Shown here: positions 1 to 64,000 of the stretch, in pieces
Layout: each line of letters starts with the position of its first letter
How positions within the stretch are numbered: position 1 is the stretch's first letter
NCBI GenBank assembly: GCA_038087875.1
Contig: CM075988.1
Location: forward strand, 3,844,001-3,908,000
Source: Malacoraja senta
Lineage: Eukaryota
Length of the DNA stretch: 64,000 bases
Direction of reading: 5' to 3'
Translations under genes and position numbers: made by a program
Notes under the pieces: model-generated
Told to the model about the DNA's origin: nothing
The model's input: the letters and a program-made list of their open reading frames with translations, nothing else
Database searches by the model: none

Positions 1-344
1 GCACGACGACACAATGATAAATGTATAGAACATACAGCTGCACAGCTACTTCTGCTGGGGTCTTTATTCAGTTACCATTGTCTGTCACCACGCTGTGTTT
101 GCTGCCGACTACAACTAATCTTTAGGAGTCAAACTTGGAATGCATGGTCGTGTGCTTCCAGTCTCACCTCATTAACTGTTCACTCAACTTTGTCAGTTTT
201 GTTTGTGGATCTTCTATCTTCCTCCTTGTGATGTATATGTGTGTGTGCACGCACGTGGGCCTTCACACTCAAACACGGTGATATATGAAGCTACTGGGAC
301 TTATACACCTGGTCTAAGAGGTGCTAACTATACTGAACAGGGCT

Positions 345-975
345 GTGAGTGTGTGTGTGTGTGTGTCTGTGTCTGTGTGTATGTGTGTGTTGGGGGGGCT
401 GTGTGTGTGGGAGGGAGGGCTGTGTGTGTGTGTGTGTGTGTTTGTGTCTGTGTGCATGTATGTGTGTGTTTGTGTGTGTCTGCATTTGTGAGTGTGTGTC
501 TGTGTGCATGTGCATGTGTGTGTGTATATGTCTGTCTGTGTGTGTGAGTGTGCATGTGAGTGTGTGTGTGTGTCTGTGTACACATGTGTGTATGCGTGTG
601 TGTATGTGTCTGTACGTGTGTGTGTGTGTCTATGTGCATGTGTTTGTACATCTGTGTGTCTGTGTGTGTATGTGTGTCTATCTGTGTATGTGTGTGCATG
701 TGTGCATGTGTGCGTGTGTGCATGTGTCTGTACCTGTGTGTGTGTCTGCGTATGTGTCTGTGTATGTCTATGTGCATGTCCATGTGCTTGTGTTTGAACA
801 TCTGTTCGTCTGTGTGTGTATGTGTGTCTATCTGTGTATGTGTACATCTGTGTGTGTGTCTGTGTGCATGTGTGTGTCTGTGTGCATGTGTGTGTCGGTG
901 GGCATGTGCGTGTCGGTGGGCATGTGCGTGTTGGTGGGCGTGTGCGTGTCGGTGGGCGTGTGCGTGCGTATACAC
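345..975. repeat. Degenerate (TG)n compound microsatellite
   Basis: Visible directly; produces spurious Cys/Val and His/Thr ORFs. Confidence 0.97.
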
Positions 976-1077
976 GTATAGACTACTGTACCCCTCTGTT
1001 AAACTGAAGCATAGATACATTAAATACCAAAAGGTGGGCTCGTGGAATGGTTGGGAGTTGAGTGGGTTGCAGGGGAA

Positions 1078-1290
1078 GTGTGTAGGAAGGAACTGCAGAT
1101 GCTGGTTTAAACCGAAGATATACACAAAATGCTGGAGTAACTCAGCGGGACAGGCAGCATCTCTTGAGAGAAGGATTGGATAACATTTCGGGTCGAGACC
1201 CTTCTTCAGAATAGTTAGGGAAAAGGGAACCGAGAGATATAGACAATGATATAGATAAATAACAGTGCATGAAAGATATGCAAAAAAATA
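1078..1290 (-). mobile_element. Penelope pseudo-LTR, left part (split by the DIRS insertion; continues at 6398-6562)
   Basis: Typical pLTR sequence with hammerhead-like core at 1182-1209. Resumes after 6403 and runs into the GIY-YIG C-terminal coding tail (GSLQTSGMNIAFSNFK). Confidence 0.8.
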
Positions 1291-1507
1291 GTAAGATTAA
1301 ATGAGAACTTACCAGTTTGAAGTTTGATCTTTATTTTATGAGGAGTTACGTTGAGGGATTACGTGAAGACCCCGCCAGGCCGCATGCGCATCAATCTTCA
1401 AAGCAGCGGAGTGACAATCACAGATAACAGTAGTCGAACTAAACATAGTAAGATAAGAGAACTAGCATACCAGCTGACCTTTATGATAGAGGGTTGGGAG
1501 CGGAGGG

Positions 1508-1620
1508 CACGTAATCCCTCAACGTAACTCCTCATAAAATAAAGATCAAACTTCAAACTGGTAACTTCTCATTTAATCTTACTATTTTACTTTGGAGTCA
1601 CGTGAGTGACTATGTGAAGA
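1508..1620. other. DIRS internal complementary region (ICR)
   Basis: 1508-1588 is the reverse complement of 1285-1365 (80/81). 1583-1620 is the reverse complement of 6366-6403 (34/38). Confidence 0.92.
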
Positions 1621-3169
1621 TTTCAAAGCTCTGTAATTTCATGCCGTGGATACAAGTCCATGCGTCACACACTGCATCAGTTGACCAATGACGAGTGAAC
1701 ATTAATAATGCATTCAGACATGACATAGATATAGACATGTTGATGCTTTTAATGAACAATTAATGATAATAGTAACCTCCCTCAACCGGTAGGAAACTAT
1801 AAACAGAACCGAACATAGAGTTGGCAAATACCCCAGGCCTGGCAATGGGTTAGTTCTAAAATGTTTGGAAGATCGTTCGTTTGACCATCCTGCAGCCACT
1901 AGGATGTGGTCCCGCGAAACGTCCATAACCCTGCTGCTGATGTTGTTGCAGCCCTGGTGGAGTGAGGCTTAAAAATGTCAGTGTTCACTCCTGTATAAGC
2001 CAGAACCCGTTAACCACCTGGAGATGGTCTGTAGTGATACCTACTTATGAGGCTTTATGTAACTAACAAATGTTGCTAGCTCAGATTCTTTAAGCTCTTA
2101 GTGACCTTAACATACTGGTGTAGATGTGTGACCACAAACAACCGAAGGTCCAAGGGATATGCCAACAAGTCTAGTTTAAGACCTGATGCCCCTGATCTAT
2201 TCTGCTTGACTAAGACATAACCATAAAATGTTATATTTCTTGCAGATATAATCATCCTGTCCAGTCCCTAGCTTATGCAATGACTGGACCCGTTGCGCTG
2301 GACTCAGCGCCATGAGCATAACCACTTTGTAAGTGAGTTTGACCAAGGACAGGGATGTAGCTGGATCCCACCGGCGAAGCGGCGTTAGCACAATGTTAAC
2401 ATCCCATATCTCTGCGTACCTGGGCCTGGGAGGTTTTGAGTATGAAGATACCCTTCATAATTTAGATATCAGAGAGCGAGACCCAACAGAGTGGATTCTG
2501 CTCCCCGCAGCCAATATGATGAGAAGGCACGTTCGGCACAATAAATGGCACTAACTTAATATTTGTCAAAACCCATATAATCTGAACTTCAAGATGTCAG
2601 TCATCCGTGCCGAAACATATGTAATATTAGCATAAAACTACTACTACCCATCTCCTTATGAGGAAAATACAGCTTATTTGGTGCTATCCCTGCAATCTGC
2701 AGTGAGCATGTCCATGGTTTGGTTTAACAACCCGAGTCACAGGAACGGTCTTCTCAAAGTCTGTAAGTCAATGAATTGATTTTATCATGCAGAGGATGGT
2801 TTACCGAGTCATGGCTAAACCAGCAAATCTGTGTGTCTAGAAATAACCATATGATCATTCCCCACATCAGCAGGAACCATGGCTGTAAATGCCAGTCAGG
2901 CACTACGAAGAAGCCTGAAGCGGGAACTTGCTGAATTTTTTGCAAGTCCCGTCTGATGAGGCAAAATGGAGGAAGAAATAAAAGAACATTCCTCCCCAGT
3001 GTAGCGAGAATGCATCCATCGCCACTGATATGCCACATATTTTTTGCAACTGGTTATTGAGCCTGGATGAAAATATCTCGATCTTTTAGTGTTCCATCGA
3101 GCCATAATGTCATTAAATACTTTGTGATCCAACATCCATTCTGTGTTATCATTGATTTTACATAATGTG

Positions 3170-3605
3170 GGCCCTTTGCCGAGGGCCGCCAGCATTGCAT
3201 CTCTGCCCAGCGTGGCCTGCGGACTTTGGGAGCCGCGGACTCCGGTAGGAGGTGGCCGACTCTGATGTCCAGGCCGCTGAGGAGGTCCCCCAGCCCCGAC
3301 GTCGGACATACATCACCCCGGCTAGAGGGCCTGAACATCGGGCCGCCCGTAGCGGCGACTGCGGAGGGCTCGGGGAGGCCCCGACCACGGGTGACCATTG
3401 GGGAACATTAGAGGAAGAGGACTGACTTTGGTGCCTTCCCTCACAGTGGGAAACTTTTGATTCTGCTGTGTGGGGATGTTTTTATGTTGAACTCTATCGT
3501 GTGTGGTGTTCTTTATTTTTTATTGTATGGCTGTATGGTGAACACGCATTTCACTTTGCCAACTGGCACATGAGACAAATAAATGTATCTTGTATCTCTT
3601 GATAC
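3170..3605 (+). mobile_element. 5'-truncated member of the same GC-rich family, inserted in the DIRS element
   Basis: GC-rich body, cacag hairpin, AATAAA and (TGTATCT)n tail. Interrupts the DIRS pol region. Confidence 0.55.
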
Positions 3606-6589
3606 ACCAGTGCTAAATGAGGGTAGGTAAACTATCTCCGGATACTTTAACTTGGTTGCACCCATGTGATTAACATACCACCACCAAAGTGCATCAACTT
3701 GGACTTGAGCATGCAGATCATGCATATCCGCACAAATCTTTAACCCATAGAATGCACCTAGTGTCTATAGGTAGTTGATACCTTATAACTGAAGAATTGG
3801 CAACTCATGCAATCCCATCCACCTTCCATCTTTGAGCAATAGCATCAATTTGTAATTAACTGAAGATTTACTGCTGAAAAGTTAGTGGAGCAATGCTCAA
3901 CACTGTTTGTCCACCATGGTGAGTTTGATAGTTTCAGCTGGAATAGCCTAGGTCTGGTAACAATGACCTACATGGTACTTGAGAGCTTGGTCCTTTGCAC
4001 GTGTATACTGATAATGCAAAGGCCAATTAGCACAGCTGAAAGCCCATATATTGCCAATTATAATTGATGAATAGAAGGCTGCTTGATAACAACAACAAGG
4101 TTGTTACAGGCTTCAATTAATTCCAATCTCTTGCCTCAGGGCGGAGTCCCAGACAAATTAATAGAGTTAAAGGTAAATCCCAATAATCAATCATTTCAGT
4201 TGGTATCAACTTAAATGTAACTGGATGGGTGAGAAACCCAATTTCTCAAATATAGTTTGGTGGCTGATACAGCTAATTTGGCAAAATACAGCGTTTAGAA
4301 TGTCATCCCGTTTGGCCATAACAATTGTTTTTTAGCTCTGAGGAGTTGAAGCACTGGCTTTAGTAATTTGGTAAATAACCTGGGAGCTGAAGTTAGCCCA
4401 TTTTGCAACGTTTCTACCTGTATCATTGCCCCATCCAGCTAAATTTCAAATATCTCCTGTGCCCTGTCAATGGAAACTGATCCCATGGAAGTTAACCAGC
4501 CACGAAGTTTCCTATTCAGAAATGTCTATACTGCACATGCGAGTTGAACCTGTTGACAATGAACAGGCCACATCTGCCATAATTCCGAGCCTGCCTTGAA
4601 AGGCAACTCCCTTGCTTGTATGCTGTGCAGTATAAACTAATCTCATGATATCATTGTCATCTGTACAAATACCAAGTGTAAATATTACCAACGTATCCGT
4701 AACAGGAGGCATCATATGGCTCCTTCATCCTTCATACCTCCGAATGGGAGGACTTATGCAACCTGAACCAGGAGTTGCCTCAACCAGCTTCATCCATTCT
4801 ACATCCGAATGGGAGGACTTATGCAACCTGACCCAGGAGCTGCCTCAGGCATGTGTGCATGTATTTTAGCACCATCTCCATCACTACATTCGATCGAGTG
4901 GGAGGAATTGCAACCCTGAAACAGGTGTCGCTTCAGGCACATGTGCACTTCTGTAGCACCCTCTACCACTCCGTTCCTTTGAGTGGGAGGAAATTTGCAA
5001 CCCTGAAACAGGAGCTGCTATCTGACATGCCTTAGGATGGAGCATTCTTGACTGCGACGAGTCGCAATCTTGTCTGACATAGATGCCCAAGATTTGGCAC
5101 TCACTCTGAGTTGGGGTTTGTCAGGTTGCTTCCTTCAGCAGCCGCCAGGACTAGTTGCTCCTTTCCAATGCCAATGCAGTCTACAGGGAAGGACTGGAGT
5201 GCCTCTAGCCCCCGTATGCCAGACCTAGTGGGAGAAATGCTGGAAAAACCTGCCAGTTATTTGTCATGGGCAAAGACGTTTACATAAACGAAGACGCCCA
5301 CCCAGTTAAATCAAAGATTTGATTACTTTATTGATATGACTAAACTCGGTGTCTCGGGGAAGAATCTTCCACAGTCCCTTTAATGAGCGGAATTACCATG
5401 ACACCACTATGTGTAGAACTGAAACAATTAATCAGAGGGTATCAGCATAATGGTGCCTACCCTGTATAGCCATATACTTGAAAGGATACACTATAACTGC
5501 TAATGCCATGGAAGCTTAGGGGTGTTTATGCCATTAGTAACGCTCATGAATGGCAGCATGTGCCATGGACATTCCTCCGGGGTTGGGGTCAGTCACACAC
5601 TGACCCATGCACGCCTCTCTACCGAGAGGGAGATCTGTGAGCAGCCCTGTACACAGGTGCTGCCGTAAACCTCCGTGGACCTTGTACTGATATGGCCCTG
5701 TTTTAGTGGACCATATCAGGCTGGGTAAGACGTCCGAGGACGTACCCTAGAATATCGGAGGGGACCCCTCCTCGCCAGGCTCGTCCAGCCCGGGCCTCTC
5801 CGACTTTGTTTGGTTGCCTACCTTTGGGCTGCCCAAGTCAAAGTTGCTGACCCTCCAAGCGGGGTTGCCTGGGTGTTACCGGCACCAGTCTGAAGCCGCT
5901 GGCTCCACCGCCAGCGACCCAAAAAGGTGAATTCGACCGTCGCCCGCTAGCCACATTCCGCGGTCTCCGTAGTGGGTTCCCCGTGGTCCCTGAAGAAGGG
6001 ATTCCCCGCGAAGTCCATGTCGGGTTTTCCCCGCGGTTTTCGCAGCCGGGATTCCCTCTGCGGTCCCTGTAGATGGGCTTCCCCGCAATGTCTGTGGTCG
6101 GGCTTCCCCCGAGCCGGATCTCCGCAGTTTTCGCAGCTGGGATCCCCCCCCCCGTGGTCCCTGTAGACGAGAGCTGGGTGAAGCCGGGATTTCGACCCCG
6201 GAACGTCTCCAGCAGGAACTCTGTAAAGAGCTTCCTGCAAGGAGAAAACAGACCTGGAAAAAGTTAAAACCTACCTTCAGGTTTGACCGCTAGTGGAGCA
6301 GCGCTCCCACCAGCCATCGTTGCGCAATGCGTTAGACAATATGATGCGCATGCAGACTGGTGGAGTCTTCACGTAGTCACTCATGTGACTCTGAAGTAAA
6401 ATAACAATGATAAAGAAAACATGCCTTTGTTAGCTGTTTGTTGGGTGAAAACAGGAAACTGGTGGGAGTTGGGTGGGGGGAGGGATTGAGGGCGAGGGAA
6501 AGCAGGGGTTACTTGAAGTTAGAGAAAGCAATATTCATACCACTGGTCTGTAAGCTGCCCAATTAGAGTTTGTGTTTTAGTTTGGTTTA

Positions 6590-7455
6590 TTAGATTAGAT
6601 TAGATTAGATTTTATTCTTGTCATTTGAACCTCAAAGAGGTTCAAACGAAACTCCGTTTCCACAGCCATACAAACAAAACAATTCCTACACGACACACAA
6701 AGAATTCAATCTACAGAAAAACATCCATCACAGTGAATCTCCTCCTCACTGTGATGGAAGGCAAAGTCATTTCTCTCCCCTGCACCATTTTTCTCCCGAT
6801 GTTGAAGCCCCAGGCGGGCAATGATAAGTCCCACGGCCGTTGAGGCCACGCCGGGCGGTATACGGCCTCGCTCCGGGCCCAAAAGTCACAAAGTTGGAGC
6901 CCCCGGCGGGCGCTGGAATGTCCCATCGCTTTAACATTAAAGCCACGCCGGGCGATTTACGGCCCCGCTCCGGGTCGTTCCAACCCCGCGACACGGGCGG
7001 GAGAAGTTGCGTTGCGGGAGCTCCGGAAAGCGGTCTCTCACCCGGACCCGCGAGCTCCCGATATCACTGTCCACAGGTCTGCAGCTTGAGCTCCGGAGTC
7101 GGGCCGCAGCAGCGAGCCACCACCGCTCCTCACGCTCCGAGGACGGCCAGCCCCACGATGGTAAGTCCGCAGCTCCGCAGGCTCCGCGACTGGAGCCCCC
7201 AGGTCGTCCTGGTCGGAGGCCGCTCCACGGAGTTAGGCCCCAACGACAACGGAGACCCGACAGCGAAAAAGTCGGGTCTCCCGTACAGGGAAGAGATTTT
7301 TTTTTAAGTTTCCCCCTCCCCCCCCCGGCCCCCCACATATACACAGTTAAAAACAGTATAAAAAAACACAAACAACTACATTTAACGAGACAAAAATAAA
7401 AAAAGACAAACGGACTGCAGTCGAGCCGCTGCCGTTAGGCGCTGCCTCACCCCCC
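6590..7455 (-). mobile_element. GC-rich non-coding retroposon-like repeat (related to 29080-29545 and 3170-3605)
   Basis: (CTAAT)n tail, hairpins at 6725-6757 and 7251-7281, collinear similarity to 29085-29330. Confidence 0.65.
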
Positions 7456-7469
7456 ACCTACACCCACTA

Positions 7470-7970
7470 GTGCCAAGTGTACTGAGATACAGTGAAATGC
7501 TTCTTTGTTGCATGCAAAAGGACAAGGAATTACATTTCATTACAATCAAACCACCTACAATGTACAGATACAAGGTAAAGGGGATAATATTCAGTGCAAG
7601 ATACAGTTCAGTAAAGTCTGATCAAAGGTAGTCCAAAGGTGTCCAATGGGGTAGATAGTAGGTCAGGACTGCTCTCTAGTTGGTGATTAGAATGGTTCGG
7701 TTGCCTGTCTAACAGCTGGGTAGAAACTGTCCCTGAATCTTTGCACCTCTGGCCTGATGGGAGAGAGCAGAAGAGGGAGACTCCTCCATGATTATACTGG
7801 CGGCCTTGCTGAGGCAGCGTGAAGTGTAGATGGAGTCGATGGAAGGGAAGTTGGTTTGTGTGATGGTCTGGGCTGCGTCCACAATTCTCTGCAATTTCTT
7901 GCGGTGTTGGATGGAGCTGTTCCCAAACCAAGCTGTGACACATTCTGATGAAATGCTTTCTACGGCACTT
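7470..7970 (-). mobile_element. Rex1/Babar LINE 3' fragment (similar pieces at ~9200-9520, 20850-21580, 57170-57375, 58995-59240, 61305-61695, 63810-64000)
   Basis: QRIVDAAQTITQTNFPSIDSIYTSRCLSKAASII and shared 3' UTR. Confidence 0.75.
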
Positions 7971-10184
7971 TAATGCCGGACCCCTTGTGGTTTCAAGAAG
8001 GGCAGATTCTAACCATGTACTGAGCCAAGAGAGTTGTATAGATAGGGAGGGGGGGGGGGGATACAGACAGACTAGATTTCTCCAGAGTGAAGCTTCATCT
8101 TGGACGATGGTGAGCGAACACGTTGGCTGTGAAGTGTCAAAATTCAGGAGGAGGTTTTGGCACAAGCGAGGCTGCATGCCAGCATTGCCAGACAGCCTGG
8201 GCAGGGTAGCTGCCAGGCCTTGAGGCTCAGGGGCCCTGCTGATAGAGCTTTGCCCTTTCAATGCCCACCCTCCGCCCCACAAACAGCCACACCGCCAACT
8301 GTTGCTGCGGAGAAGTCTTCACCTTGAGAGCGTCTTTGCCACAGACGGCTGTGGAGGCCAAGTCAGTGGATATTTTTAAGGGAGAGATAGATAGATTCTC
8401 GATTAGCACGGGTGTCAGAGGTTGTGGGGAGAGGGCAGGAGAATGGGGTTAGGAGGGAAAGATACAGTAGATCAGCCATGATTGTTTAGAGATACAGTGC
8501 GGAAACAGGCCCTTCGACCCACCGGGTCCGCGCCGACCAGCGATCCCCGCACATTAACACAATCCTACACCCACTAGGGACAATTTTCACATTTACCAAG
8601 CCAATTTACCAACTCACGCAGGTCATGGGGAGAACGTACAAATTCCGTACAGACAGCACCCGTAGTCGGGATCGAACGCAGGTCTCCGGCGCGGCATTCG
8701 CTGTAAGGCAGCAACTCTATCGCTGCGCCATTGTGGCCACCGTGAATGGCGGAGTCGACTTGATGGGCCGTATGGCCTAATTCTGCTTCTATCACTTATG
8801 ACCTTATGACCACTCTGCACCAAGGCAGCAGGCCACTGAACAAACATGACTGGGAATAGACACAAAAAGCTGGAGTAACTCAGCGGGTCAAACACTCCAG
8901 CATTTTGTGTCTACCTTCGACGTCAACCAGCACCTGCAGTTCCTTCCTGCACAAACAGGACTGGAACGTGGATTGGCTGCAGAGGCAGTGGGAGGGAGGG
9001 CGAGGACATCTGATCAGCAGCATTTGTGGGCAGGTCGCCGTTACGGTCAAATCATCTACCTCCCCCTCTTGCTGCCCCTCTGCACCTCCTCTCTGTTTCT
9101 GCAGCCTCTCAAACATTCACAACGCAAAGTCAGACACAAAATTCTGGAGTAACTCAGCGGGTGAGGCAGCATCTCTGGAGAAAAGGAATAGGTGACGTTA
9201 CTTTCTTGTCCTTGCTCCCATCCAGCAGAAGGTACAGCAGCTTGGAAGAGCGCACCAACAGACTCCTGAATGGACCTCCCATGAACTAAGATACTGTTTG
9301 GTTTCACCTCTACCTCATCGTGAACATTGGACTTTGTCTCTGGAACTGATGCTCTACAATGCTGAGAACTAGATTCTGTCCACTGTATCTCCCCCTTTGC
9401 TCTACCTATTAGACTTGAGTCTGACTTGATTGGATGGTATATCTGATCTGGTTGGACAACATGCAAAAACAAGACTTCTCACTGGACCTCGTACACGTGA
9501 CAATAACAAAAACTCAAACCTCCCATTACTTCCCGTCAAACAAGTTGCTGAAAAACAACCCATTTGGAAGTTGGTCCATACAGGCTGAAGCAGTGATGAT
9601 GAAGCATGATGATGTCCACAGTCAAATAGACTGATGACCTAGGCCGACATGGGCGATGCATCTGAGCATTGCCATTGCCAATAAACCAAACCTGAAGGTC
9701 ACCTTTGGGAGAAAGGTACTCTAGGAACCGTCTTATTAATTTACTTTTTATGAATTATACTGGTGCAACACCCAGGTTCGATCCCAACTACGGGTGATGT
9801 CCGTACAGAGTTTGTACGTTCTCCCCGTGACCTGCGTGGGTTTTCTCCAAGATCTTTGGTTTCCTCCCACTCTCCAAAGACGTACAGGTTTGTGGGTTAA
9901 TTGGCTGGGTATAAATGTAAATAGTCCGAGGTATGTGTAGGGTTAGTGTTAATGTTAATATGCGCTGTGTTAGTGTGCGGGGATCGCTGGTCGGCACGGA
10001 ATCGGTGGGCCGAAGGGCCTGTTTCTGCTCTGTATCTCTAAAACTAAAAATAAAATAAAACACCAGAATGAGCCATAATACTGTTTAGCATCTATTGCAT
10101 GGATCATCACTCTACCATCAGTAGTATTCCTTTAACTGGTCCTAATTGGTGTGCTCCCTATATCAACCAGTACCAATCACAATA

Positions 10185-10425
10185 CGTGTAAAAGGGAACT
10201 GCAGATGCTGGTTTATACCGAAGGTAAGCACAAAGTGCTGGAGTAACTCAGCGGGTCAGGCAGCATCTCTTGAGAAAAAAGGATGGGTGATGTTTCGGGT
10301 CGCGACCTTTCTTCAGACTCACAGTCACACTTCAGTCTGAAGAAGGTGCCCGACCCGAAACGTCACTCACCCTTTACCTTCAGAGATGCTGCCTGACCCG
10401 CTGAGTAACTCCAGGACTTTGTGTC
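10185..10425. mobile_element. Penelope pLTR inverted pair
   Basis: Two inverted pLTR ends, each with a hammerhead-like core. Imperfect TSD taccaatcacaata/taccaatcatcata. Confidence 0.8.
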
Positions 10426-11930
10426 TACCAATCATCATATGTTCAGCTGAGCTTAGTGATGCAGGTTGGAAACAGACCCTTCAGCCCAACGGATCCACAC
10501 TGCCCATCACTCACTCGTTCACACGAGTTCTCTGTTATCTCACTTTTGCACCCACACTTTACACACTTGACAGAGGCAATTTACGGAGGACAATTAACCC
10601 CCAAACCCGCACGTCTTTGGGATGCAGGAGGAAATTAGAGCAGCCGGAGGAAACCCACGCGGTCACAGGGAGAACACAGCGACAACTCGGCACAAACAAC
10701 ACCTGAGGTCAGGGTCAAACCCAGGTCTCTGGCGTGGTAACTTGTGGCTCTACCGGCTGCACCACCGTGTTCTTTTGACTGACCGTGATACTCCCTTTCC
10801 TAACCAGTACTCGCGAGGTTGCCGTCTTGATCAACTAGCAGCACATATAATAGCTTTTAAATAACTTGTGGTCCCTGTAAAACCTCATCCACTGACTGGC
10901 ATTCACAGTGAAGCTTTCCTTATCTGAAGAACACTCAAATCATCTTCCTCAGAGTGATGTTGACTGCATTAAATTTCCAGCCAGTTACGGGGAGCTGGAC
11001 TGCTGCAGAGATGTTGGTACCTGGTTGACTGTGGCCCATTTCCCTTCACATCAAGTCGTTTACATTAGTTTACTTTAGTTTAGTTTAGACATACAGTGTG
11101 GGAAGGGGACCCATCTGTCCACCGGGTCTGCGCCCACCAGCGATCACCGGTACACTAGTTCTATCCCACACACACTGGGGACAATTTACAGAAGTCAATT
11201 AACCTACAAACCTGTACGTCATTAGAATGTGGGAGAAAACCAGAGCGCCTGGAGAAAACCCACGTGGTCACAGGGAGAACGTGTAAACTCTGTACAGAAT
11301 GCACCTGCAGTCAGGATTGAACCTGGGTCTGTGGCGCTGTGAGGCAGCAACTCTACCGCTGCGTCACCGTGCTGCCCTCTTTGTTGTTTTTACAGCACGT
11401 ACATCTTTATGTGTCTTTACAATCTCAGGATATTGGCAAGTGCAGTTAAAGACAAGAAAGCTGACCAGCAAGACTTCACTTAACTGGTGTAAGTAGCTGG
11501 GAGCAGTGCAGGGAAGGAGTAATTCTGAGTGAGATGCTTGTTAGCTATAGTTTGTTTTGAACTAGGACTGGTAATGAGAGCAAAAACACACCATGTACAA
11601 AGTGCCTCATCAAAGGTTTCAAACTGGTCTCAGGGCAACAGAGCAATAAATTGCTTGGAATCGCAGGCAGCACATGGCTTAATGCGTTAAGTGCTGCCGA
11701 TGTCATTCTAATTGAGGTGTGTGTACACAGAGAGGCTCCTGTACACACAGCCGTTCACTCAACTCTAGTACAGGAAACACAGGCAAGACTCAAAAAGCTG
11801 AGGCAACTCAGCGGGTGAGGCAGCCTCTCTGGAGAAAAGGAATAGGTGACGTCTCAAGTCGAGACCCACACGTGTACACAATGCTCAAGGAAGGAATATT
11901 ACTGATGTTGATGCTACCTTTACCTGACTC

Positions 11931-12290
11931 ATGGTGATGTTCCCAATGTTGGGGGTGTCCAGAACCAGGGGTCACAGAGTAAGAATAAGGGGTAGACCAT
12001 TGAGGACTGAGATGAGGAAAAACGTTTTCACCCAGAGAGAGGTGAATCTGTGGAATTCTCTGCCACGGCGTGCTGTTATGGTTATATGGTTATATGGATA
12101 TATGGAAGGCAGTGGAGGCCAATTCAATGGATGTATTCAAGAGAGTTAGGGTTAAAGGAATCAAGGGATATGGGAAGAAAGCAGAAACGGGGTACTGATT
12201 GTGGATGATCATCCATTGTCATATTGAATGGCGGTGCTGGCTCGAAGGGCCGAATGGCCTACTCCTGCACCTATTTTCTATCTTTCTATC
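11931..12290 (+). mobile_element. CR1 LINE 3' fragment (similar pieces at ~8320-8805, 16300-16565, 36375-36605, 50580-51000, 56145-56310, 57960-58200)
   Basis: SRTRGH...RKNVFTQREVNLWNSLP and the 3' UTR gggccgaatggcct hairpin. Confidence 0.85.
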
Positions 12291-12418
12291 CTGAATAACC
12301 AGCGACAGTCAGAACGTTCCTCTGGATGATTTGTGCTTCCTCTAACACCCCCTCACTCTCCAGTGCTGCAGGAAGCTGGACTGCAGTCGAGATATTTGTA
12401 CCTTGTTGATTGCACCTG

Positions 12419-12750
12419 ACGGCACGGTGCCACAGCGGTAGAGTTGCTGCCTTACAGCGTTTACAGCTCCGGAGACTCGGGTTCGATCCTGACTACGGGT
12501 GCTGTCTGTACGGAGTTTGCACGTTCTCCCCGTGACCTGCGTGGGTTTTCTCCAAGATCTTTGGTTTCCTCCCACACTCCAAAGACGTACAGGTTTGTAG
12601 GTTAATTGGCTTGGTATAAATGTAAAAAAGTTTAAAAGTTTCCCGAATGTCCCGATAGTGTTAGCTGGTCGGCGCGGACCCGTTGGGCCGAAGCGCCTGT
12701 TTCCGCGCTGTATCTCTAAAACGAAACTAAAAAACCTAAAACTAAAAACA
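12419..12750 (+). mobile_element. tRNA-derived V-SINE (HE1-like); representative of roughly 30 full or partial copies in the window
   Basis: A box TGCCACAGCGG, B box GGTTCGATCC, V-domain GGAGTTTGCACGTTCTCCCCGTG...GGTTTCCTCCCAC, CR1-like 3' end, (CTAAA)n tail. Other copies near 8484, 9771, 10465, 11075, 26594, 27615, 30797, 32955, 33900, 38438, 41400, 46478, 47285, 49620, 52610, 53270, 54652, 57417, 58740. Confidence 0.92.
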
Positions 12751-13387
12751 CCGTGGCACCTTGTAGTAAGTTGCTGACTTACTACAAGGTCACACTCACC
12801 ACTTACCTGCCCAACAATTCCCCATAGCTCAGGCCCACACCTTCTGACAACAGCCTTAATCAATCATCTCTGGACACTTTCCAGCTTAACGATATCCTTG
12901 CTGTGGCAGGGTGATCAAAACTGAACACAAAACTCCAAATGTGGCCTCGCCAATGTCTTGTACAACTGTAACAGATCATCCCAACTTCAATATGTGTATG
13001 AAGGAACTGCAGATGCTGGTTTAAATCAAAGATAGACACAAAAAGCTGGAGTAACTCAGCGGGACAGGCAGCATCGCTGGAGAGAAGGACTGGGTGACGT
13101 TTTGGGTCGAGACCCTTCTTCAGACTTGTTAGGGATAAGGCAAACAAGAGATATTGATGATGATGCTGAGAGATAAAGAAGAATGAATAAAAAATATTCA
13201 AGAATTAAAGTGTCCGGCAACGGGGAGATCAGGTAGGTTCAGGCAGGTTGAGCGAAGGTGGTCCGCCGAACTCCTGTCCCTATACCTCCTCCTTTGACTC
13301 TGTCCAGGGACCCCGACAGTCCTTTCAGGTTAGGCAGAGGCACATCCTCCAACCTCATCTACTGCATCCATCGTTCAAGATGTGGAC

Positions 13388-14076
13388 AGGGCCTGTCCCA
13401 CTTGGGCGTCATTTGCTCCTCATTTACGCGTCATGTAGAAAATTGGTCGACGCATCGTGATGCGTGGGGGGCTCGTGGGTGACGCGTGCATAGCGCATGG
13501 TGAGGCGTGGAATCGCATGTGGTGGTGAGCGGTATCACGCTGCGCTCCAGGATTTCGTAGTGTACCGAAATCATCAAGTTCCACCTGCGTGGCGTATCGC
13601 TTACGCACGCTGACGCATTGGCGTCGCACGCTGACGTCCCGACGTCATACGTGTATCGCGTGGTGACGTCACCTTGCGTCAACGTCCATAAACATGCGAC
13701 GCCGCGCGCCGCCCAAACGCAGTCGGCCCACCTTTTACGTGTCATGTAACCTCTAACCTCGTCCACACAGACCTCTTCCTGGGTTTCTCGCTAGCCTTTC
13801 TTGTTGTACCCCTGCCTGGCTGATCTGTAAGCATGAGGGCTGCTGCTAACAGAAGCTGTAGCAATAAAATCTGTAGTTCTTCCATGATGGTCATGATGCA
13901 GAATAGGGAAGCTGGGTATTCTAATGACGTCACGTGCACCAGACGGCTGTGCTGACGCATGATGATGCATGATGTCGTGTGATTTGCGAGCGACAATCGC
14001 GCGACAGTTGCGCGTCAGTCACTACCGGCCTGTCGCGTAAATGACGCGCAAATGACGCCCAAGTGGGACAGGCACT
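13388..14076. mobile_element. PIF/Harbinger non-autonomous element, subfamily A, with a possible transposase 5' remnant
   Basis: TIR AGGGCCTGTCCCACTTGGGCGTCATTTG, right flank TTA. A minus-strand stretch encodes ...KPRKRSVWTR. Confidence 0.85.
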
Positions 14077-14292
14077 TTATACATCGGCGAGACCAAACAT
14101 TGACTGGGCGATCGTTTCGCGGAACACCCTCGCTCAACCCGCGTGAACCAACCTGATCTCCCGGTTGCTGGACACTTTAATTCCCCTTCCCATTCCCACA
14201 CAGACCTTTCTGTCCTCGGTCTCCTCCATTGTCAGAGTGAGGTTAAATGCAAATTGGAGGAACAGCATCTCATATTTCGCTTGAGCAGCTTG

Positions 14293-14813
14293 TGGACCTG
14301 TCCCACTTAGGCGATTTTTTCGGCGACTGCCGGCGACTGACATAGTCCCACGACAATGTCTATGGCAATGTCTACAACAACCTATCACCAAGTTGACGTC
14401 CAGCTACGGCAAGTTACCAACAACCGGCGACCCATTAGGACGTCCACCTACGACAACTTACGACCACACAGGCGACCACCTACATCCACCCGCGACAAGC
14501 AACGACAAGGTAAGACTATTCAGTTGCCGGTACCTGTCGCCTGTTGACGTAGGTTGACGTAGGTAGGTGCCAATGGAATTAACAGAAGTCAGCACCAGCG
14601 ACAACCTACGACAGGAGAATTCAAGCTTCCCTCATTGGCGTCAAACCAACTGTTGCCGACTGTCGCTGAAAAGTTTTAAACATTTCAAAATTCAGCGGCA
14701 ACCAGGAAAACACTATGATTCTTTGGGCGACTGAGGAGACTACTCACGACCATACAGGCGACACCCTAGTCGCCTGTAGTCGCTTAACAAATCACCTAAG
14801 TGGGACAGGGGCA
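14293..14813. mobile_element. PIF/Harbinger MITE, subfamily B
   Basis: TIR ..CCTGTCCCACTTAGG, flanks TTG/TTA. Interrupts the Penelope ORF at a TTA codon. Confidence 0.85.
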
Positions 14814-15687
14814 TTACAGCCCAGTGGAATGAATTTTGATTTCTCTCACTTCAGGTAGTCCGACATTCCCTCTCTCTCTATCCCTCCCCCACCCGTCACA
14901 CCAGCTTCTCGTTTTCACCCTATGAACAGCTGACAATGGCCAGTTTCCTTTATCATCGTTACCTTTTTGCATATCTTTCATTCATTGTTCTTTATCTCTC
15001 CACATCACCGTCTATATCTCTCGTTTCCCTTATGCCTAACCAGTCTGAAGAAGGGTCTCGTCCCGAAACGTCACCCATTCCTTCTCTCCAGAGATGCTGC
15101 CTGTCCCGCTGAGTTACTCCAGCTTTTGGTGTCTATCTTCGTTCCCAACTTCAATACTCTGACTCAATCCACTGAGGGCCAGTGGACTAAAATATTTCTT
15201 TACCAACCCGTCTGCCGGTGATTCCATGTACAGTACCTACAGTACCTGCACTCCTAGTCCCGTCTGCTCGACAACACTCCCCAGGGCCCTATCACTCATT
15301 GTGAAGGTCCTGCCTTAGTTTGACTTTCCAAAATGCGACATCTCACACTTATTTGCACCAAAATCCATCAACTCCTTGGCCTCCTCAGCCCACATGTCCA
15401 ACCTGCATTAGCTTTTGATAACCATCTTCACTATCTACGATGCCATCCATTTTAGTGTCATCTGCAAGGTAATTGGGGTTTAGAGGGAAAGATAGAGCAG
15501 CCATGATTGAATGGCGGAGTAGACTCAATGGGCCGAATGGCCTAATTCTGCTCGCGTGACTTACTAATGAACCTCCTAATCATGCCTTGCACATTCTCAT
15601 CCAAACCATTGATCCAAACAGCAATGGATCCAGCACCAATCCCCCGAGGCACACCACTAGTGTGTACAGCTGCAGGTAGGGAGCAGG

Positions 15688-16200
15688 TTGCCTGGCTGCA
15701 TCACGGCCTGCTATGGCAACTTGAATGCCCAGGAGCGAAGAAGACTGCAAAAAGTTGTGAACGGTGTCCAATCCATCACGGGTTCTGACCTTCCCACCAT
15801 CGAAGGAATTTATCGCAGTCGGTGCCTCAAAAAGGAAGCCCGCATCATTAGAAACCCACACCACCCTGGTCACGCACTCATTTCACCGCTGCCAACGGGA
15901 AGAAGGTACAGGAGCCTGAAAACTGTAACGTCCAGGTTCAGGAACAGCTTCTTCCCTACAGCCATCAGGCTATTAAACACTACAACCTCCAAATAAGCTC
16001 TGAAGTACATGAACTATTCTTGTTATTATTGATTGTTTTGTGGGTGTATGCCCGTGTGTATATACACACACTGAACTTTTCTTTCTCATTTATGATATTG
16101 TTTACTGTGTACTATGTTTACATATTGTGTTGTGCGGCCGCAAGTAAGAATGCCATTGTTCTATCTGGGACACGTGGCAATGAAACACTCTTGACTCTTG
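15688..16200 (+). mobile_element. Rex1/Babar LINE 3' fragment
   Basis: CITACYGN...LQKVV...HPGHALISPLPTGRRYRSLK...RFRNSFFPTAIRLLN*, short-repeat tail. Confidence 0.88.
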
Positions 16201-16202
16201 GC

Positions 16203-16297
16203 TCTAGTGACAGGTCTCCAGTGCGATGAGTAGGTGAGGGAGCATCTGTACTTACTGAGCATGGTGAGGCACTAGGGCTTGGAGCACAGGGTAGTGG
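16203..16297 (-). pseudogene. Decayed partial duplicate of the 3' end of the 17013-17162 exon plus its donor site
   Basis: 16246-16270 matches 17003-17027 at 24/25 nt, and similarity continues in register. Translates TTLCSKP*CLTML versus AALRSQPARLTVL. Truncated by a CR1 fragment. Confidence 0.75.
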
Positions 16298-16585
16298 TGG
16301 TGGAGTCCAGAACCCGGGGTCACAGTTCAAGAATAAAGGCTAGGCCATTTAGTACTGAGATGAGGAAAACCGTTTTCACCCAGAGAGTTGTGAATCTGTG
16401 GAATTCTCTGCCTCAGAAGGCAGTGGTGGCCAATTCATTGGATGTTTTCAAGAGAGAGTTAGATATAGCTCTTTGGGCTACTGATTTTGGATGATCAGCC
16501 ATGATCATATTGAATGACGGTGCTGACTCGAAGGGCCGAATGGCCTACTCCTGCACCTATTTTATATGTTTCCAAGACAACGAAC

Positions 16586-16639
16586 AGGGTGGGAGATTGC
16601 AACCTTCACGTGGTCTGCCCTGTTTCGACTAATGCAATC
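16586..16639 (+). ncRNA. Minimal HDV/CPEB3-like self-cleaving ribozyme motif (predicted)
   Basis: P1 AGGGUGG/CUGCCCU, P2 GAUUGCA/UGCAAUC, P3 ACC/GGU, L3 UUCACGU, GU, vestigial P4 UUCGA, J4/2 CUAA (putative catalytic C at 16629). Confidence 0.8.
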
Positions 16640-16724
16640 AACCCGGCGTGCACAAATAAATAGATCAAATAGAACAAGTTGACCTACAACTTTAGGCTGT
16701 GCACGCCGTACACAAGACGAAGAT
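16586..16724 (+). mobile_element. Short non-autonomous retroposon with a 5' HDV-like ribozyme (copy 1)
   Basis: 10-bp TSD gacaacgaac (16576-16585 and 16725-16734), degenerate (GAA)n tail, homologous to 39406-39537. Confidence 0.9.
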
Positions 16725-17012
16725 GACAACGAACGTGTTAACAGCAAGTCTGTGTGTGTCGGAGGTATAATAGTAATGACAGTGGGTATGTTAAATAGCA
16801 AGTACCAGCTGGCAACTTCTCAACTCCAGATGGATCAGAGTTTAAAGGTAGGTAAAATGAACATGTTAAATAACAGATACAAACTGGCAGCTTGGTTTAA
16901 TGTATTCATGAATTGTACACCTTCAACGGTTTGTGGGACGTCTACACAGGCGCCCAGTGCGATAAACAAGCTGGCTTGTCTCAGGGGTCAATGAGAGTGT
17001 GGCTGTACTTAC

Positions 17013-17162
17013 TGAGCACGGTGAGGCGGGCGGGCTGAGAGCGCAGGGCAGCGTGCGTGGCCTGGCACTCGTACACCGCGTCGTCCATCAGCTGCGCCTT
17101 CTCGATGCGGAGGCTGTATTCACCGGCCGAATGGTCGCCCACGATGGAGTAACGGGGAAACC
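17013..17162 (-). CDS. kirrel3l: Next coding exon of the same KIRREL-family gene, second half of Ig domain 1
   Basis: Acceptor ctctcctgttgcag|GG, donor CTCA|gtaagt, 150 bp, phase 1/1. Splices in frame to the previous exon. Encodes GFPRYSIVGDHSAGEYSLRIEKAQLMDDAVYECQATHAALRSQPARLTVL (DDAVYECQA..AA.RS..A.LTVL is KIRREL-typical). Confidence 0.92.
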
Positions 17163-17313
17163 CTGCAACAGGAGAGCAACCTCGGTAAAGCACTGTGCAC
17201 GACACTCGCCATCCCGGGCACAGACTAACACACGTCCAGTTGGCTCAAAAGCAGCAGAAGCCCAGAGTTCAAAAACCAGCGGGGCTGGTGCAGGCAATGC
17301 TGTGGAATCTACT

Positions 17314-17975
17314 GTGTAGGAAGGAGCTGCAGATGCTGGTTTAAACCAAAAGATAGAATCAAAGAGCTGGACTAACTCAGCGGGACAGGCAGCATCTCTC
17401 GATAAAAGGAACAGCTGACGTTTCAGGTCGTGACCCTTCTTCAGACTGAGAGTCGGGGGAAAGGGTAACTAGAGATATAGACGGGGATATCCGGAGATAC
17501 GGAACAAATGAATAACAAATATGTTGTCTTGTTGAGTCTCATTGTCTGTAACCCATTTTCACCTAGCCCACAGCTAACAATGGACCATTGTGGGCTCCAC
17601 CTTTACTTGATCATCGTTACTCTTTGCATATGAATCTTCCATCCCTACCCCACCCAAGTCATTCTAGCTTCAATGTTGTCTTGTTGAGTCTCATTGTCTG
17701 TAACCTGTTTTCACCTAGCCCACATCTAACAATGGCCTGTGTATGAAGGAACTGCAGATGCTGGTTTAAACCACAGCGAACAATGGCCTGTTTCCTTAAT
17801 CAATGTAAATGTTTTGCATATCTTTCATTCATTTGATCGATATCTCTCTGTATCACCGTCTATATCTCTCGGTTCCCTTTCCCCTACTCTCAGTCTGAAG
17901 AAGGTCTCGACCCGAAACGTCACCTATTCCTTCTCTCCAGAGATGCTGCCTGACCCGCTGAGTAACTCCAGCATT
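17314..17975. mobile_element. Penelope pLTR inverted pair with internal duplication
   Basis: TSD ctgtggaatctact (17300-17313) / ctgtggaacttact (17976-17989). Hammerhead-like cores at ~17417-17444 (-) and 17895-17921 (+). Confidence 0.82.
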
Positions 17976-18333
17976 CTGTGGAACTTACTATTAAGGATGT
18001 GGTGTGGTGAAGCTGGGCATAGATCCTTCACTCCTAATAGGAGGTGCTAAATGCGGTGATCCTTAAAGTCTAATCAGGATCGGTCAGTCAAAATGATCCC
18101 TATCTCGATTACCTGCATGTTCAACACTGTTTACCTAATAGGCCTGTTTACATTGCTGGAGGGTTTGGGTTCCAATTCTATGTTAGTGGTGATTCTCCTC
18201 AGTCTGTTTATTACTGGAGCAGTGCCTAATTCCACGGCCAAGACTTTAACATGTGAATTGCGGCTGTAATGACCTTGTGTTTGCTGAAGAAACTGTTTAC
18301 CCTCAAACAGAATATAAAGTGGCCATGGGTATA

Positions 18334-18826
18334 ACAGTGGGTATATGGAACAGTGGGTATATGGAACAGTGGGTATATGGAATGGTGGGTATATGGAACG
18401 GTGGGTATATGGAACAGTGGGTATATGGAACGGTGGGTATATGGAACGGTGGGTATATGGAACGGTGGGTATATGGAACGGTGGGTATATGGAACGGTGG
18501 GTATATGGAACGGTGGGTATATGGAACGGTGGGTATATGGAACGGTGGGTATATGGAACGGTGGGTATATGGAACGGTGGGTATTTGGAATGGTGGGTAT
18601 ATGGAACGGTGGGTATATGGAACGGTGGGTATATGGAACGGTGGGTATATGGAACGGTGGGTATATGGAACGGTGGGTATTTGGAACGGTGGGTATATGG
18701 AATGGTGGGTATATGGAACGGTGGGTATATGGAACGGTGGGTATATGGAATGGTGGGTATATGGAATGGTGGGTATATGGAACAGTGGGTATTTGGAATG
18801 GTGGGTATATGGAACGGTGGGTATAT
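18334..18826. repeat. 16-bp minisatellite (GGGTATATGGAACGGT), about 30 copies
   Basis: Direct tandem units running into a CR1 3' end. Confidence 0.97.
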
Positions 18827-19044
18827 GCCAAGCGAGGTAGTTGTGGCAAGTACTGCAACACCATTTCAAAGACATTTGTACGGGTACATGGATAGAAACG
18901 GTTTAGAGGGATGTGGGCCAAACATGGGCAGTTGGGACTATGTGTAGATGGGGCATCTGGGCCGGCATGATGCCCCATGTAATCTGGGCAAGGCCAGTTG
19001 GGCCGAAGGGCCTTCTTCCATGCTGTATGACTCTGTGACTATTT

Positions 19045-19352
19045 ACTTTAGACTTTAGAGATACAGTGCGGAAACAGGCCCTTCTGCCTACCGAGTCTGT
19101 GCTGTCCAGCGATCACCCAGTACACTAGCACTATCCTACATGCTAGGGACAATTTACAATCTTGCCGAAGCCAATTAACCTATAAACCTGCACGCCTTTG
19201 GGATGTGGGAGGAAAACGGAGAACTCGGGGAAAACCCACAGTCGCTGGGAGAAGGAACAAACTCCGCACAGACAGCACCCATCGTCATGATCAAAGCTGG
19301 GTCTCTGGCGCTGTGAGGCAGCAGCTCTACCTGCTGCACCACCATGCCGCCA
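19045..19352 (-). mobile_element. V-SINE (HE1-like) immediately downstream of the exon donor
   Basis: Full-length copy whose head starts about 14 nt after the donor GT. Confidence 0.88.
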
Positions 19353-19365
19353 CCATGCCTCTTAC

Positions 19366-19515
19366 CTGGCAGCTGCTTCTCGACCCCCAGCCCAAGCCCG
19401 TCCTTGGTCCAGAGGACGATGCCACGGTAACCAGCGACGGCGCAGGACAGCGTGACCGGGTGCCCGGCCACCACCACGCGGTCCTCCGGCTGCAGCGTGA
19501 ACGAGGACGCATGGC
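19366..19515 (-). CDS. kirrel3l: Internal coding exon of a KIRREL/NEPH-family adhesion protein, first half of Ig domain 1 (probably KIRREL2/kirrel3l lineage; paralog uncertain)
   Basis: Acceptor ttcttgttatttttccgccag|GC, donor CCAG|gtaaga, 150 bp, phase 1/1. Encodes HASSFTLQPEDRVVVAGHPVTLSCAVAGYRGIVLWTKDGLGLGVEKQLP, which matches the KIRREL QPxD..VTLxC..Y.G.V.W.KDGLxLG signature. Confidence 0.9.
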
Positions 19516-19679
19516 CTGGCGGAAAAATAACAAGAAACCTGGCGTCAACCAAGCGGCACTCTGTAAAGAAATGCAAACATCACAAATGCTGCTTCTCTCA
19601 AACACCACAGATAATACCACAAACAGGTCCGAGAGCATGTAGAAGAATGCATGTAGAAGAATCCGAGAGGGAAAAAAGA

Positions 19680-20195
19680 GTCATGGAGTCAGTCTTACAG
19701 CGTGGATACTGGCCGTTCGCCACAACTTGCCCACGCTGACCAACATGTTCATCGCCACTTGTCCCACCTGCCTGCGTTTGGCCCATATCCCTCCAAACAT
19801 GTCCTATCAACGTACCTGTCTAATTGTTTCTTAAGCGTTGGGATAGTCCCCACTTCACCTCCTCTGGAAGCTCGTTTCATACACCCACCATCCTTTGAGA
19901 GAAAACGTTACCCCTCAGATTCCTGTGAGGGGTATCCGATCTATTCCTTTCATGATTGTATACAGATAAGATCACCCCTCATCCTCCTGCGCTCCAAGGA
20001 ATAGTCCCAGCCTGCTCATCCTCTCCCTGTAGCTTAGGCCCTCGAGTCCTGGCAACATCCTCGTAAATCTTCTCTGAACCCTTTCCAGCTTGACAACATC
20101 TTTCCTGTATAATGGTGCCCAGGACTGAACACAATACTCTAAACACGGCCTCACCAATGCCCTATATAACCGCAACATGACCTCCCAACTTCCAT
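19680..20195 (-). mobile_element. CR1 LINE 3' fragment
   Basis: LYRALVRPCLEYCVQSWAP...KLERVQRRFTRMLPGL. Confidence 0.9.
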
Positions 20196-21831
20196 GCTCA
20201 TTTTTCAGGTATAATTATAGGTGATTGTTCAGGTCAATGAACCTTCATCCAAACACATTAGTACTGCTGTCTTCTCCCCAGTGATCTTCCCAGGACTGTA
20301 CTGCCATTGGATGGCCCAAGTTCACGTGGTGGTAGCGCTGGATTAGTGTCATAGAGTGACACAGCAGGGAAACGGGCCCTTCGGCCCAACCTGCCCACAC
20401 CGGGCAACATGCCCCAGCTGCAGTAGTCCCACTTGCCTGCGTTTGGTCCCTATCCCTCCGCACCTGTCCTATCCATGTACATCCTAACTGGTGAATCCTG
20501 AAGGTTTCGGGTCGAGACCCATCTTCGGACTTCAGACTTCCTACACATTTCATCTGCTGCACTGCAAAATCTCCTCAAGGTATTCCTACTTTGAAGAAGT
20601 TCTCCCCCTCTCTCCGACGAGGGTTCTGCAACACCCTCTCTTGCTGCTCCCCTTCCGTGATTCCTCCTGCTCTCCTCGGTCTGAAGAAGAATCTCGACCC
20701 GAAACGTCACCCATTCCTTCTCTCAAGAGATGCTGCCTGTCTTGCTGAGTTACTCCAGCATTTTGTGTCTATCTTCGTTGTAAACCAGCATCTGCAGCTC
20801 CTTCCTACACCTATAGCATCTACAGGATGTTCTCCAGAGATGCTGCCTGAGTTAATCCTGCGCATTATGTCCTTGAGTTCATCATATGTACCAACAACAT
20901 AACAATACAATTCTTACTTGCAGCAGCATAATGAATGAATGAATGAATGAATGAATGAATAAGTTTATTGGCCAAGTATTCACATACAAGGAATTTGCCT
21001 TGGTGCTTCACCCACAAGTGACAAAATGACATACAGTGACAGTTAAGAATGACACATAAAACATTAAACATTAATAATAAAACATTATTGATTAAACATG
21101 TGAGTTAAATAAAATACCAGAGCAAATGGAGGCTACAATTTTTGGTTATTGAGTTGAGCTATTACTCATGTTTTTATATCTGCCTGTGGCAGCTTAGACG
21201 GTCCAGAGTCGCCTTCCAGAGGGAAGTGATTCAATGAGTTTGCGGCAAGGGTGAGAGGGGTTAGAGATGATCTTACCCGCTCGCTTTCTGGCCCTTGCAG
21301 TGTACAACAGGCCTATAACCACAATAAATACAGATAATATGTATTAAACAAAACAAAAAAAATTAATAACCCCAGTCCTCGTGTAAAATAGTCCAAATTC
21401 CTTAGTACAGCCAAGATGGTCCACAGTTCATGGTCTAGTTAGTGTTGTGCTTTGTTCAATCACCTGATGGTTGTTGGGAAGAAGCTGCTCCTGAAACTCA
21501 ATGCCCCAGTTTTCAGATTCCTGTACCTTCTTCCCGATGGTAGGAATGAAATGAGAGTGTGGCCAGGATGATGCTGATCTTTGATGAGACTGGTTGATAT
21601 ACAATAGGGAAAGGCAACCCTTTGACCCAAATTGTCCAATTGTAAGAAAACCTTTGCAACTCAATTAGATAATTCTGGACTGACATTAAACTGCAGTTCC
21701 TTCTGTTTCTGATATCGTTAAGGGTACTGCCAATAAATAAAACACTTTTCTCATATTTCTGATTTATTTCCCAGGAGTGGTCACGGTTATGGTGAGAAAC
21801 TAATCTACAATTCCTGCAGCCCTTTGGGCAA

Positions 21832-22050
21832 GATAAAGACACAATGTGTTGGAATAACTCAGCGGGTCAGGCAGCATTTCTGGTGAACATGGATAGGTGA
21901 TGTTTCAGGTCGGGACCCTTCTTCAGACTGGTAAGGGATCTAGACCCAAAACATCACCTATCCATGTTCTCCAGAGATGCTGCATAACCCGCTGAGTTAC
22001 TCCAGCACTCTGTGGGGTTTTTTACACCAGCATCTGCAGTTCCTTATGTC
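21832..22050. mobile_element. Penelope pLTR inverted pair
   Basis: Inverted tgctggagtaactcagcggg-type arms. Confidence 0.75.
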
Positions 22051-22449
22051 AGCCTTCAGGGAAATCAAGAGATGTGGGAACCCTGAACTTTAATTATCTA
22101 CATTCAGCGGTACTAACTGCCTGTTGTAATGTCAGTACAAATGTTTGGCCAGGTTTTCTCTCAGGGTGTTGTCAATTTAGGCAGAAAGAAAGAATGAATA
22201 ATACCAAGTGATATGAGGCACAGCAAGTCCCTAAGGACACTCACTGAATCACTGATGAGTCCAAATCTAGGAGTTGGCTCCTGGTACTACCTAGTATGTG
22301 TGTGGATGAAGAGAGCAGTCTCTGACTGTGAACCAATGAATTGACTCAATGAAAAATACTGCATAGAAACAGGCCCTTCAGCCCACAGAGTCCACGCTGA
22401 ATAGCGATCGCCCATTTGCACGTGCTCTTTGCATCCACTCTCTACACAC

Positions 22450-22945
22450 CTGGTGTTGTCAAGCTGGAAAGGGTACAGAAAGGATCTGCGAGGATGTTGC
22501 CAGGACTAGAGGGTCTGAGCTATAGGCAGAGGTTGAGTAGGCTGGGACTCTATCCTTGGTGCAAGAGGATGAGGGGTGATCTTATAGAGGTGTATAAAAT
22601 CATGAGAGGAATAGATCGGGTAGAAGCACAGAGTCCCTTGCCCAGAGTAGGGGAATTGAGGACCGGAGGACATGGGTTTAAGGTGAAGGGGAAAAGATTT
22701 AATAGGAATCTGAGGGGTAACTTTTTCACACACAGGGTGGTAGGTGTATGGAATAGGTTGCCGGAGGAGGTAGTTGAGGCAGGGACTATTCCAACATTTA
22801 AGAAGCAGTTAGACAGGTATATGGACAGGAGGATATGGATCAAATGCAGACAGGTGGGACAAGTGTAGCTGGGACATTCTGGCCGGTGTGGGCAAGCTGG
22901 GCACAAGGGCCTGTTTCCACACTGTATCACTCGATCACTCTATGA
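22450..22945 (+). mobile_element. CR1 (HER1-like) LINE 3' fragment nested in a V-SINE
   Basis: KLERVQ...LSYRQRL...RGDLIEVYKIM...TGGHGFKV...NFFTHRVVGVWNRLP. Confidence 0.9.
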
Positions 22946-25650
22946 ATTTATGACAAGGGATGATTTACAGAGGGCCAATCAACCCACAAACCTGCAGGTC
23001 TTTGGGATGTGGGAGGAAACCAGAGCACCTGGAGGAAACCCACAAGGATCACGTGGAGAGTGATGTGCACACGGTGATTCAGGGAGACCGAGCACACAGG
23101 CGGATTGGAGTTTGGACTGTGGAGATGGCGCCTAAACGCGGTGGCTCCTGCGTGTGTGAACATGCAGAAGGGATTTCACTGTGCAGTCGTACGTACATGT
23201 GACAAACAAAGCTCCGTTGAACCGTTGAACTCCACACAGACAGCACCCGAGGTCAGGATCAAACCCGGGTCTCTGGCGCTGGGAAGCAGCAGCTCTACCA
23301 GCTGCGCCACCATGCTGCCCAGGATGTTATACCTGCCTCACGTATTTTAGATCCCAAATCAAAATCCAGAGCTGGATGAGAGCAAACCCTCGAAGCTAAA
23401 GAGGGGTAAGAAGTGGATTTAATGAAGTGTTGGGCGCCAGTTATTCGTCACAGCTCTTTGTTCAGCGAGTTCGTAATATGTTCGGGAATAATGCCACATT
23501 TGAAAGCGGGGAATGGAAAAAGCTGCAAAATTTTCAATTTAGATACGGCTGACATCATTGTGAAGAGATGGAAACTGTGCACTGTATTCAGGGTACATAT
23601 TGTAATGCCTAAAGCCAAGCAGGAAGTAGCAGAGGACAAATATAACCAATGTTTTTTTTTTGTACATTTGCACAGTTAATAAACATGTGTGAAATGTGGC
23701 TGAAAAGAGAATGATGCGGTTTAACTTTTCTGAGGGGGGCCCTTCTCTGTACTGGCACGTACTGCCGCGAATGAAACCGGCACTTTCCACAGTGGCGCAG
23801 CGTTAGAGTTGCTTCCTACAGCGCTTGCAGCCCTGGAGGACCCGGGTTCGATCCCGACTATGGGTGCTGTCTGTACGGAGTTTTCTCCCCGTGACCTGCG
23901 TGAGTTTTCTCCCCGTGACCTGCGTAGGTGACGTTTCGGGTCGAGTCCCGAAACGTCACCCATTCCTTCGCTCCATAGATGCTGCCTCACCCGCTGAGTT
24001 TCTCCAGCATTTCTGTCTACCTTCGTTTTTTTCCAGCATCTGCAGTTCCTTCTTAAACAATATAAATGTGGGTGATAACGAACCTGGAGCATAAGAATGA
24101 GATGCACATCATCACTGAAACTAGGGTCACTTGTTCATTCAGCTCTCCACCTTGTGTGTGCAGGTGTAGTGCAGGCAAGTTGCACATTTGTCATTGTTTT
24201 CCCCTTTATGAAAAGGTAGTGATTCATATATTCATGATTCAAGAGAGAAATGCATGATATCTCTCCATGACTTGAGTCAATATTACATTTCAGTCCACGC
24301 CTGTCCCCTTCTTCCACTGCCTTTAGAGTTATAGCGCGGAAACGGGCCCTTCGGCCCACCATGCCCGTGCCGACCAGTGATCGCACTGTACACTAACATT
24401 AGGGGCGACCAATTAACTCGCAAATGTGTACATCTTTGAAATGAAACAGTAACGTATGGATTTTTTACTGGTGGCAAATATTGAACTAATTGAACAAATT
24501 TGTACATGTTTTGGAAAAAAAGACAAATCTGGCAGAGACGTCAATGACCACAACTCTGCAGCATACATAAGAATGCTGTTATGGTTGACACGTTCTATGG
24601 ACCTACAATTGCTTCTACTTTTTCTTAGACTGGTTACAATCCATCTACCTCCAATTTTCATCCAAGATAAACCACAGCTTTGCATACAACATACACACTG
24701 GTTGGTCGGAAGGAACTCCAGATGCTGGTTCAAACTGAAGAGAGACTCAAAAAGCTGGAGTAACTGAGCGGGTCAGGCAACATCTCTGGAGAGAAGGAAT
24801 AGGTGGCGTTTCACTGCTTGGTGTTGCTTTATGCCTCTGTAGCTGCCTGGCCACCATTCATATTTGAATGTTGTCTTCTGCAGTACTTCTGGCAATTAGT
24901 ACGTGATCCTTGTTGCATTGTCAGTGATGTATTCATTTTGTATCTTGTCCAACGTAGCTGGAATGATCTTTGATGATTGATTCGCACCTTACAGGGTGAA
25001 GTGAGGAACCGAGTGTATTTGATCAACGATTAGTGCTGCCACTCCACATTCTGCTGCGCATGCTCAGTGGTTCAATGGTACTTTTTTGTCACGTGTACAG
25101 TGCAATTCCATCGTTGCGCACAATTCAGTGACAATCCGACAATAATTAGGTGATAATCATACTGTATAAGAGTGTAAGACAGTAGAACACACAGGGTCAG
25201 TACACAAGAGTCGCCATGTTTTAGGTGCCATCTTGTACCCTTCTTGTCTGAAATTCAATGGGTGGGTGTTGGTGGGGCCTGGTGATGTGTCAATGTCCTC
25301 CACCGCAGCCCCGCAGCTCCGTGCCGCTGCAGGCCGTGTCTGATCCACGTGCTCAGCCACTTGGATCAAGGCCTGTTCTAGTGGAGCCCCAGGCTACTGC
25401 AGGGCCTCCAGCGGCCTACTCCACCAACTCGACCCTTGCAACGCCTCCTCGATGGAGCCACAGATGTATTGGCATCAGTCGCTCAGATAGTGCTGAGGTC
25501 ACCTCAAACAGCCCTGTCTGTGGGTGGCTGACCCAGCCCCATGACCAGATCATCCCCTCATGTTGCAGTTGCTCAAGGATTAGAAGTATTGGCCAGGACA
25601 TCAAGCAGGGCCCCTGATAATAGTCCACGCAGTCTTCTGGTTTAGTCTTA

Positions 25651-26303
25651 TGGGCCTGTCGCCGGCAGTCGCCTAAAAAAACGCGAACTGGAACGGCGAC
25701 TGTCAGAGTGGAACACACACACAAACACATCGTAAAGGCGGGGGCCAGGGCAAGCGGGGGGGAGCGCTGTCTGAAATTCACATGGTACAAAGCCAAGGTG
25801 ATACAGACACACACCGCGATGAACAGGAAGGTTGGAGCTGCAATTAAGACGGCTAGCCATTAAAAGAGGGGGGGAGGGGGGAGGGTTACGAAGGGGGGAG
25901 AGGGGGGAGAAGGGGTGGAGACAACGTTTAATAAGCCAGAGATACACAGCAGTGAAGTTCGGCGGACATTTAACATTACCGGTCGGTTCTCCTTGGTTCT
26001 GAAAACTCTTGCTTGTGTTTTTTTTCCCCAATGAGCCAATGAAAATGAGGCGGTCAGCAAAGGCGATTAACTAAAACTGCCTACGACTACCTCTGCTACC
26101 CATAACGACATGGCGACCCCACTACAACTGCACCTACCACTACAGGATTATCGATTTTCTCCGTGGCGACCAATTTTTGGTCGGAGCAAATTTTTCAACA
26201 TGTTCCCAGAATGCGGGAACTCCTCGCGACCATGAAGGAGACTCACCAGAGACCACCAGCGAACATGTGGCGAGCGCAGAGTCGCCTTAGTGGGACAGGC
26301 CCA
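25651..26303. mobile_element. PIF/Harbinger MITE, subfamily B-like (left TIR partly deleted)
   Basis: TGGGCCTGTC...GTGGGACAGGCCCA, flanks TTA/TAA. Confidence 0.75.
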
Positions 26304-28214
26304 TAAATAAGTTTAGTTTAGTTCAGTTTATTATTGTCTCGTGTACTGAGGTAAATTGAAAAGCTTTTTGATACGTGCTTTTCAGTCAGCGACAAGACTA
26401 TACAAGACTACGATCAAGCCATCCACAGTGTACAGACACTGGATAAAGAGTATTGTGTTTAAGTGCGGTCTCAGAGGACAGTTTCTGTACATGTTGCTAT
26501 TCAGGGATTTTACTTAGGTGTAGCAATATTTTAATGAATTGTATGCAGAAACAATTTTCACTGTGCATTTGTCATTGACTATGATCCTATATTTAGAGAT
26601 AGGGATACAGCGTGGAAACAGGCCCTTTGGCCCATCGGGTCCATGCGGACCAATAATCACCCATATACTAGTTCGATCTTACACACCAGGGTCAATTTAC
26701 AGAAGCCAATTAATTTAGAAACCTGCACGTCTTTGGAATGTGGGAGGAAAGCGGAGAAAACCCACCTGGTCACAGGGAGAACGTACAGACTCCGTACAGA
26801 CAGCACCCGTGGCCAGGATTGAACCTGGGTCTCTGGCGCTGTAAGGCAGCAATTCTACCGCTGTGCCAATGTGCCTGTATTCTGGTGTTCCCCATTCATC
26901 ATCATTGCCAGGCATATGGGCTTGAGGTTCAGGGGATGGCGATGCCAGGCCAGGGCACGAATGGGTGAGACAGTGAGGGCGCATGTGTCTGAACAGCTTG
27001 CTGCAGTCACCAAGAAGACCCAGGAGAAAAGGCAGCTGGCCTTGGCACCAGTGCAGAGCAGCATTCTCAAGTAGGAAGTGGAGAGACAGTGAAGCACAGA
27101 GAAGGAAACAAACTGGAACCCAAACTGGGCAACTGGGCAAGAAAAAGCAATTCCTTCATTGGACTCACTTTTCACTTGTATTTATTTTATGTTCGAACAG
27201 AGGTGTTGGTAACAAATGCTCAGAGAAGTTGAGAATCACACAGGCAGCCTGTGGTGCAATGGGGCCGGCCTTCAACACACAGTGCTGTACTGGAGTATCT
27301 CAGCGGGGCAGGCAGCATCTGTGGAGGGAATGGACGGGCGATGTTTTGGGTCACCACCATTCTTCAGTTTAGTTTAGTTTAGAGATACAGCGCGGAAACA
27401 GGTATTTTAGCCCTCCAAAGGCAAATACTACCAACCAATAATCACCCATGCACTAGTTCTATTTACTTCACACCATCCACACAGAGAACCTCAGGGACAA
27501 TTTACAGAAGCCAATTACCCTACAAACCTGCACGTCTTTGACAAATTGAGTGAGGCAAAAGGAGAGAGATTAGATTTTAGACGTTAGACTTCAATGATTT
27601 TGGACCTGGACATATAGTGCGGAAACAGGCCCTTTTGCCCACCGAATCTGTGCTGTACTCATGTACACCAGCACACAAACACACAAGGGGCAATTTTACA
27701 ATTATACTGATGCCAATTAACCTGCAAACCAGCATGTCTTGGGAATGTGGCACCCATTGGAAGACCCACGCAGGTCACGGGGAGAACATACAAACTCCAT
27801 ACAGATAGCACCCGTAGTCAGGATCGAACCCGGGTCTCTGGCGCTGTAAGACAGCAACTCTACCGCTGCGCCACCGTGCCAACCGCAGCAAGCCCTCGAC
27901 CTGTGGTCCTGGGTATGTTCCCCCCTACATCATCACTGTACGGCTTCAGCTGCCTGTGCATCATAGGTGTGCTCTCCACGTTAAAATGCAACTTGAAACC
28001 TCCCTCTTTCACCAGACCTTCTGTCATATGTCAGTACTTTTGTGTAGTGTGGCTGGTTGTCAATGTATAAATTAGAAATGTGAATCCCTGAGGTTCTCTG
28101 TGTGGATGGTGTGAAGTAAATAGAAGTAGTTGTTGTCATAATGTTTACCCCAGTGGCTGGGGTGTGAATGCTGGTGTCTTATATAGGTGAGAGAATATGT
28201 GAGGATGTGCACTC

Positions 28215-29021
28215 TTGTGCCTGTGTCTGTGTGAATGTTTGTGTGTGAGTATGTGCTTTGTGCATGTGTGTGTATGTTTGTGAGAGGGTGTATGTTTTAT
28301 GTGTGTGTGTGTGTACGTGTGTGTGTGTGTGTGTGTGTGTATGTTTGTGAGAGTGTGTGTTTTGTACATGTGCGTGTATGTTTGTGTGTGTGTGTTTTGT
28401 GCATGTGTGTGTGTCTGTATGTATGTTTGTGTATAGGTGTGTGTGTGTGTTTTGTGCATGTGTGTGTGTCTGTATGTATGTTTGTGTATAGGTGTGTGTG
28501 TGTGTTTTGTGCATGTGTGTGTGTCTGTATGTATGTTTGTGTGTGAGTGTGTGTACTTTGTGCATCTGTATGTGTATGTACAGGTTTGTTTGTGGGAGTG
28601 TGCTCATTTTGTACATGTGTGTGTATGTTTGTATAGGGTCTGAAGAAGGGTCTCAACCCAAAATGTCGCCTATTTCCTTCGCTCCATAGATGCTGCCTCA
28701 CCCGCTGAGTTTCTCCAGCATTTTTGTCTACCTTTGTATATGGGTGGTAGACAAAAGTGCTGGAGAAACTCAGCGGGTGCGGCAGCATCTATGGAGCGAA
28801 GGAAATAGGCAAAGTTTCGGGCCGAAACCCTTCTTCAGACTGATGTGAGGGTGGGAAGAAGAAAGGAAGAGGTGAACTGATTGTATATGGGTGTGTGTGT
28901 TATGTGCATCTGTGTGTGTGTGTGTGTGTGCATATGTTTGTGAGAGTGTGTGTTTTTTACATGTGTGCATGTGTGTGTGTGTGTGTTAGTGCATGAGTGT
29001 GTGTGTGTTTTGTGCATGTGC

Positions 29022-29059
<38 letters not shown>
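28215..29059. repeat. (TG)n-rich array interrupted by a Penelope pLTR pair (~28637-28850)
   Basis: Visible directly. Confidence 0.93.
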
Positions 29060-29061
<2 letters not shown>

Positions 29062-29079
29062 GTAAACATCGTTGTGGCC

Positions 29080-29545
29080 ACCGGGTGGCGCTGTACGATG
29101 GCAGCCTCACCAACAGTCTGTCTCGTCCTTCTTTTTCTTTTGTTGTTTGCAGGCTGTTGTTAAATGTATGTTTAAGTGTGTCTCAAGTTTGTATTATGTG
29201 TGGGGTGGGGGGAGAGGTGGGGGTGGGAGAAACTTTTTTTAAATCTCTTTCCTCAACGGAGATGCGACTTTTTCCGTATCGTGTCCCCATCCGCGTGGCA
29301 GCCTAACATTGTGGAGCGGGCGGTCCCTTTGTCAGGGATCTACTTCGGGAGCTCCAACCGCCCCGATCGCGGGAGGAAAGAAGATAATATGTTGTAGTCT
29401 TCCATCACAGTCCGCTGTGGTGGATGTTTATGTTAATTTTTATGTAGTTGTATGTCTTGTTGCTTTTTTGACATGACTGTATGGCAAATCAAATTCTTTC
29501 CATGTTTACATACTTGGCTAATAAATTAATTACAATTACAATTGT
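29080..29545 (+). mobile_element. GC-rich non-coding retroposon-like repeat, diverged relative of 6590-7455
   Basis: Shared 5' region, ccatcacag hairpin, AATAAA plus (AATTAC)n tail. Confidence 0.62.
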
Positions 29546-31345
29546 ACAGTATGCATAACTCAAATACACACCTCACAACTAATCAGAACATAATTCTAAT
29601 TACACTGACTGATGAGCTGAGGTTTGTTATAAAAGTGTAAATCTCCTGGGCAGTAGCCAGCCTGCAAGTCCTGTGTTGAGTCCAATCTTCTGACAACACA
29701 GTTCCTCTCCCTCACTTTGTAATGTTTTTGCCCTTGTTAGATCTTTAGCGCAATGTTAATCCCTTCGACAGAAACCAATGCTCTAACATCTTCCTGCAGA
29801 AAATTAAGCTATAATTAAAGATGCTTATCCTCTTTTCCAAAGCATTAGAGTGGGAATCACAGAACAATTCATTATATTAATAATTATAGTAGAAGCCACA
29901 GACTGCAATTACCACAGTTATTCATTCAGATTCCTTCTCTTTCTCTTCTTTATCAGCCATGCCCAGCTCCTTCTCTGGACCTGACATTGACTGCTCACTG
30001 GAACTGATCTATCACAGACCTGTTACCTTGCCCAGGTGGCCAAGCTTTGATCTGAAGAAGGATCTCAATCTGAAACGTCACCCATTCCTTCTCTCCAGAG
30101 ATGCTGCCTGTCTCGCTGAGTTACTCCAGTTTTTTGCGTCTATCTTCGGCCCTGCTTTGATGACTGCCTCAATCAGTAAACTGCTGCATCCAGCCACTGA
30201 CCGACTGCCCCACCGACCGCTCTGCCGACCCGGGCTTCCGCGCGGCGATCCAGGAGGCATCGTGACCACGGCACCTCGATAAAGGCCTCCGGCAGAGTGT
30301 CGCATATTTTGGATTAGCTGGGTGCAATTAATCTGTACCCGTGGATTAAGCTGCATCAGTGGAGGGAAGTGGACAGAAAACATTTTGAGAAACGTCATCT
30401 GTCCGGGGGGGGGGGGGGTGTGGGGACCATCAGTTACCAGAAAGTCAGTGTTCAACCTGTACATTATTGGTCGCATTCTTTCCTTAGCTCCGTCTTATAC
30501 TTCTACTACACCTTGACACTTTCCTTAATCTTATTTGCCATCGATATTTCATGGCCCCTTATAGTGCTTCTAATTGATTTCTTCTCTCCTACATACTCTA
30601 TATTTCTCAAGAGACTCCCAGTTGCCTCCAACTACCATATTTTCCCTTATTCCCTTCAACATCCTTTGTCAAACAAGGTTCACTAATCTCGCCATCTTTG
30701 CCTTTCCTTATCAAAGCAAGATGACCTTGAACTTGCTAACTCCCTTTTAAAATTCTCCCTGGCTGAAGAGCTTTGTAGATGTGAATCTGTCAAGTGTTTA
30801 GTTTAGTTTAGAGATACAGCGCGGGAACAGGCCCTTCGGCCCATTGAGTCCGCGCTAACCGCCGATCCACGTAACACCAGCACACACTACACACTGGGGA
30901 CAATTTTCAATTTTTACCGAAGCCAATAAACCTACAACCCTCTACGTCTTTGGAGTGTGGGTGGAAACCGGAGGTCCCGGAGAAAACTCACGCTGACTCG
31001 GAGAGAGAACGTACAAACTCCGTACAGACAGCACCCGTAATCATCAGACTTGGAGGTACAACAAGAATGGAGGATGATTCAATTGACTGCGATGGGGTGT
31101 AGTTCCGCCAGCAGAATGGGCAGGCAAATGGCGGATGGAGATTAACATAGAGAAGTGTGAGGTGATGGATTTTAGCAGAAGAGAGAGAATGGAAACAATG
31201 TCAGAGCTCTAAAAATGTATAGGAGCTGGGGCATGTGGGGTAGATATTTGAAGGTGGCATGGCAACACAAGTAGGATGTTGGGCTTTACAAACAGGGGCC
31301 ATGAGTGCAGAAGCAGGGAGTTGTGGTGAACTGTTATAAGGCTCT

Positions 31346-31680
31346 TGTTTAAGAAAGAACTGCAGATGCTGGAAAAATCAAAGGTAGACAAAAAAGCTGG
31401 AGAAACTCAGCGGGTGAGGCAGCATCTATGGAGCGAAGGAATAGGTGACGTTTCGGGTCGAGACCCTTCTTCAGACTGATATCGGGGGGGGGGGGTGGGG
31501 GGTGGGACGGGAAAGAGAAAGGAAGAAGCCTTCCACAGCCTACTGTCTCCGCCTCTCCCTTTCTCTTTCCCACCCCTCCCCCCCATCAGTCTGAAGAAGG
31601 GACTCGACCCGAAACGTCGCTTATTTCTTCGCTCCATAGATATTGCCTCACCCGCTGAGTTTCTCCAGCTTTTTCGTCTA
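31346..31680. mobile_element. Penelope pLTR inverted pair inserted in an old CR1 fragment
   Basis: TSD gttataaggctct (31333-31345) / gttataaagctct (31681-31693). Hammerhead cores at 31447-31474 (-) and 31591-31618 (+). Confidence 0.85.
31447..31474 (-). ncRNA. Minimal type I hammerhead ribozyme core (Penelope pLTR), consensus-intact copy
   Basis: CUGAAGA-A-GGGU(CUCG)ACCC-GAAA-CG-UC on the minus strand. Confidence 0.75.
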
Positions 31681-34600
31681 GTTATAAAGCTCTGATGAGG
31701 CTACGATAATGTGCTATGGTGCCCGGTTTTGGTCACCGCACTTGAAGCGGGATGTGAACGCCCTTGAGACAGTGCGGAAAAGATTTAGCTGGGATTTTAG
31801 CTGCGAGTGAAAGATCGGAGAAATTGGGATTGTTTTTCTCAAAGTATAGGATTTCAAACGGAGATTGGATTAAGGTGTGCAAAATCATGAGCAAAACACT
31901 CAGCTAGTCAGACAGCGTCTGTGGAGGAATGGACAGGCTACACTTGGTGTTGGGACTCTGCTTTAAAGCAATATACAAATGCATGCCCAGCGTAGACAAG
32001 GTGTTTCTGTCAGTGGGTCGTACAGGGAATTGTGGACCTAGTAGAGTGAATGTACTTCGGCCCATCGAGTTTACACCAACCATTGATTACCCATATGCTG
32101 GTTATACACTTTTGCATCCTACACCCTAGAGGCACATTACTGGAGCCAATTAATCTACAACCTGCATGTCTTTGGAATGTAGAAGGAATCCGGAGCGCCT
32201 GGAGAAAACCCACGCGGTCACAATGAGAAGGCACAAACTCTGCACCCTTAGTCAGGATTAAACATTAGTTCTATGCTATCCCACTTTCTCGTCTACTCAT
32301 TACAGACTAGGGGTAGAAGCCAAATGACCTACAAACCCACATGTCTTCAGATGTGGGAGGAAACCGCAGCATCCAGAGGGAGTCCACGTATGCAGTCACA
32401 GGGAGAACGTACAACTTCTGTACAGAGAGCACTTGTAGTCAGGATCGATTCCGGGTCGCTAGCGCTGTAAGGCAGCAGCTCTACCCGCTGCGTCACTGTG
32501 GCGCTGTGGGTGGAGATGATCACAAAGAAGTAAGATCAGTTTTGGAGGGAATAGACCTGCAGGAATACACAGGCAGAGCAGGGAGCTTGTTGCCAGGGAA
32601 GCTCTGTGTGGGCCAATAATGGCCCCCGTGCTGCTCTGACTCTGATCCTACCACATGTCAGATCCTGACATGCACAGACACTGCTGGAGGTTCCCTCTCT
32701 CCATGGCACACCTGCACTGATTCTCCTATCAGCATTGACACAATAACTGGGAAAGATATTTCTCTGTGCACTTTGAAAATCTTGTTGCGAGATTTTGCTC
32801 TCTGCCTTCCATTAGTTTAGTTTAGAGATACAGCGCAGAACCAGGGGCTTCGGCCCACTGAGTCCGCACCGACTAGCGATCCCCGCACATTAACCTTATC
32901 CTGCACACACTAGGGACAATTTACACTTATACCAAGCCATATTTACCTACAATTAGGTAGAGTTGCTGTCTCCACAGCGCGAGAGACCCGGGTTCAATCC
33001 TGACTACGGGTGTTGTCTATATGGAGTTTGTAAATTCTCCCTGTGACCTGCGTGGGTTTTCCCCGGGGGCTCTGCTTTCCTCCCACACTCCAAAGACGTA
33101 CAGGTTTGTAGGTTAATTGGCTTCTGTAGAATTGTAAATTGTCCCTAGTGTGTTGGATAGTGTTAGTGTATGGGGATCGCTGGTCGGCGCGGACACAGTG
33201 GGTCAAAGGGCCTGTTTCCACTGGGTATCTTTAATATAAACTAAACTAAAAACTAATGCTGCTTCATTCATTGGCAATATACAATTATTATGTGTAGAAA
33301 GGAACAGCTGGCGCTGGTTTAAACCAAAGATAGGCTCAAACATGCTGGAGTAACTTAGTGGGACTGGAAGCATCTCTGGAGAGAAGGAATGGGTGACGTT
33401 TTTGCGATACTGAGAGTCAGGGGAGAGGGAATTGAGAGAGATGGAAGGTGTGAAAGTGAGGGGTTTAAGGCGACGAGAAACAAGGAAAATATAGAATAGA
33501 TCATTGTTAGTTAGGGGAATTATTATACTTTGTTTCCTTGTGACTGCTCCTTGCCATCCCCCGACTCCAGCACTGATTCCCTTGGTAGTTTTTGCTTGGG
33601 ACAGGATGCATCAGAGGTAGGACATCACCTATAGACAATCAAATGACACAAAGTGCTGGAGTAACTCAGCGGGTCAGGCAGCATCTCTGGAGAACATGGA
33701 TAGCTGACACTTAGGGTCGGGACCCTTCTGCATGAAGAAGGGTCCCATCCCAAACTGAACGTCACCTACCTATGTTCTCCAGGGATGATGTCAGACCTGC
33801 TGAGTTACTCCAGCACTTTGTGTCTTTTTTTGTAAACAGCATCTGCAGCTCCTTGTGTCCACCTCTTGACAATCCCTCCTGCCCTTATGCTGTTTCGTTT
33901 TTAGTTCAGTTTAGAGTTACAGCATGGAAACAGGCCCTTCGGCCCACCAAGTCCACGCCGACCAGCGATCACCCGTACACTAGTTTGATCCCACACATTG
34001 GGGACAATTTACAGAAGTAAATAAACCGACAAACCTGCACGTCTTTGGAATGGAGGAGGGAACCAGAGCACCCGTGGAAAATCCACGCAGTCACTGGGAG
34101 AACGTGCAAACTCCGTACAGACAGCACCCGTGGTCAGGATCGAACCTGGGTCTCTGGAGCTGTAAGGCAGCAACTCTACCGCTGCACCACTGTGCCACCA
34201 CACATGATGTTGGTGCAGCTGGTGATGAAGATGGGAGCACATTCAATACAGCCACAGTATTTCGATCTAATATGCAACAGCTAAAATGCTGCAGAACTGT
34301 TTTGTTTCCTCACTGCACTGTTGTGGGATGAGAAGGTGTCACGCATCAGAACTGAGTGCAACCTCTCAAGAGAGGGCCAGGTAAAAGCCTGGGCTGAGTC
34401 AATGCAACGAGTCAGAGCCGTTGAGTGCAGGAGTGGGTACTGGTACATGAGTGCTACTTGTAGTGAAATGTCACTGATTTAACTCAGGAGAGCATTGCTC
34501 TGCTTTGATGGTGGAGGCTTGAATCTCCAAGGGATCGCAGTTACAACACTGACACCAGCCCGGGACAACAGCAGGTTCAAAAGGCCATCTGACAGCGGAG

Positions 34601-35018
34601 AAAACAACAAGCTTGTCGAACAGGCAGAATCCCTGATGAAAGACTAAAACAAGGAGGAAAAATACTTCTGGAGCAAGTTTTGTAAGCTGATCGCTGCAAA
34701 GCAGAGAAGAAGTGAGCATGGCGGAGATTACGGAGCAGTAACCTGAACCATCTTCAAGGAGGGACAAATTACAGGGCCCATCCAGGGTACAGGATGCTGA
34801 TGGATCAAAACAAGGTGCTGAATGAGGCAGGGACTGAAGGAGGATGATCCCTGGGCAGAGGGAGTTTGACTTTGGGTCAAGGGAGTAGAAACAAGGAACT
34901 GCAGATGCTGGTTGAAACCAAAGATAGACACAAAGTGCTGGAGTAACTCAGTGGGTCAAGCTGAGATGGACACTGGGCAGAGGGAGACGGATGCTGGAGA
35001 GAGAGATGGACTGGGTAA

Positions 35019-35363
35019 AGGGTCTGTCCCACTTTCCCGAGTTATTCACGAATTCTCCCGAGTTTGAAACTCGCAGAATGTTCGTAACGAGTCCGTAGGA
35101 GGCCGTAGGAGTCCGTGGATATATCGTGGCGGCTCGTTATGCCAGCCGTAGGTACTCATGGACATTTTTTCGTCATGCTGAAAAAACGTCCCGACTTACC
35201 TGATGCCCCTACGCCTGGCATAACGAACCGCTACGATATATCCACAGACTCCTACGGCCTCTTACAGACTCGTTACGAACATTCTGCGAGTGTGAATCCT
35301 CGGGAGAATTCGTGAATAACTCAGGAGAATTCGGGAATAATTCGGGAAGGTGGGACAGCCCCT
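35019..35363. mobile_element. PIF/Harbinger MITE, subfamily C
   Basis: TAA TSD on both sides, TIR ..CTGTCCCACTTTCCCGA. Confidence 0.88.
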
Positions 35364-35916
35364 TAAGGGATCTTGACTCAGGCAGAGCGAGATGTAGACT
35401 TGGGAGTGGTGATGAGCGGCTCATGAGAGGGAGAAAGAAAAGAAAGATGGAGATTGGCAAGAGAAGATGCACGGTGGGGGGGGGGGGAGGTGGGATGGGG
35501 GGGATATGAACTGGAGTGAGCAAGATGGAGACTGGGGTGAAGGAGTTGGCACTGGGGAGAGGATTTGGATTGGGAGAGGGATGGACACTGGGGACAGAGA
35601 GAGATAGATCCTCCCAGGGCCTCCGCTATTGCTGCTACCGACCCGCCCCCCCTGGCCTCCACAAGCAATGTCTATCTTTAAAACTCGTTTCCCGTTCACC
35701 TGACTCTCGGGCTAATGAAGGGTCTCGACCACCTATTCCTTTTCCCGTCACCTATTCCTTTTCTCCAGAGATGCTGTCTGACCTGTTGAGTTACTCCAGC
35801 TTTTGTGTGTCTATCTGAAAGTTGGAATAAATACATTAATCCCCCATGCTATGAATCCATGATTTGGACAGTACAAACCCTGACCACAGTTTTGTGCCAC
35901 AACTTGTCTTAACATC

Positions 35917-36220
35917 GGGCGGCATGGTGGCGCAGCGGTCCAGTTAGCTGCCTTACAGCGCTTTCTGCGCCACAGACCCGGGTTCGATCCTGACTACGGG
36001 TGCTGTCTGTACGGAGTTTGAACGTTCTCCCCGTGACCGCGTGGGTTTTCTCCAAGATCTTCGGTTTCCTCCAACACTCCAAAGACGTACAGGTTTGTTG
36101 GTTAATTGTCTTGGTATAAATGTAAATTGTCCCTAGTGTGTGTAGGATAGTGTTAGTGTGCGGGGATCGCCGGTCGGTGCCGACACGGTGCACTGTATTT
36201 CTAAACTAAACTAAACTAAA
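35917..36220 (+). mobile_element. V-SINE (HE1-like), near full length
   Basis: GGGCGGCATGGTGGCGCAGCGG head, GGTTCGATCC B box, (CTAAA)n tail. Confidence 0.9.
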
Positions 36221-37280
36221 CCATATTGGATTGCAATAGGCAGTCAAGGCAATGTCCAGTAGTCCTGGCTTGATGCGCAGGTTAACATGAGTGGATGGGT
36301 AGGAATTGGCCAGGATCTGTCAACTGCTCTGTGGGGGTGTCAGCCGTTGTAATGTATCCACCGAATGCTCGTAAGGTCATAAGGTCATAAGCGATAGCAG
36401 TAGAAATAGGCCATTCGGCCCATCAAGTCTACTCCGCCATTCAATCATGGCTGATCTATCTCTCCTTCCTAACCCCATTCTCCTGCCTTCTCCCCATAAC
36501 CTGACACCCGCACTAATCAAGATTCTATCTTTCTCTGCCTTAAAAAAATATCCACTGACTTGGCCTCCACAACCTTCTGCGCAAAGAATTCCACAGATTC
36601 ACCACCTTGCATGAAAGGAAAGTGTCCTATGCTAGTTAATTAAATGTACTCTTGAAGCTATGCTGTAGTCATTTCACAAAATCGATCTCTGACTCCCTGA
36701 ATGGTGCCAGTTTCCAATGAATAGCATTGTGACCGCTGTTCAGTCGGTTGAGTGTACTGACACACACTTAATTGTCCTGCTGTGCTGAGACCCGAGACAG
36801 AAAGAGGATGAGTCAGTGAGTAATTATAATCTGATTTCAATAATTGGTAAGATTTGACTGTGGAGGAACCTTCCATTGAAGATTCATCTCCGCTGTGTAT
36901 TCATCTTGTTACTGACTGAGGTAATAACCTTTTTGATTCATTAAACATTTTGTCCACGGATTTAAAGTGGAAGATTCATCAGGATCCTTACTGCGTAACC
37001 TTTCAGCACCTGTCTGGAAAGCTCCATGGGTGAACGATCTGACGGTCTGGTACCGGACCTTTGCGGAGCGGCACTGTTGAAGCGGGTCCTTGTGCCGGAA
37101 GGAACGGCAGGTTTGTAGTTTGGCGTGAAGTCTGTATCATACACACTAGGGACAATTTACCAAAGCCAATTGACCTATAAACCTGCACGTCTTTGGGATG
37201 TGGGAGAAATCTGGAACACCCGAAGATAATCCACGTGGTCACGGGGAGAATGTACAAACTCCGTACAGTTAGCACTCTAA

Positions 37281-37606
37281 TAGTCCTGTCCCACTTTCCC
37301 GAGTTACTCACGAACTCTCCCGAGTTTTCCCCTTGATTCGAACTCGGAGAATTACGGTAATAGCCGTTCGTAGGTACTCGGGGCTGTTTTTTTAACTTGT
37401 GGACATTTTTCAACATGTTGAAAAAACGTCCCGACTTACCCGATGCCCCGAGTTCCTACGGCTGGCTTTACAAGCTGCTACGAAACATCTACGGACTCCT
37501 ATGGCCTACGGACTCGCTACCGACATTACCCGGCATGCCCCAAGTTCGAATCAAGGGGAAAACTCGGGAGAGTTCGTGAGTAACTCGGGAAAGTGGGACA
37601 GGGCCT
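37281..37606. mobile_element. PIF/Harbinger MITE, subfamily C, nested in a V-SINE
   Basis: Long TIR CCTGTCCCACTTTCCCGAGTTACTCACGAACTCTCCCGAG, flanks TAA/TTA. Confidence 0.88.
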
Positions 37607-38202
37607 TTAGTCAGGATCAAACCTGGGTCTCCATCCTTGTAAGGCAGCAGCGCCACTGTGCTGCTTTGGGAAAACAGTTGTGGAAATCGTGGGATACTGA
37701 GCGAAATGATATGAATATTCCTCATGTACTGCCCATTATCTGGTGCTGACCTAGAAATTGCAATGCAATAAAGTGACGATGGATAGATTGTGATTGCAGT
37801 TACCAGTTCAGCAAATGCACCGTGAACAACAACTGTCAACACCTGCCGAAATATCAAAACCAGCAAATTAACCGATTCAGACATAAATCAATGTGTCCAC
37901 TGAACTTAAAGTCAAACTTACAATCTTAATGCCCCTTCTCACTTGGCAACGTAAAGTTGGATTAGGAGAATACGCCAGCACGAGATACAAAAATAGGCAG
38001 CTTCCACAATAATACAGAGAAAGATAAATGTATATAAAGGCTAAGCATTTTCTGTTGTTTTAATTTATGTGCAGGTCTGATGCCCGTGATTAACTACATT
38101 GCACTGCTGATCAAGATTTGTAAAATTCCAATGAAGGAAATGACAGGAGGGAGGGCACGTGGAAATGGGGGGACTGGAGGGAGGACATTAGATGGAAATA
38201 GT

Positions 38203-38393
38203 GGAGTGCACCTGTAAATGTGGATTAGAGGAGTGCACCTCTAAATGGTGGATTAGGGGAGTGCACCTCTAAATGGTGGATTAGGGGAGTGCACCTCTAA
38301 ATGGTGGATTAGGGGAGTGCACCTCTAAATGGTGGATTAGGGGTGCACCTGTAAATGTGGATTAGAGGAGTGGACCTGTAAATGTGGATTATG
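38203..38393. repeat. 28-bp minisatellite (GAGTGCACCTCTAAATGGTGGATTAGGG), about 6-7 copies
   Basis: Direct tandem units. Confidence 0.93.
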
Positions 38394-38930
38394 GGAAAGC
38401 ACCCATGCTCCATCTGATTCTATTTGCAGTATGGTAACTGTACGTTCTCCCCGTGATCTGCATGGGTTTTCTCCGCGTGCTCCAGTTTCCTCCCACTCTC
38501 CAAAGACGTACAGGTTTGTAAGCTAATTGGCTTCGATACAAATTGTGGATTGTCCCTAGTGTGTGTAGGATAGTGGTAGAGTGCGGGGATCACTGGTCGG
38601 TGCAGACTCGGTGGGCCGAAGGGCCTGTTTCCGCGCGACGTCTCTGAACTAAACTAAAACTCAAAGCTTTTCACCGTACCTGGGTACACATGCAAATAAA
38701 CTGAACTAAATGAGTTAATTGGTTGTGAAGCAAAAAATGAAAGCATGGGGTGTTTTACAAAGGAACTTAGTCTGATGAAAAATGTGTATGGCACAATCAG
38801 TCAGACAACTCCAGCTAACTAGAAATTACAAAAAATACCTGTTGCTACCTATCACACAAACATATTGGGACATGTGTTGTTTGCCCAGCAATAATGGTGT
38901 GTTAACACTGGACTATGCTATGCATGTTAA

Positions 38931-39143
38931 AGGGCCGGTCCCACTTGTCCGTCATTTGCGCATCACGCAGATGGCTCTTGAAGATTTTGTACATCACAAA
39001 CTCCTGTGACGCCGTTCGTGGCCGCACGTCACTGCCTACGTCATCACGCACCATGCGTGTCACGACGCGCGCGTCATGCGTTGTGACGCGTAAATGATGT
39101 CGCGTAAATTACGCGCAGAAGACGGCCAAGTGGGACAGGCCCT
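38931..39143. mobile_element. PIF/Harbinger MITE, subfamily A
   Basis: TAA TSD on both sides, shared TIR. Confidence 0.85.
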
Positions 39144-39405
39144 TAAGTCTTCACTTCCTCAGGGAAAGCTTCTAGTCATCGCTGCAACTCTAGCTAAGGC
39201 CACAAGCTCAGCTGAAAGGAAAATCAAAGCCTTTTCGCAATACATGACACAAATGCACTGTTGCATCAAACAACCTTGTCAGATTGAAGCCAAGGAGGGC
39301 AGCTATAGGATGAAGACAGAGAACATCGGCATACTATGTCTGGTTCAACCACATGAACCTAAGTGCCGTTCAGCAGGTGTGATGTTGGGCACAAAGTGCT
39401 GGAGT

Positions 39406-39459
39406 GGGGGGGGAGATTGCAACCTTCACGTGGTCCACCCTGTTTCGACGAATGCAATC
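39406..39459 (+). ncRNA. Minimal HDV/CPEB3-like self-cleaving ribozyme motif (predicted)
   Basis: P1 GGGGGGG/CCACCCU with G1.U wobble and one mismatch, P2 GAUUGCA/UGCAAUC, P3 ACC/GGU, L3 UUCACGU, J4/2 CGAA (putative catalytic C at 39449). Confidence 0.82.
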
Positions 39460-39537
39460 AATCTGACGTGCACAAACAAGGTTCAAATAGAACAAGTTGA
39501 CCTACAACTTTATGCTGTGCACGCCATGCACAAGAAG
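39406..39537 (+). mobile_element. Short non-autonomous retroposon with a 5' HDV-like ribozyme (copy 2), inserted in a Penelope pLTR fragment
   Basis: 12-bp TSD aagtgctggagt (39394-39405 and 39538-39549), AAGAAG tail. Confidence 0.9.
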
Positions 39538-39589
39538 AAGTGCTGGAGTAACTCAGCGGGTCAGGTAGTATCTCTGGAAACATAGATAG

Positions 39590-40370
39590 GTTTGGTATTT
39601 TATTGCTTTAATGATTGCTTGATGTCTGCGATTCATGGACATCACCAGTTGCTGGGTGTCTTCTCTGGTGATGCTCTGCCAGGCCTGTATTGCAGCCATC
39701 TTTAGCTTATTCTTGTTTTGGGGGCTAGTCCTCTTCAGTTTTCTCTTCAGCATATAAAAGGCATGCTCAATTGGGTTCAGATCAGGTGATTAACTTGGCC
39801 ACTAAAGAAATGACAATTTTTTTGCTTTGAAAAACTCCTTTGTTGCTTGAGCAGTATGTTTGGGATCATTGTCTTGATGTAGAATGAACCGCCGGCCAAT
39901 AAGTTTTGAGGCATTTGTTTGAACATGAGCAGATAGGATGTGTCTATACACTTCAGAATTCATTATGCTACTACCATCAGCAGTTGTATCATCAATGAAG
40001 ATAAGTGAGCCAGTACCTTCAGCAGCCATACATGCCCAGGCCATAACAACCTCACCACCGTGTTTCACAGATGAGGGGGTATGCTTTGTATCTTGGGCTA
40101 TTCCTTCTCTCCTCCATACTTTGCTCTTGCCATCATTCCGATATAACTTAATCTTGGTCTCATCTGTCCACAAGACCTTTTTCCAGGACTGTGGTTGCTC
40201 TTTTAAGTACTTCTTGGCAATCTGCAACCTGGCCATCCTATTTTTACGGCTAACCAGGGGTTTGCATCTTGCAGTGTAGCCTCTGTATTTCTGTTGATGA
40301 AGTCCTCTGCGGACAGTGGTCATTGACAAATCCATACCTGACTCCTGAAGACTGTTTCTGATCTCCAGAT
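39590..40370 (-). mobile_element. Tc1/mariner (DD34E-type) transposase pseudogene fragment
   Basis: CKPLVSRKNRMARL, VLWTDETK, VKHGG..VMAW, QDNDPKHT, then after a frameshift near 39805 SPDLNPIEHAF. No TIRs seen. Confidence 0.92.
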
Positions 40371-40811
40371 GCATCCAGTCAGTTTGCTCTCAAGGCTAAG
40401 TTCGTAGACGTTCGCTGGAGTATTTAGCGATGTGCCAAATCTTATCAAAGCTCTGAACGAGGGAATTAATGATGGGAAATAAGGAACTAGTAGAGATTGT
40501 GAGCAAATATTTATCCTTCAGCTTCCGAACAGGTCACTAAAAGCAGCCCAATAATGCTTAAAAAATCATGTGCAAAGGAGAGGGGAAAACATGAGAAACA
40601 TGAAACAAAGAGAGAAGTAGGGTACTGATTCTGGATGATCAGCCATGATCATATTAAATGGCGGTGCTGGCTTGAAGGGCCGAATGGCCTGCTTCTACAC
40701 CTACTTTCTATGCTTCTATGTTTCCATGTTTCTATCCCCAACCACCAGCAGCAGAGAAAGATTACCAGAAAATCTAAAGGGAGAAAAACGCTGACATGTC
40801 TCTGGAACTGA

Positions 40812-41172
40812 AGATAGACACAAAATGCTGGAGTAACTCAGCCGCTCCGACAGCATCTCTGGATAGAAGGAATAGGTAACGTTTTGGGTCAAGACCCTTC
40901 TTCCGACTGAGAGTCAGGGGAAAGGGAAATGAGAGATATCGACGGTGATACAGAGAGAGATATAGAACAAATGAATGAAAGATGTGCAAAAAATTTACGA
41001 TGATAAAGGAGACAGGCCATTATTAGCTGTGGGCTAGGTGAAAACAAGTTACAGGCAATGAGACTCAACAAGACGACTGAAGCTGGTATTACGACTTGGT
41101 TTGGGGAGGGACAGAGAGAGTGGAGATGCAAGAGTTACTTGAAGTTACAGAAATCAATGTTCATACCACTGA
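40812..41172 (-). mobile_element. Solo Penelope pLTR with the GIY-YIG C-terminal end
   Basis: 14-bp TSD gtctctggaactga (40798-40811 and 41173-41186). Confidence 0.85.
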
Positions 41173-41950
41173 GTCTCTGGAACTGATGTTTGCCACTAGG
41201 GTTTTAATAGAGAATCTGCAGAGATCGTAGATATATTGGTTGTGTTCTTCCAAAATTTCCCACTTCTGGATAAGGGGGAACGCGTTGTGTGTTTGGATTT
41301 CCAGAGGGATTTGTTCAAGATGACTGCAAAAGGTAAGTCCTCCTGGTGTTAGTGTTGTGGAGGAATACATCTGCATGGGTAGAGGATTGGCTGACAAAAG
41401 GGCGGCACGGTGGCGGAGTGGCAGCGGTCCGAGTTGGTGCTATCTGTAAGGAGTTTGCACGTTCTCCCCGTGACCACGTGGGTTTTCTCTGCGTACTCCG
41501 GTTTCTTCCCACATTCCAAAGACATGCAGGTTTGTAGGTTCATTGGCTTCTGTAAATTGCCCGTAGCATGTAGGATGGAAAAGTGGGATAGCATAGAACT
41601 AGTGTATGGGTCATTGTTGGTTGGCATGGACTCGATGGGCCAAAGGGCCTGTATCGATGCTGTATCTTACACAAAATAAACTAAACTAAATACAGAGTTG
41701 GGATAAATGGTCATTTTCAAGCAGTAACTGTCAGGATCAGTATTGGAGCATCAGATGTTTATAATCTCAATCAATTTAGATGAAGTGACTACATCTAGAT
41801 GTGCTAATGACACATTAGGTGGCAAAGCAGGTGGTGAGGTTGATGCAGAGAATCTGATAAGAGACACAATTACGTTAAGCAAGAGGCAGGAATGTTTGAG
41901 TATAAATTGAGATTATCCACTTTATCAGGAAGAATGAGAAAGTATACTTA

Positions 41951-42270
41951 AGGGCCTGTCCCACTTTCCCGAGTTCTCTGCCGAGTTGAAAGGACCTTAA
42001 AAAAAAAATCAGGATTTTTGTGATCTACGAACTCCTCCTCCCGACTATCTTTTTACTCGTGGACTTTTTGGTAATGCTGGAAAAAACGTCCCGACTTGCC
42101 TGATGCCCCGAGTACCTACGGCTGGCATAACGAGCCGCTACGAAATATCTACGGACTCCTACGGACTCCTACGGAATCGCAACGGAATCGCAACGGACAT
42201 TCTCCGAGTTTGAATCAAGAGGAAAACTCGGCAGAATTCTTGAGTAACTCGGGAAAGTGGGACAGGTCCT
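41951..42270. mobile_element. PIF/Harbinger MITE, subfamily C
   Basis: TTA TSD on both sides, shared TIR. Confidence 0.88.
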
Positions 42271-42304
42271 TTATAAAACTCTGATCTTGGATGTGTATTT
42301 ATTT

Positions 42305-43270
42305 GTGGTTTTGTGTCCTTGCTCCCTGCACCAGCCCCTCAGCCACACATTCCGATCCCCTACCTTCCTGTTCCTGTCCTCAGTAGCACCATGTACTGTA
42401 AGCAATCCAGAGATAACCACCCTAGAAGTCCGGCCTTACAGTCTTCTGCCTAATGCCCCTGTCCCACTTAGGAAACCTGAACGGAAACCTCTGGAGACTT
42501 TGCGCCCCACCCAAGGTTTCCGTGCGGTTCCCGGAGGTTTTTGTCAGTCTCCCTAATGGTCGAAAGTGGTTTCCGCTTCTTCTATGCTCCGGCGATTATT
42601 TCAAAAAATTCAAAACCGGCCGCGACTAAAAATAGGTTGCCGTTTTAAAAATCGGTAATTTTTTAGTCAAAGCCGGTTGCGATGCTAGTTGAAGGTGGTT
42701 GCCGGAGGTTGCAGGTAGTGGAAGGTAAGACCTATATTTCACCCAGTTTTATTCCACCAGGGAGGTCTTACCTTCCACTACCTTCAACCTCCGGCAACCA
42801 CCTTCAACTAGCATCGAAACCGGCTTCAACTAAAAAATTAACGATTTTTAAAACGGCAACCTATATTTAGTCGCGGCCGGTTTTGAATTTTTAAAAATAA
42901 TCGCCAGAACATAGAAGAAGCGGAAACCACTGTCGACCATTAGGGAGACTGACAAAAACCTCCGGTAACCGCACGGAAACCTTGGGTGGGGCGCAAAGTC
43001 TCCAGAGGTTTCCGTTCAGGTTTCCTAAGTGGGACAGGGGCATAACTCTCTGAACTCATGTTGCAGAACCTCCTTCCTCTTCTTCCCGATGTTGTTTGTG
43101 CCCACGTGCACAACTACTGCCGGCTGTTCACCTTCCCTCTCGAGGTTGTTTTGAATTTGGTTCGTGACATCTTGAACCCTGACACCAGGGAGGCAACAGA
43201 CCATCCTCATGTCACGCTTGTCTCCAGAGAATCTCCAGTTGGACAGTCCCACCACTATGGCTCTGCTCAA
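42305..43270 (-). mobile_element. CR1 LINE ORF1 (SGNH/GDSL esterase domain) remnant, split by the palindromic MITE
   Basis: RMVCCLPGVRVQDV...VVVHVGTNNIG...EFREL, continuing past the MITE as GRRL*GRTSRVVISGLL...NVWLRGWCREQG. Confidence 0.88.
42454..43042. mobile_element. Palindromic PIF/Harbinger MITE (subfamily D) with 280-bp arms
   Basis: TAA TSD on both sides. Arms 42454-42733 and 42763-43042, about 12 mismatches by eye, 29-nt spacer. Confidence 0.92.
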
Positions 43271-43787
43271 CGTCAGTCTAGCCGGTTTAGTCCCATCTCT
43301 AGGATTGGAGCCACCGACGGACATCTTCGCAAAAAAACAGTAAAATTTTTACATATTCCGGTAGAGAATTTCCCCCTGGAATCCAAACTCATCTTATCTG
43401 AAAATGTCATGCTTTATTTGTCGAATTCTTAATAAAAATATTCAAAAATCTGACAAAACTGAATTTTAAAACGATTGTCTTTGGCTGATGACATCACATG
43501 CCCCACTTCCCGTCTTCCCCGCCTTCCCCGCTCTGCGAGTGATGTCACCCTCCCGACCACTCGCCCCCCCCCCCCGCCCCCCGCCCCCCCGGTTATTCAA
43601 AAGATGCAGAAAGAATGAGGAAGTGGGGGGGGGGGGGGTGTTGGTGAGGGGGGTTTCCTCTTCTTACTGCACCAATAATTTTTAGCTATTCGTTATTTAA
43701 AGAAAAGTTTTGCATTTATGTAGGTCGTTTACATTTCTCAACCCACTCGACAGCCCACGAGGTTCTTTCTGAAGCAATGTGTGCGAT

Positions 43788-44003
43788 AACCCGGACTTCA
43801 CCAACCCGGACCTCACCAACCCAGACCTCACTAACCCTCACCAACCCGGACCTCACCAACCCGGACCTCACCAACCCGGACCTCACCAACCCGGACCTCA
43901 CTAACCCTCACCAACCCGGACCTCACCAACCCGGACCTCACCAACCCGGACCTCACCAACCCGGACCTCACCAACCCGGACCTCACTAACCCTCACCAAC
44001 CCA
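43788..44003. repeat. 15-bp minisatellite (CCGGACCTCACCAAC) with occasional shorter variant units
   Basis: Direct tandem units. Confidence 0.95.
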
Positions 44004-44187
44004 GTCCTCTGCTGCTTCGCCACCGTGCCTCCCTTTTGTCAGCCAATCCTCTACCCATGCATATATATTCCTCCACAACACTGTGCAAAGTACTATTGAT
44101 ACAGAGTCATTATATATGATAAAAAGTACTTTAATTTGAATACATACGGAGACCAACAAAATGAGTATTGTAGGCTCCGAGTCGTAA

Positions 44188-44416
44188 GTAATAATAATAA
44201 TAATAATGGATGGGATTTATATAGCGCCTTTCTAATACTCAAGGCGCTTTACATCGCATTATTCATTCACTCCTCAGTCACACTCGGTGGTGGTGAGCTA
44301 CTTCTGTAGCCACAGCTGCCCTGGGGCAGACTGACGGAAGCGTGGCTGCTAATCTGCGCCTACGGCCCCTCCGACCACCACCAATCACTCACACACATTC
44401 ACACACATTCACACTA
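44188..44416 (-). mobile_element. 3' part of an L2-tailed SINE
   Basis: Tail gtaaagcgccttgagtattagaaaggcgctatataaat plus (ATT)n, TGTGAA repeats. Confidence 0.72.
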
Positions 44417-44898
44417 ACCAGTATGACTGCCCGCATGCCACCAGGTGGTGGTGTGGAAAACCTGACATGGATTATGGATCAGGTCATCAGCAGCAAAACC
44501 AGATATGGATCAAATCAGCAAAACTGTTTGATCTACAATGGAGGGATATGGGTTATGTGCAGGCTGATAAGAGTTGGACTTGGCATCACATAGACACAAG
44601 AAACTGCATATATCAGTTTACACAGAAGGTCACAAAGTGCTGGAGTAACTCAGTGAGTCAGGCAACATCTCTGGAGAACAGGGACAGGTGACTTTTCAGG
44701 TTAGGACCCTTCTTCAGTCCAGACCCGAAACGTCAACTATCCACCTTCTCCAGAGATGCTGCTTGACCCATTGAGTTACTTCAGCACTTTACATCTTTTT
44801 GGTCTTGGCATCATGTTCAGCACAGGCTTTGTGGACCGAAAGGCCTGTTCCTGTGCTGTAATGTTCTATGTTCTAAAATAAACAGGCATTTTGTGTAC

Positions 44899-45141
44899 AA
44901 AAAGCTGGAGTAACTCAGCGGGGCAGGCAGCATCTCTGGAGAGAAGGAATGGGTGGAGCTTCGGTCTGAGACCCTTCTTCAGATTAGTGTCTGAAGGCCT
45001 AGTCATGAAGAGTCTGAAGAAGGGTCTCGACCCGAAACGTCACCCATTCCTTCTCTCCATAGATGCTGCCTGTCCCACTGAGTTACTCGAGCATTTTGTG
45101 TCCATCTTCGGTGTAAACCAGCATCTGCAGTTTCTTCCGAC
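44899..45141. mobile_element. Penelope pLTR inverted pair
   Basis: TSD gcattttgtgtac (44886-44898) / gcaatttgtgtac (45142-45154). Confidence 0.85.
45014..45041 (+). ncRNA. Minimal type I hammerhead ribozyme core (Penelope pLTR), consensus-intact copy
   Basis: CTGAAGAAGGGTCTCGACCCGAAACGTC. Confidence 0.75.
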
Positions 45142-45631
45142 GCAATTTGTGTACTGAAAGTTCCACAGACAGCAGGCCGAAAATCGCCAGATAATCTGTC
45201 ATCTGTGGCGATGAAGTAACAATGAATAGTGCCTCGGAATTATTTTCCGTCCGTCTTCGAGCAGAAGAAAGGATTTGGTGTAAATTAAATTGCTATCTCA
45301 ACGACAGCATCTTGGTAGTGCAACACATCCACATTGCTCCATTGAGATAATATACTGAAATCTCTGGAGGAGAACCTGTGACTGAGATAAGGAGCCGTGA
45401 CTGCTGTTTCCTCTAGTCTCTCTGCTCAGGTATTCTACGTCCCAAAGGCAACCCTTGCAAGATCATAAGGTCATACGTGATAGGAATACAATTAGGCCAT
45501 TCAGCCCATCGAGTCTGCTATTCAATCATGGCTGATCTATCTCTCCCTCCTAACCCCATTCTCCTGCCTTCTCCCCATAACCTCTGACACCTGGCTTCGC
45601 TTCTCTGGATTGTCTGGCAGTGGTTGAGTTT

Positions 45632-46459
45632 TTTTTGTTTTTTTAATATTTTTATTTTATTAGAAGTAAGTACAATCATATGGCACCAAAGTGCCTAATA
45701 TATATTGACATCATACATTTTATGTACAACTTCTTATTTTTTTTATTATAATGAAGAAGAAAAAGAGAGAATAGATAACAAAAGATAGAAATACGTGTGA
45801 TATATAGTGTGTGAAAAAGAAAAAAGGGTGAAAGAAGAAAAGTGAAGAAAAGAAGATAGAAAGAAACAGAGTAGAAAGTAAGAAGATTAAGGAGATCATT
45901 ATTTGTAATCTTGACCATCCCCCACCCAGTCACGAGACAGTTAGCTTCTACAACTGTGTTGCACCATATGCTTCCAAACAGACGACAAATGGAGACCGAC
46001 TCGTTAAGAATTGGTCTGATTTATCTATTAGGAGGAATCGCATTTCCTCAAGGTGTGCGGTGTCCAACATGCTTGAAATCCACATTTTAAGCGTTGGTAT
46101 TGGTGTATTTTTCCAAAGTTTAAGTATTAGTTTTTTTGCCATTATTAAACCTCAATTAAAAAAATCCATTTTGAGATGAGTTCAATTTATTCCCGTCTTC
46201 CATTACTCCAAATATAATCATTTCAGTATTAGGTTCCATTTTTATCTTGAATAATTTTGTAAATATTTCAAAAATATCACTCCAAAATTTATAAAGTTTT
46301 ATGCAGGAAACGAACGAGTGTTTTGGGATAAACATTTATCACAAACGGGGGATATATTTGGATAGAATTTATTCAATCTAGTTTTTGAATAATATAATCT
46401 ATCTAATAAAAATTTTAATTGGTTTAAATTATCTTACATTAATCGAACATTTGTGTATA
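45632..46459 (-). mobile_element. 5'-truncated L1-clade LINE
   Basis: ORF2 C-terminus AKKLILKLWK..P....W, AATAAA plus A-rich tail, 11-bp TSD tggttgagttt (45621-45631 and 46460-46470). Confidence 0.85.
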
Positions 46460-47832
46460 TGGTTGAGTTTAATATACTTTAGTTTAGTTTAGAGATACAG
46501 CAGAGAAACAGGCCCTTCGGCCCACCGAGTCTGCGCCGACCAGCGATCCTACTACACTAACACTACCCTCCTTACATTAGGGACAATTTACAATTTTACC
46601 AAAGAAAATTAACCTACAGACCCGGAGAAAACTCATGCGGGTCACGGGGAGAACCCACAATCACCATACAGACAGTGCCTGTGGTCAAGATTGAACCTAG
46701 GTCTCTGGCTCTGTTAGGCAGCAACTCTACCGCTGTGTCACCATGCCACCTCTCACAAAGAGGTTCACAATACTTGGTCCTCAGACATCAAAGCACGATC
46801 CCATCAACAATAACAGCAGCGATCCAATCTCTTCCACTGTCAGCCAAGGGTAACATTCCTCCAGTACCTGGAATATTCCCGCTTCAGACATCAGAATGAA
46901 GGGAATAACATTCACACCTCCATGGTTTGTTTACAGGGCTGCATCTCGCTTGAAACGAGACAATGAGAACCATTTAACTCAGACGCAATCCAGGATGTCC
47001 TGCACCATCCGTGCGAGTTGCCAGTCTGGGACTTACTGAGAGATAGGATGGTGTTCACATCTGTCACCACATTTCAGCACTGGATTCCATGATGTGACCT
47101 TGACTTAGTCATAGAGTGATACAGCCTGGAAACAGGCCCTTTGGCCCAACTTCCTCAAACCGGCCAACATGTCCCATCTACACTAGTCCCACCTGCTTTC
47201 ATTTAGCCCATATCCCTCTAAACCAATCCTATTCATGTACCTGTCTAATTCCTAATTTCTTAAACATTGTAATAGGAGGGAAAATGCCCTTCGGCCCACA
47301 GAGTGCGTGCCAACCAATGATCACCCATACGTTAGTTGTATCCCACACACTAGGGACAATTTACAGAAGCCACTTAATGTTCAAACCTGCACATCTTTGA
47401 AAAGTGGAAGGAAACCGGAGCACCTGGAGAAAACCCACACAGTCGCGGGGAGAATGGACAAGCTCAGCACAGAGAGCACTTGTAGTCAGGATCACACCCG
47501 GGTCTCTGGTGCTATAAGGCAGCAACTCTACTGCTGTACTGTCCTTAGGATCTGACAAAACTAACCTCAGTCAGTTTGAGTCTTTTGTGCATCAATAACT
47601 GCGGAATATAATTAGTTGTGCAATCTCCTGTAATTCTGCAGTCTAACAAGGAATTTGCCGATCTCTTTATATGCGCCATCTCTTGTCTGTTTCTTCAGTA
47701 CAATTTTTGACAATTCCTACTGCACCATCTGTGTGTATGTTTGCATGTGCATGCATGTGAGTGAATGAATGAGTGACTCAGCGAGGGCTCGAGATTTGGT
47801 CGATCTCTATGAGTTGAAAACATTTGTAAGAA

Positions 47833-48065
47833 ATGGATAAACATAACAGACGCTGGAGTAACTCAGTGGGACAGGCAGCATCTCTGGAGAGAAGGAACGG
47901 CTGACGATTCAGGTCGAGGCCCTGTTCAAGTTGAGTCTGAAGAAGGGTCTCGACTCGAAACATCACTCATTCCTTCTCTCCAGAGATGCTGCCTGCCCTG
48001 CTGAGTTACTCCAGCATTTTGTGTCTATCTTTGATTTAAACCAGCATCTGGAGTTCTTTCCTACA
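47833..48065. mobile_element. Penelope pLTR inverted pair
   Basis: TSD acatttgtaagaa on both sides. The + hammerhead core at 47937-47964 has a 5-bp stem I (tgagt/actca). Confidence 0.8.
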
Positions 48066-51000
48066 CATTTGTAAGAACAGAGTTGGGAGGTAAATGGGAT
48101 TCTTCTTTATTCCAATTCTTCAATGCAATGTAGCAAGTGTGAAAAGGTTAAACGATATGTGTGGGGCGAGTGTTTTACACAGAGGGTGGTGAGTGCCTGC
48201 CAGGGGTGGTGGTGGAGGCAGATATGATGGTGGCATTTAAGCGGCTTTTAGATAGGCTCATGGAAATGCAAGGAATGGTGGGAATGGGATCATGTGCAGG
48301 AGATTAGTTTATCTTGGCATTGTGTTCAGCACAGACATTGTGGGCAGAAGGGCCTGTTCCTGTGTAGCACAATGAAACAAGAGGCCAGAAATAAAGTCCG
48401 ATACATTGGACACAAAGCCAGGGAAAAGATCAGCTTTGGATATTGGAACTTTGCACATGGAAGGCAGGAATGATTAAGAGTGAGGCGAGCTCCTCATCGT
48501 ATAGAGGCATAGAGGGATACAACATGGAAACAGGCCATTCGGCCCAATTTTCCCACACCGACCAACATGTTCCATCTAATCTAGTCCCCCCTGCCTGCAT
48601 TTAGCCCATAACTCTCCAGACCTGTCCTATCCATGTGACAGTCTAACTGTTTCTTAAACGTTGGAATAGTCCCTGCCTCAACTACCTCCTGAGGCAGCTC
48701 GTTCCATACAACCACCACCCTTTGTGTGTAGATTGTGTGCAGTTAAGGGGGGAACCCAGAGAGGAAAGTAGGTGCGAGTATCGCTCAAATACCAGGGAGG
48801 GAAATGGTTCCTTCCTCTAAAAAGTACCCAAAACAATCAGCTGTCTAGGATGGGGTGGAATGGAAAGTACGTTTTTAAAAAGTGTACATCAAAGAATATC
48901 TAATTTACTTTTAAAAAACGTCGAGTGAACATAAAAGAAATTAAACACTTCAGTGTAGTATAATTTAGCTGTGAGTTTTATCGGTGTGTTTGATGATAAA
49001 TTGGGTTATTCAAAGGAAGAAGGCTGGCGATGAATAAAAATGCAGATTTTTGCTGATAAATTATTTTTTAGCTGTAACGTGAAAACAAAAAAGAACCAAT
49101 TAAAATCCTGCTTCGGGTCATAGCACAATGGAAGAAAGCCAGGATAGACACAAAACGCTGGGGTAACTCAGCGGGACAGGCAGCATCACTGGAGAGAAGG
49201 AATGGGTGACGTTTCGGGTCGAGACTTTCAGACTAGTGTCTGAAGCACTAGTCAGGACTAGTATGAAGAAGGGTCTCGACCTCAAGGTAATTTAAATGAC
49301 AAGATAAGGGCAGGCAGCATCTCTGGAGAGAAGAAATGGGTGACGTTTTGTGTTGAGACCCTTTTTCAGACTGAGAGTGAGGGGAGAGGGAGTTGGAGAT
49401 ACAGAGATAAGGAAGTGTAAGGAGATATGGAAGAGCATGGTGTGAAATTGTGGGAATGAGACATCAAAGGGGTTGGAATCAGAAAGACTGGGCTGTGTTG
49501 CTCTCTCTACACGGAGGCTGTTTGACCAGCTAAGTCTATTACAATTCAGCGCTATGAATATTGATTTCTCTAACTTCAAGAGAACTGCTTTCCCTCTCTC
49601 ACCATCCCTCCCTCATTCTAGTTCAGTTTAGTTTAGAGATACATCACGGAAACAGGCCCTTCGGCCCACCGATTCTGACCCGACCAATGATCCCTGCACA
49701 CTAACACTATCCTACACACACACTGGGGACAATTTACATTTCTACAAAGCCAAATAGCCGACAAACCTGTACGTCTTTGGAGTGTGGGAGGAAACCGAAG
49801 ATCTCGGAGAAAAATCCACACGGTCAAGGCGAGAACGTACAAACTCCGCACAGACAGCACCCGTAGTCAGGATCAAACACGGGACTCTGACGCTGTAACT
49901 CTATCACTGCGCCACTGTGCCGCTGAAAACTAGTTCTCCGACTACTTTCACTGTCCCCCTGATTAATGTAACCGACATTTTACTGATTGTGTCACCTTCC
50001 CCTTGATCCTTGATAATTTCCTTGATCAACGTCTTTGATCTGTCCTTTTCACACCATACCCTTCCATATCTCTAGTCTCCCTCTCCCCAGTCTCTCAGTC
50101 TGAGGAAGGGCCTCGACCCATAGCTGCACCCATTCCTTCTCTCCAGAGATGCTGCCTGTCCCGCTGAGTTGCTCCCATGACCAGTTCCTGTTATTATTGG
50201 TGAGGCATGTGCTGCATTCTGATTTCACGGCAAGCTTTTGCAATTTCCTTTGGTGACAGAAGGATTTCATGCTGCCCGCTTCCCCTGGTGGTTCTTTGGT
50301 GGCGGCTGCTGTTTGCTGCATGACTGTGATAAATAGCATGACTGCTGTCTGAAGTCACTCAGACGGACACTGCCTTCAGTCAGTGTTACAGCTGCTGTAA
50401 TCTCCACTGACAGGTCGGAAGGCTCTCCTCTGGCTTCTGAAGCTCTTGCATTCAGCATGATAAGAAGCAACGTCTTTTCGTCAGATCAAGGACCTTTCCT
50501 TTATTTTCCTCTCTGCGCTTTCACTCTTTAGGAAGTCACCCAGAGAGTCTGGGCTGTGTTGCTCTCTGGTGAATCTGTGGAAGTCATCCAGAGAGTTGTG
50601 AATCTGTGGAATTCTCTGCCACAGAAAACAGTGGAGGCCAATTCACTGGATGTTTTTAAGAGAGAGTTGGATATAACTGGAGGCCGGTTCTCTGGATACT
50701 TTCAAGAGAGAGCTAGATAGGGCTCTTGAAGATAGGGGATATGGGGAGAAGGCAGGAATGGGTTACTGATTGGGGATGATCAGCCATGATCACATTGAAT
50801 GGCGGTGCTGGCTTGAACGGCCGAATGGCCTACTCCTGCAGCTATTGCCTATTGTCTATTGTCTATAACTCGTAGGGCTAACGGAATCAAGGGATATGGG
50901 GAAAAAGCAGGAACGAGGTACTAATTTTGGATGATCAGCCATGATCATATTGATCGAAGGGCTGAATTGCCTACTCCTGCACCTACTTTTTATGTTTCTA

Positions 51001-51349
51001 ATAACGCTGCTTGGCCAATGTGTGGAGGAGGTCCATTTTAAGACAGGTTTCAGCCGCATGATTTGCACCGATGTGACTGATATGACAGTACTGACGAGCT
51101 GATAAGTGGCGTGCAATCAGGCATTTCCACCCTGATTAACACACAGCTCCGCCAGCCGTCCCCATCAGCAATTCCGTCAATGTTTGCCTTAAGTGTCCTT
51201 CACCCATGAATAACTCAGCGTGACATTGCTGGGAAAGGACCAACATGTCTGGAGAATGGCCTTTCCTGATGTTGGGCAAATGCTACATTACATTTTCACT
51301 CACTGCTAAGATTGACAGAAAATACTTCTCTCAAGGCCCAAACAGAAGC

Positions 51350-52020
<671 letters not shown>

Positions 52021-53531
52021 AAAAAAAACAGGCCCTTCGGCCCATTTTGTCCATGTCAACCAAGATGCCCCATCTACACCAGTTCCACCTGCCTGTATTT
52101 GGTCCATGTCCCTCTAAACCTGTCCTTTCCATGCAGCTGTCCAAATGTATTTTTGTCTAGAGATGATGAGTGCGCTAATACTGCCATCTCGTGTGTTCAG
52201 CATCTGTGGCCAAGGATTCTCCACACACCAGCGTTTGTTTGGAATCTCTGACATCTGGGGTATTCCCGCCACGGGTGTAGGATGGCAAGGATGGGCTGAA
52301 TGGTCACCTCGCCGTGGGCATGGGGCACTGCGCTGGGGAGCGTAGATGACAGCTGAAGGGAAGTGTCAGCAGCATTGCGGGACTGGTATTTACACTCTTA
52401 TGATAGTGGCAGGCCCGTCAATACGCACAGCTCCTGCCGTATGCAAGGCCCTTTGGTCTCAGAGCAGCCAGAAATAACGAGCGTGCTGGGCTGAGCACGT
52501 TGTACACATACTGGAAACATGCTCGGCACACACAGACCCAGGGAACAGACAGAAGCAGGGTCCTGACCCAAACCACCCTGTTCTCTCATATCCCCTCTAC
52601 ATCTTTCTCTGTTTTAGTTTTAGAGATACAGTGTAGAAACAGGGCCATCAGCCCTCCGAGTCCATGCAGACCAGTGGTCACCCCATACACTAACACTATC
52701 CTACACAATAGGGACAATTTCCAATCTTTACCAAAACCAATTAACCTACAAACCTGCACGTCTTTGGAGTGTGGGGGGAACCAGAGCACCTGGAGAAAAC
52801 CAACGCAGGTCACTGGGAGAACGTACAAACTCCATACGGACAACACCCATAGTCGGGGTCGAACCCGGGACCCTGGTGCTGTTAGGCAGCAACTCTACCA
52901 CTGCGCCACCGTGCAGCCTGCTATTCCCTGTCCAAACAATGGTTTCCATATAAGAAGAACACAAAGTTCTGGAATAACTCGTCGGGGCAGATAGGATCTC
53001 TGGAGAACATGGTTGACATTTCGGGTCGGGACCGTTCTTCTGGCATTACGAGACAGAAGGAGGACCTTTGGCCCGTGGGGTCCATGCCAGACTTCAATGG
53101 TTTCCCTCTGTGCCTAATAATAGTACAACTGTCATCCATGCACACCAATGACTTTTGCTTCAATGTGTAATGTCATGGCTTACGTTAGGGGGTGATGAAT
53201 AAACTGCAGCACAGCCAAGCAAGGAAAGGGCTGGAGGTCTGGCTAATATGTGGGGATCGCTTTAATTAATGGTTCAATCCTGACCTTGGGTGCTCTCAAT
53301 GTGGAGTTTGCACAATCTCCCTGTGACACATGGGTTTTCTCCAGGTACTCTGGTTTCCACCCCAGTCTCAAAAATGTAGGGCTTTGTTGGTTGACTGGCT
53401 GATCTAAATTGCCCCTAGGGTGTGTGGGGTTGGATGTGAAAACGGGATTCCCTAAAACTAATGTGAATGGGTGACCAATTCACCAAGGGCCTGTGTTTCC
53501 CATGCTGTATCTTTCAATCAATTCAAATGAA

Positions 53532-53710
53532 GGGGGAGAGAGAGAGAGGGAGAGGGGGAGAGGGGGAGAGGGGGAGAGGGGGAGAGGGGGGGAGAGGGAG
53601 GAGGGGGGAGGGGGGGAGGGGGGGAGGGGGGGAGAGGGGGAGAGGGGGAGAGGGGGAGAGGGGGAGAGGGGGAGAGGGGGAGAGGGGGAGAGGGGGAGAG
53701 GGGGAGAGGG
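53532..53710. repeat. (GGGGGAGA)n pure purine tract
   Basis: Visible directly. Confidence 0.96.
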
Positions 53711-54401
53711 CTTTGATAATAACTTCAGGTTAACAGAGTGCTTGGTTGAGCTAACGAGCAGCCCAATAATCACGATATCATCATTTCTCATTAGCACAGC
53801 ATACTCTAGGTTTATCAGAAACGTAGAATACAAACATCTATTTCATGCTTTCTTTCCCAATTTCAGCTCGTCTTGTCGGTTGAGTCACAACTCTATTTAA
53901 TTTTAATTTCTTGGCTTTTTGGACGCTTTGTCATTAAGCAATTTCCTTCAGACAAATTTCTGCTCAAACACGGGATCATCATAACAGGCCGTGCCGTGGG
54001 TGGAATAACTAATGCCTGAAATATCACAGTGAACCAGCCCAGATTGGCAAGTGAAACTCATTATTGATGGATAGGTGGCAACAAAGGAAAATGGAAGCAC
54101 TTTGATTTTGCGAGCGAGTCACACAAGCAGAGGGACTGTACAGTGGTTTGCAGGCAATAATGAACGTTTGTAGTGGCTGTAGAATTGTAACTAATGGAGC
54201 TGCCAATTTGCATAAAGCAAGAGGATCACAAATAGAAATGAAAATAACAAGGAATTTTAAAACAACACTGCAAGGAATCAAATATTGGCTAGTGAGATAG
54301 AGACAATTAATGTGCTGTCATAGAGTCTTGTAGAATGTTTCAACATGGAAACAGGCCTCTTTGGTATAATTCCTCCATGCCGACCAAGATTTAGTTTAGT
54401 T

Positions 54402-54655
54402 TAGGAAAGAATTGCAGATGCCGGTTTAAATTGAAGATAGCCACAAAATGCTGGAGTAACTCAGCAGGACAGGCAGCATCTGTGGAGAGAAGGAATGAGT
54501 GACGTTTCGGGTCGAGACCCTTCTTCAAACTGAAGAAGAGAGGTAGAGAGAGGCCCTTCTTCAGTTTGAAGAAGGGTCTCGACCCGAAACGTCACTCATT
54601 CCTTCTCTCCAGAGATGCTGCCTGTCCCACTGATTTACCCCAGCATTTTGTGTTT
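54402..54655. mobile_element. Penelope pLTR inverted pair (near-perfect hairpin)
   Basis: Arms ~54443-54531 and ~54563-54651. Both carry the same CTGA>TTGA change. Confidence 0.85.
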
Positions 54656-55148
54656 AGTTCAGTTTAGTTTAGATACAGCACAGAAACTGGTCCTTCGGGC
54701 CACCACGTCCACACCGACCAGCTTCCCCCGCACATTTACACTATCCTACACACACTAGGTACAATTTACACTTAATCCAAGCCAATTAACCTGTAGGTCT
54801 TTGGAGTGTTGGAGGAAACTGAAGATCTCAGAGAAAACCCATGCAGGTCAGGGGGGAGAACGTACAAACTCCGTACAGACAGCACCCGTAGACAGGATCA
54901 AACCCGGGTCCTCAGTGCTGCAAGCGCTGTAAGGCAACAACTCTACTGCTGCGCCACCTAAACTCGTTCTGTTTGACCATTTTGACCCATATCCCTGGAA
55001 ACTTTTCCTATCCATATCCGTGACCAAATTGTATCTGCCTCAGCTACTTCCTCTGGCTGCTCGTTCCATATATCCACCCCTCTCTGTGTGAAAAGGCTGC
55101 CCCTCAGGTTCCTATTGAATCATTCCCCTCTCACTTTCAACCTATGCC

Positions 55149-56143
55149 CTTCTTCTTCTTCCGTCGTGTGTCTTTTAGACCTGCAGCTCCGTTGAGGCGA
55201 GCCAGGCCAACGTGTCATCGTCCAGGTCAATCAGACCTCGTTCACCATTCGGTGGCCGGTGTTTGGGGCAACTGGTGACTATGTGCTCCACTGTCTGTGT
55301 TGGGTCCCCACACTCGCGGGAGGCACTCGCTGTCCACGAGGCCCCACCTCTTCATCGCTACTCCATAGCGTCCGATGCCTGTCCTCAAGCGGTTGAGGGT
55401 TGTCCACTGCTTTCGGGGCAGGTCCTGGCCAGGGACGTCCATGGGGTCATCGATGTAATGGTGTAGCCTAGATGGTTCCGCTGACTTCCACTGGTCTCTC
55501 CAAGGCAGCCTTAGAAGCGTCAGCCGGTGTTGTGCAGAGCAGCTCTTGGGCTTGCGTGGCAAAGGGGTGCCGTGACTTGAGGCGCACTCGTCGTGGTGTC
55601 TCTGTGACGATCTGATGGAGGAGGTGGGATTCACTGGTCTGTGCCTTTCGAGAGAGGGCCAGCGTGGCTGCTTCTCGTCTGATGTTGGCTGGGGCGATGC
55701 CAGCGAGGACGGGCAGTTGGTTTACTGGGGTGGCTCGTAGGCATCCGGAGACAGTCCGCAGGGTGCTGTTGAGGGCAGCATCCAGCTTCTTGGCGTGAGG
55801 ACTACGGCACCAGACTCAGCGGCTGAGAACACCAGGGCCACTGTGGACATGTGCAGTGTCTTCGTCGTGGCTCCCCATGTGGTGCCGGCTAGGCGGCGAA
55901 TCAGTGCGGCACGGGCGATTGTCTTTGCCTTGGCACCTTCCAGGAGTTGTTTGAATGACAACGTTCTGTCGAGCTTCACACCGAGGTACGTGGGGACAGG
56001 CTGGGACCGTAATCGGGCGTTATCCACCATGACGTTCATCTCGCGGGACACTTCCCTGTTGTTGAGTTGGAACATTGAAGATGTTGTCTTACCCCTGCTG
56101 AGCTTGAGGCGCCAGTTCCTCAGGTATGAAGACCGGGTGCTCA
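55149..56143 (-). mobile_element. I-group (Vingi/Ingi-like) LINE 3' fragment
   Basis: YLGVKLDRTLSF...RRLAGTTWGA...ALVFSAAE and WTTLNRLRTG, very short 3' UTR, (GAA)n tail. Confidence 0.78.
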
Positions 56144-59100
56144 TGTCCCTTGATCCCACTAGCCCCTAGAGCTCTATCTAACTCTCTCTTAAATCCATCC
56201 AGTGATTTGGCCTCCACTGCCCTCTGTGGCAGGGAATTCCACAAATTCACAACTCTCTGGGTGAAAAAGTTTTTTCTCACCTCAGTCTTAAATGGCCTCT
56301 CCTTTATGACCTGGCCATCCTACTTAGTAAGCCATCCTGGGAAGCAGCAGAAGAGGGCCTCTCTGAAGTCAGCACGGTGCTGGCTCGGGGCCGAATGGCC
56401 TCCTCCTGCATCTATTTTCTATGTTTCTAATCTGTGTAGCTTCACCCAATCTATGCCTCATAAAGTTATACACCTCTGTAAGATCACCCCTCAGCCTCCT
56501 GCGCTCCAAAGATCAAAGTTCTGCTTTTGAAAAGCGTTTGTACCCCACTGAACATGTGATTGGACTCAGTTCTAGCATTGGGATGAAGGTCTTTCTGAGA
56601 GATGTGCACTCTTGGTAATGGACATATCGCCCTGGATAATGTGCTTTATAATTTTGGAGTGAGACTAATGGAAGAGTGAAAGTGCTCAGTTTAATATTTA
56701 ATTTCCTTCCAGCGTAACGGCACTGTCGAAAGACACAGAAACTCCAATTTAATTTCCTAAAGCTCTTAAGATAATGTGTTTAACATTTAAATAAAGCATA
56801 CACTTGCAGAATTCCCCAGCACAGCCAATGAGGGGACTGGGCACTGGAAGTGTAACTGCAGCTGACAGCCATAGATTTCAGGCTGTTTCCACCTTTGTAT
56901 GTCAAGCTCTTTACTTTCTGTATCCACCTTTTAATAGTCATTCCACATCCTTGTTCTTTGCAACAAATGCTTGCAAACATCTGAATGAGGGAGCAGAAGG
57001 CCGGTGTGATTCATTGTGGCGTGGAAGGGAAAGTTCTGGTCTGTGATGGACTAAGAGAAAAGATGCCTCAGTTAGCTTGCTAGAACTGTGTACTTGCCAC
57101 CTGTCTGTGGCAAGTGCAGGCTCCGCTCTCTGTCCTGAGTAGTGTAGGGTAGCGTAGGGACAGTTTCTTCCCAGGTGTGATCAGGCAACTGAATCATCCT
57201 CCCACAACCAGAGAGCAGTGCTGAACTACTATCTACCTCATTGGTGACCCTTGGGCTATCCTTCGTCAGACTTTGCTGGCGTTACCTTGCACTAAATGTT
57301 ATTCTCTTATCATATCTACACACTGTAAATGGTGTACAGCTCTTCACTATACAATAGACTAAACTGAACTGAACTGAGTACAGGCTCCTGTTTCCTGTGT
57401 CTAGTGAGTTCAGTGATGGCACGTGGCATAGTGGTGGAGTTGCTGCCTCACAGCACCAGAGACCCTAGTTAGATCCATGTCCTTGGGTGCTGTCTGTGTG
57501 GAGTTTGTACGTTCCCCCTGTGACCATGTGGGTTTTCTCCGGGTGCTCGGGGTTCCTCCCACATCCCAAAGGTTTGCGGGTTTGTAGGTTAATTGGCTCC
57601 TGCAAATTGTCCCTAATGTGTGTAGGATAGAACTGGTGTGAATGAGTAATCGCTGGTCGGAGTGTACTTGGTGGGCCAAAGGGCCTGTTTCCATGCTGTA
57701 TTCCTAAACTAAACTAAACTGGTGAAGGAAGGAACTGAAGATGCCGGTTTACACCGAAGATAGATACAAAATGCTGGAGTAACTCAGCGGGTCTGGCAGC
57801 CTCTCTGGAGAAAAGGTATAGGTGATGTTTTGGGTCGAGATCCTTCTTCAGACTGAGAGTCAGGGGAGAGGGAAATGAGAGATATGCAAAGATTCAGAAC
57901 AAATAGGAGCTGCTTACAACCCAGTGGTATGAATATTGATTCATCTAATTTCAATTAACCCTCGGATTCTCTCTCCGTACCCCGTTCCTGCTTTCTCCCC
58001 ATATCCCGTGATTCCATTAGTTCCAAGAGCTAAATCTAACTCTCTCTTGAATACATCGAGTAAATTGGCCTCCATTGCCTTCTGTGGCAGAGAATTCCAC
58101 CGATTCACAACTCTCTGGGTGAAAACGTATTTCCTCATCTCAGTCCTAAATGGCCTACCTCATATTTTTAAACTGTGACCCCTGGTTCTGGACCTCCCCC
58201 AAGTTTTGGAGTAACTCAGTGAGTCAGGCAGCATCTCTGGAGAAAAAGGATGGGTGGTGTTTCGGGTCGGGACTCTTCTTCAGACTGAAAGCAGGCGGTG
58301 GGTGAAGAGCTGGCAGTGAGCAACGACCAGGGACAATCAGGGCCGGCCACAAGTGACCTCAGGCAGGGAGGTATCAGGGAAGACATATGTGGCCTACCCT
58401 GACTGGTCCTGGTCTTTTCCCCACTCCAGCTCTTCCCTTCCCCTCTCCACCCCTACTTTCAGTTACGAACAAGAATCCCAACCTGAAACGTCACCTATCC
58501 TTTTTCTCCAGAGATGCTGCCTTACTCCAGCACTTTGTGTCTATTTTTGTTATGAACCAGCATCTGCAGTTCCTTGTCTCTGCAAGGACATTGTGTGTAG
58601 ACGACAGACCCTTTGAGCAGTCTGAGGACGATCCAGCAAACTTTCAAGCATAACCAAGACGGCAATAATGGGAGATTTCAATTATCCTGGTATTAATTGC
58701 CAACACTGTCAGTGTGAAAGGGAGAGAGGGGCACAGAATAGGGTAGCACAGTGGCGCAACTGGTAGAGCTGCAAACTCACAGCCCCAGAGATCCGGGTTC
58801 AACCCTACCTCAGGTGCTGTCTGTGTGGAGTCAACACGTTCTCCCTGTGATCACGTGGGTTTACTCCGGGTGCTCCAGCATCCCACATACAGGCGCGTTT
58901 TGAGGTGAATTGATTTCTGTAAATTGCCCCTAGTGTGTCAGATGCCAAAATGGGATATCGTAGAGCTAGCGTGTGGATAGGAAGGAACTGCAGATGAATG
59001 AATGAATTAATAAGTTTATTGGCCAAGTATTCACATACAAGGAATTTGCCTTGGTGCTCTGCCCACAAGGGACAACATGACATGCAGTTGTCACATAAAA

Positions 59101-59664
59101 CATTAATAATAAAACATTATCGATTAAACATGTGAATTACATAGAATACCAGAGCAAAAGGAGTACAGATTGTTGGTTATTCAGTAGAGCCACTGCTCGT
59201 GGATAAAAGCTGTTTTTATGTCTGGCTGTGGCAGCTTTGTGGATGCTGATATGTCTGGGTGTGGCTTTGTAGGGTTCTCTGTGAATTGCCCTGAGTGTGG
59301 AGGGAGTGGATGAGAAAGTGGGGTAACAGAGAACTATTATGAATGGGTGATCGATGGTCGGCATGGACTCGTTGGGCTGAAGGGCCTATTTCCGTGTGGT
59401 ATCTTTAAAATAAATTGCTAAAGTACAGTCAGGAAAACATTGTCAGTTAGCGTTTAGCAAGATGAACAAAGGATTAAGAGTGGGCATGCAATTCTGGGCT
59501 TAACATTTCAGGGGTGAAGCTCACCAGATGAAAAGAGAGCAGTTTTACGGCAGTGATTTGATTCTCTTGGATTGTCTAAAGTAATGAAAAGATGTGAAGC
59601 TAAAAATGGGCGTGGAAGTTCTAAATTGAGATGAGGGCAATATTACCAGATTGGGAATGATTTA

Positions 59665-59854
59665 AGGGCCTGTCCCACTTGGACGTCATTTGCGCGTCAT
59701 TTACGCGACATCATTTATGCGTCACGACGCACGATGCGCACATGGTGCGTGATGACGTAGGCAGTGACGCCCGGTCGCGTGCGGCGCCCCAGGATTTGGG
59801 GATGTACAAAATCTTCGCGTGACGCGCAAATGACGCCCAAGTGCGACAAGCCCT
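59665..59854. mobile_element. PIF/Harbinger MITE, subfamily A
   Basis: TTA TSD on both sides, shared TIR. Confidence 0.85.
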
Positions 59855-60095
59855 TTAGTGACAATGGATGGAAGACATGTAAGGAAGCCATTCCGTGATT
59901 AGTAAGGGTGTCAAGGGCTACGGGAGGAAGGCAGGAGAATGGGGTTAAGAAGGAAAGGTAGATCATCCAGGTGGAGTAGACTTTAATTTTAGTTATAGTT
60001 TTAGAGATACAGCGTGGAAATCGGCCCTTCGGCTCACCCTACACACACTATGGACAATTTATATCAAACCAATTAACCTACAAACCTGTACGTCT

Positions 60096-60740
60096 TCAAG
60101 TTCAAGTGAGTTTATTGTGATGTATCCCTGATAGGACAATGAAATTCTTGCTTTGCTTCAGCACAACAGAACATAGTAGGCATTGACTACAAGGCATTCT
60201 ATAAATATATACACTCATGAATCAATATACTGATAAAGTGCAAATAACAGTATTGGCTAATAAAGTTCAGTGTTATGTCCGAGCCAGGTTTAATAGTCTG
60301 ATGGCTGTGGGGAAGTAGCTATTCCTGAACCTGGTCGTTGCAGTCTTCAGGCTCCTGTACCTTCTACCTGAAGGTAGTAGGGAGATGAGTGTGTGGCAGG
60401 ATGGTGTGGGTCCTTGATGATGCTGCCAGCCTATTTGAGGCAGCGACTGTGGTAGATCCCCTCGATGGAAGGGAGGTCAGAGCCGATGATGGACTGGGCA
60501 GTGTTTACTACTTTTTGTAGTCTTTTCCTCTCCAGGGCGCTCAAGTTGCCGAACCAAGCCACGATGCAACCGGTCAGCATGCTCTCTACTGTGCACCTGT
60601 AGAAGTTAGAGAGAGTCCTCCTTGACAAACCGACTCTCTGTAATCTTCTCAGGAAGTAGAGGCGCTGATGTGCTTTCTTAATAATGGCATCAGTGTTCAT
60701 GGACCAGGAAAGATCTTCAGAGATGTGCACGCCCAGGAAT
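60096..60740 (-). mobile_element. Rex1/Babar LINE 3' fragment nested in a V-SINE
   Basis: FLGVHISEDLSWS...KKAHQRLYFLRRL...FYRCTVES. SINE halves lie at ~59995-60095 and ~60741-60886. Confidence 0.9.
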
Positions 60741-61779
60741 TTGGAGTGTGGGAGGAAACTGAAGATCTCGGGAAAAAAACCCACGCAGGTCACGGGGCGA
60801 ACGTACAAACTCCGTACCTGTAGCCATGATTAAGCCCTGGTCTCTGGCCCTGTAGGGCAGTCGATCTACCGCTGCGACACCATGCTGACTTCATCAGCCG
60901 AATGGCCTAATTCTGCACCTAGAACTTATGGACATAAACTTCAGGGAGACATCTTCACAAAGTAAAAGGATGGGGCAGCCAAATCTAGCACTCCCTGGAT
61001 GATGAATAGTAAAAGACCTATGCAAGACACTGACTGATTGGTGGAATACAGAGGGCTTGCGAGATAAATTGGAAGGGAAATTAGGAAAGGAAAGAACAGT
61101 TTCAAACAGTTAAAGTCAAATTGTCAGTCTGAAGAAGGTTCTGACCCAAAACATCACCCATCCTTTTTCTCCAGAGAAGCTGCCTGACCCACTGAGTTAC
61201 TCCAGGACATTGCGCCCATCTTTGGTAAAATCAAAAGATGCTTGTAAGTACATGAGGCACAAAAGCAGAAAGTTTTGGGCCATTTGACCATAAAATGTAA
61301 ATAGTTTCAGTTTAGTTTATTGTCACGTGTACCGAGGTAGAGTGAAAAACTTCTGTTGCGGAAAGACAATACATGATTACAATCGAGCCTTTTACCGTGT
61401 ACATGATAAGGGAATAATGTTTAGTGCAAAGCAAAGCCAGCTAAGTCTGATCAAGGATAGTCCGTGGGTCACCAAAGAGGTTGATGGTAGTTCAGCACTG
61501 CTCTCTGGTTGTGGTAGGATGATTCAGTTGCCTGATAACAGCTGGGAAGAAACTGTCCCTGAATCTGGAGGTGTGCGTTTTTACATTTCTGTACTGATGG
61601 GAGAGGGGAGGAGAGGGAGTGGCTAGGGTGCGACTCGTCCTTGATTATGCTGCTGGCCTTGCCGAGGCAGCGTGAGGTGTAAGTGTAGTCAATAGAGAAG
61701 GAGGGTAAGATTATTAATTAATATTTCATGACTGGCTTCACAAAATGCTGTCGTTGTAATTAAGGAGGACGCGTGTGAA

Positions 61780-62825
61780 ATATTGGCTGCGATAAATGTA
61801 GTAAAAGATGAAGCATCAAGGGTTTTATCATCTTTGATAATGGATAAATTAGCAGGTCAGGATGAAATGTACTCTAGGCTGTTAAAAGAAGCGAGGGTGG
61901 AAATTGTGGAGTCCCAGACTGTAATCTTTCACTCCTCCTTGCCCACAGCCATGGTGCCCGAGGACTGGGGAACGGAAAACATTTATTGTTGTTGCTGCCA
62001 TATTTATTGTTTGAAAAGGGAGGAAAGGAAGGACTTTATAATTCTGGCCCAGAGTTTAAATCCAGTCATGTGGAAATGATTGGACACCGTTCTAACGGAG
62101 AGGATACAACCTCATTCAGAAAGGCAGCAACTGATCACGTTTGTTAATGGAAGGTTAATAAAAACGTCCATTTATTATTGGAAAAAAATAATTTATTATT
62201 TTTTAATCAAATAATTTAGAATTAGAATAGTGTGTGAACTTAGAGTTATAGAGACAGAAAGTCATACAGGACCAAAACAGGCCATTTATCCCAATTAGCC
62301 CATGCTGGCCAAAATGCCCCTTCTACACTAATCCCATCTTCACGTCCATATCGCTCTATATCATATAATGTTCAAATATTTTTAAATTGATGTTATTGTA
62401 CCTGCCACAACTACCTCCTCTGGCATCTCACTCCATTTCCCGCCAACCTCTTAGTGAAAAAGTTGCCACAGTGTTATTAAATCTTTCCTTTCTCATCTTA
62501 AACCTCTGTCCTCTGGTTCTTCATTCCCCTAACCTGGGTAAAAAAAACTCTGCATTTCCTATCTATTCCCCTCACTATTTTTACACCTCTGTTAACTCAC
62601 CCCTCAGATTCCTGCTCACTGAAGAATAAAATCCTAGCCTGCGTTTCCTACCTCTTTCTACCGCTCAGGCCCTCGAGTCCAGGCAACATCCTCGTAAATC
62701 ATTACAGCACTTTTTCCAGCTTGATGACGTCCTTCCTACAGCAGGGTGACCAAAACTGAACACAATACTTCAAATGTGGCCTCACCATTGTGTCGTACTA
62801 CTGTAACGCAACATCCTAACTTCTA
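61780..62825. mobile_element. Two degraded CR1 fragments (+ ~61780-62140, - ~62245-62825)
   Basis: GQDEMYSRLLKE...IFHSSL...VPEDW on +, ORF2 3' end and UTR on -. Confidence 0.75.
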
Positions 62826-64000
62826 TAGACACAAAATGCTGGAGTAACTCGGCGGAACAGACAGCATCTCTGCAGAGAAGGAATGGGTGACATATCAGGT
62901 CAAGACCCTTCTTCAGAAGAAGGTCTGGGGAAGGGTCTCGACCCAAAATGCCACCCATTCCTTCTCTCCAGAGATGCTCCCTATCCTGCTGAGATTCTGC
63001 AGCATTTTGTGTGTATCTTCAGAGTGGATCCTGGCTCACTGTTTGCTTGGTCCATTCTATTTCGTAGTACACACATTCTTCGACTTACGTAACAGGTGAC
63101 TTACGTAAACTCAAACTTATGTAAATAATTCTGTACTCAGTCCCTGGTGCAATCAAGCCAGATTGTAATTTCCACAACACTGTACGATCACTCAAGTTTA
63201 CATTGGAAACAAGCCGGCAATGGCGGTGTTTCCTACCAGGTAGGCCTGCCCCACAAGAAGTGCCCCAACCCCAAGACATAACTGAAGCCAGCAATGGCAG
63301 CGGTCCTTACCCAGAAGGCCGTGCATCGCAGAAAGTGCCCTGGACGCAGACAGACCCCGCTGAGACAATTAATACTCTCAATGATGGACTCAAAGTGCTG
63401 GAGTAACTCAGAGGGCCAGGCAGCATCTCTTGGAGAAAATGGACAGGTGACGTTTTGGGTCAAGACCCTTCTTCTGACTCTGTGTGGGATGGGGATGGTC
63501 TTGGCCATGGGATAAATATGGTGATTATGACGCGTAAAACATGACTTGCGTGAGGGTTCACGGAGCATAACCCGTACCTAACTCTGGGAGTCCCTGTATA
63601 TCTAGTCCATGTGATTGATAAGGAGAAATGAGCCTTGAAACTGCAAGGACACTTAGATGGTCTGGTCAGTTGATACAACCTACAGAACCTCCAATGCACA
63701 ATGATCGCAGTCTGGAAGCAACCTGCTTGGTGCATTGACTTCACACAGTTAGTGCCTGTTCTAAACAGTATATTGTTCCAAAATATGTGGCTGAAATTCT
63801 AGTTGTGTTTAGTTTAGTGTAGTTTAGTTTAGTTTATTGTCACGTGTACCGAGGTACAATGAGAAGCTTTTTTGGTCGCGTGCTAACCTGTCAGCGGACA
63901 GACAATACATGATTAAAAACAAGCCAGCCACAGTGTACAGATACAGGATAAAAGGAATAATGTTTAGTGCAAAATAATGTCCAGTAAGGTCTGATTAAAA

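What the first reader, a model, noticed from the sequence alone, without database searches (positions are those of the whole stretch)
16576..16734. Tiny retroposon whose 5' end is a minimal CPEB3/HDV-like ribozyme, starting exactly at the cleavage site
Seen: a 139-bp element between 10-bp TSDs. Its first 54 nt parse as a complete nested double pseudoknot: P1 AGGGUGG, GA, P2 GAUUGCA, P3 ACC, L3 UUCACGU, GGU, P1' CUGCCCU, GU, UUCGA, CUAA, P2' UGCAAUC. The first nucleotide of P1 is the first nucleotide after the TSD, and no Pol III A/B boxes are evident. Established (from recall): HDV-like ribozymes cleave just 5' of P1 and process the 5' ends of R2, RTE and L1Tc/ingi elements. The mammalian CPEB3 ribozyme has the same UUCACGU loop and CCCU-GU junction. 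Inference: this is a promoterless SINE-like family that cuts itself out of read-through transcripts using a near P4-less ribozyme and is then retrotransposed in trans. It may bear on the origin of vertebrate HDV-like ribozymes. I cannot tell whether this family has already been described.
Basis: partly seen in the sequence, partly recalled or inferred. Interest (0 to 1): 0.92.

Follow-up and report, generated by a model that had tools for sequence, protein, structure and literature searches.

The report
Ribozyme-headed mini retroposon family
This 139-base insert is one of thousands of copies of a tiny jumping element that appears to trim its own RNA with a stripped-down relative of the mammalian CPEB3 ribozyme, and it probably borrows the copying enzyme of a nearby-related long element that carries the full-size ribozyme.

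Summary
Window 16586-16724 is a 139-bp insert between exact 10-bp target-site duplications. It belongs to a family with 5,776 exact hits to its core motif in this 1.94-Gb genome, against 30 for the control.

In 60 sampled copies of two families, homology starts at ribozyme position G1, give or take 1 nt.

The first 54 nt fit an HDV-like nested double pseudoknot. A second family (about 180 bp) and a 3.1-kb LINE carry the same architecture with compensatory changes in P1, P2 and P3. The J4/2 C-N-A-A is invariant.

The LINE looks RTE-like: one ORF that opens with an AP-endonuclease and an (AAG)n tail, which both short families share. Its ribozyme has a full P4 and scores 64 bits on Rfam's "mammalian CPEB3 ribozyme" model (cut-off 35). 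The window copy itself gets no Rfam hit.

I read this as a SIDE-like, LINE-dependent retroposon whose 5' end is made by self-cleavage. Cleavage was not shown, and one poly(A) RNA-seq run gave no pile-up of 5' ends at G1.

The kind is known (R2 SIDEs, NARTc, ribozyme-headed RTEs). What looks new is a P4-less version at high copy number in a vertebrate, and the close sequence link to CPEB3.

The parts
16576..16585 (+). left target-site duplication GACAACGAAC
   Evidence: Exact repeat of 16725-16734.
16586..16639 (+). 54-nt minimal HDV/CPEB3-like ribozyme module: P1 16586-92 / P1' 16615-21, J1/2 16593-94, P2 16595-16601 / P2' 16633-39, P3 16602-04 / P3' 16612-14, L3 16605-11, J1/4 GT 16622-23, 5-nt linker in place of P4 16624-28, J4/2 CTAA 16629-32 with the presumed catalytic C at 16629
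   Evidence: Sequence. Pair counts and compensatory changes across LINE, fam1 and fam2. Homology among copies starts at 16586/16587.
16640..16708 (+). 3' body, with an 11-bp stem (16644-16654 with 16698-16708) closing a long hairpin
   Evidence: strand folding gives -23.6 kcal/mol, z = -4.84, 0 of 200 shuffles as good. Conserved in all 30 aligned copies.
16709..16724 (+). 3' end with a decayed (AAG)n tail: TACACAAGACGAAGAT here, ...ATACGCAAGAAGAAG(AAG)n in the family
   Evidence: Alignment of 30 copies. The LINE ends in the same type of tail.
16725..16734 (+). right target-site duplication GACAACGAAC

Best explanation
The insert is a dead copy of a non-autonomous non-LTR retroposon (fam1, 139 bp). 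The element has three parts: a 54-nt HDV-like ribozyme of the CPEB3 type whose P4 helix is reduced to a 5-nt linker, a hairpin-forming body, and an (AAG)n tail.

Proposed life cycle:
1. Master copies have no promoter of their own and are transcribed as passengers of longer transcripts (inferred).
2. The ribozyme cuts just 5' of G1, so the RNA starts exactly at the element's first base. The precise DNA 5' ends are shown; the cleavage is inferred.
3. The endonuclease-reverse transcriptase of an RTE-like LINE in the same genome nicks a target and primes on the tail. That LINE carries the full-P4 version of the same ribozyme and the same (AAG)n tail.
4. The enzyme copies the RNA to its 5' end, which leaves 8-16-bp target-site duplications. 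The TSDs and tail are shown; the choice of partner is inferred.

A second family (fam2, about 180 bp) does the same with a ribozyme closer to the LINE's.
For: Family and ends:
- fam1 gives 2727 first-look candidates; the 40 scored are 93-100% identical and full length.
- The core motif has 5776 exact hits against 30 for the control.
- In 30 aligned copies, similarity stops at G1 and at the tail.
- fam1 TSDs: 28 of the 30 copies were scanned (L001 and L002 fell outside the script's pattern). 25 have a TSD. Of these, 19 abut G1, 5 overlap it by one ambiguous G, and 1 has one extra T. 3 have no TSD within the 40-nt flanks. L001 and L002 have TSDs that abut position 1.
- fam2 TSDs: 24 of 30 have one. 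Of these, 12 abut G1, 7 are ambiguous by G microhomology, and 5 have one extra nucleotide.
- Contigs from two other coded organisms lose similarity at 16587 and continue into unlike flanks (table 7).

Fold:
- LINE: GGGGATC AA GGTAGAA GCG TTCACGT CGC GATCCCT GT [P4] CGAA TTCTACC.
- fam2: GGGGTC AA GGAAAGA GCG TTCACGT CGC GGCCCT GT TTCCA CCAA TCTTTCC.
- fam1: GGGGTGG GA GATTGCA ACC TTCACGT GGT CCGCCCT GT TTCGA CTAA TGCAATC.
- Of 26 named pairs, 11 change on both sides (P1 3, P2 5, P3 2, base of P4 1). 97.3% of cells are paired.
- The C and the two As of J4/2, most of L3, and the GT of J1/4 are invariant or nearly so in 31 of 31 distinct sequences.
- For the fam1 consensus, the pseudoknot-free MFE structure is exactly P1+P3.

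Homology to known ribozymes:
- The LINE heads score 64.2, 63.8 and 56.2 bits on RF00622, whose cut-off is 35.
- In the genome, 39 of 59 scored candidates pass the cut-off, and 0 of 14 control genomes give a hit.
- fam2 copies score 32-37 bits.

Partner LINE:
- It is 3127 bp between TSDs.
- Its ORF opens with an Exo_endo_phos match and runs to the 3' end.
- A second copy has the tail ...ACACGAAAAGAAGAAGAAGAG followed by its TSD.
- 9 of 22 hits to its 5' end are full and 98-100% identical, so it is young.

Literature:
- P4-less HDV-like ribozymes self-cleave in vitro (PMC10879173, passages read).
- HDV-like ribozymes cut at the 5' junction of RTE, R4, L1 and R2 elements (PMC3774820 and PMC6765202, passages read).
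Against: - No cleavage assay exists.
- The window copy and its relatives get no Rfam hit even at E<=10.
- Pseudoknot-free folding of the window's 54 nt is no better than shuffles (z = +0.51), and its MFE is an alternative fold.
- In one poly(A)+ RNA-seq run of a related organism (about 6% of the run was read), the element is covered on both strands, but the table of places where many molecules begin or end lists none. No pile-up of 5' ends at G1 was seen.
- The covariation rests on only three independent lineages. The cell counts are inflated by shared descent.
- Apart from the tail and a short ACG motif, the 3' 549 nt and the 5' 600 nt of the LINE share no similarity with the short elements' bodies. 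How the RT chooses them is therefore open. I did not see the middle ~2 kb of the LINE.
- The within-family P1' variants (CCG, CCA, CTG) are CpG-decay products that happen to keep wobble pairing. They are weak evidence for selection.
Confidence: 0.75

Rival explanations
1. The 5' module is an inherited ribozyme fold that no longer cleaves once P4 is lost. It is kept because it binds the LINE protein or shields the RNA 5' end. The sharp 5' end at G1 would then come from a precise transcription start or from another nuclease.
For: Cleavage is untested and no pile-up of 5' ends was seen. The window copy gets no Rfam hit. R2 protein is reported to bind the pseudoknot of its own 5' ribozyme (PMC6765202, passage read), so a non-catalytic role for such a fold has a precedent.
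Against: The presumed catalytic C and the following AA are invariant in all three lineages, while the neighbouring base varies (T, G or C). L3 and J1/4, which build the active site, are the most conserved parts. P4-less HDV-like ribozymes are active in vitro (PMC10879173). No tRNA or B-box promoter is present. A carried-along internal promoter with a single-base start would be unusual.
Confidence: 0.12
2. The short elements are ribozyme-processed as proposed, but they are mobilised by a different LINE from the 3.1-kb family found here. That could be an extinct or unsampled subfamily with the same kind of tail.
For: fam1 and fam2 bodies share nothing with the LINE parts I saw. fam2 and the older fam3 share ACCACGC right after the ribozyme, and the LINE lacks it. 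Further ribozyme-headed families exist. The LINE copies are younger (98-100% identical) than the short copies, which diverge from their consensus by 3.3% (fam1) and 2.0% (fam2) on average.
Against: The LINE is the only coding element found with this ribozyme type and an (AAG)n tail. Its ribozyme is close to fam2's in J1/2, P3, L3 and J1/4.
Confidence: 0.2
3. The element is an ordinary Pol III SINE, or the pseudoknot parse is a chance reading.
For: The linker TTCGA resembles the core of a B box.
Against: ARAGORN finds nothing. No exact B-box match lies inside any of 60 copies, and fam2 has TTCCA at that place. The pairs hold in 97.3% of cells against 32-50% for slid partners. Relatives pass the Rfam CPEB3 model.
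Confidence: 0.02

Closest known systems
R2 SIDEs (short internally deleted elements) of Drosophila
   Same: Non-autonomous elements that keep only the LINE's 5' HDV-like ribozyme, which sets the 5' end, plus a 3' end used by the LINE machinery (PMC3414825 abstract; PMC3774820 passage).
   Different: SIDEs are rDNA-specific, low in copy number, carry a large R2 ribozyme, and share clear 3' UTR identity with R2. Here the elements are dispersed and reach thousands of copies. Their ribozyme is P4-less, and they share only the (AAG)n tail with the LINE.
HDV-like ribozyme-headed RTE and baggins LINEs (Ruminski et al. 2011)
   Same: Promoterless LINEs whose 5' end coincides with an HDV-like cleavage site. 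The 3.1-kb LINE found here fits that picture.
   Different: I could not read the primary paper, which is not held. I know it through passages in PMC6765202 and PMC3774820. Those passages name no vertebrate CPEB3-type example and no P4-less derivative.
L1Tc / NARTc Pr77 ribozyme of trypanosomes
   Same: A LINE and its short non-autonomous derivative share a 5' HDV-like ribozyme (PMC3383444 and PMC4035085 abstracts).
   Different: Pr77 is also an internal promoter. The ribozyme has a different sequence and a different host kingdom, and NARTc is a clear truncation of L1Tc.
Mammalian CPEB3 ribozyme (Rfam RF00622)
   Same: Same fold, with long identical stretches (AGAAGCGUUCACGUCGC, CCCUGUCA, UGCGAAUUCU). 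The LINE version scores 64 bits against a cut-off of 35.
   Different: CPEB3 is a single-copy intronic element in mammals with a P4 helix. The window element is a multicopy retroposon head in an elasmobranch, has no P4, has a different P3, and fails the Rfam model.
Minimal (P4-less) HDV-like ribozymes, including theta ribozymes of gut phages
   Same: They lack the P4 domain, are about 50-55 nt long, and keep the catalytic C in J4/2.
   Different: About 99% of them are reported to be confined to Caudoviricetes phages, often next to tRNAs (PMC10879173, passages read). Here the host is a vertebrate retroposon and the sequence is of the CPEB3 type.
Hammerhead-bearing SINE-like elements (Schistosoma Sm-alpha) and retrozymes
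   Same: Short non-autonomous retroelements that process their own RNA with a small ribozyme (PMC6765202 passage).
   Different: They use a different ribozyme class, occur in tandem or circular forms, and Sm-alpha is transcribed by Pol III.

Membership tests
HDV-like ribozyme fold | Nested double pseudoknot: P1, P2 and P3, plus P1.1 between L3 and J1/4 | tested here: met
   97.3% of cells paired, and 10 of the 17 P1-P3 pairs change on both sides between lineages. The single P1.1 pair, C-G, is present in 30 of 31 sequences.
HDV-like ribozyme fold | Catalytic C in J4/2, followed by N-A-A | tested here: met
   C, A and A are invariant in 31 of 31 sequences. The base between them is T, G or C. The window C is at 16629.
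HDV-like ribozyme fold | G1.U wobble closing P1 at the cleavage site | tested here: met
   The consensus of fam1, fam2 and the LINE has G1.U. The window copy itself has A1-U.
HDV-like ribozyme fold | P4 helix | tested here: not met
   P4 is replaced by TTCGA (fam1) or TTCCA (fam2), which gives at most one U-A pair. P4 is dispensable in the described minimal class (PMC10879173).
HDV-like ribozyme fold | Self-cleavage 5' of position 1 | not testable with these tools
   Indirect only: DNA copies start at G1. No RNA 5' pile-up was seen in one run.
Rfam RF00622 CPEB3_ribozyme | Score at or above the gathering cut-off of 35 bits | tested here: not met
   Window 16400-16900 has no hit at E<=10. For relatives: the LINE scores 56-64 bits and fam2 scores 32-37 bits.
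Rfam RF00622 CPEB3_ribozyme | Single-copy element in the CPEB3 intron of mammals | tested here: not met
   The element is multicopy and flanked by TSDs. The host is an elasmobranch, judged from the best named hits of a CR1-like RT.
SINE in the strict sense | Head derived from tRNA, 7SL or 5S, with an internal Pol III promoter | tested here: not met
   No tRNA. No exact B box in any of 60 copies.
SIDE-type non-autonomous LINE derivative | 5' ribozyme homologous to that of the autonomous element | tested here: met
   Same architecture and the same L3, J1/4 and J4/2. fam2 reaches the model that the LINE passes.
SIDE-type non-autonomous LINE derivative | 3' end identical to the LINE 3' UTR, with origin by internal deletion | tested here: inconclusive
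   Only the (AAG)n tail and a preceding ACG are shared. The bodies are unlike the LINE parts I saw. The LINE's middle ~2 kb was not fetched.
RTE clade (partner LINE) | Single ORF with an N-terminal AP-endonuclease and RT, and a very short 3' UTR made of a simple repeat | tested here: inconclusive
   The endonuclease start matches PF03372 at E = 3.1e-5, 24.3 bits against a cut-off of 24.5. The ORF reaches the 3' end and the tail is (AAG)n. The RT part was not fetched. Homologues are 850-1000-aa EN+RT proteins. No phylogeny was made. The RTE hallmarks are taken from the PMC2887409 abstract.

The most novel reading that the evidence does not exclude
The mammalian CPEB3 ribozyme is a domesticated 5' ribozyme of an RTE-type LINE lineage that is still active in elasmobranchs. 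Within that lineage, selection for small size has produced P4-less 52-54-nt HDV-like ribozymes, apparently twice. These now head thousands of parasitic mini-retroposons, which would be the first minimal HDV-like ribozymes with a clear job in a vertebrate genome.
Probability: 0.4. Interest if true: 0.82.

Novelty: new variant of a known kind. Interest (0 to 1): 0.68.

Why it matters
HDV-like ribozymes at the 5' ends of LINEs are known, and so are a few short parasites of those LINEs. Three things stand out here.

1. A 54-nt P4-less version works, or worked, at a scale of thousands of insertions in a vertebrate. The described minimal class is reported as almost confined to phages.
2. One genome holds a graded series: a LINE with full P4, short families with P4, and short families without it. 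That gives a natural experiment on how far the fold can be trimmed.
3. The LINE's ribozyme is close enough in sequence to the mammalian CPEB3 ribozyme to pass its Rfam model by a wide margin. The old question of where the CPEB3 and HDV ribozymes came from becomes testable by comparative genomics.

Such self-cutting inserts could also break host transcripts wherever they land in the sense direction.

Tried and rejected
- Rfam on the window: no hit for 16400-16900 at E<=10, and none at gathering score in the whole window.
- Earlier findings of this scan: nothing by sequence or by genome.
- First motif count: a wrong spacing (7 N) gave 75 hits against 95 for the control, so no enrichment. It did lead to fam2 and fam3.
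- Coding partner downstream of fam2 copies: no long ORFs. The ORFs in L034 belong to an unrelated CR1-like LINE.
- Similarity between the LINE's 3' 549 nt and fam1 or fam2: only chance 7-11-mers. No LINE 3' fragments related to the short elements turned up in 359 kb of held sequence.
- RNA: no RNA holder listed by the look-up of sequencing runs. I laid one raw poly(A) RNA-seq run and three contig sets. The unique flank 16726+ has zero depth, so this locus itself is not seen as RNA there.
- Pseudoknot-free folding of the 54 nt is uninformative.
- A Pfam scan of the LINE's C-terminal part was not done. That step was stopped, so the CCHC-like motif seen in the translation is unclassified.
As a result I did not see the LINE's middle ~2 kb, more LINE copies, or most RF00622 hits.
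- Papers not held: Ruminski 2011 (PMC3308841) and Webb 2009 (PMC3159031).
- Literature searches that found no description of this family or of a CPEB3-RTE link. One search was poorly aimed. Dfam and Repbase could not be searched, so the family may already be catalogued there.

Full report
**What is in the window.** One search shows GACAACGAAC at 16576-16585 and again at 16725-16734, with 139 bp between them.
- P1 16586-92, GA 16593-94, P2 16595-16601, P3 16602-04
- L3 TTCACGT 16605-11, P3' 16612-14, P1' 16615-21
- GT 16622-23, TTCGA 16624-28, CTAA 16629-32, P2' 16633-39

The remaining 85 nt fold into a long hairpin closed by an 11-bp stem (-23.6 kcal/mol, z = -4.84, 0 of 200 shuffles as good). 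They end in a decayed AAG-type tail. Directly upstream (to about 16572) lies the 3' end of an unrelated and very abundant CR1-like LINE.

**It is a large family with sharp ends.**
- A search of the window's own 1.94-Gb assembly gave 2727 first-look candidates. All 40 that were scored are 93-100% identical and full length.
- The core motif TTCACGTNNNNNNCCCTGT occurs 2875+2901 times, against 10+20 for the reversed control.
- In an alignment of 30 copies with 40-nt flanks, similarity begins at one base and ends in ...ATACGCAAGAAGAAG(AAG)n.
- The consensus first base is G; the window copy has A.
- A script scanned 28 of the 30 copies for target-site duplications. 25 have one: 19 abut G1, 5 overlap it by one ambiguous G, and 1 has one extra T. 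3 show none within the flanks held. The two copies that begin with A (L001, L002) also have TSDs that abut position 1.
- No copy shares sequence upstream of G1.
- These 30 copies differ from their majority consensus by 3.3% on average (range 0.7-7.1%). They are the copies most like the window's, so this sample is biased.
- Contigs from runs of two other coded organisms lose similarity at 16587 and continue into unlike flanks (table 7). The family and its boundary are therefore not peculiar to this assembly.

**A second family and a LINE carry the same fold with other letters.** A mis-spaced motif search turned up variants that led to fam2.

fam2 is an element of about 180 bp:
- 1970 first-look candidates, with the 40 scored at 90-100% identity.
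- 318+331 exact hits of a 27-nt core, against 0 for the control.
- It ends in ...GGACTCGATAAGAAGAAG(AAG)n.
- 24 of 30 copies have TSDs: 12 abut G1, 7 are ambiguous by G microhomology, and 5 have one extra nucleotide. L056 and L057 are the same copy in duplicated flanks.

The LINE came from searching the genome with Rfam's CPEB3 model:
- 51 matches at E<=0.001 among 59 scored candidates. 39 are over the 35-bit cut-off, and 0 of 14 control genomes give a hit.
- The best hits (64.2 and 63.8 bits) are the first 73 nt of a LINE.
- On contig 21 the LINE runs 3127 bp from G1 to ...GACACGAAAAGAATAAGA, between copies of GCAACAAAGA.
- A second copy ends ...GACACGAAAAGAAGAAGAAGAG followed by a TSD that matches its 5' flank.
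- About 45 nt after the ribozyme an ORF opens with an AP-endonuclease motif (PF03372, E = 3.1e-5, 24.3 bits against a cut-off of 24.5, with only the N-terminal part present).
- The reading frame reaches the 3' end.
- Homologues are single 850-1000-aa EN+RT proteins from fishes, amphioxus and echinoderms.
- Its 5' 498 nt has only 22 matches in the genome, and 9 of them are complete at 98-100% identity. The LINE is low in copy number and young.
- A single ORF, no ORF1, an almost absent 3' UTR made of a simple repeat and a ribozyme head are the hallmarks given for RTE-clade LINEs (PMC2887409 abstract; PMC6765202 and PMC3774820 passages). I did not fetch the RT region or build a tree, so 'RTE-like' is an inference.

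**The fold.** The three lineages side by side:

| Lineage | P1 | J1/2 | P2 | P3 | L3 | P3' | P1' | J1/4 | P4 or linker | J4/2 | P2' |
|---|---|---|---|---|---|---|---|---|---|---|---|
| LINE | GGGGATC | AA | GGTAGAA | GCG | TTCACGT | CGC | GATCCCT | GT | CAAGTAAT-8nt-ATTACTTG | CGAA | TTCTACC |
| fam2 | GGGGTC | AA | GGAAAGA | GCG | TTCACGT | CGC | GGCCCT | GT | TTCCA | CCAA | TCTTTCC |
| fam1 | GGGGTGG | GA | GATTGCA | ACC | TTCACGT | GGT | CCGCCCT | GT | TTCGA | CTAA | TGCAATC |

I aligned 31 of the 62 ribozyme sequences I held: 2 LINE, 19 of 30 fam1 and 10 of 30 fam2. The rows I dropped were exact duplicates, except L040, a distinct fam2 variant with one extra C in P1' that I left out by oversight. 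I then counted the pairs of the named pseudoknotted structure:
- 97.3% of 583 cells form standard pairs. Shuffles give 78.3% (0 of 500 reach the observed value) and partners slid by 1-3 columns give 32-50%.
- 11 of 26 pairs change on both sides: P1 3, P2 5, P3 2, and the base pair of P4 1.
- The J4/2 cytosine and the two adenines after it are invariant in 31 of 31 sequences. The base between them is T, G or C. L3 and the GT of J1/4 are nearly invariant.

Three caveats apply. There are only three independent lineages, so the cell counts repeat inherited states. MAFFT places fam2's 6-bp P1 one register off, which still pairs. The within-fam1 variants CCG, CCA and CTG in P1' are CpG-decay products that happen to keep wobble pairs.

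Pseudoknot-free folding gives exactly P1+P3 as the MFE for the fam1 consensus (-12.8 and -12.4 kcal/mol). For the window copy, with its A1 and two wobbles, the MFE is another fold. The window copy is thus a weakened, dead insert.

**How it most likely works.**
- Shown: precise DNA 5' ends at the predicted cleavage site; TSDs of 8-16 bp; (AAG)n tails shared by the LINE and both short families; a conserved ribozyme architecture.
- Inferred: master copies are transcribed inside longer transcripts, because no tRNA-like head or B box is present. The ribozyme cuts 5' of G1. The LINE's EN-RT primes on the tail and copies to the RNA's 5' end, sometimes adding one untemplated base.
- Support from the literature: P4-less HDV-like ribozymes self-cleave in vitro (PMC10879173, passages). 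Ribozyme cleavage coincides with the 5' junction in RTE, R4, L1 and Drosophila R2 (PMC3774820, passage).
- Against: no assay exists. The window copy gets no Rfam hit.
- RNA-seq result: one poly(A)+ run of a related organism was laid at 90% likeness, with about 6% of the run read. It covers the element on both strands (depth about 57-198 with the first mate on +, and about 31-133 with it on -) but lists no place where many molecules begin or end. Poly(A) selection and poor coverage of RNA 5' ends limit what this says.
- How the RT picks these RNAs is open. Apart from the tail and an ACG just before it, the LINE parts I saw share nothing with the short elements' bodies.

**Comparison with what is known.** The kind is known:
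- R2 SIDEs keep only the R2 ribozyme and the 3' UTR (PMC3414825 abstract; PMC3774820 passage).
- NARTc shares the Pr77 ribozyme with L1Tc (PMC3383444 abstract).
- RTE and baggins LINEs carry HDV-like ribozymes, and a review states that some non-autonomous SINEs use hammerhead or HDV-like ribozymes (PMC6765202 passages).

The differences here are as follows.
- The host is an elasmobranch. The best named hits of a neighbouring CR1-like RT are little skate at 84-89%, with stingray and bamboo shark at 73-76%.
- Copy numbers are in the thousands.
- P4 is lost in two families. The described minimal class is reported as about 99% confined to phages (PMC10879173).
- The sequence is of the CPEB3 type. 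The LINE head shares AGAAGCGUUCACGUCGC, CCCUGUCA and UGCGAAUUCU with the Rfam consensus.
- Two more short families with full-P4 heads exist: fam3 and fam4. The genome therefore holds a graded series.

My searches of the held literature found no description of this family, nor of a link between CPEB3 and RTE. The primary papers of Ruminski 2011 and Webb 2009 are not held, and Dfam and Repbase could not be searched. Prior cataloguing cannot be excluded.

**Verdict.** This is a new variant of a known kind. The boldest reading that the data allow is that the mammalian CPEB3 ribozyme descends from the 5' ribozyme of this type of LINE. I give that about 0.4.

Noticed in passing
L034:196-271; L079 about 338-425; L080 about 339-421: fam3 is an older short repeat headed by a CPEB3-like ribozyme with a full P4 (CAGG...CCTG) and J4/2 CGAA. 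It ends ...CTACACTAACTAACCAAC. It scores 38.4 bits on RF00622 in L034. L080 has about 60 extra nt between the putative P1 and P2.
   Followed up: partly
L089 (minus strand) and L090 (minus strand): fam4 is another short element (about 115 nt) with a full-P4 CPEB3-like head. Its P3 is GCA/TGC, compensatory to the LINE's GCG/CGC. Its J4/2 is CTAA, as in fam1. Unrelated flanks follow. The RF00622 scores are 59.7 and 54.5 bits.
   Followed up: partly
L086, L087, L088: In three places the LINE's first ~95 nt (ribozyme plus 22 nt) are joined to three unrelated sequences. All three break after GCCGAAA. They could be chimeric or 3'-replaced copies, or heads of further families.
   Followed up: no
LINE endonuclease fragment, L082:199-600: The fragment is 88% identical, over about 39% of its length, to proteins named from a deep-sea teleost (Aldrovandia affinis). 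It is 92-98% identical to unnamed ENA and Logan proteins. This may indicate horizontal transfer of this LINE between fishes.
   Followed up: no
window 16400-16572: This is the 3' end of a CR1-like LINE. It is very abundant in RNA reads (depth 2000-6000 in X24) and in contigs of all four runs laid. The mini-retroposon sits just after it.
   Followed up: partly
window 16586-16724, run X24: The element is read 1.2-2.9 times more often with the first mate on the + strand. The adjacent CR1 tail is read about twice as often with the first mate on the - strand. The strandedness of the library is unknown, so the meaning is open. It may reflect a bias in the orientation of expressed copies.
   Followed up: no
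L035/L036 (contig 1, 18.85 and 19.00 Mb); L056/L057: The same element copy occurs with identical flanks at two places. This is either a segmental duplication or an assembly duplicate.
   Followed up: no
fam1 copies L017, L024, L030, L019: The subfamilies differ at the second base of J4/2: CGAA (as in CPEB3 and HDV) or CCAA instead of CTAA. They also differ by linked changes in the 3' body. Several master copies were therefore active.
   Followed up: partly

What the first reader, a model, noticed from the sequence alone, without database searches (positions are those of the whole stretch)
39394..39549. Second, independent copy confirms the ribozyme boundary and allows the ancestral P1 to be rebuilt
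Seen: a different 12-bp TSD, and again the element begins at P1 +1, here a G that forms the canonical G.U wobble, with J4/2 = CGAA. P2, P3 and L3 are identical to copy 1. Inference: the P1' variants CTGCCCT and CCACCCT are the two alternative CpG-decay products of CCGCCCT, implying a fully paired ancestral GGGGCGG/CCGCCCU. The copy sits inside a Penelope pLTR fragment. Both copies are antisense to the KIRREL transcript, as expected if sense copies cleave the pre-mRNA and are selected against, but n=2.
Basis: partly seen in the sequence, partly recalled or inferred. Interest (0 to 1): 0.8.

Follow-up and report, generated by a model that had tools for sequence, protein, structure and literature searches.

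The report
Short retroposon headed by a ribozyme
The flagged stretch is one decayed copy of a roughly 135-base jumping element, present in thousands of copies, whose first 54 bases have the shape of a hepatitis-delta-type self-cutting RNA; this arrangement is already known from other jumping elements.

Summary
Window 39406-39537 (+) is a 132-bp insertion flanked by an exact 12-bp target duplication. It starts at the first G of a 7-bp P1, and its P2/P3/L3 are identical to those of copy 1 (16586-16724).

It belongs to a family with 8,780 core matches in the 1.94-Gb genome. Copies have (AAG)n tails and 6-13-bp duplications that end exactly at G1.

The first 54 nt fit a P4-less HDV-like double pseudoknot: P1 7 bp with G1·U, P2 7, P3 3, L3 7, a possible P1.1, and C-N-A-A before P2'. 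Such a fit arises about 4 times per 10 million random positions.

An abundant RTE-like LINE in the same genome (APE+RT, same (AAG)n tail) starts at its +1 with a fold of identical segment lengths but different helix sequences. 8 of 17 pairs are changed on both sides and all 17 still pair.

CCGCCCU is a major and probably older 3' strand. The 5' strand is GGGGUGG (96 of 100), not GGGGCGG (3 of 100), so pair 5 is U·G or U-A.

No cleavage is shown. No Rfam model matches, and one poly(A) RNA run shows no pile-up of starts at G1. This is a new member of a known kind.

The parts
39394..39405 (+). left copy of the 12-bp target-site duplication AAGTGCTGGAGT
39406..39537 (+). copy 2 of the short retroposon (132 bp), A-type subfamily, about 93% like the nearest copies
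39406..39412 (+). P1 5' strand GGGGGGG; the family has GGGGTGG, and G5 is private to this copy; G1 is the predicted cleavage site and the element's first base
39415..39421 (+). P2 5' strand GATTGCA; 39413-39414 (GA) is J1/2
39422..39434 (+). P3 (ACC/GGT) closing the 7-nt loop L3 TTCACGT
39435..39441 (+). P1 3' strand CCACCCT; T36 pairs with G1 as a wobble; A32 faces G5, a mismatch here
39442..39448 (+). GT (a possible P1.1 with AC of L3) followed by a 5-nt linker TTCGA in place of P4
   Evidence: inference
39449..39452 (+). J4/2 CGAA; C at 39449 sits where the catalytic cytosine lies
   Evidence: position rule from PMC10879173
39453..39459 (+). P2 3' strand TGCAATC
39465..39525 (+). 3' domain: long stem GACGTGCACA/TGTGCACGCC (perfect 10 bp in the older G-type copies) enclosing the small hairpin GTTG-ACCTA-CAAC
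39526..39537 (+). 3' end ATGCACAAGAAG: terminal motif and short (AAG) tail; the border with the duplication is ambiguous by 3 nt
39538..39549 (+). right copy of the 12-bp target-site duplication
16586..16724 (+). copy 1 of the same family (A1 instead of G1, P1' CTGCCCT, J4/2 CTAA), flanked by the 10-bp duplication GACAACGAAC (16576-16585, 16725-16734)
55149..56147 (-). 5'-truncated copy of the candidate partner LINE: end of the RT ORF, 14-nt 3' UTR and (AAG)4 tail
19367..19507 (-). context: exon encoding the start of the first Ig domain of a Kirrel-family protein; both retroposon copies lie on the opposite strand

Best explanation
Copy 2 is a dead insertion of a non-autonomous, LINE-dependent retroposon. 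Its head is not a polymerase-III promoter but a minimal (P4-less, 54-nt) HDV-like self-cleaving ribozyme.

Proposed cycle:
1. A source copy is transcribed passively as part of a longer host or neighbouring transcript (inferred).
2. The ribozyme folds into the nested double pseudoknot and cuts immediately 5' of G1. The element RNA then starts exactly at P1 +1 (inferred from the fold and from the boundary in genomic copies).
3. The 3' stem-loop domain and the ...ACG-N-A-AGAAG(AAG)n end are used by the endonuclease/reverse transcriptase of an RTE-like LINE. That LINE has the same tail and itself starts with a P4-containing HDV-like ribozyme (partner inferred).
4. Target-primed reverse transcription copies the RNA to its very 5' end, giving 10-13-bp duplications that abut G1 (shown).

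The family's P1 is GGGGUGG paired with CCGCCCU (U·G at pair 5) or, in a derived subfamily, CCACCCU (U-A). Both window copies are damaged: copy 2 has a G·A mismatch in P1, and copy 1 has A1 in place of G1. Both are probably poor ribozymes now.
For: Boundary and family:
- An exact 12-bp duplication flanks copy 2.
- 20 of 31 copies have exact duplications that end at -1 of G1.
- The core has 2,183 exact and 8,780 near-exact (up to 3 mismatches) hits; the reversed-pattern control has 0.
- The same boundary shows as loose ends at G1 in DNA runs of other coded organisms.

Fold:
- All segments fit an HDV-like descriptor.
- 35 of 51 known copies pass the strict descriptor. There are 0 non-family hits in 325,328 scanned bases, and 0 hits when the catalytic C is replaced by A or T.
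- 3 hits in 6.8 Mb of random sequence.
- The nested MFE of the first 54 nt is exactly P1+P3, and P2 appears in the whole-element MFE.

Variation between subfamilies inside the ribozyme falls on J1/2 (position 8), the wobble-to-Watson-Crick pair (position 32) and the N of C-N-A-A (position 45).

Independent second case, the LINE:
- It has APE+RT and ends in (AAG)n in 10 of 10 copies.
- 6 of 8 fetched 5' regions share one terminus. It folds with the same 7-2-7-3-7-3-7 segment lengths. Against the SINE, 8 of 17 pairs are changed on both sides and all 17 are paired.
- 3 of 6 copies fit with no P1 mismatch, and 4 of 6 with one.
- The LINE core has 152 genome hits, control 0.

Precedent: ribozyme-headed non-autonomous elements and RTE ribozymes (passages of PMC3774820 and PMC6765202).
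Against: - No cleavage was observed.
- In one poly(A) RNA run of a related organism, no place reached the tool's threshold for many read starts at G1. 194 reads run on across the 5' boundary.
- No Rfam HDV-type model matches copy 2 or five near-consensus copies, even at E up to 10.
- P1.1 would be only one G-C plus one A-U pair, and the P4 replacement is a 5-nt linker, so activity may be low.
- The LINE needs P1.1 shifted by one base to fit.
- SINE and LINE show no significant primary similarity: local alignment scores lie within those of shuffles. The partnership rests on the tail, an 11-of-15 match at the end, and abundance. The helix differences are a comparison of two fits, not covariation within one proven homologous alignment.
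- No LINE with the SINE's own ribozyme core was found.
Confidence: 0.78

Rival explanations
1. The fold is real but not catalytic. The 5' end would be a transcription start (an internal promoter, as proposed for the first 77 nt of L1Tc/NARTc), and the compact pseudoknot would serve RNA stability, protein binding or translation.
For: No pile-up of starts at G1, and many boundary-crossing reads, in RNA run X24. No Rfam ribozyme hit. A dual promoter and ribozyme is described for L1Tc (abstract of PMC3383444, listing).
Against: No tRNA, 5S or 7SL likeness at E up to 10. Every position that defines the HDV-like core is present, including the cytosine of C-N-A-A. An unrelated-sequence LINE in the same genome has the same architecture at its own +1.
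Confidence: 0.13
2. One reading: the ancestral P1 was fully Watson-Crick, GGGGCGG/CCGCCCU, and both strands later decayed at CpG.
For: CCGCCCT is a major and probably older 3' strand. 2 of 100 listed copies carry GGGGCGG with CCGCCCT (L049 and L050).
Against: T at position 5 in 96 of 100 listed copies, whatever the 3' strand. No T>C variant reaches 10% in four runs from four coded organisms. Other CpGs of the element survive in the majority sequence. The two C5 copies are otherwise ordinary G-type copies.
Confidence: 0.05
3. The HDV-like pairing scheme is a chance resemblance in an ordinary short repeat.
For: A descriptor alone is not specific at genome scale: at about 4e-7 per position, some 1,700 chance hits are expected in this genome.
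Against: The hit lies exactly at the first base of the element. It has a GC-rich 7-bp P1 and an all-Watson-Crick 7-bp P2. The same thing happens at +1 of a second, unrelated-sequence retroelement family with the same tail.
Confidence: 0.02

Closest known systems
R2 SIDEs (short internally deleted elements) of Drosophila
   Same: Non-autonomous elements that consist of a 5' HDV-like ribozyme, which processes the 5' end from a co-transcript, plus a 3' end recognised by the LINE machinery (PMC3774820 passages; PMC3414825 abstract).
   Different: SIDEs are deletion derivatives of R2 and insert into 28S rDNA. This family is dispersed (8,780 core hits), shows no significant sequence similarity to its candidate LINE, and its ribozyme lacks P4.
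L1Tc/NARTc of Trypanosoma cruzi (L1TcRz in the Pr77 region)
   Same: A dispersed LINE and its short non-autonomous partner both begin with an HDV-like ribozyme (abstracts of PMC3383444 and PMC3185411).
   Different: There the two share the same 77-nt head, which is also a promoter. Here head sequences differ between SINE and LINE, and no promoter function is known.
HDV-like ribozymes at the 5' end of RTE and baggins LINEs (Ruminski et al. 2011, as cited in PMC6765202 and PMC3774820)
   Same: The candidate partner LINE has a single APE+RT ORF, is about 3.1 kb long, and has a very short 3' UTR ending in a simple repeat. That is the organisation described for RTE (abstract of PMC2887409). It has a ribozyme fold at +1.
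   Different: Clade membership was not tested by a tree. The original paper was not read; only citing passages were seen.
Minimal (P4-less) HDV-like ribozymes and theta ribozymes
   Same: The same reduced architecture: P4 is replaced by a short loop, and the catalytic cytosine is the first base of J4/2 (PMC10879173, sections read).
   Different: Those are reported from metagenomes and Caudoviricetes phages, often next to tRNAs, and that paper found none in its eukaryotic genome set. This one heads a vertebrate retroposon.
Mammalian CPEB3 ribozyme
   Same: The L3 heptamer is identical. A primer starting 18 nt from the mouse Cpeb3 cleavage site reads G-TTCACGT-CGC... (PMC10919898), and the SINE's L3 is TTCACGT.
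   Different: A single-copy intronic ribozyme with a P4. The Rfam CPEB3 model does not match the SINE at E up to 10. Seven shared loop bases cannot show descent.

Membership tests
HDV-like (delta-like) self-cleaving ribozymes | Nested double pseudoknot: P1 (7 bp) and P2 crossing each other, with P3 (3 bp) and its L3 loop inside P1 | tested here: met
   The family has P1 7 bp, P2 7 bp, P3 3 bp and L3 7 nt. Copy 2 itself has one P1 mismatch.
HDV-like (delta-like) self-cleaving ribozymes | Cleavage site 5' of the first P1 base, with a G·U wobble closing P1 | tested here: met
   G1·U36 is present in copy 2 and in the family majority. The site coincides with the element's first base. Cleavage itself was not tested.
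HDV-like (delta-like) self-cleaving ribozymes | Catalytic cytosine as the first base of J4/2 | tested here: met
   C-N-A-A stands directly before P2'. The rule is taken from PMC10879173.
HDV-like (delta-like) self-cleaving ribozymes | P1.1: the two bases after P1' pair with L3 | tested here: inconclusive
   The SINE's GT can pair with AC of L3. The LINE needs a one-base shift. These are weak pairs with no independent support.
HDV-like (delta-like) self-cleaving ribozymes | Self-cleavage activity dependent on the cytosine and on divalent ions | not testable with these tools
   Only indirect RNA data are available: no pile-up of starts at G1 in run X24.
Rfam HDV-type families (HDV ribozyme, CPEB3 and others) | Score at or above the curated covariance-model threshold | tested here: not met
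   No hit at gathering threshold in the window. No HDV-type hit at E up to 10 on copy 2 or on five near-consensus copies.
LINE-dependent non-autonomous retroposon (SINE/SIDE-like) | Variable-sequence target-site duplications, a defined 5' end, and a simple-repeat 3' tail | tested here: met
   6-13-bp duplications and an (AAG)n tail.
LINE-dependent non-autonomous retroposon (SINE/SIDE-like) | 3' end shared with an autonomous LINE of the same genome | tested here: inconclusive
   The same (AAG)n tail, and 11 of the last 15 bases identical to the RTE-like LINE. No longer similarity.
Polymerase-III SINE (tRNA/5S/7SL head) | Head derived from a small RNA gene | tested here: not met
   No tRNA, 5S or 7SL match at E up to 10.
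RTE-clade LINE (candidate partner) | Single ORF with APE and RT, about 3.2 kb, very short 3' UTR made of simple repeats | tested here: met
   description from the abstract of PMC2887409. No phylogeny was made, so the clade is inferred.
   The right flank is a motif that recurs about 45 times in the window. Elsewhere it continues into a hammerhead-like core, with 14 cores in the window. No Rfam hammerhead hit, and no Penelope ORF was looked for beyond Pfam on ORFs of 88 aa or more.

The most novel reading that the evidence does not exclude
The 54-nt head is an active, P4-less HDV-like ribozyme. That would be the first biological role for 'minimal' delta-like ribozymes in a eukaryote. Its loop L3, identical to that of the mammalian CPEB3 ribozyme, would mean that the CPEB3 ribozyme was exapted from a retroposon head of this lineage.
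Probability: 0.1. Interest if true: 0.75.

Novelty: new member of a known kind. Interest (0 to 1): 0.45.

Why it matters
- It gives a clean vertebrate example of a short retroposon that needs no promoter of its own: a self-cutting RNA defines its 5' end, and an RTE-like LINE with its own ribozyme sits beside it in the same genome.
- The head is about as small as delta-type ribozymes get. A bench test would show whether P4-less versions, so far tied to phages and metagenomes, work in animal retroelements.
- With about 8,800 copies, many of them inside genes, sense-oriented intact copies could cut host transcripts. The orientation question is therefore testable once an annotation is at hand.

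Tried and rejected
- **Rfam.** Nothing at gathering threshold in the whole window. No HDV-type or hammerhead hit at permissive E-values around copy 2, on five near-consensus copies, or in 36-43 kb.
- **Search for a LINE carrying the SINE's own head or 3' end.** I used IUPAC 'not' patterns. They returned only indel or point variants of the SINE.
- **(AAG)n tails in fetched DNA**. This is what led to the LINE fragment in the window.
- **Local alignment of SINE against LINE.** No similarity beyond shuffles, so the 'internally deleted LINE' origin is rejected for this LINE family.
- **Sequencing runs.** No RNA holder was listed by the look-up of sequencing runs.
- **Earlier scan notes.** Nothing relevant.
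- **Literature.** Searches for HDV-like ribozymes together with SINE/non-autonomous, CPEB3/retrotransposon, cartilaginous-fish terms, and RTE found the precedents named above and no description of this family. These searches cover only the held open-access library.
- **Genome-wide orientation bias.** It could not be tested because there is no gene annotation.
- **Copy 1.** It was not folded, because the script stopped before reaching it.

Full report
**The observation**

At 39394-39405 and 39538-39549 the window holds the same 12 bases, AAGTGCTGGAGT. Between them lies a 132-bp insert, 39406-39537.

The insert starts with eight G's. The first seven face CCACCCT at 39435-39441, with G1 opposite T36 as a wobble.

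GATTGCA (39415-39421) is the exact complement of TGCAATC (39453-39459). ACC and GGT close the 7-nt loop TTCACGT. CGAA stands directly before TGCAATC.

The 20-mer covering P2, P3, L3 and P3' is identical at 16595-16614, in copy 1, and occurs nowhere else in the window. None of 100 shuffles gave a match.

Copy 1 is 16586-16724. It is flanked by a different duplication, GACAACGAAC.

One correction: in copy 2, pair 5 of P1 is a G·A mismatch. The copy fits a strict HDV-like descriptor only if one P1 mismatch is allowed, whereas copy 1 fits with none.

**A large family with a fixed 5' end**

- A search of the window's own genome (1.94 Gb) with the 132 bp gave 1,988 first-look candidates. The 40 that were scored were 92-94% identical over the full length.
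- A degenerate 35-mer of the head has 2,183 exact hits. Another 35-mer with up to 3 mismatches has 8,780 hits. Both are evenly split between strands, and the reversed-pattern controls have none.
- In an alignment of 31 copies, similarity begins at the same G and ends in ...CCATACGCAAGAAG followed by a variable (AAG)n.
- 20 of the 31 have an exact repeat of 6-13 bp that ends at position -1 of that G. One is offset by 2 nt. For 10 the script found no exact repeat, although several of these show imperfect ones by eye. Two of the 31 (L023, L024) are one duplicated locus.
- Contigs of DNA runs from other coded organisms break away from the reference at the same base, so the family and its boundary are shared by several species.

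Variable duplications, a simple-repeat tail and a fixed 5' end are the marks of target-primed reverse transcription by a LINE enzyme.

**The P1 reconstruction**

I tallied by hand the first 100 genome hits, listed in chromosome order:

| 5' strand position 5 | P1' | copies of 100 |
|---|---|---|
| T | CCACCCT | 51 |
| T | CCGCCCT | 40 |
| T | CTGCCCT | 5 |
| C | CCGCCCT | 2 |
| C | CCACCCT | 1 |
| T | CTACCCT | 1 |

- Position 5 is therefore T in 96-97 of 100.
- Reads and contigs of four runs from four coded organisms show no T>C variant at that place above 10%.
- At position 32, G reaches 84-89% in two of those organisms and about 50-70% in the other two.
- Twenty copies fetched for their CCG, CTG or C5 state share further diagnostic bases: CGAA, GGCG, an AATCAAATA insert and T94. 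They also have a perfect 10-bp stem in the 3' domain. This marks an older 'G-type' subfamily.

My reading is as follows. Copy 1's CTGCCCT is its CpG-decay product. CCACCCT is ten times commoner than its mirror product, so it is a state of a source copy, not decay in each copy.

The predicted 5' strand GGGGCGG is not supported.

**Is the fold more than chance?**

I wrote a descriptor with these parts:
- G1·U at the base of P1, and P1 of 7 bp without mismatch.
- J1/2 of 0-3 nt.
- P2 of 6-8 bp.
- P3 of 3 Watson-Crick pairs, and L3 of 6-8 nt.
- P1.1 of 2 pairs.
- A linker of 3-70 nt.
- C-N-A-A directly before P2'.

Results:
- On both strands of the window and 49 loci (325,328 bases) it hit 35 sites. 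All are family copies, out of 51 known copies in that set.
- With A or T in place of the cytosine it hit nothing. With G it hit two mutated family copies.
- In 6.8 Mb of first-order Markov sequence it hit 3 sites, about 4e-7 per position.

That rate would give many chance hits in a whole genome. It makes a fit exactly at the first base of a retroposon family very unlikely to be chance.

The nested minimum-energy fold of the first 54 nt of near-consensus copies is exactly P1+P3 (-12.4 kcal/mol). P2 appears in the fold of the whole element, together with a long 3' stem.

Differences between subfamilies inside the head fall on J1/2 (position 8), on pair 5 (position 32, wobble to Watson-Crick) and on the N of C-N-A-A (position 45).

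Against membership by sequence: no Rfam model of the HDV type matches, even at E up to 10. This is expected for a P4-less pseudoknot but remains a negative result.

**A second, independent case: the likely partner LINE**

Looking for other (AAG)n tails in the DNA at hand led to window 55149-56147 (minus strand). It holds the end of a reverse-transcriptase ORF, a 14-nt 3' UTR and (AAG)4.

- Its family has at least 2,450 first-look candidates.
- It ends in ...ACACACGACAGAAG(AAG)n in 10 of 10 copies examined.
- It encodes an APE endonuclease and RVT_1 in one reading frame.
- It is about 3.1 kb long.

This is the organisation described for RTE elements, whose very short 3' UTRs consist of simple repeats (abstract of PMC2887409). 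I made no tree.

Six of eight fetched 5' regions share one terminus, and their upstream flanks are unrelated. From its first base, that terminus reads in natural copies such as L075:

GGAGGAG AC AAAGGCA GCC TCTACGC GGC CTCCTCT, then a P4 hairpin region, then CCAA TGTCTTT.

These are the same 7-2-7-3-7-3-7 segment lengths as in the short element, with different helix sequences. Compared with the short element:
- 3 pairs of P1, 4 of P2 and 1 of P3 are changed on both sides, and all 17 remain paired.
- 5 of 7 L3 bases and the C-N-A-A are kept.

With P1.1 allowed to start one base later, 3 of 6 copies fit with no P1 mismatch at +1, and 4 of 6 fit with one. The other two carry a changed cytosine or further mutations. 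This relaxed descriptor hits 2 sites in 3.6 Mb of random sequence.

The LINE's head core has 152 genome hits with up to 2 mismatches, control 0.

The two families show no significant primary similarity. The short element is therefore not an internal deletion of this LINE. The helix differences are two separate fits to one architecture, not covariation within a proven alignment. The partnership rests on the shared tail, 11 of the last 15 bases, abundance and similar copy divergence.

**RNA data**

The one raw RNA run on offer is poly(A), paired-end, and from a related coded organism. It covers the element on both strands.

| stretch of L006 | first mate on + | first mate on - |
|---|---|---|
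| element head | about 240 | about 140 |
| unrelated repeat just upstream | 1,085 | 1,050 |

No place reached the tool's threshold for many molecules beginning. 194 reads continue upstream of G1 into unrelated sequence.

- This gives no support for cleavage. It counts mildly against abundant cleaved product in poly(A) RNA.
- It fits passive co-transcription in both orientations.
- The 1.7-fold strand asymmetry would mean more antisense than sense element RNA if the library is of the common type. The protocol is not known to me.

**Context**

- An ORF at 19178-19579 (minus strand) matches the first Ig domain of Kirrel3, Kirrel2 and Kirrel1 (E 9e-13 to 3e-10). Both copies, on the plus strand, are therefore antisense to that exon.
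- That copy 2 lies in the same gene's intron is likely but not shown. Two of two is not a bias.
- The right flank of copy 2 belongs to a 40-55-nt motif that recurs about 45 times in the window. Elsewhere it runs into a hammerhead-like core, and there are 14 such cores in the window.
- Rfam gives no hammerhead hit and I found no Penelope gene. 'Penelope pLTR' therefore remains a label, not a finding.
- A Tc1-type transposase ORF follows at 39805-40389.

**Mechanism, and what is known**

The best-supported reading is a promoter-less short retroposon.
1. Its RNA is cut out of longer transcripts by its own HDV-like head.
2. The RNA is copied back into the genome by an RTE-like LINE that processes its own 5' end in the same way.

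Shown here: the insertion marks, the boundary, and the fit of two families to the fold. Inferred: catalysis, co-transcription and the partner.

This is the logic already described for:
- R2 and its SIDEs.
- L1Tc/NARTc.
- RTE and baggins elements.

The sources are passages of PMC3774820 and PMC6765202 and abstracts listed.

What is unusual here:
- The head lacks P4. It is therefore like the 'minimal' delta-like ribozymes, which one recent study found almost only in phages and not in its eukaryotic set (PMC10879173, sections read).
- The host is a vertebrate.
- L3 is the same heptamer as in the mouse Cpeb3 ribozyme, judged from a primer printed in PMC10919898.

I rate it a new member of a known kind. 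The ancestral P1 is corrected to GGGGUGG/CCGCCCU.

Noticed in passing
window 42691-42805: A near-perfect palindromic hairpin of about 110 nt. It draws sub-threshold hits of several miRNA models on both strands and is probably an inverted-repeat element.
   Followed up: no
window, 14 places, e.g. 10337, 15045, 17895, 45014 (+) and 31474, 21926 (-): Hammerhead-like cores CTGAAGA-GGGTCTCGACCC-GAAAC inside a very abundant repeat, often in inverted pairs. Its arm motif recurs about 45 times in the window. No Rfam hammerhead model reached its threshold.
   Followed up: partly
genome-wide copies of the short retroposon: Recurrent internal deletions between short direct repeats: AATCAA...AATCAA in 16-19 of 100 listed pattern hits, and ACAA...ACAA in 17 of 25. 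They are either deletion subfamilies or repeated slippage.
   Followed up: no
position -1 of the short retroposon, loci L002-L030 and the window copies: T precedes G1 in about 22 of 31 copies and is part of the target duplication. This suggests a target-site or second-strand cleavage preference (counted by eye).
   Followed up: no
L014:610-655: A 14-nt partial duplicate of the element's 5' end, with its own copy of the target duplication, stands just upstream of the full copy.
   Followed up: no
window 39805-40389 (-), 56089-56319 (-), 60434-60829 (-): Other mobile-element remains: a Tc1-type transposase ORF (HTH_Tnp_Tc3_2, E 8e-13), a CR1-like ORF2 C-terminus (label recalled) abutting the truncated LINE, and an ORF with an ALKBH8_N-type match typical of some LINE reverse transcriptases.
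   Followed up: no
L065:5750-6080: One copy of the RTE-like LINE is inserted into the pol region of a gypsy-type LTR element (label recalled). The open frame runs through the junction, which at first made the LINE look longer than it is.
   Followed up: partly
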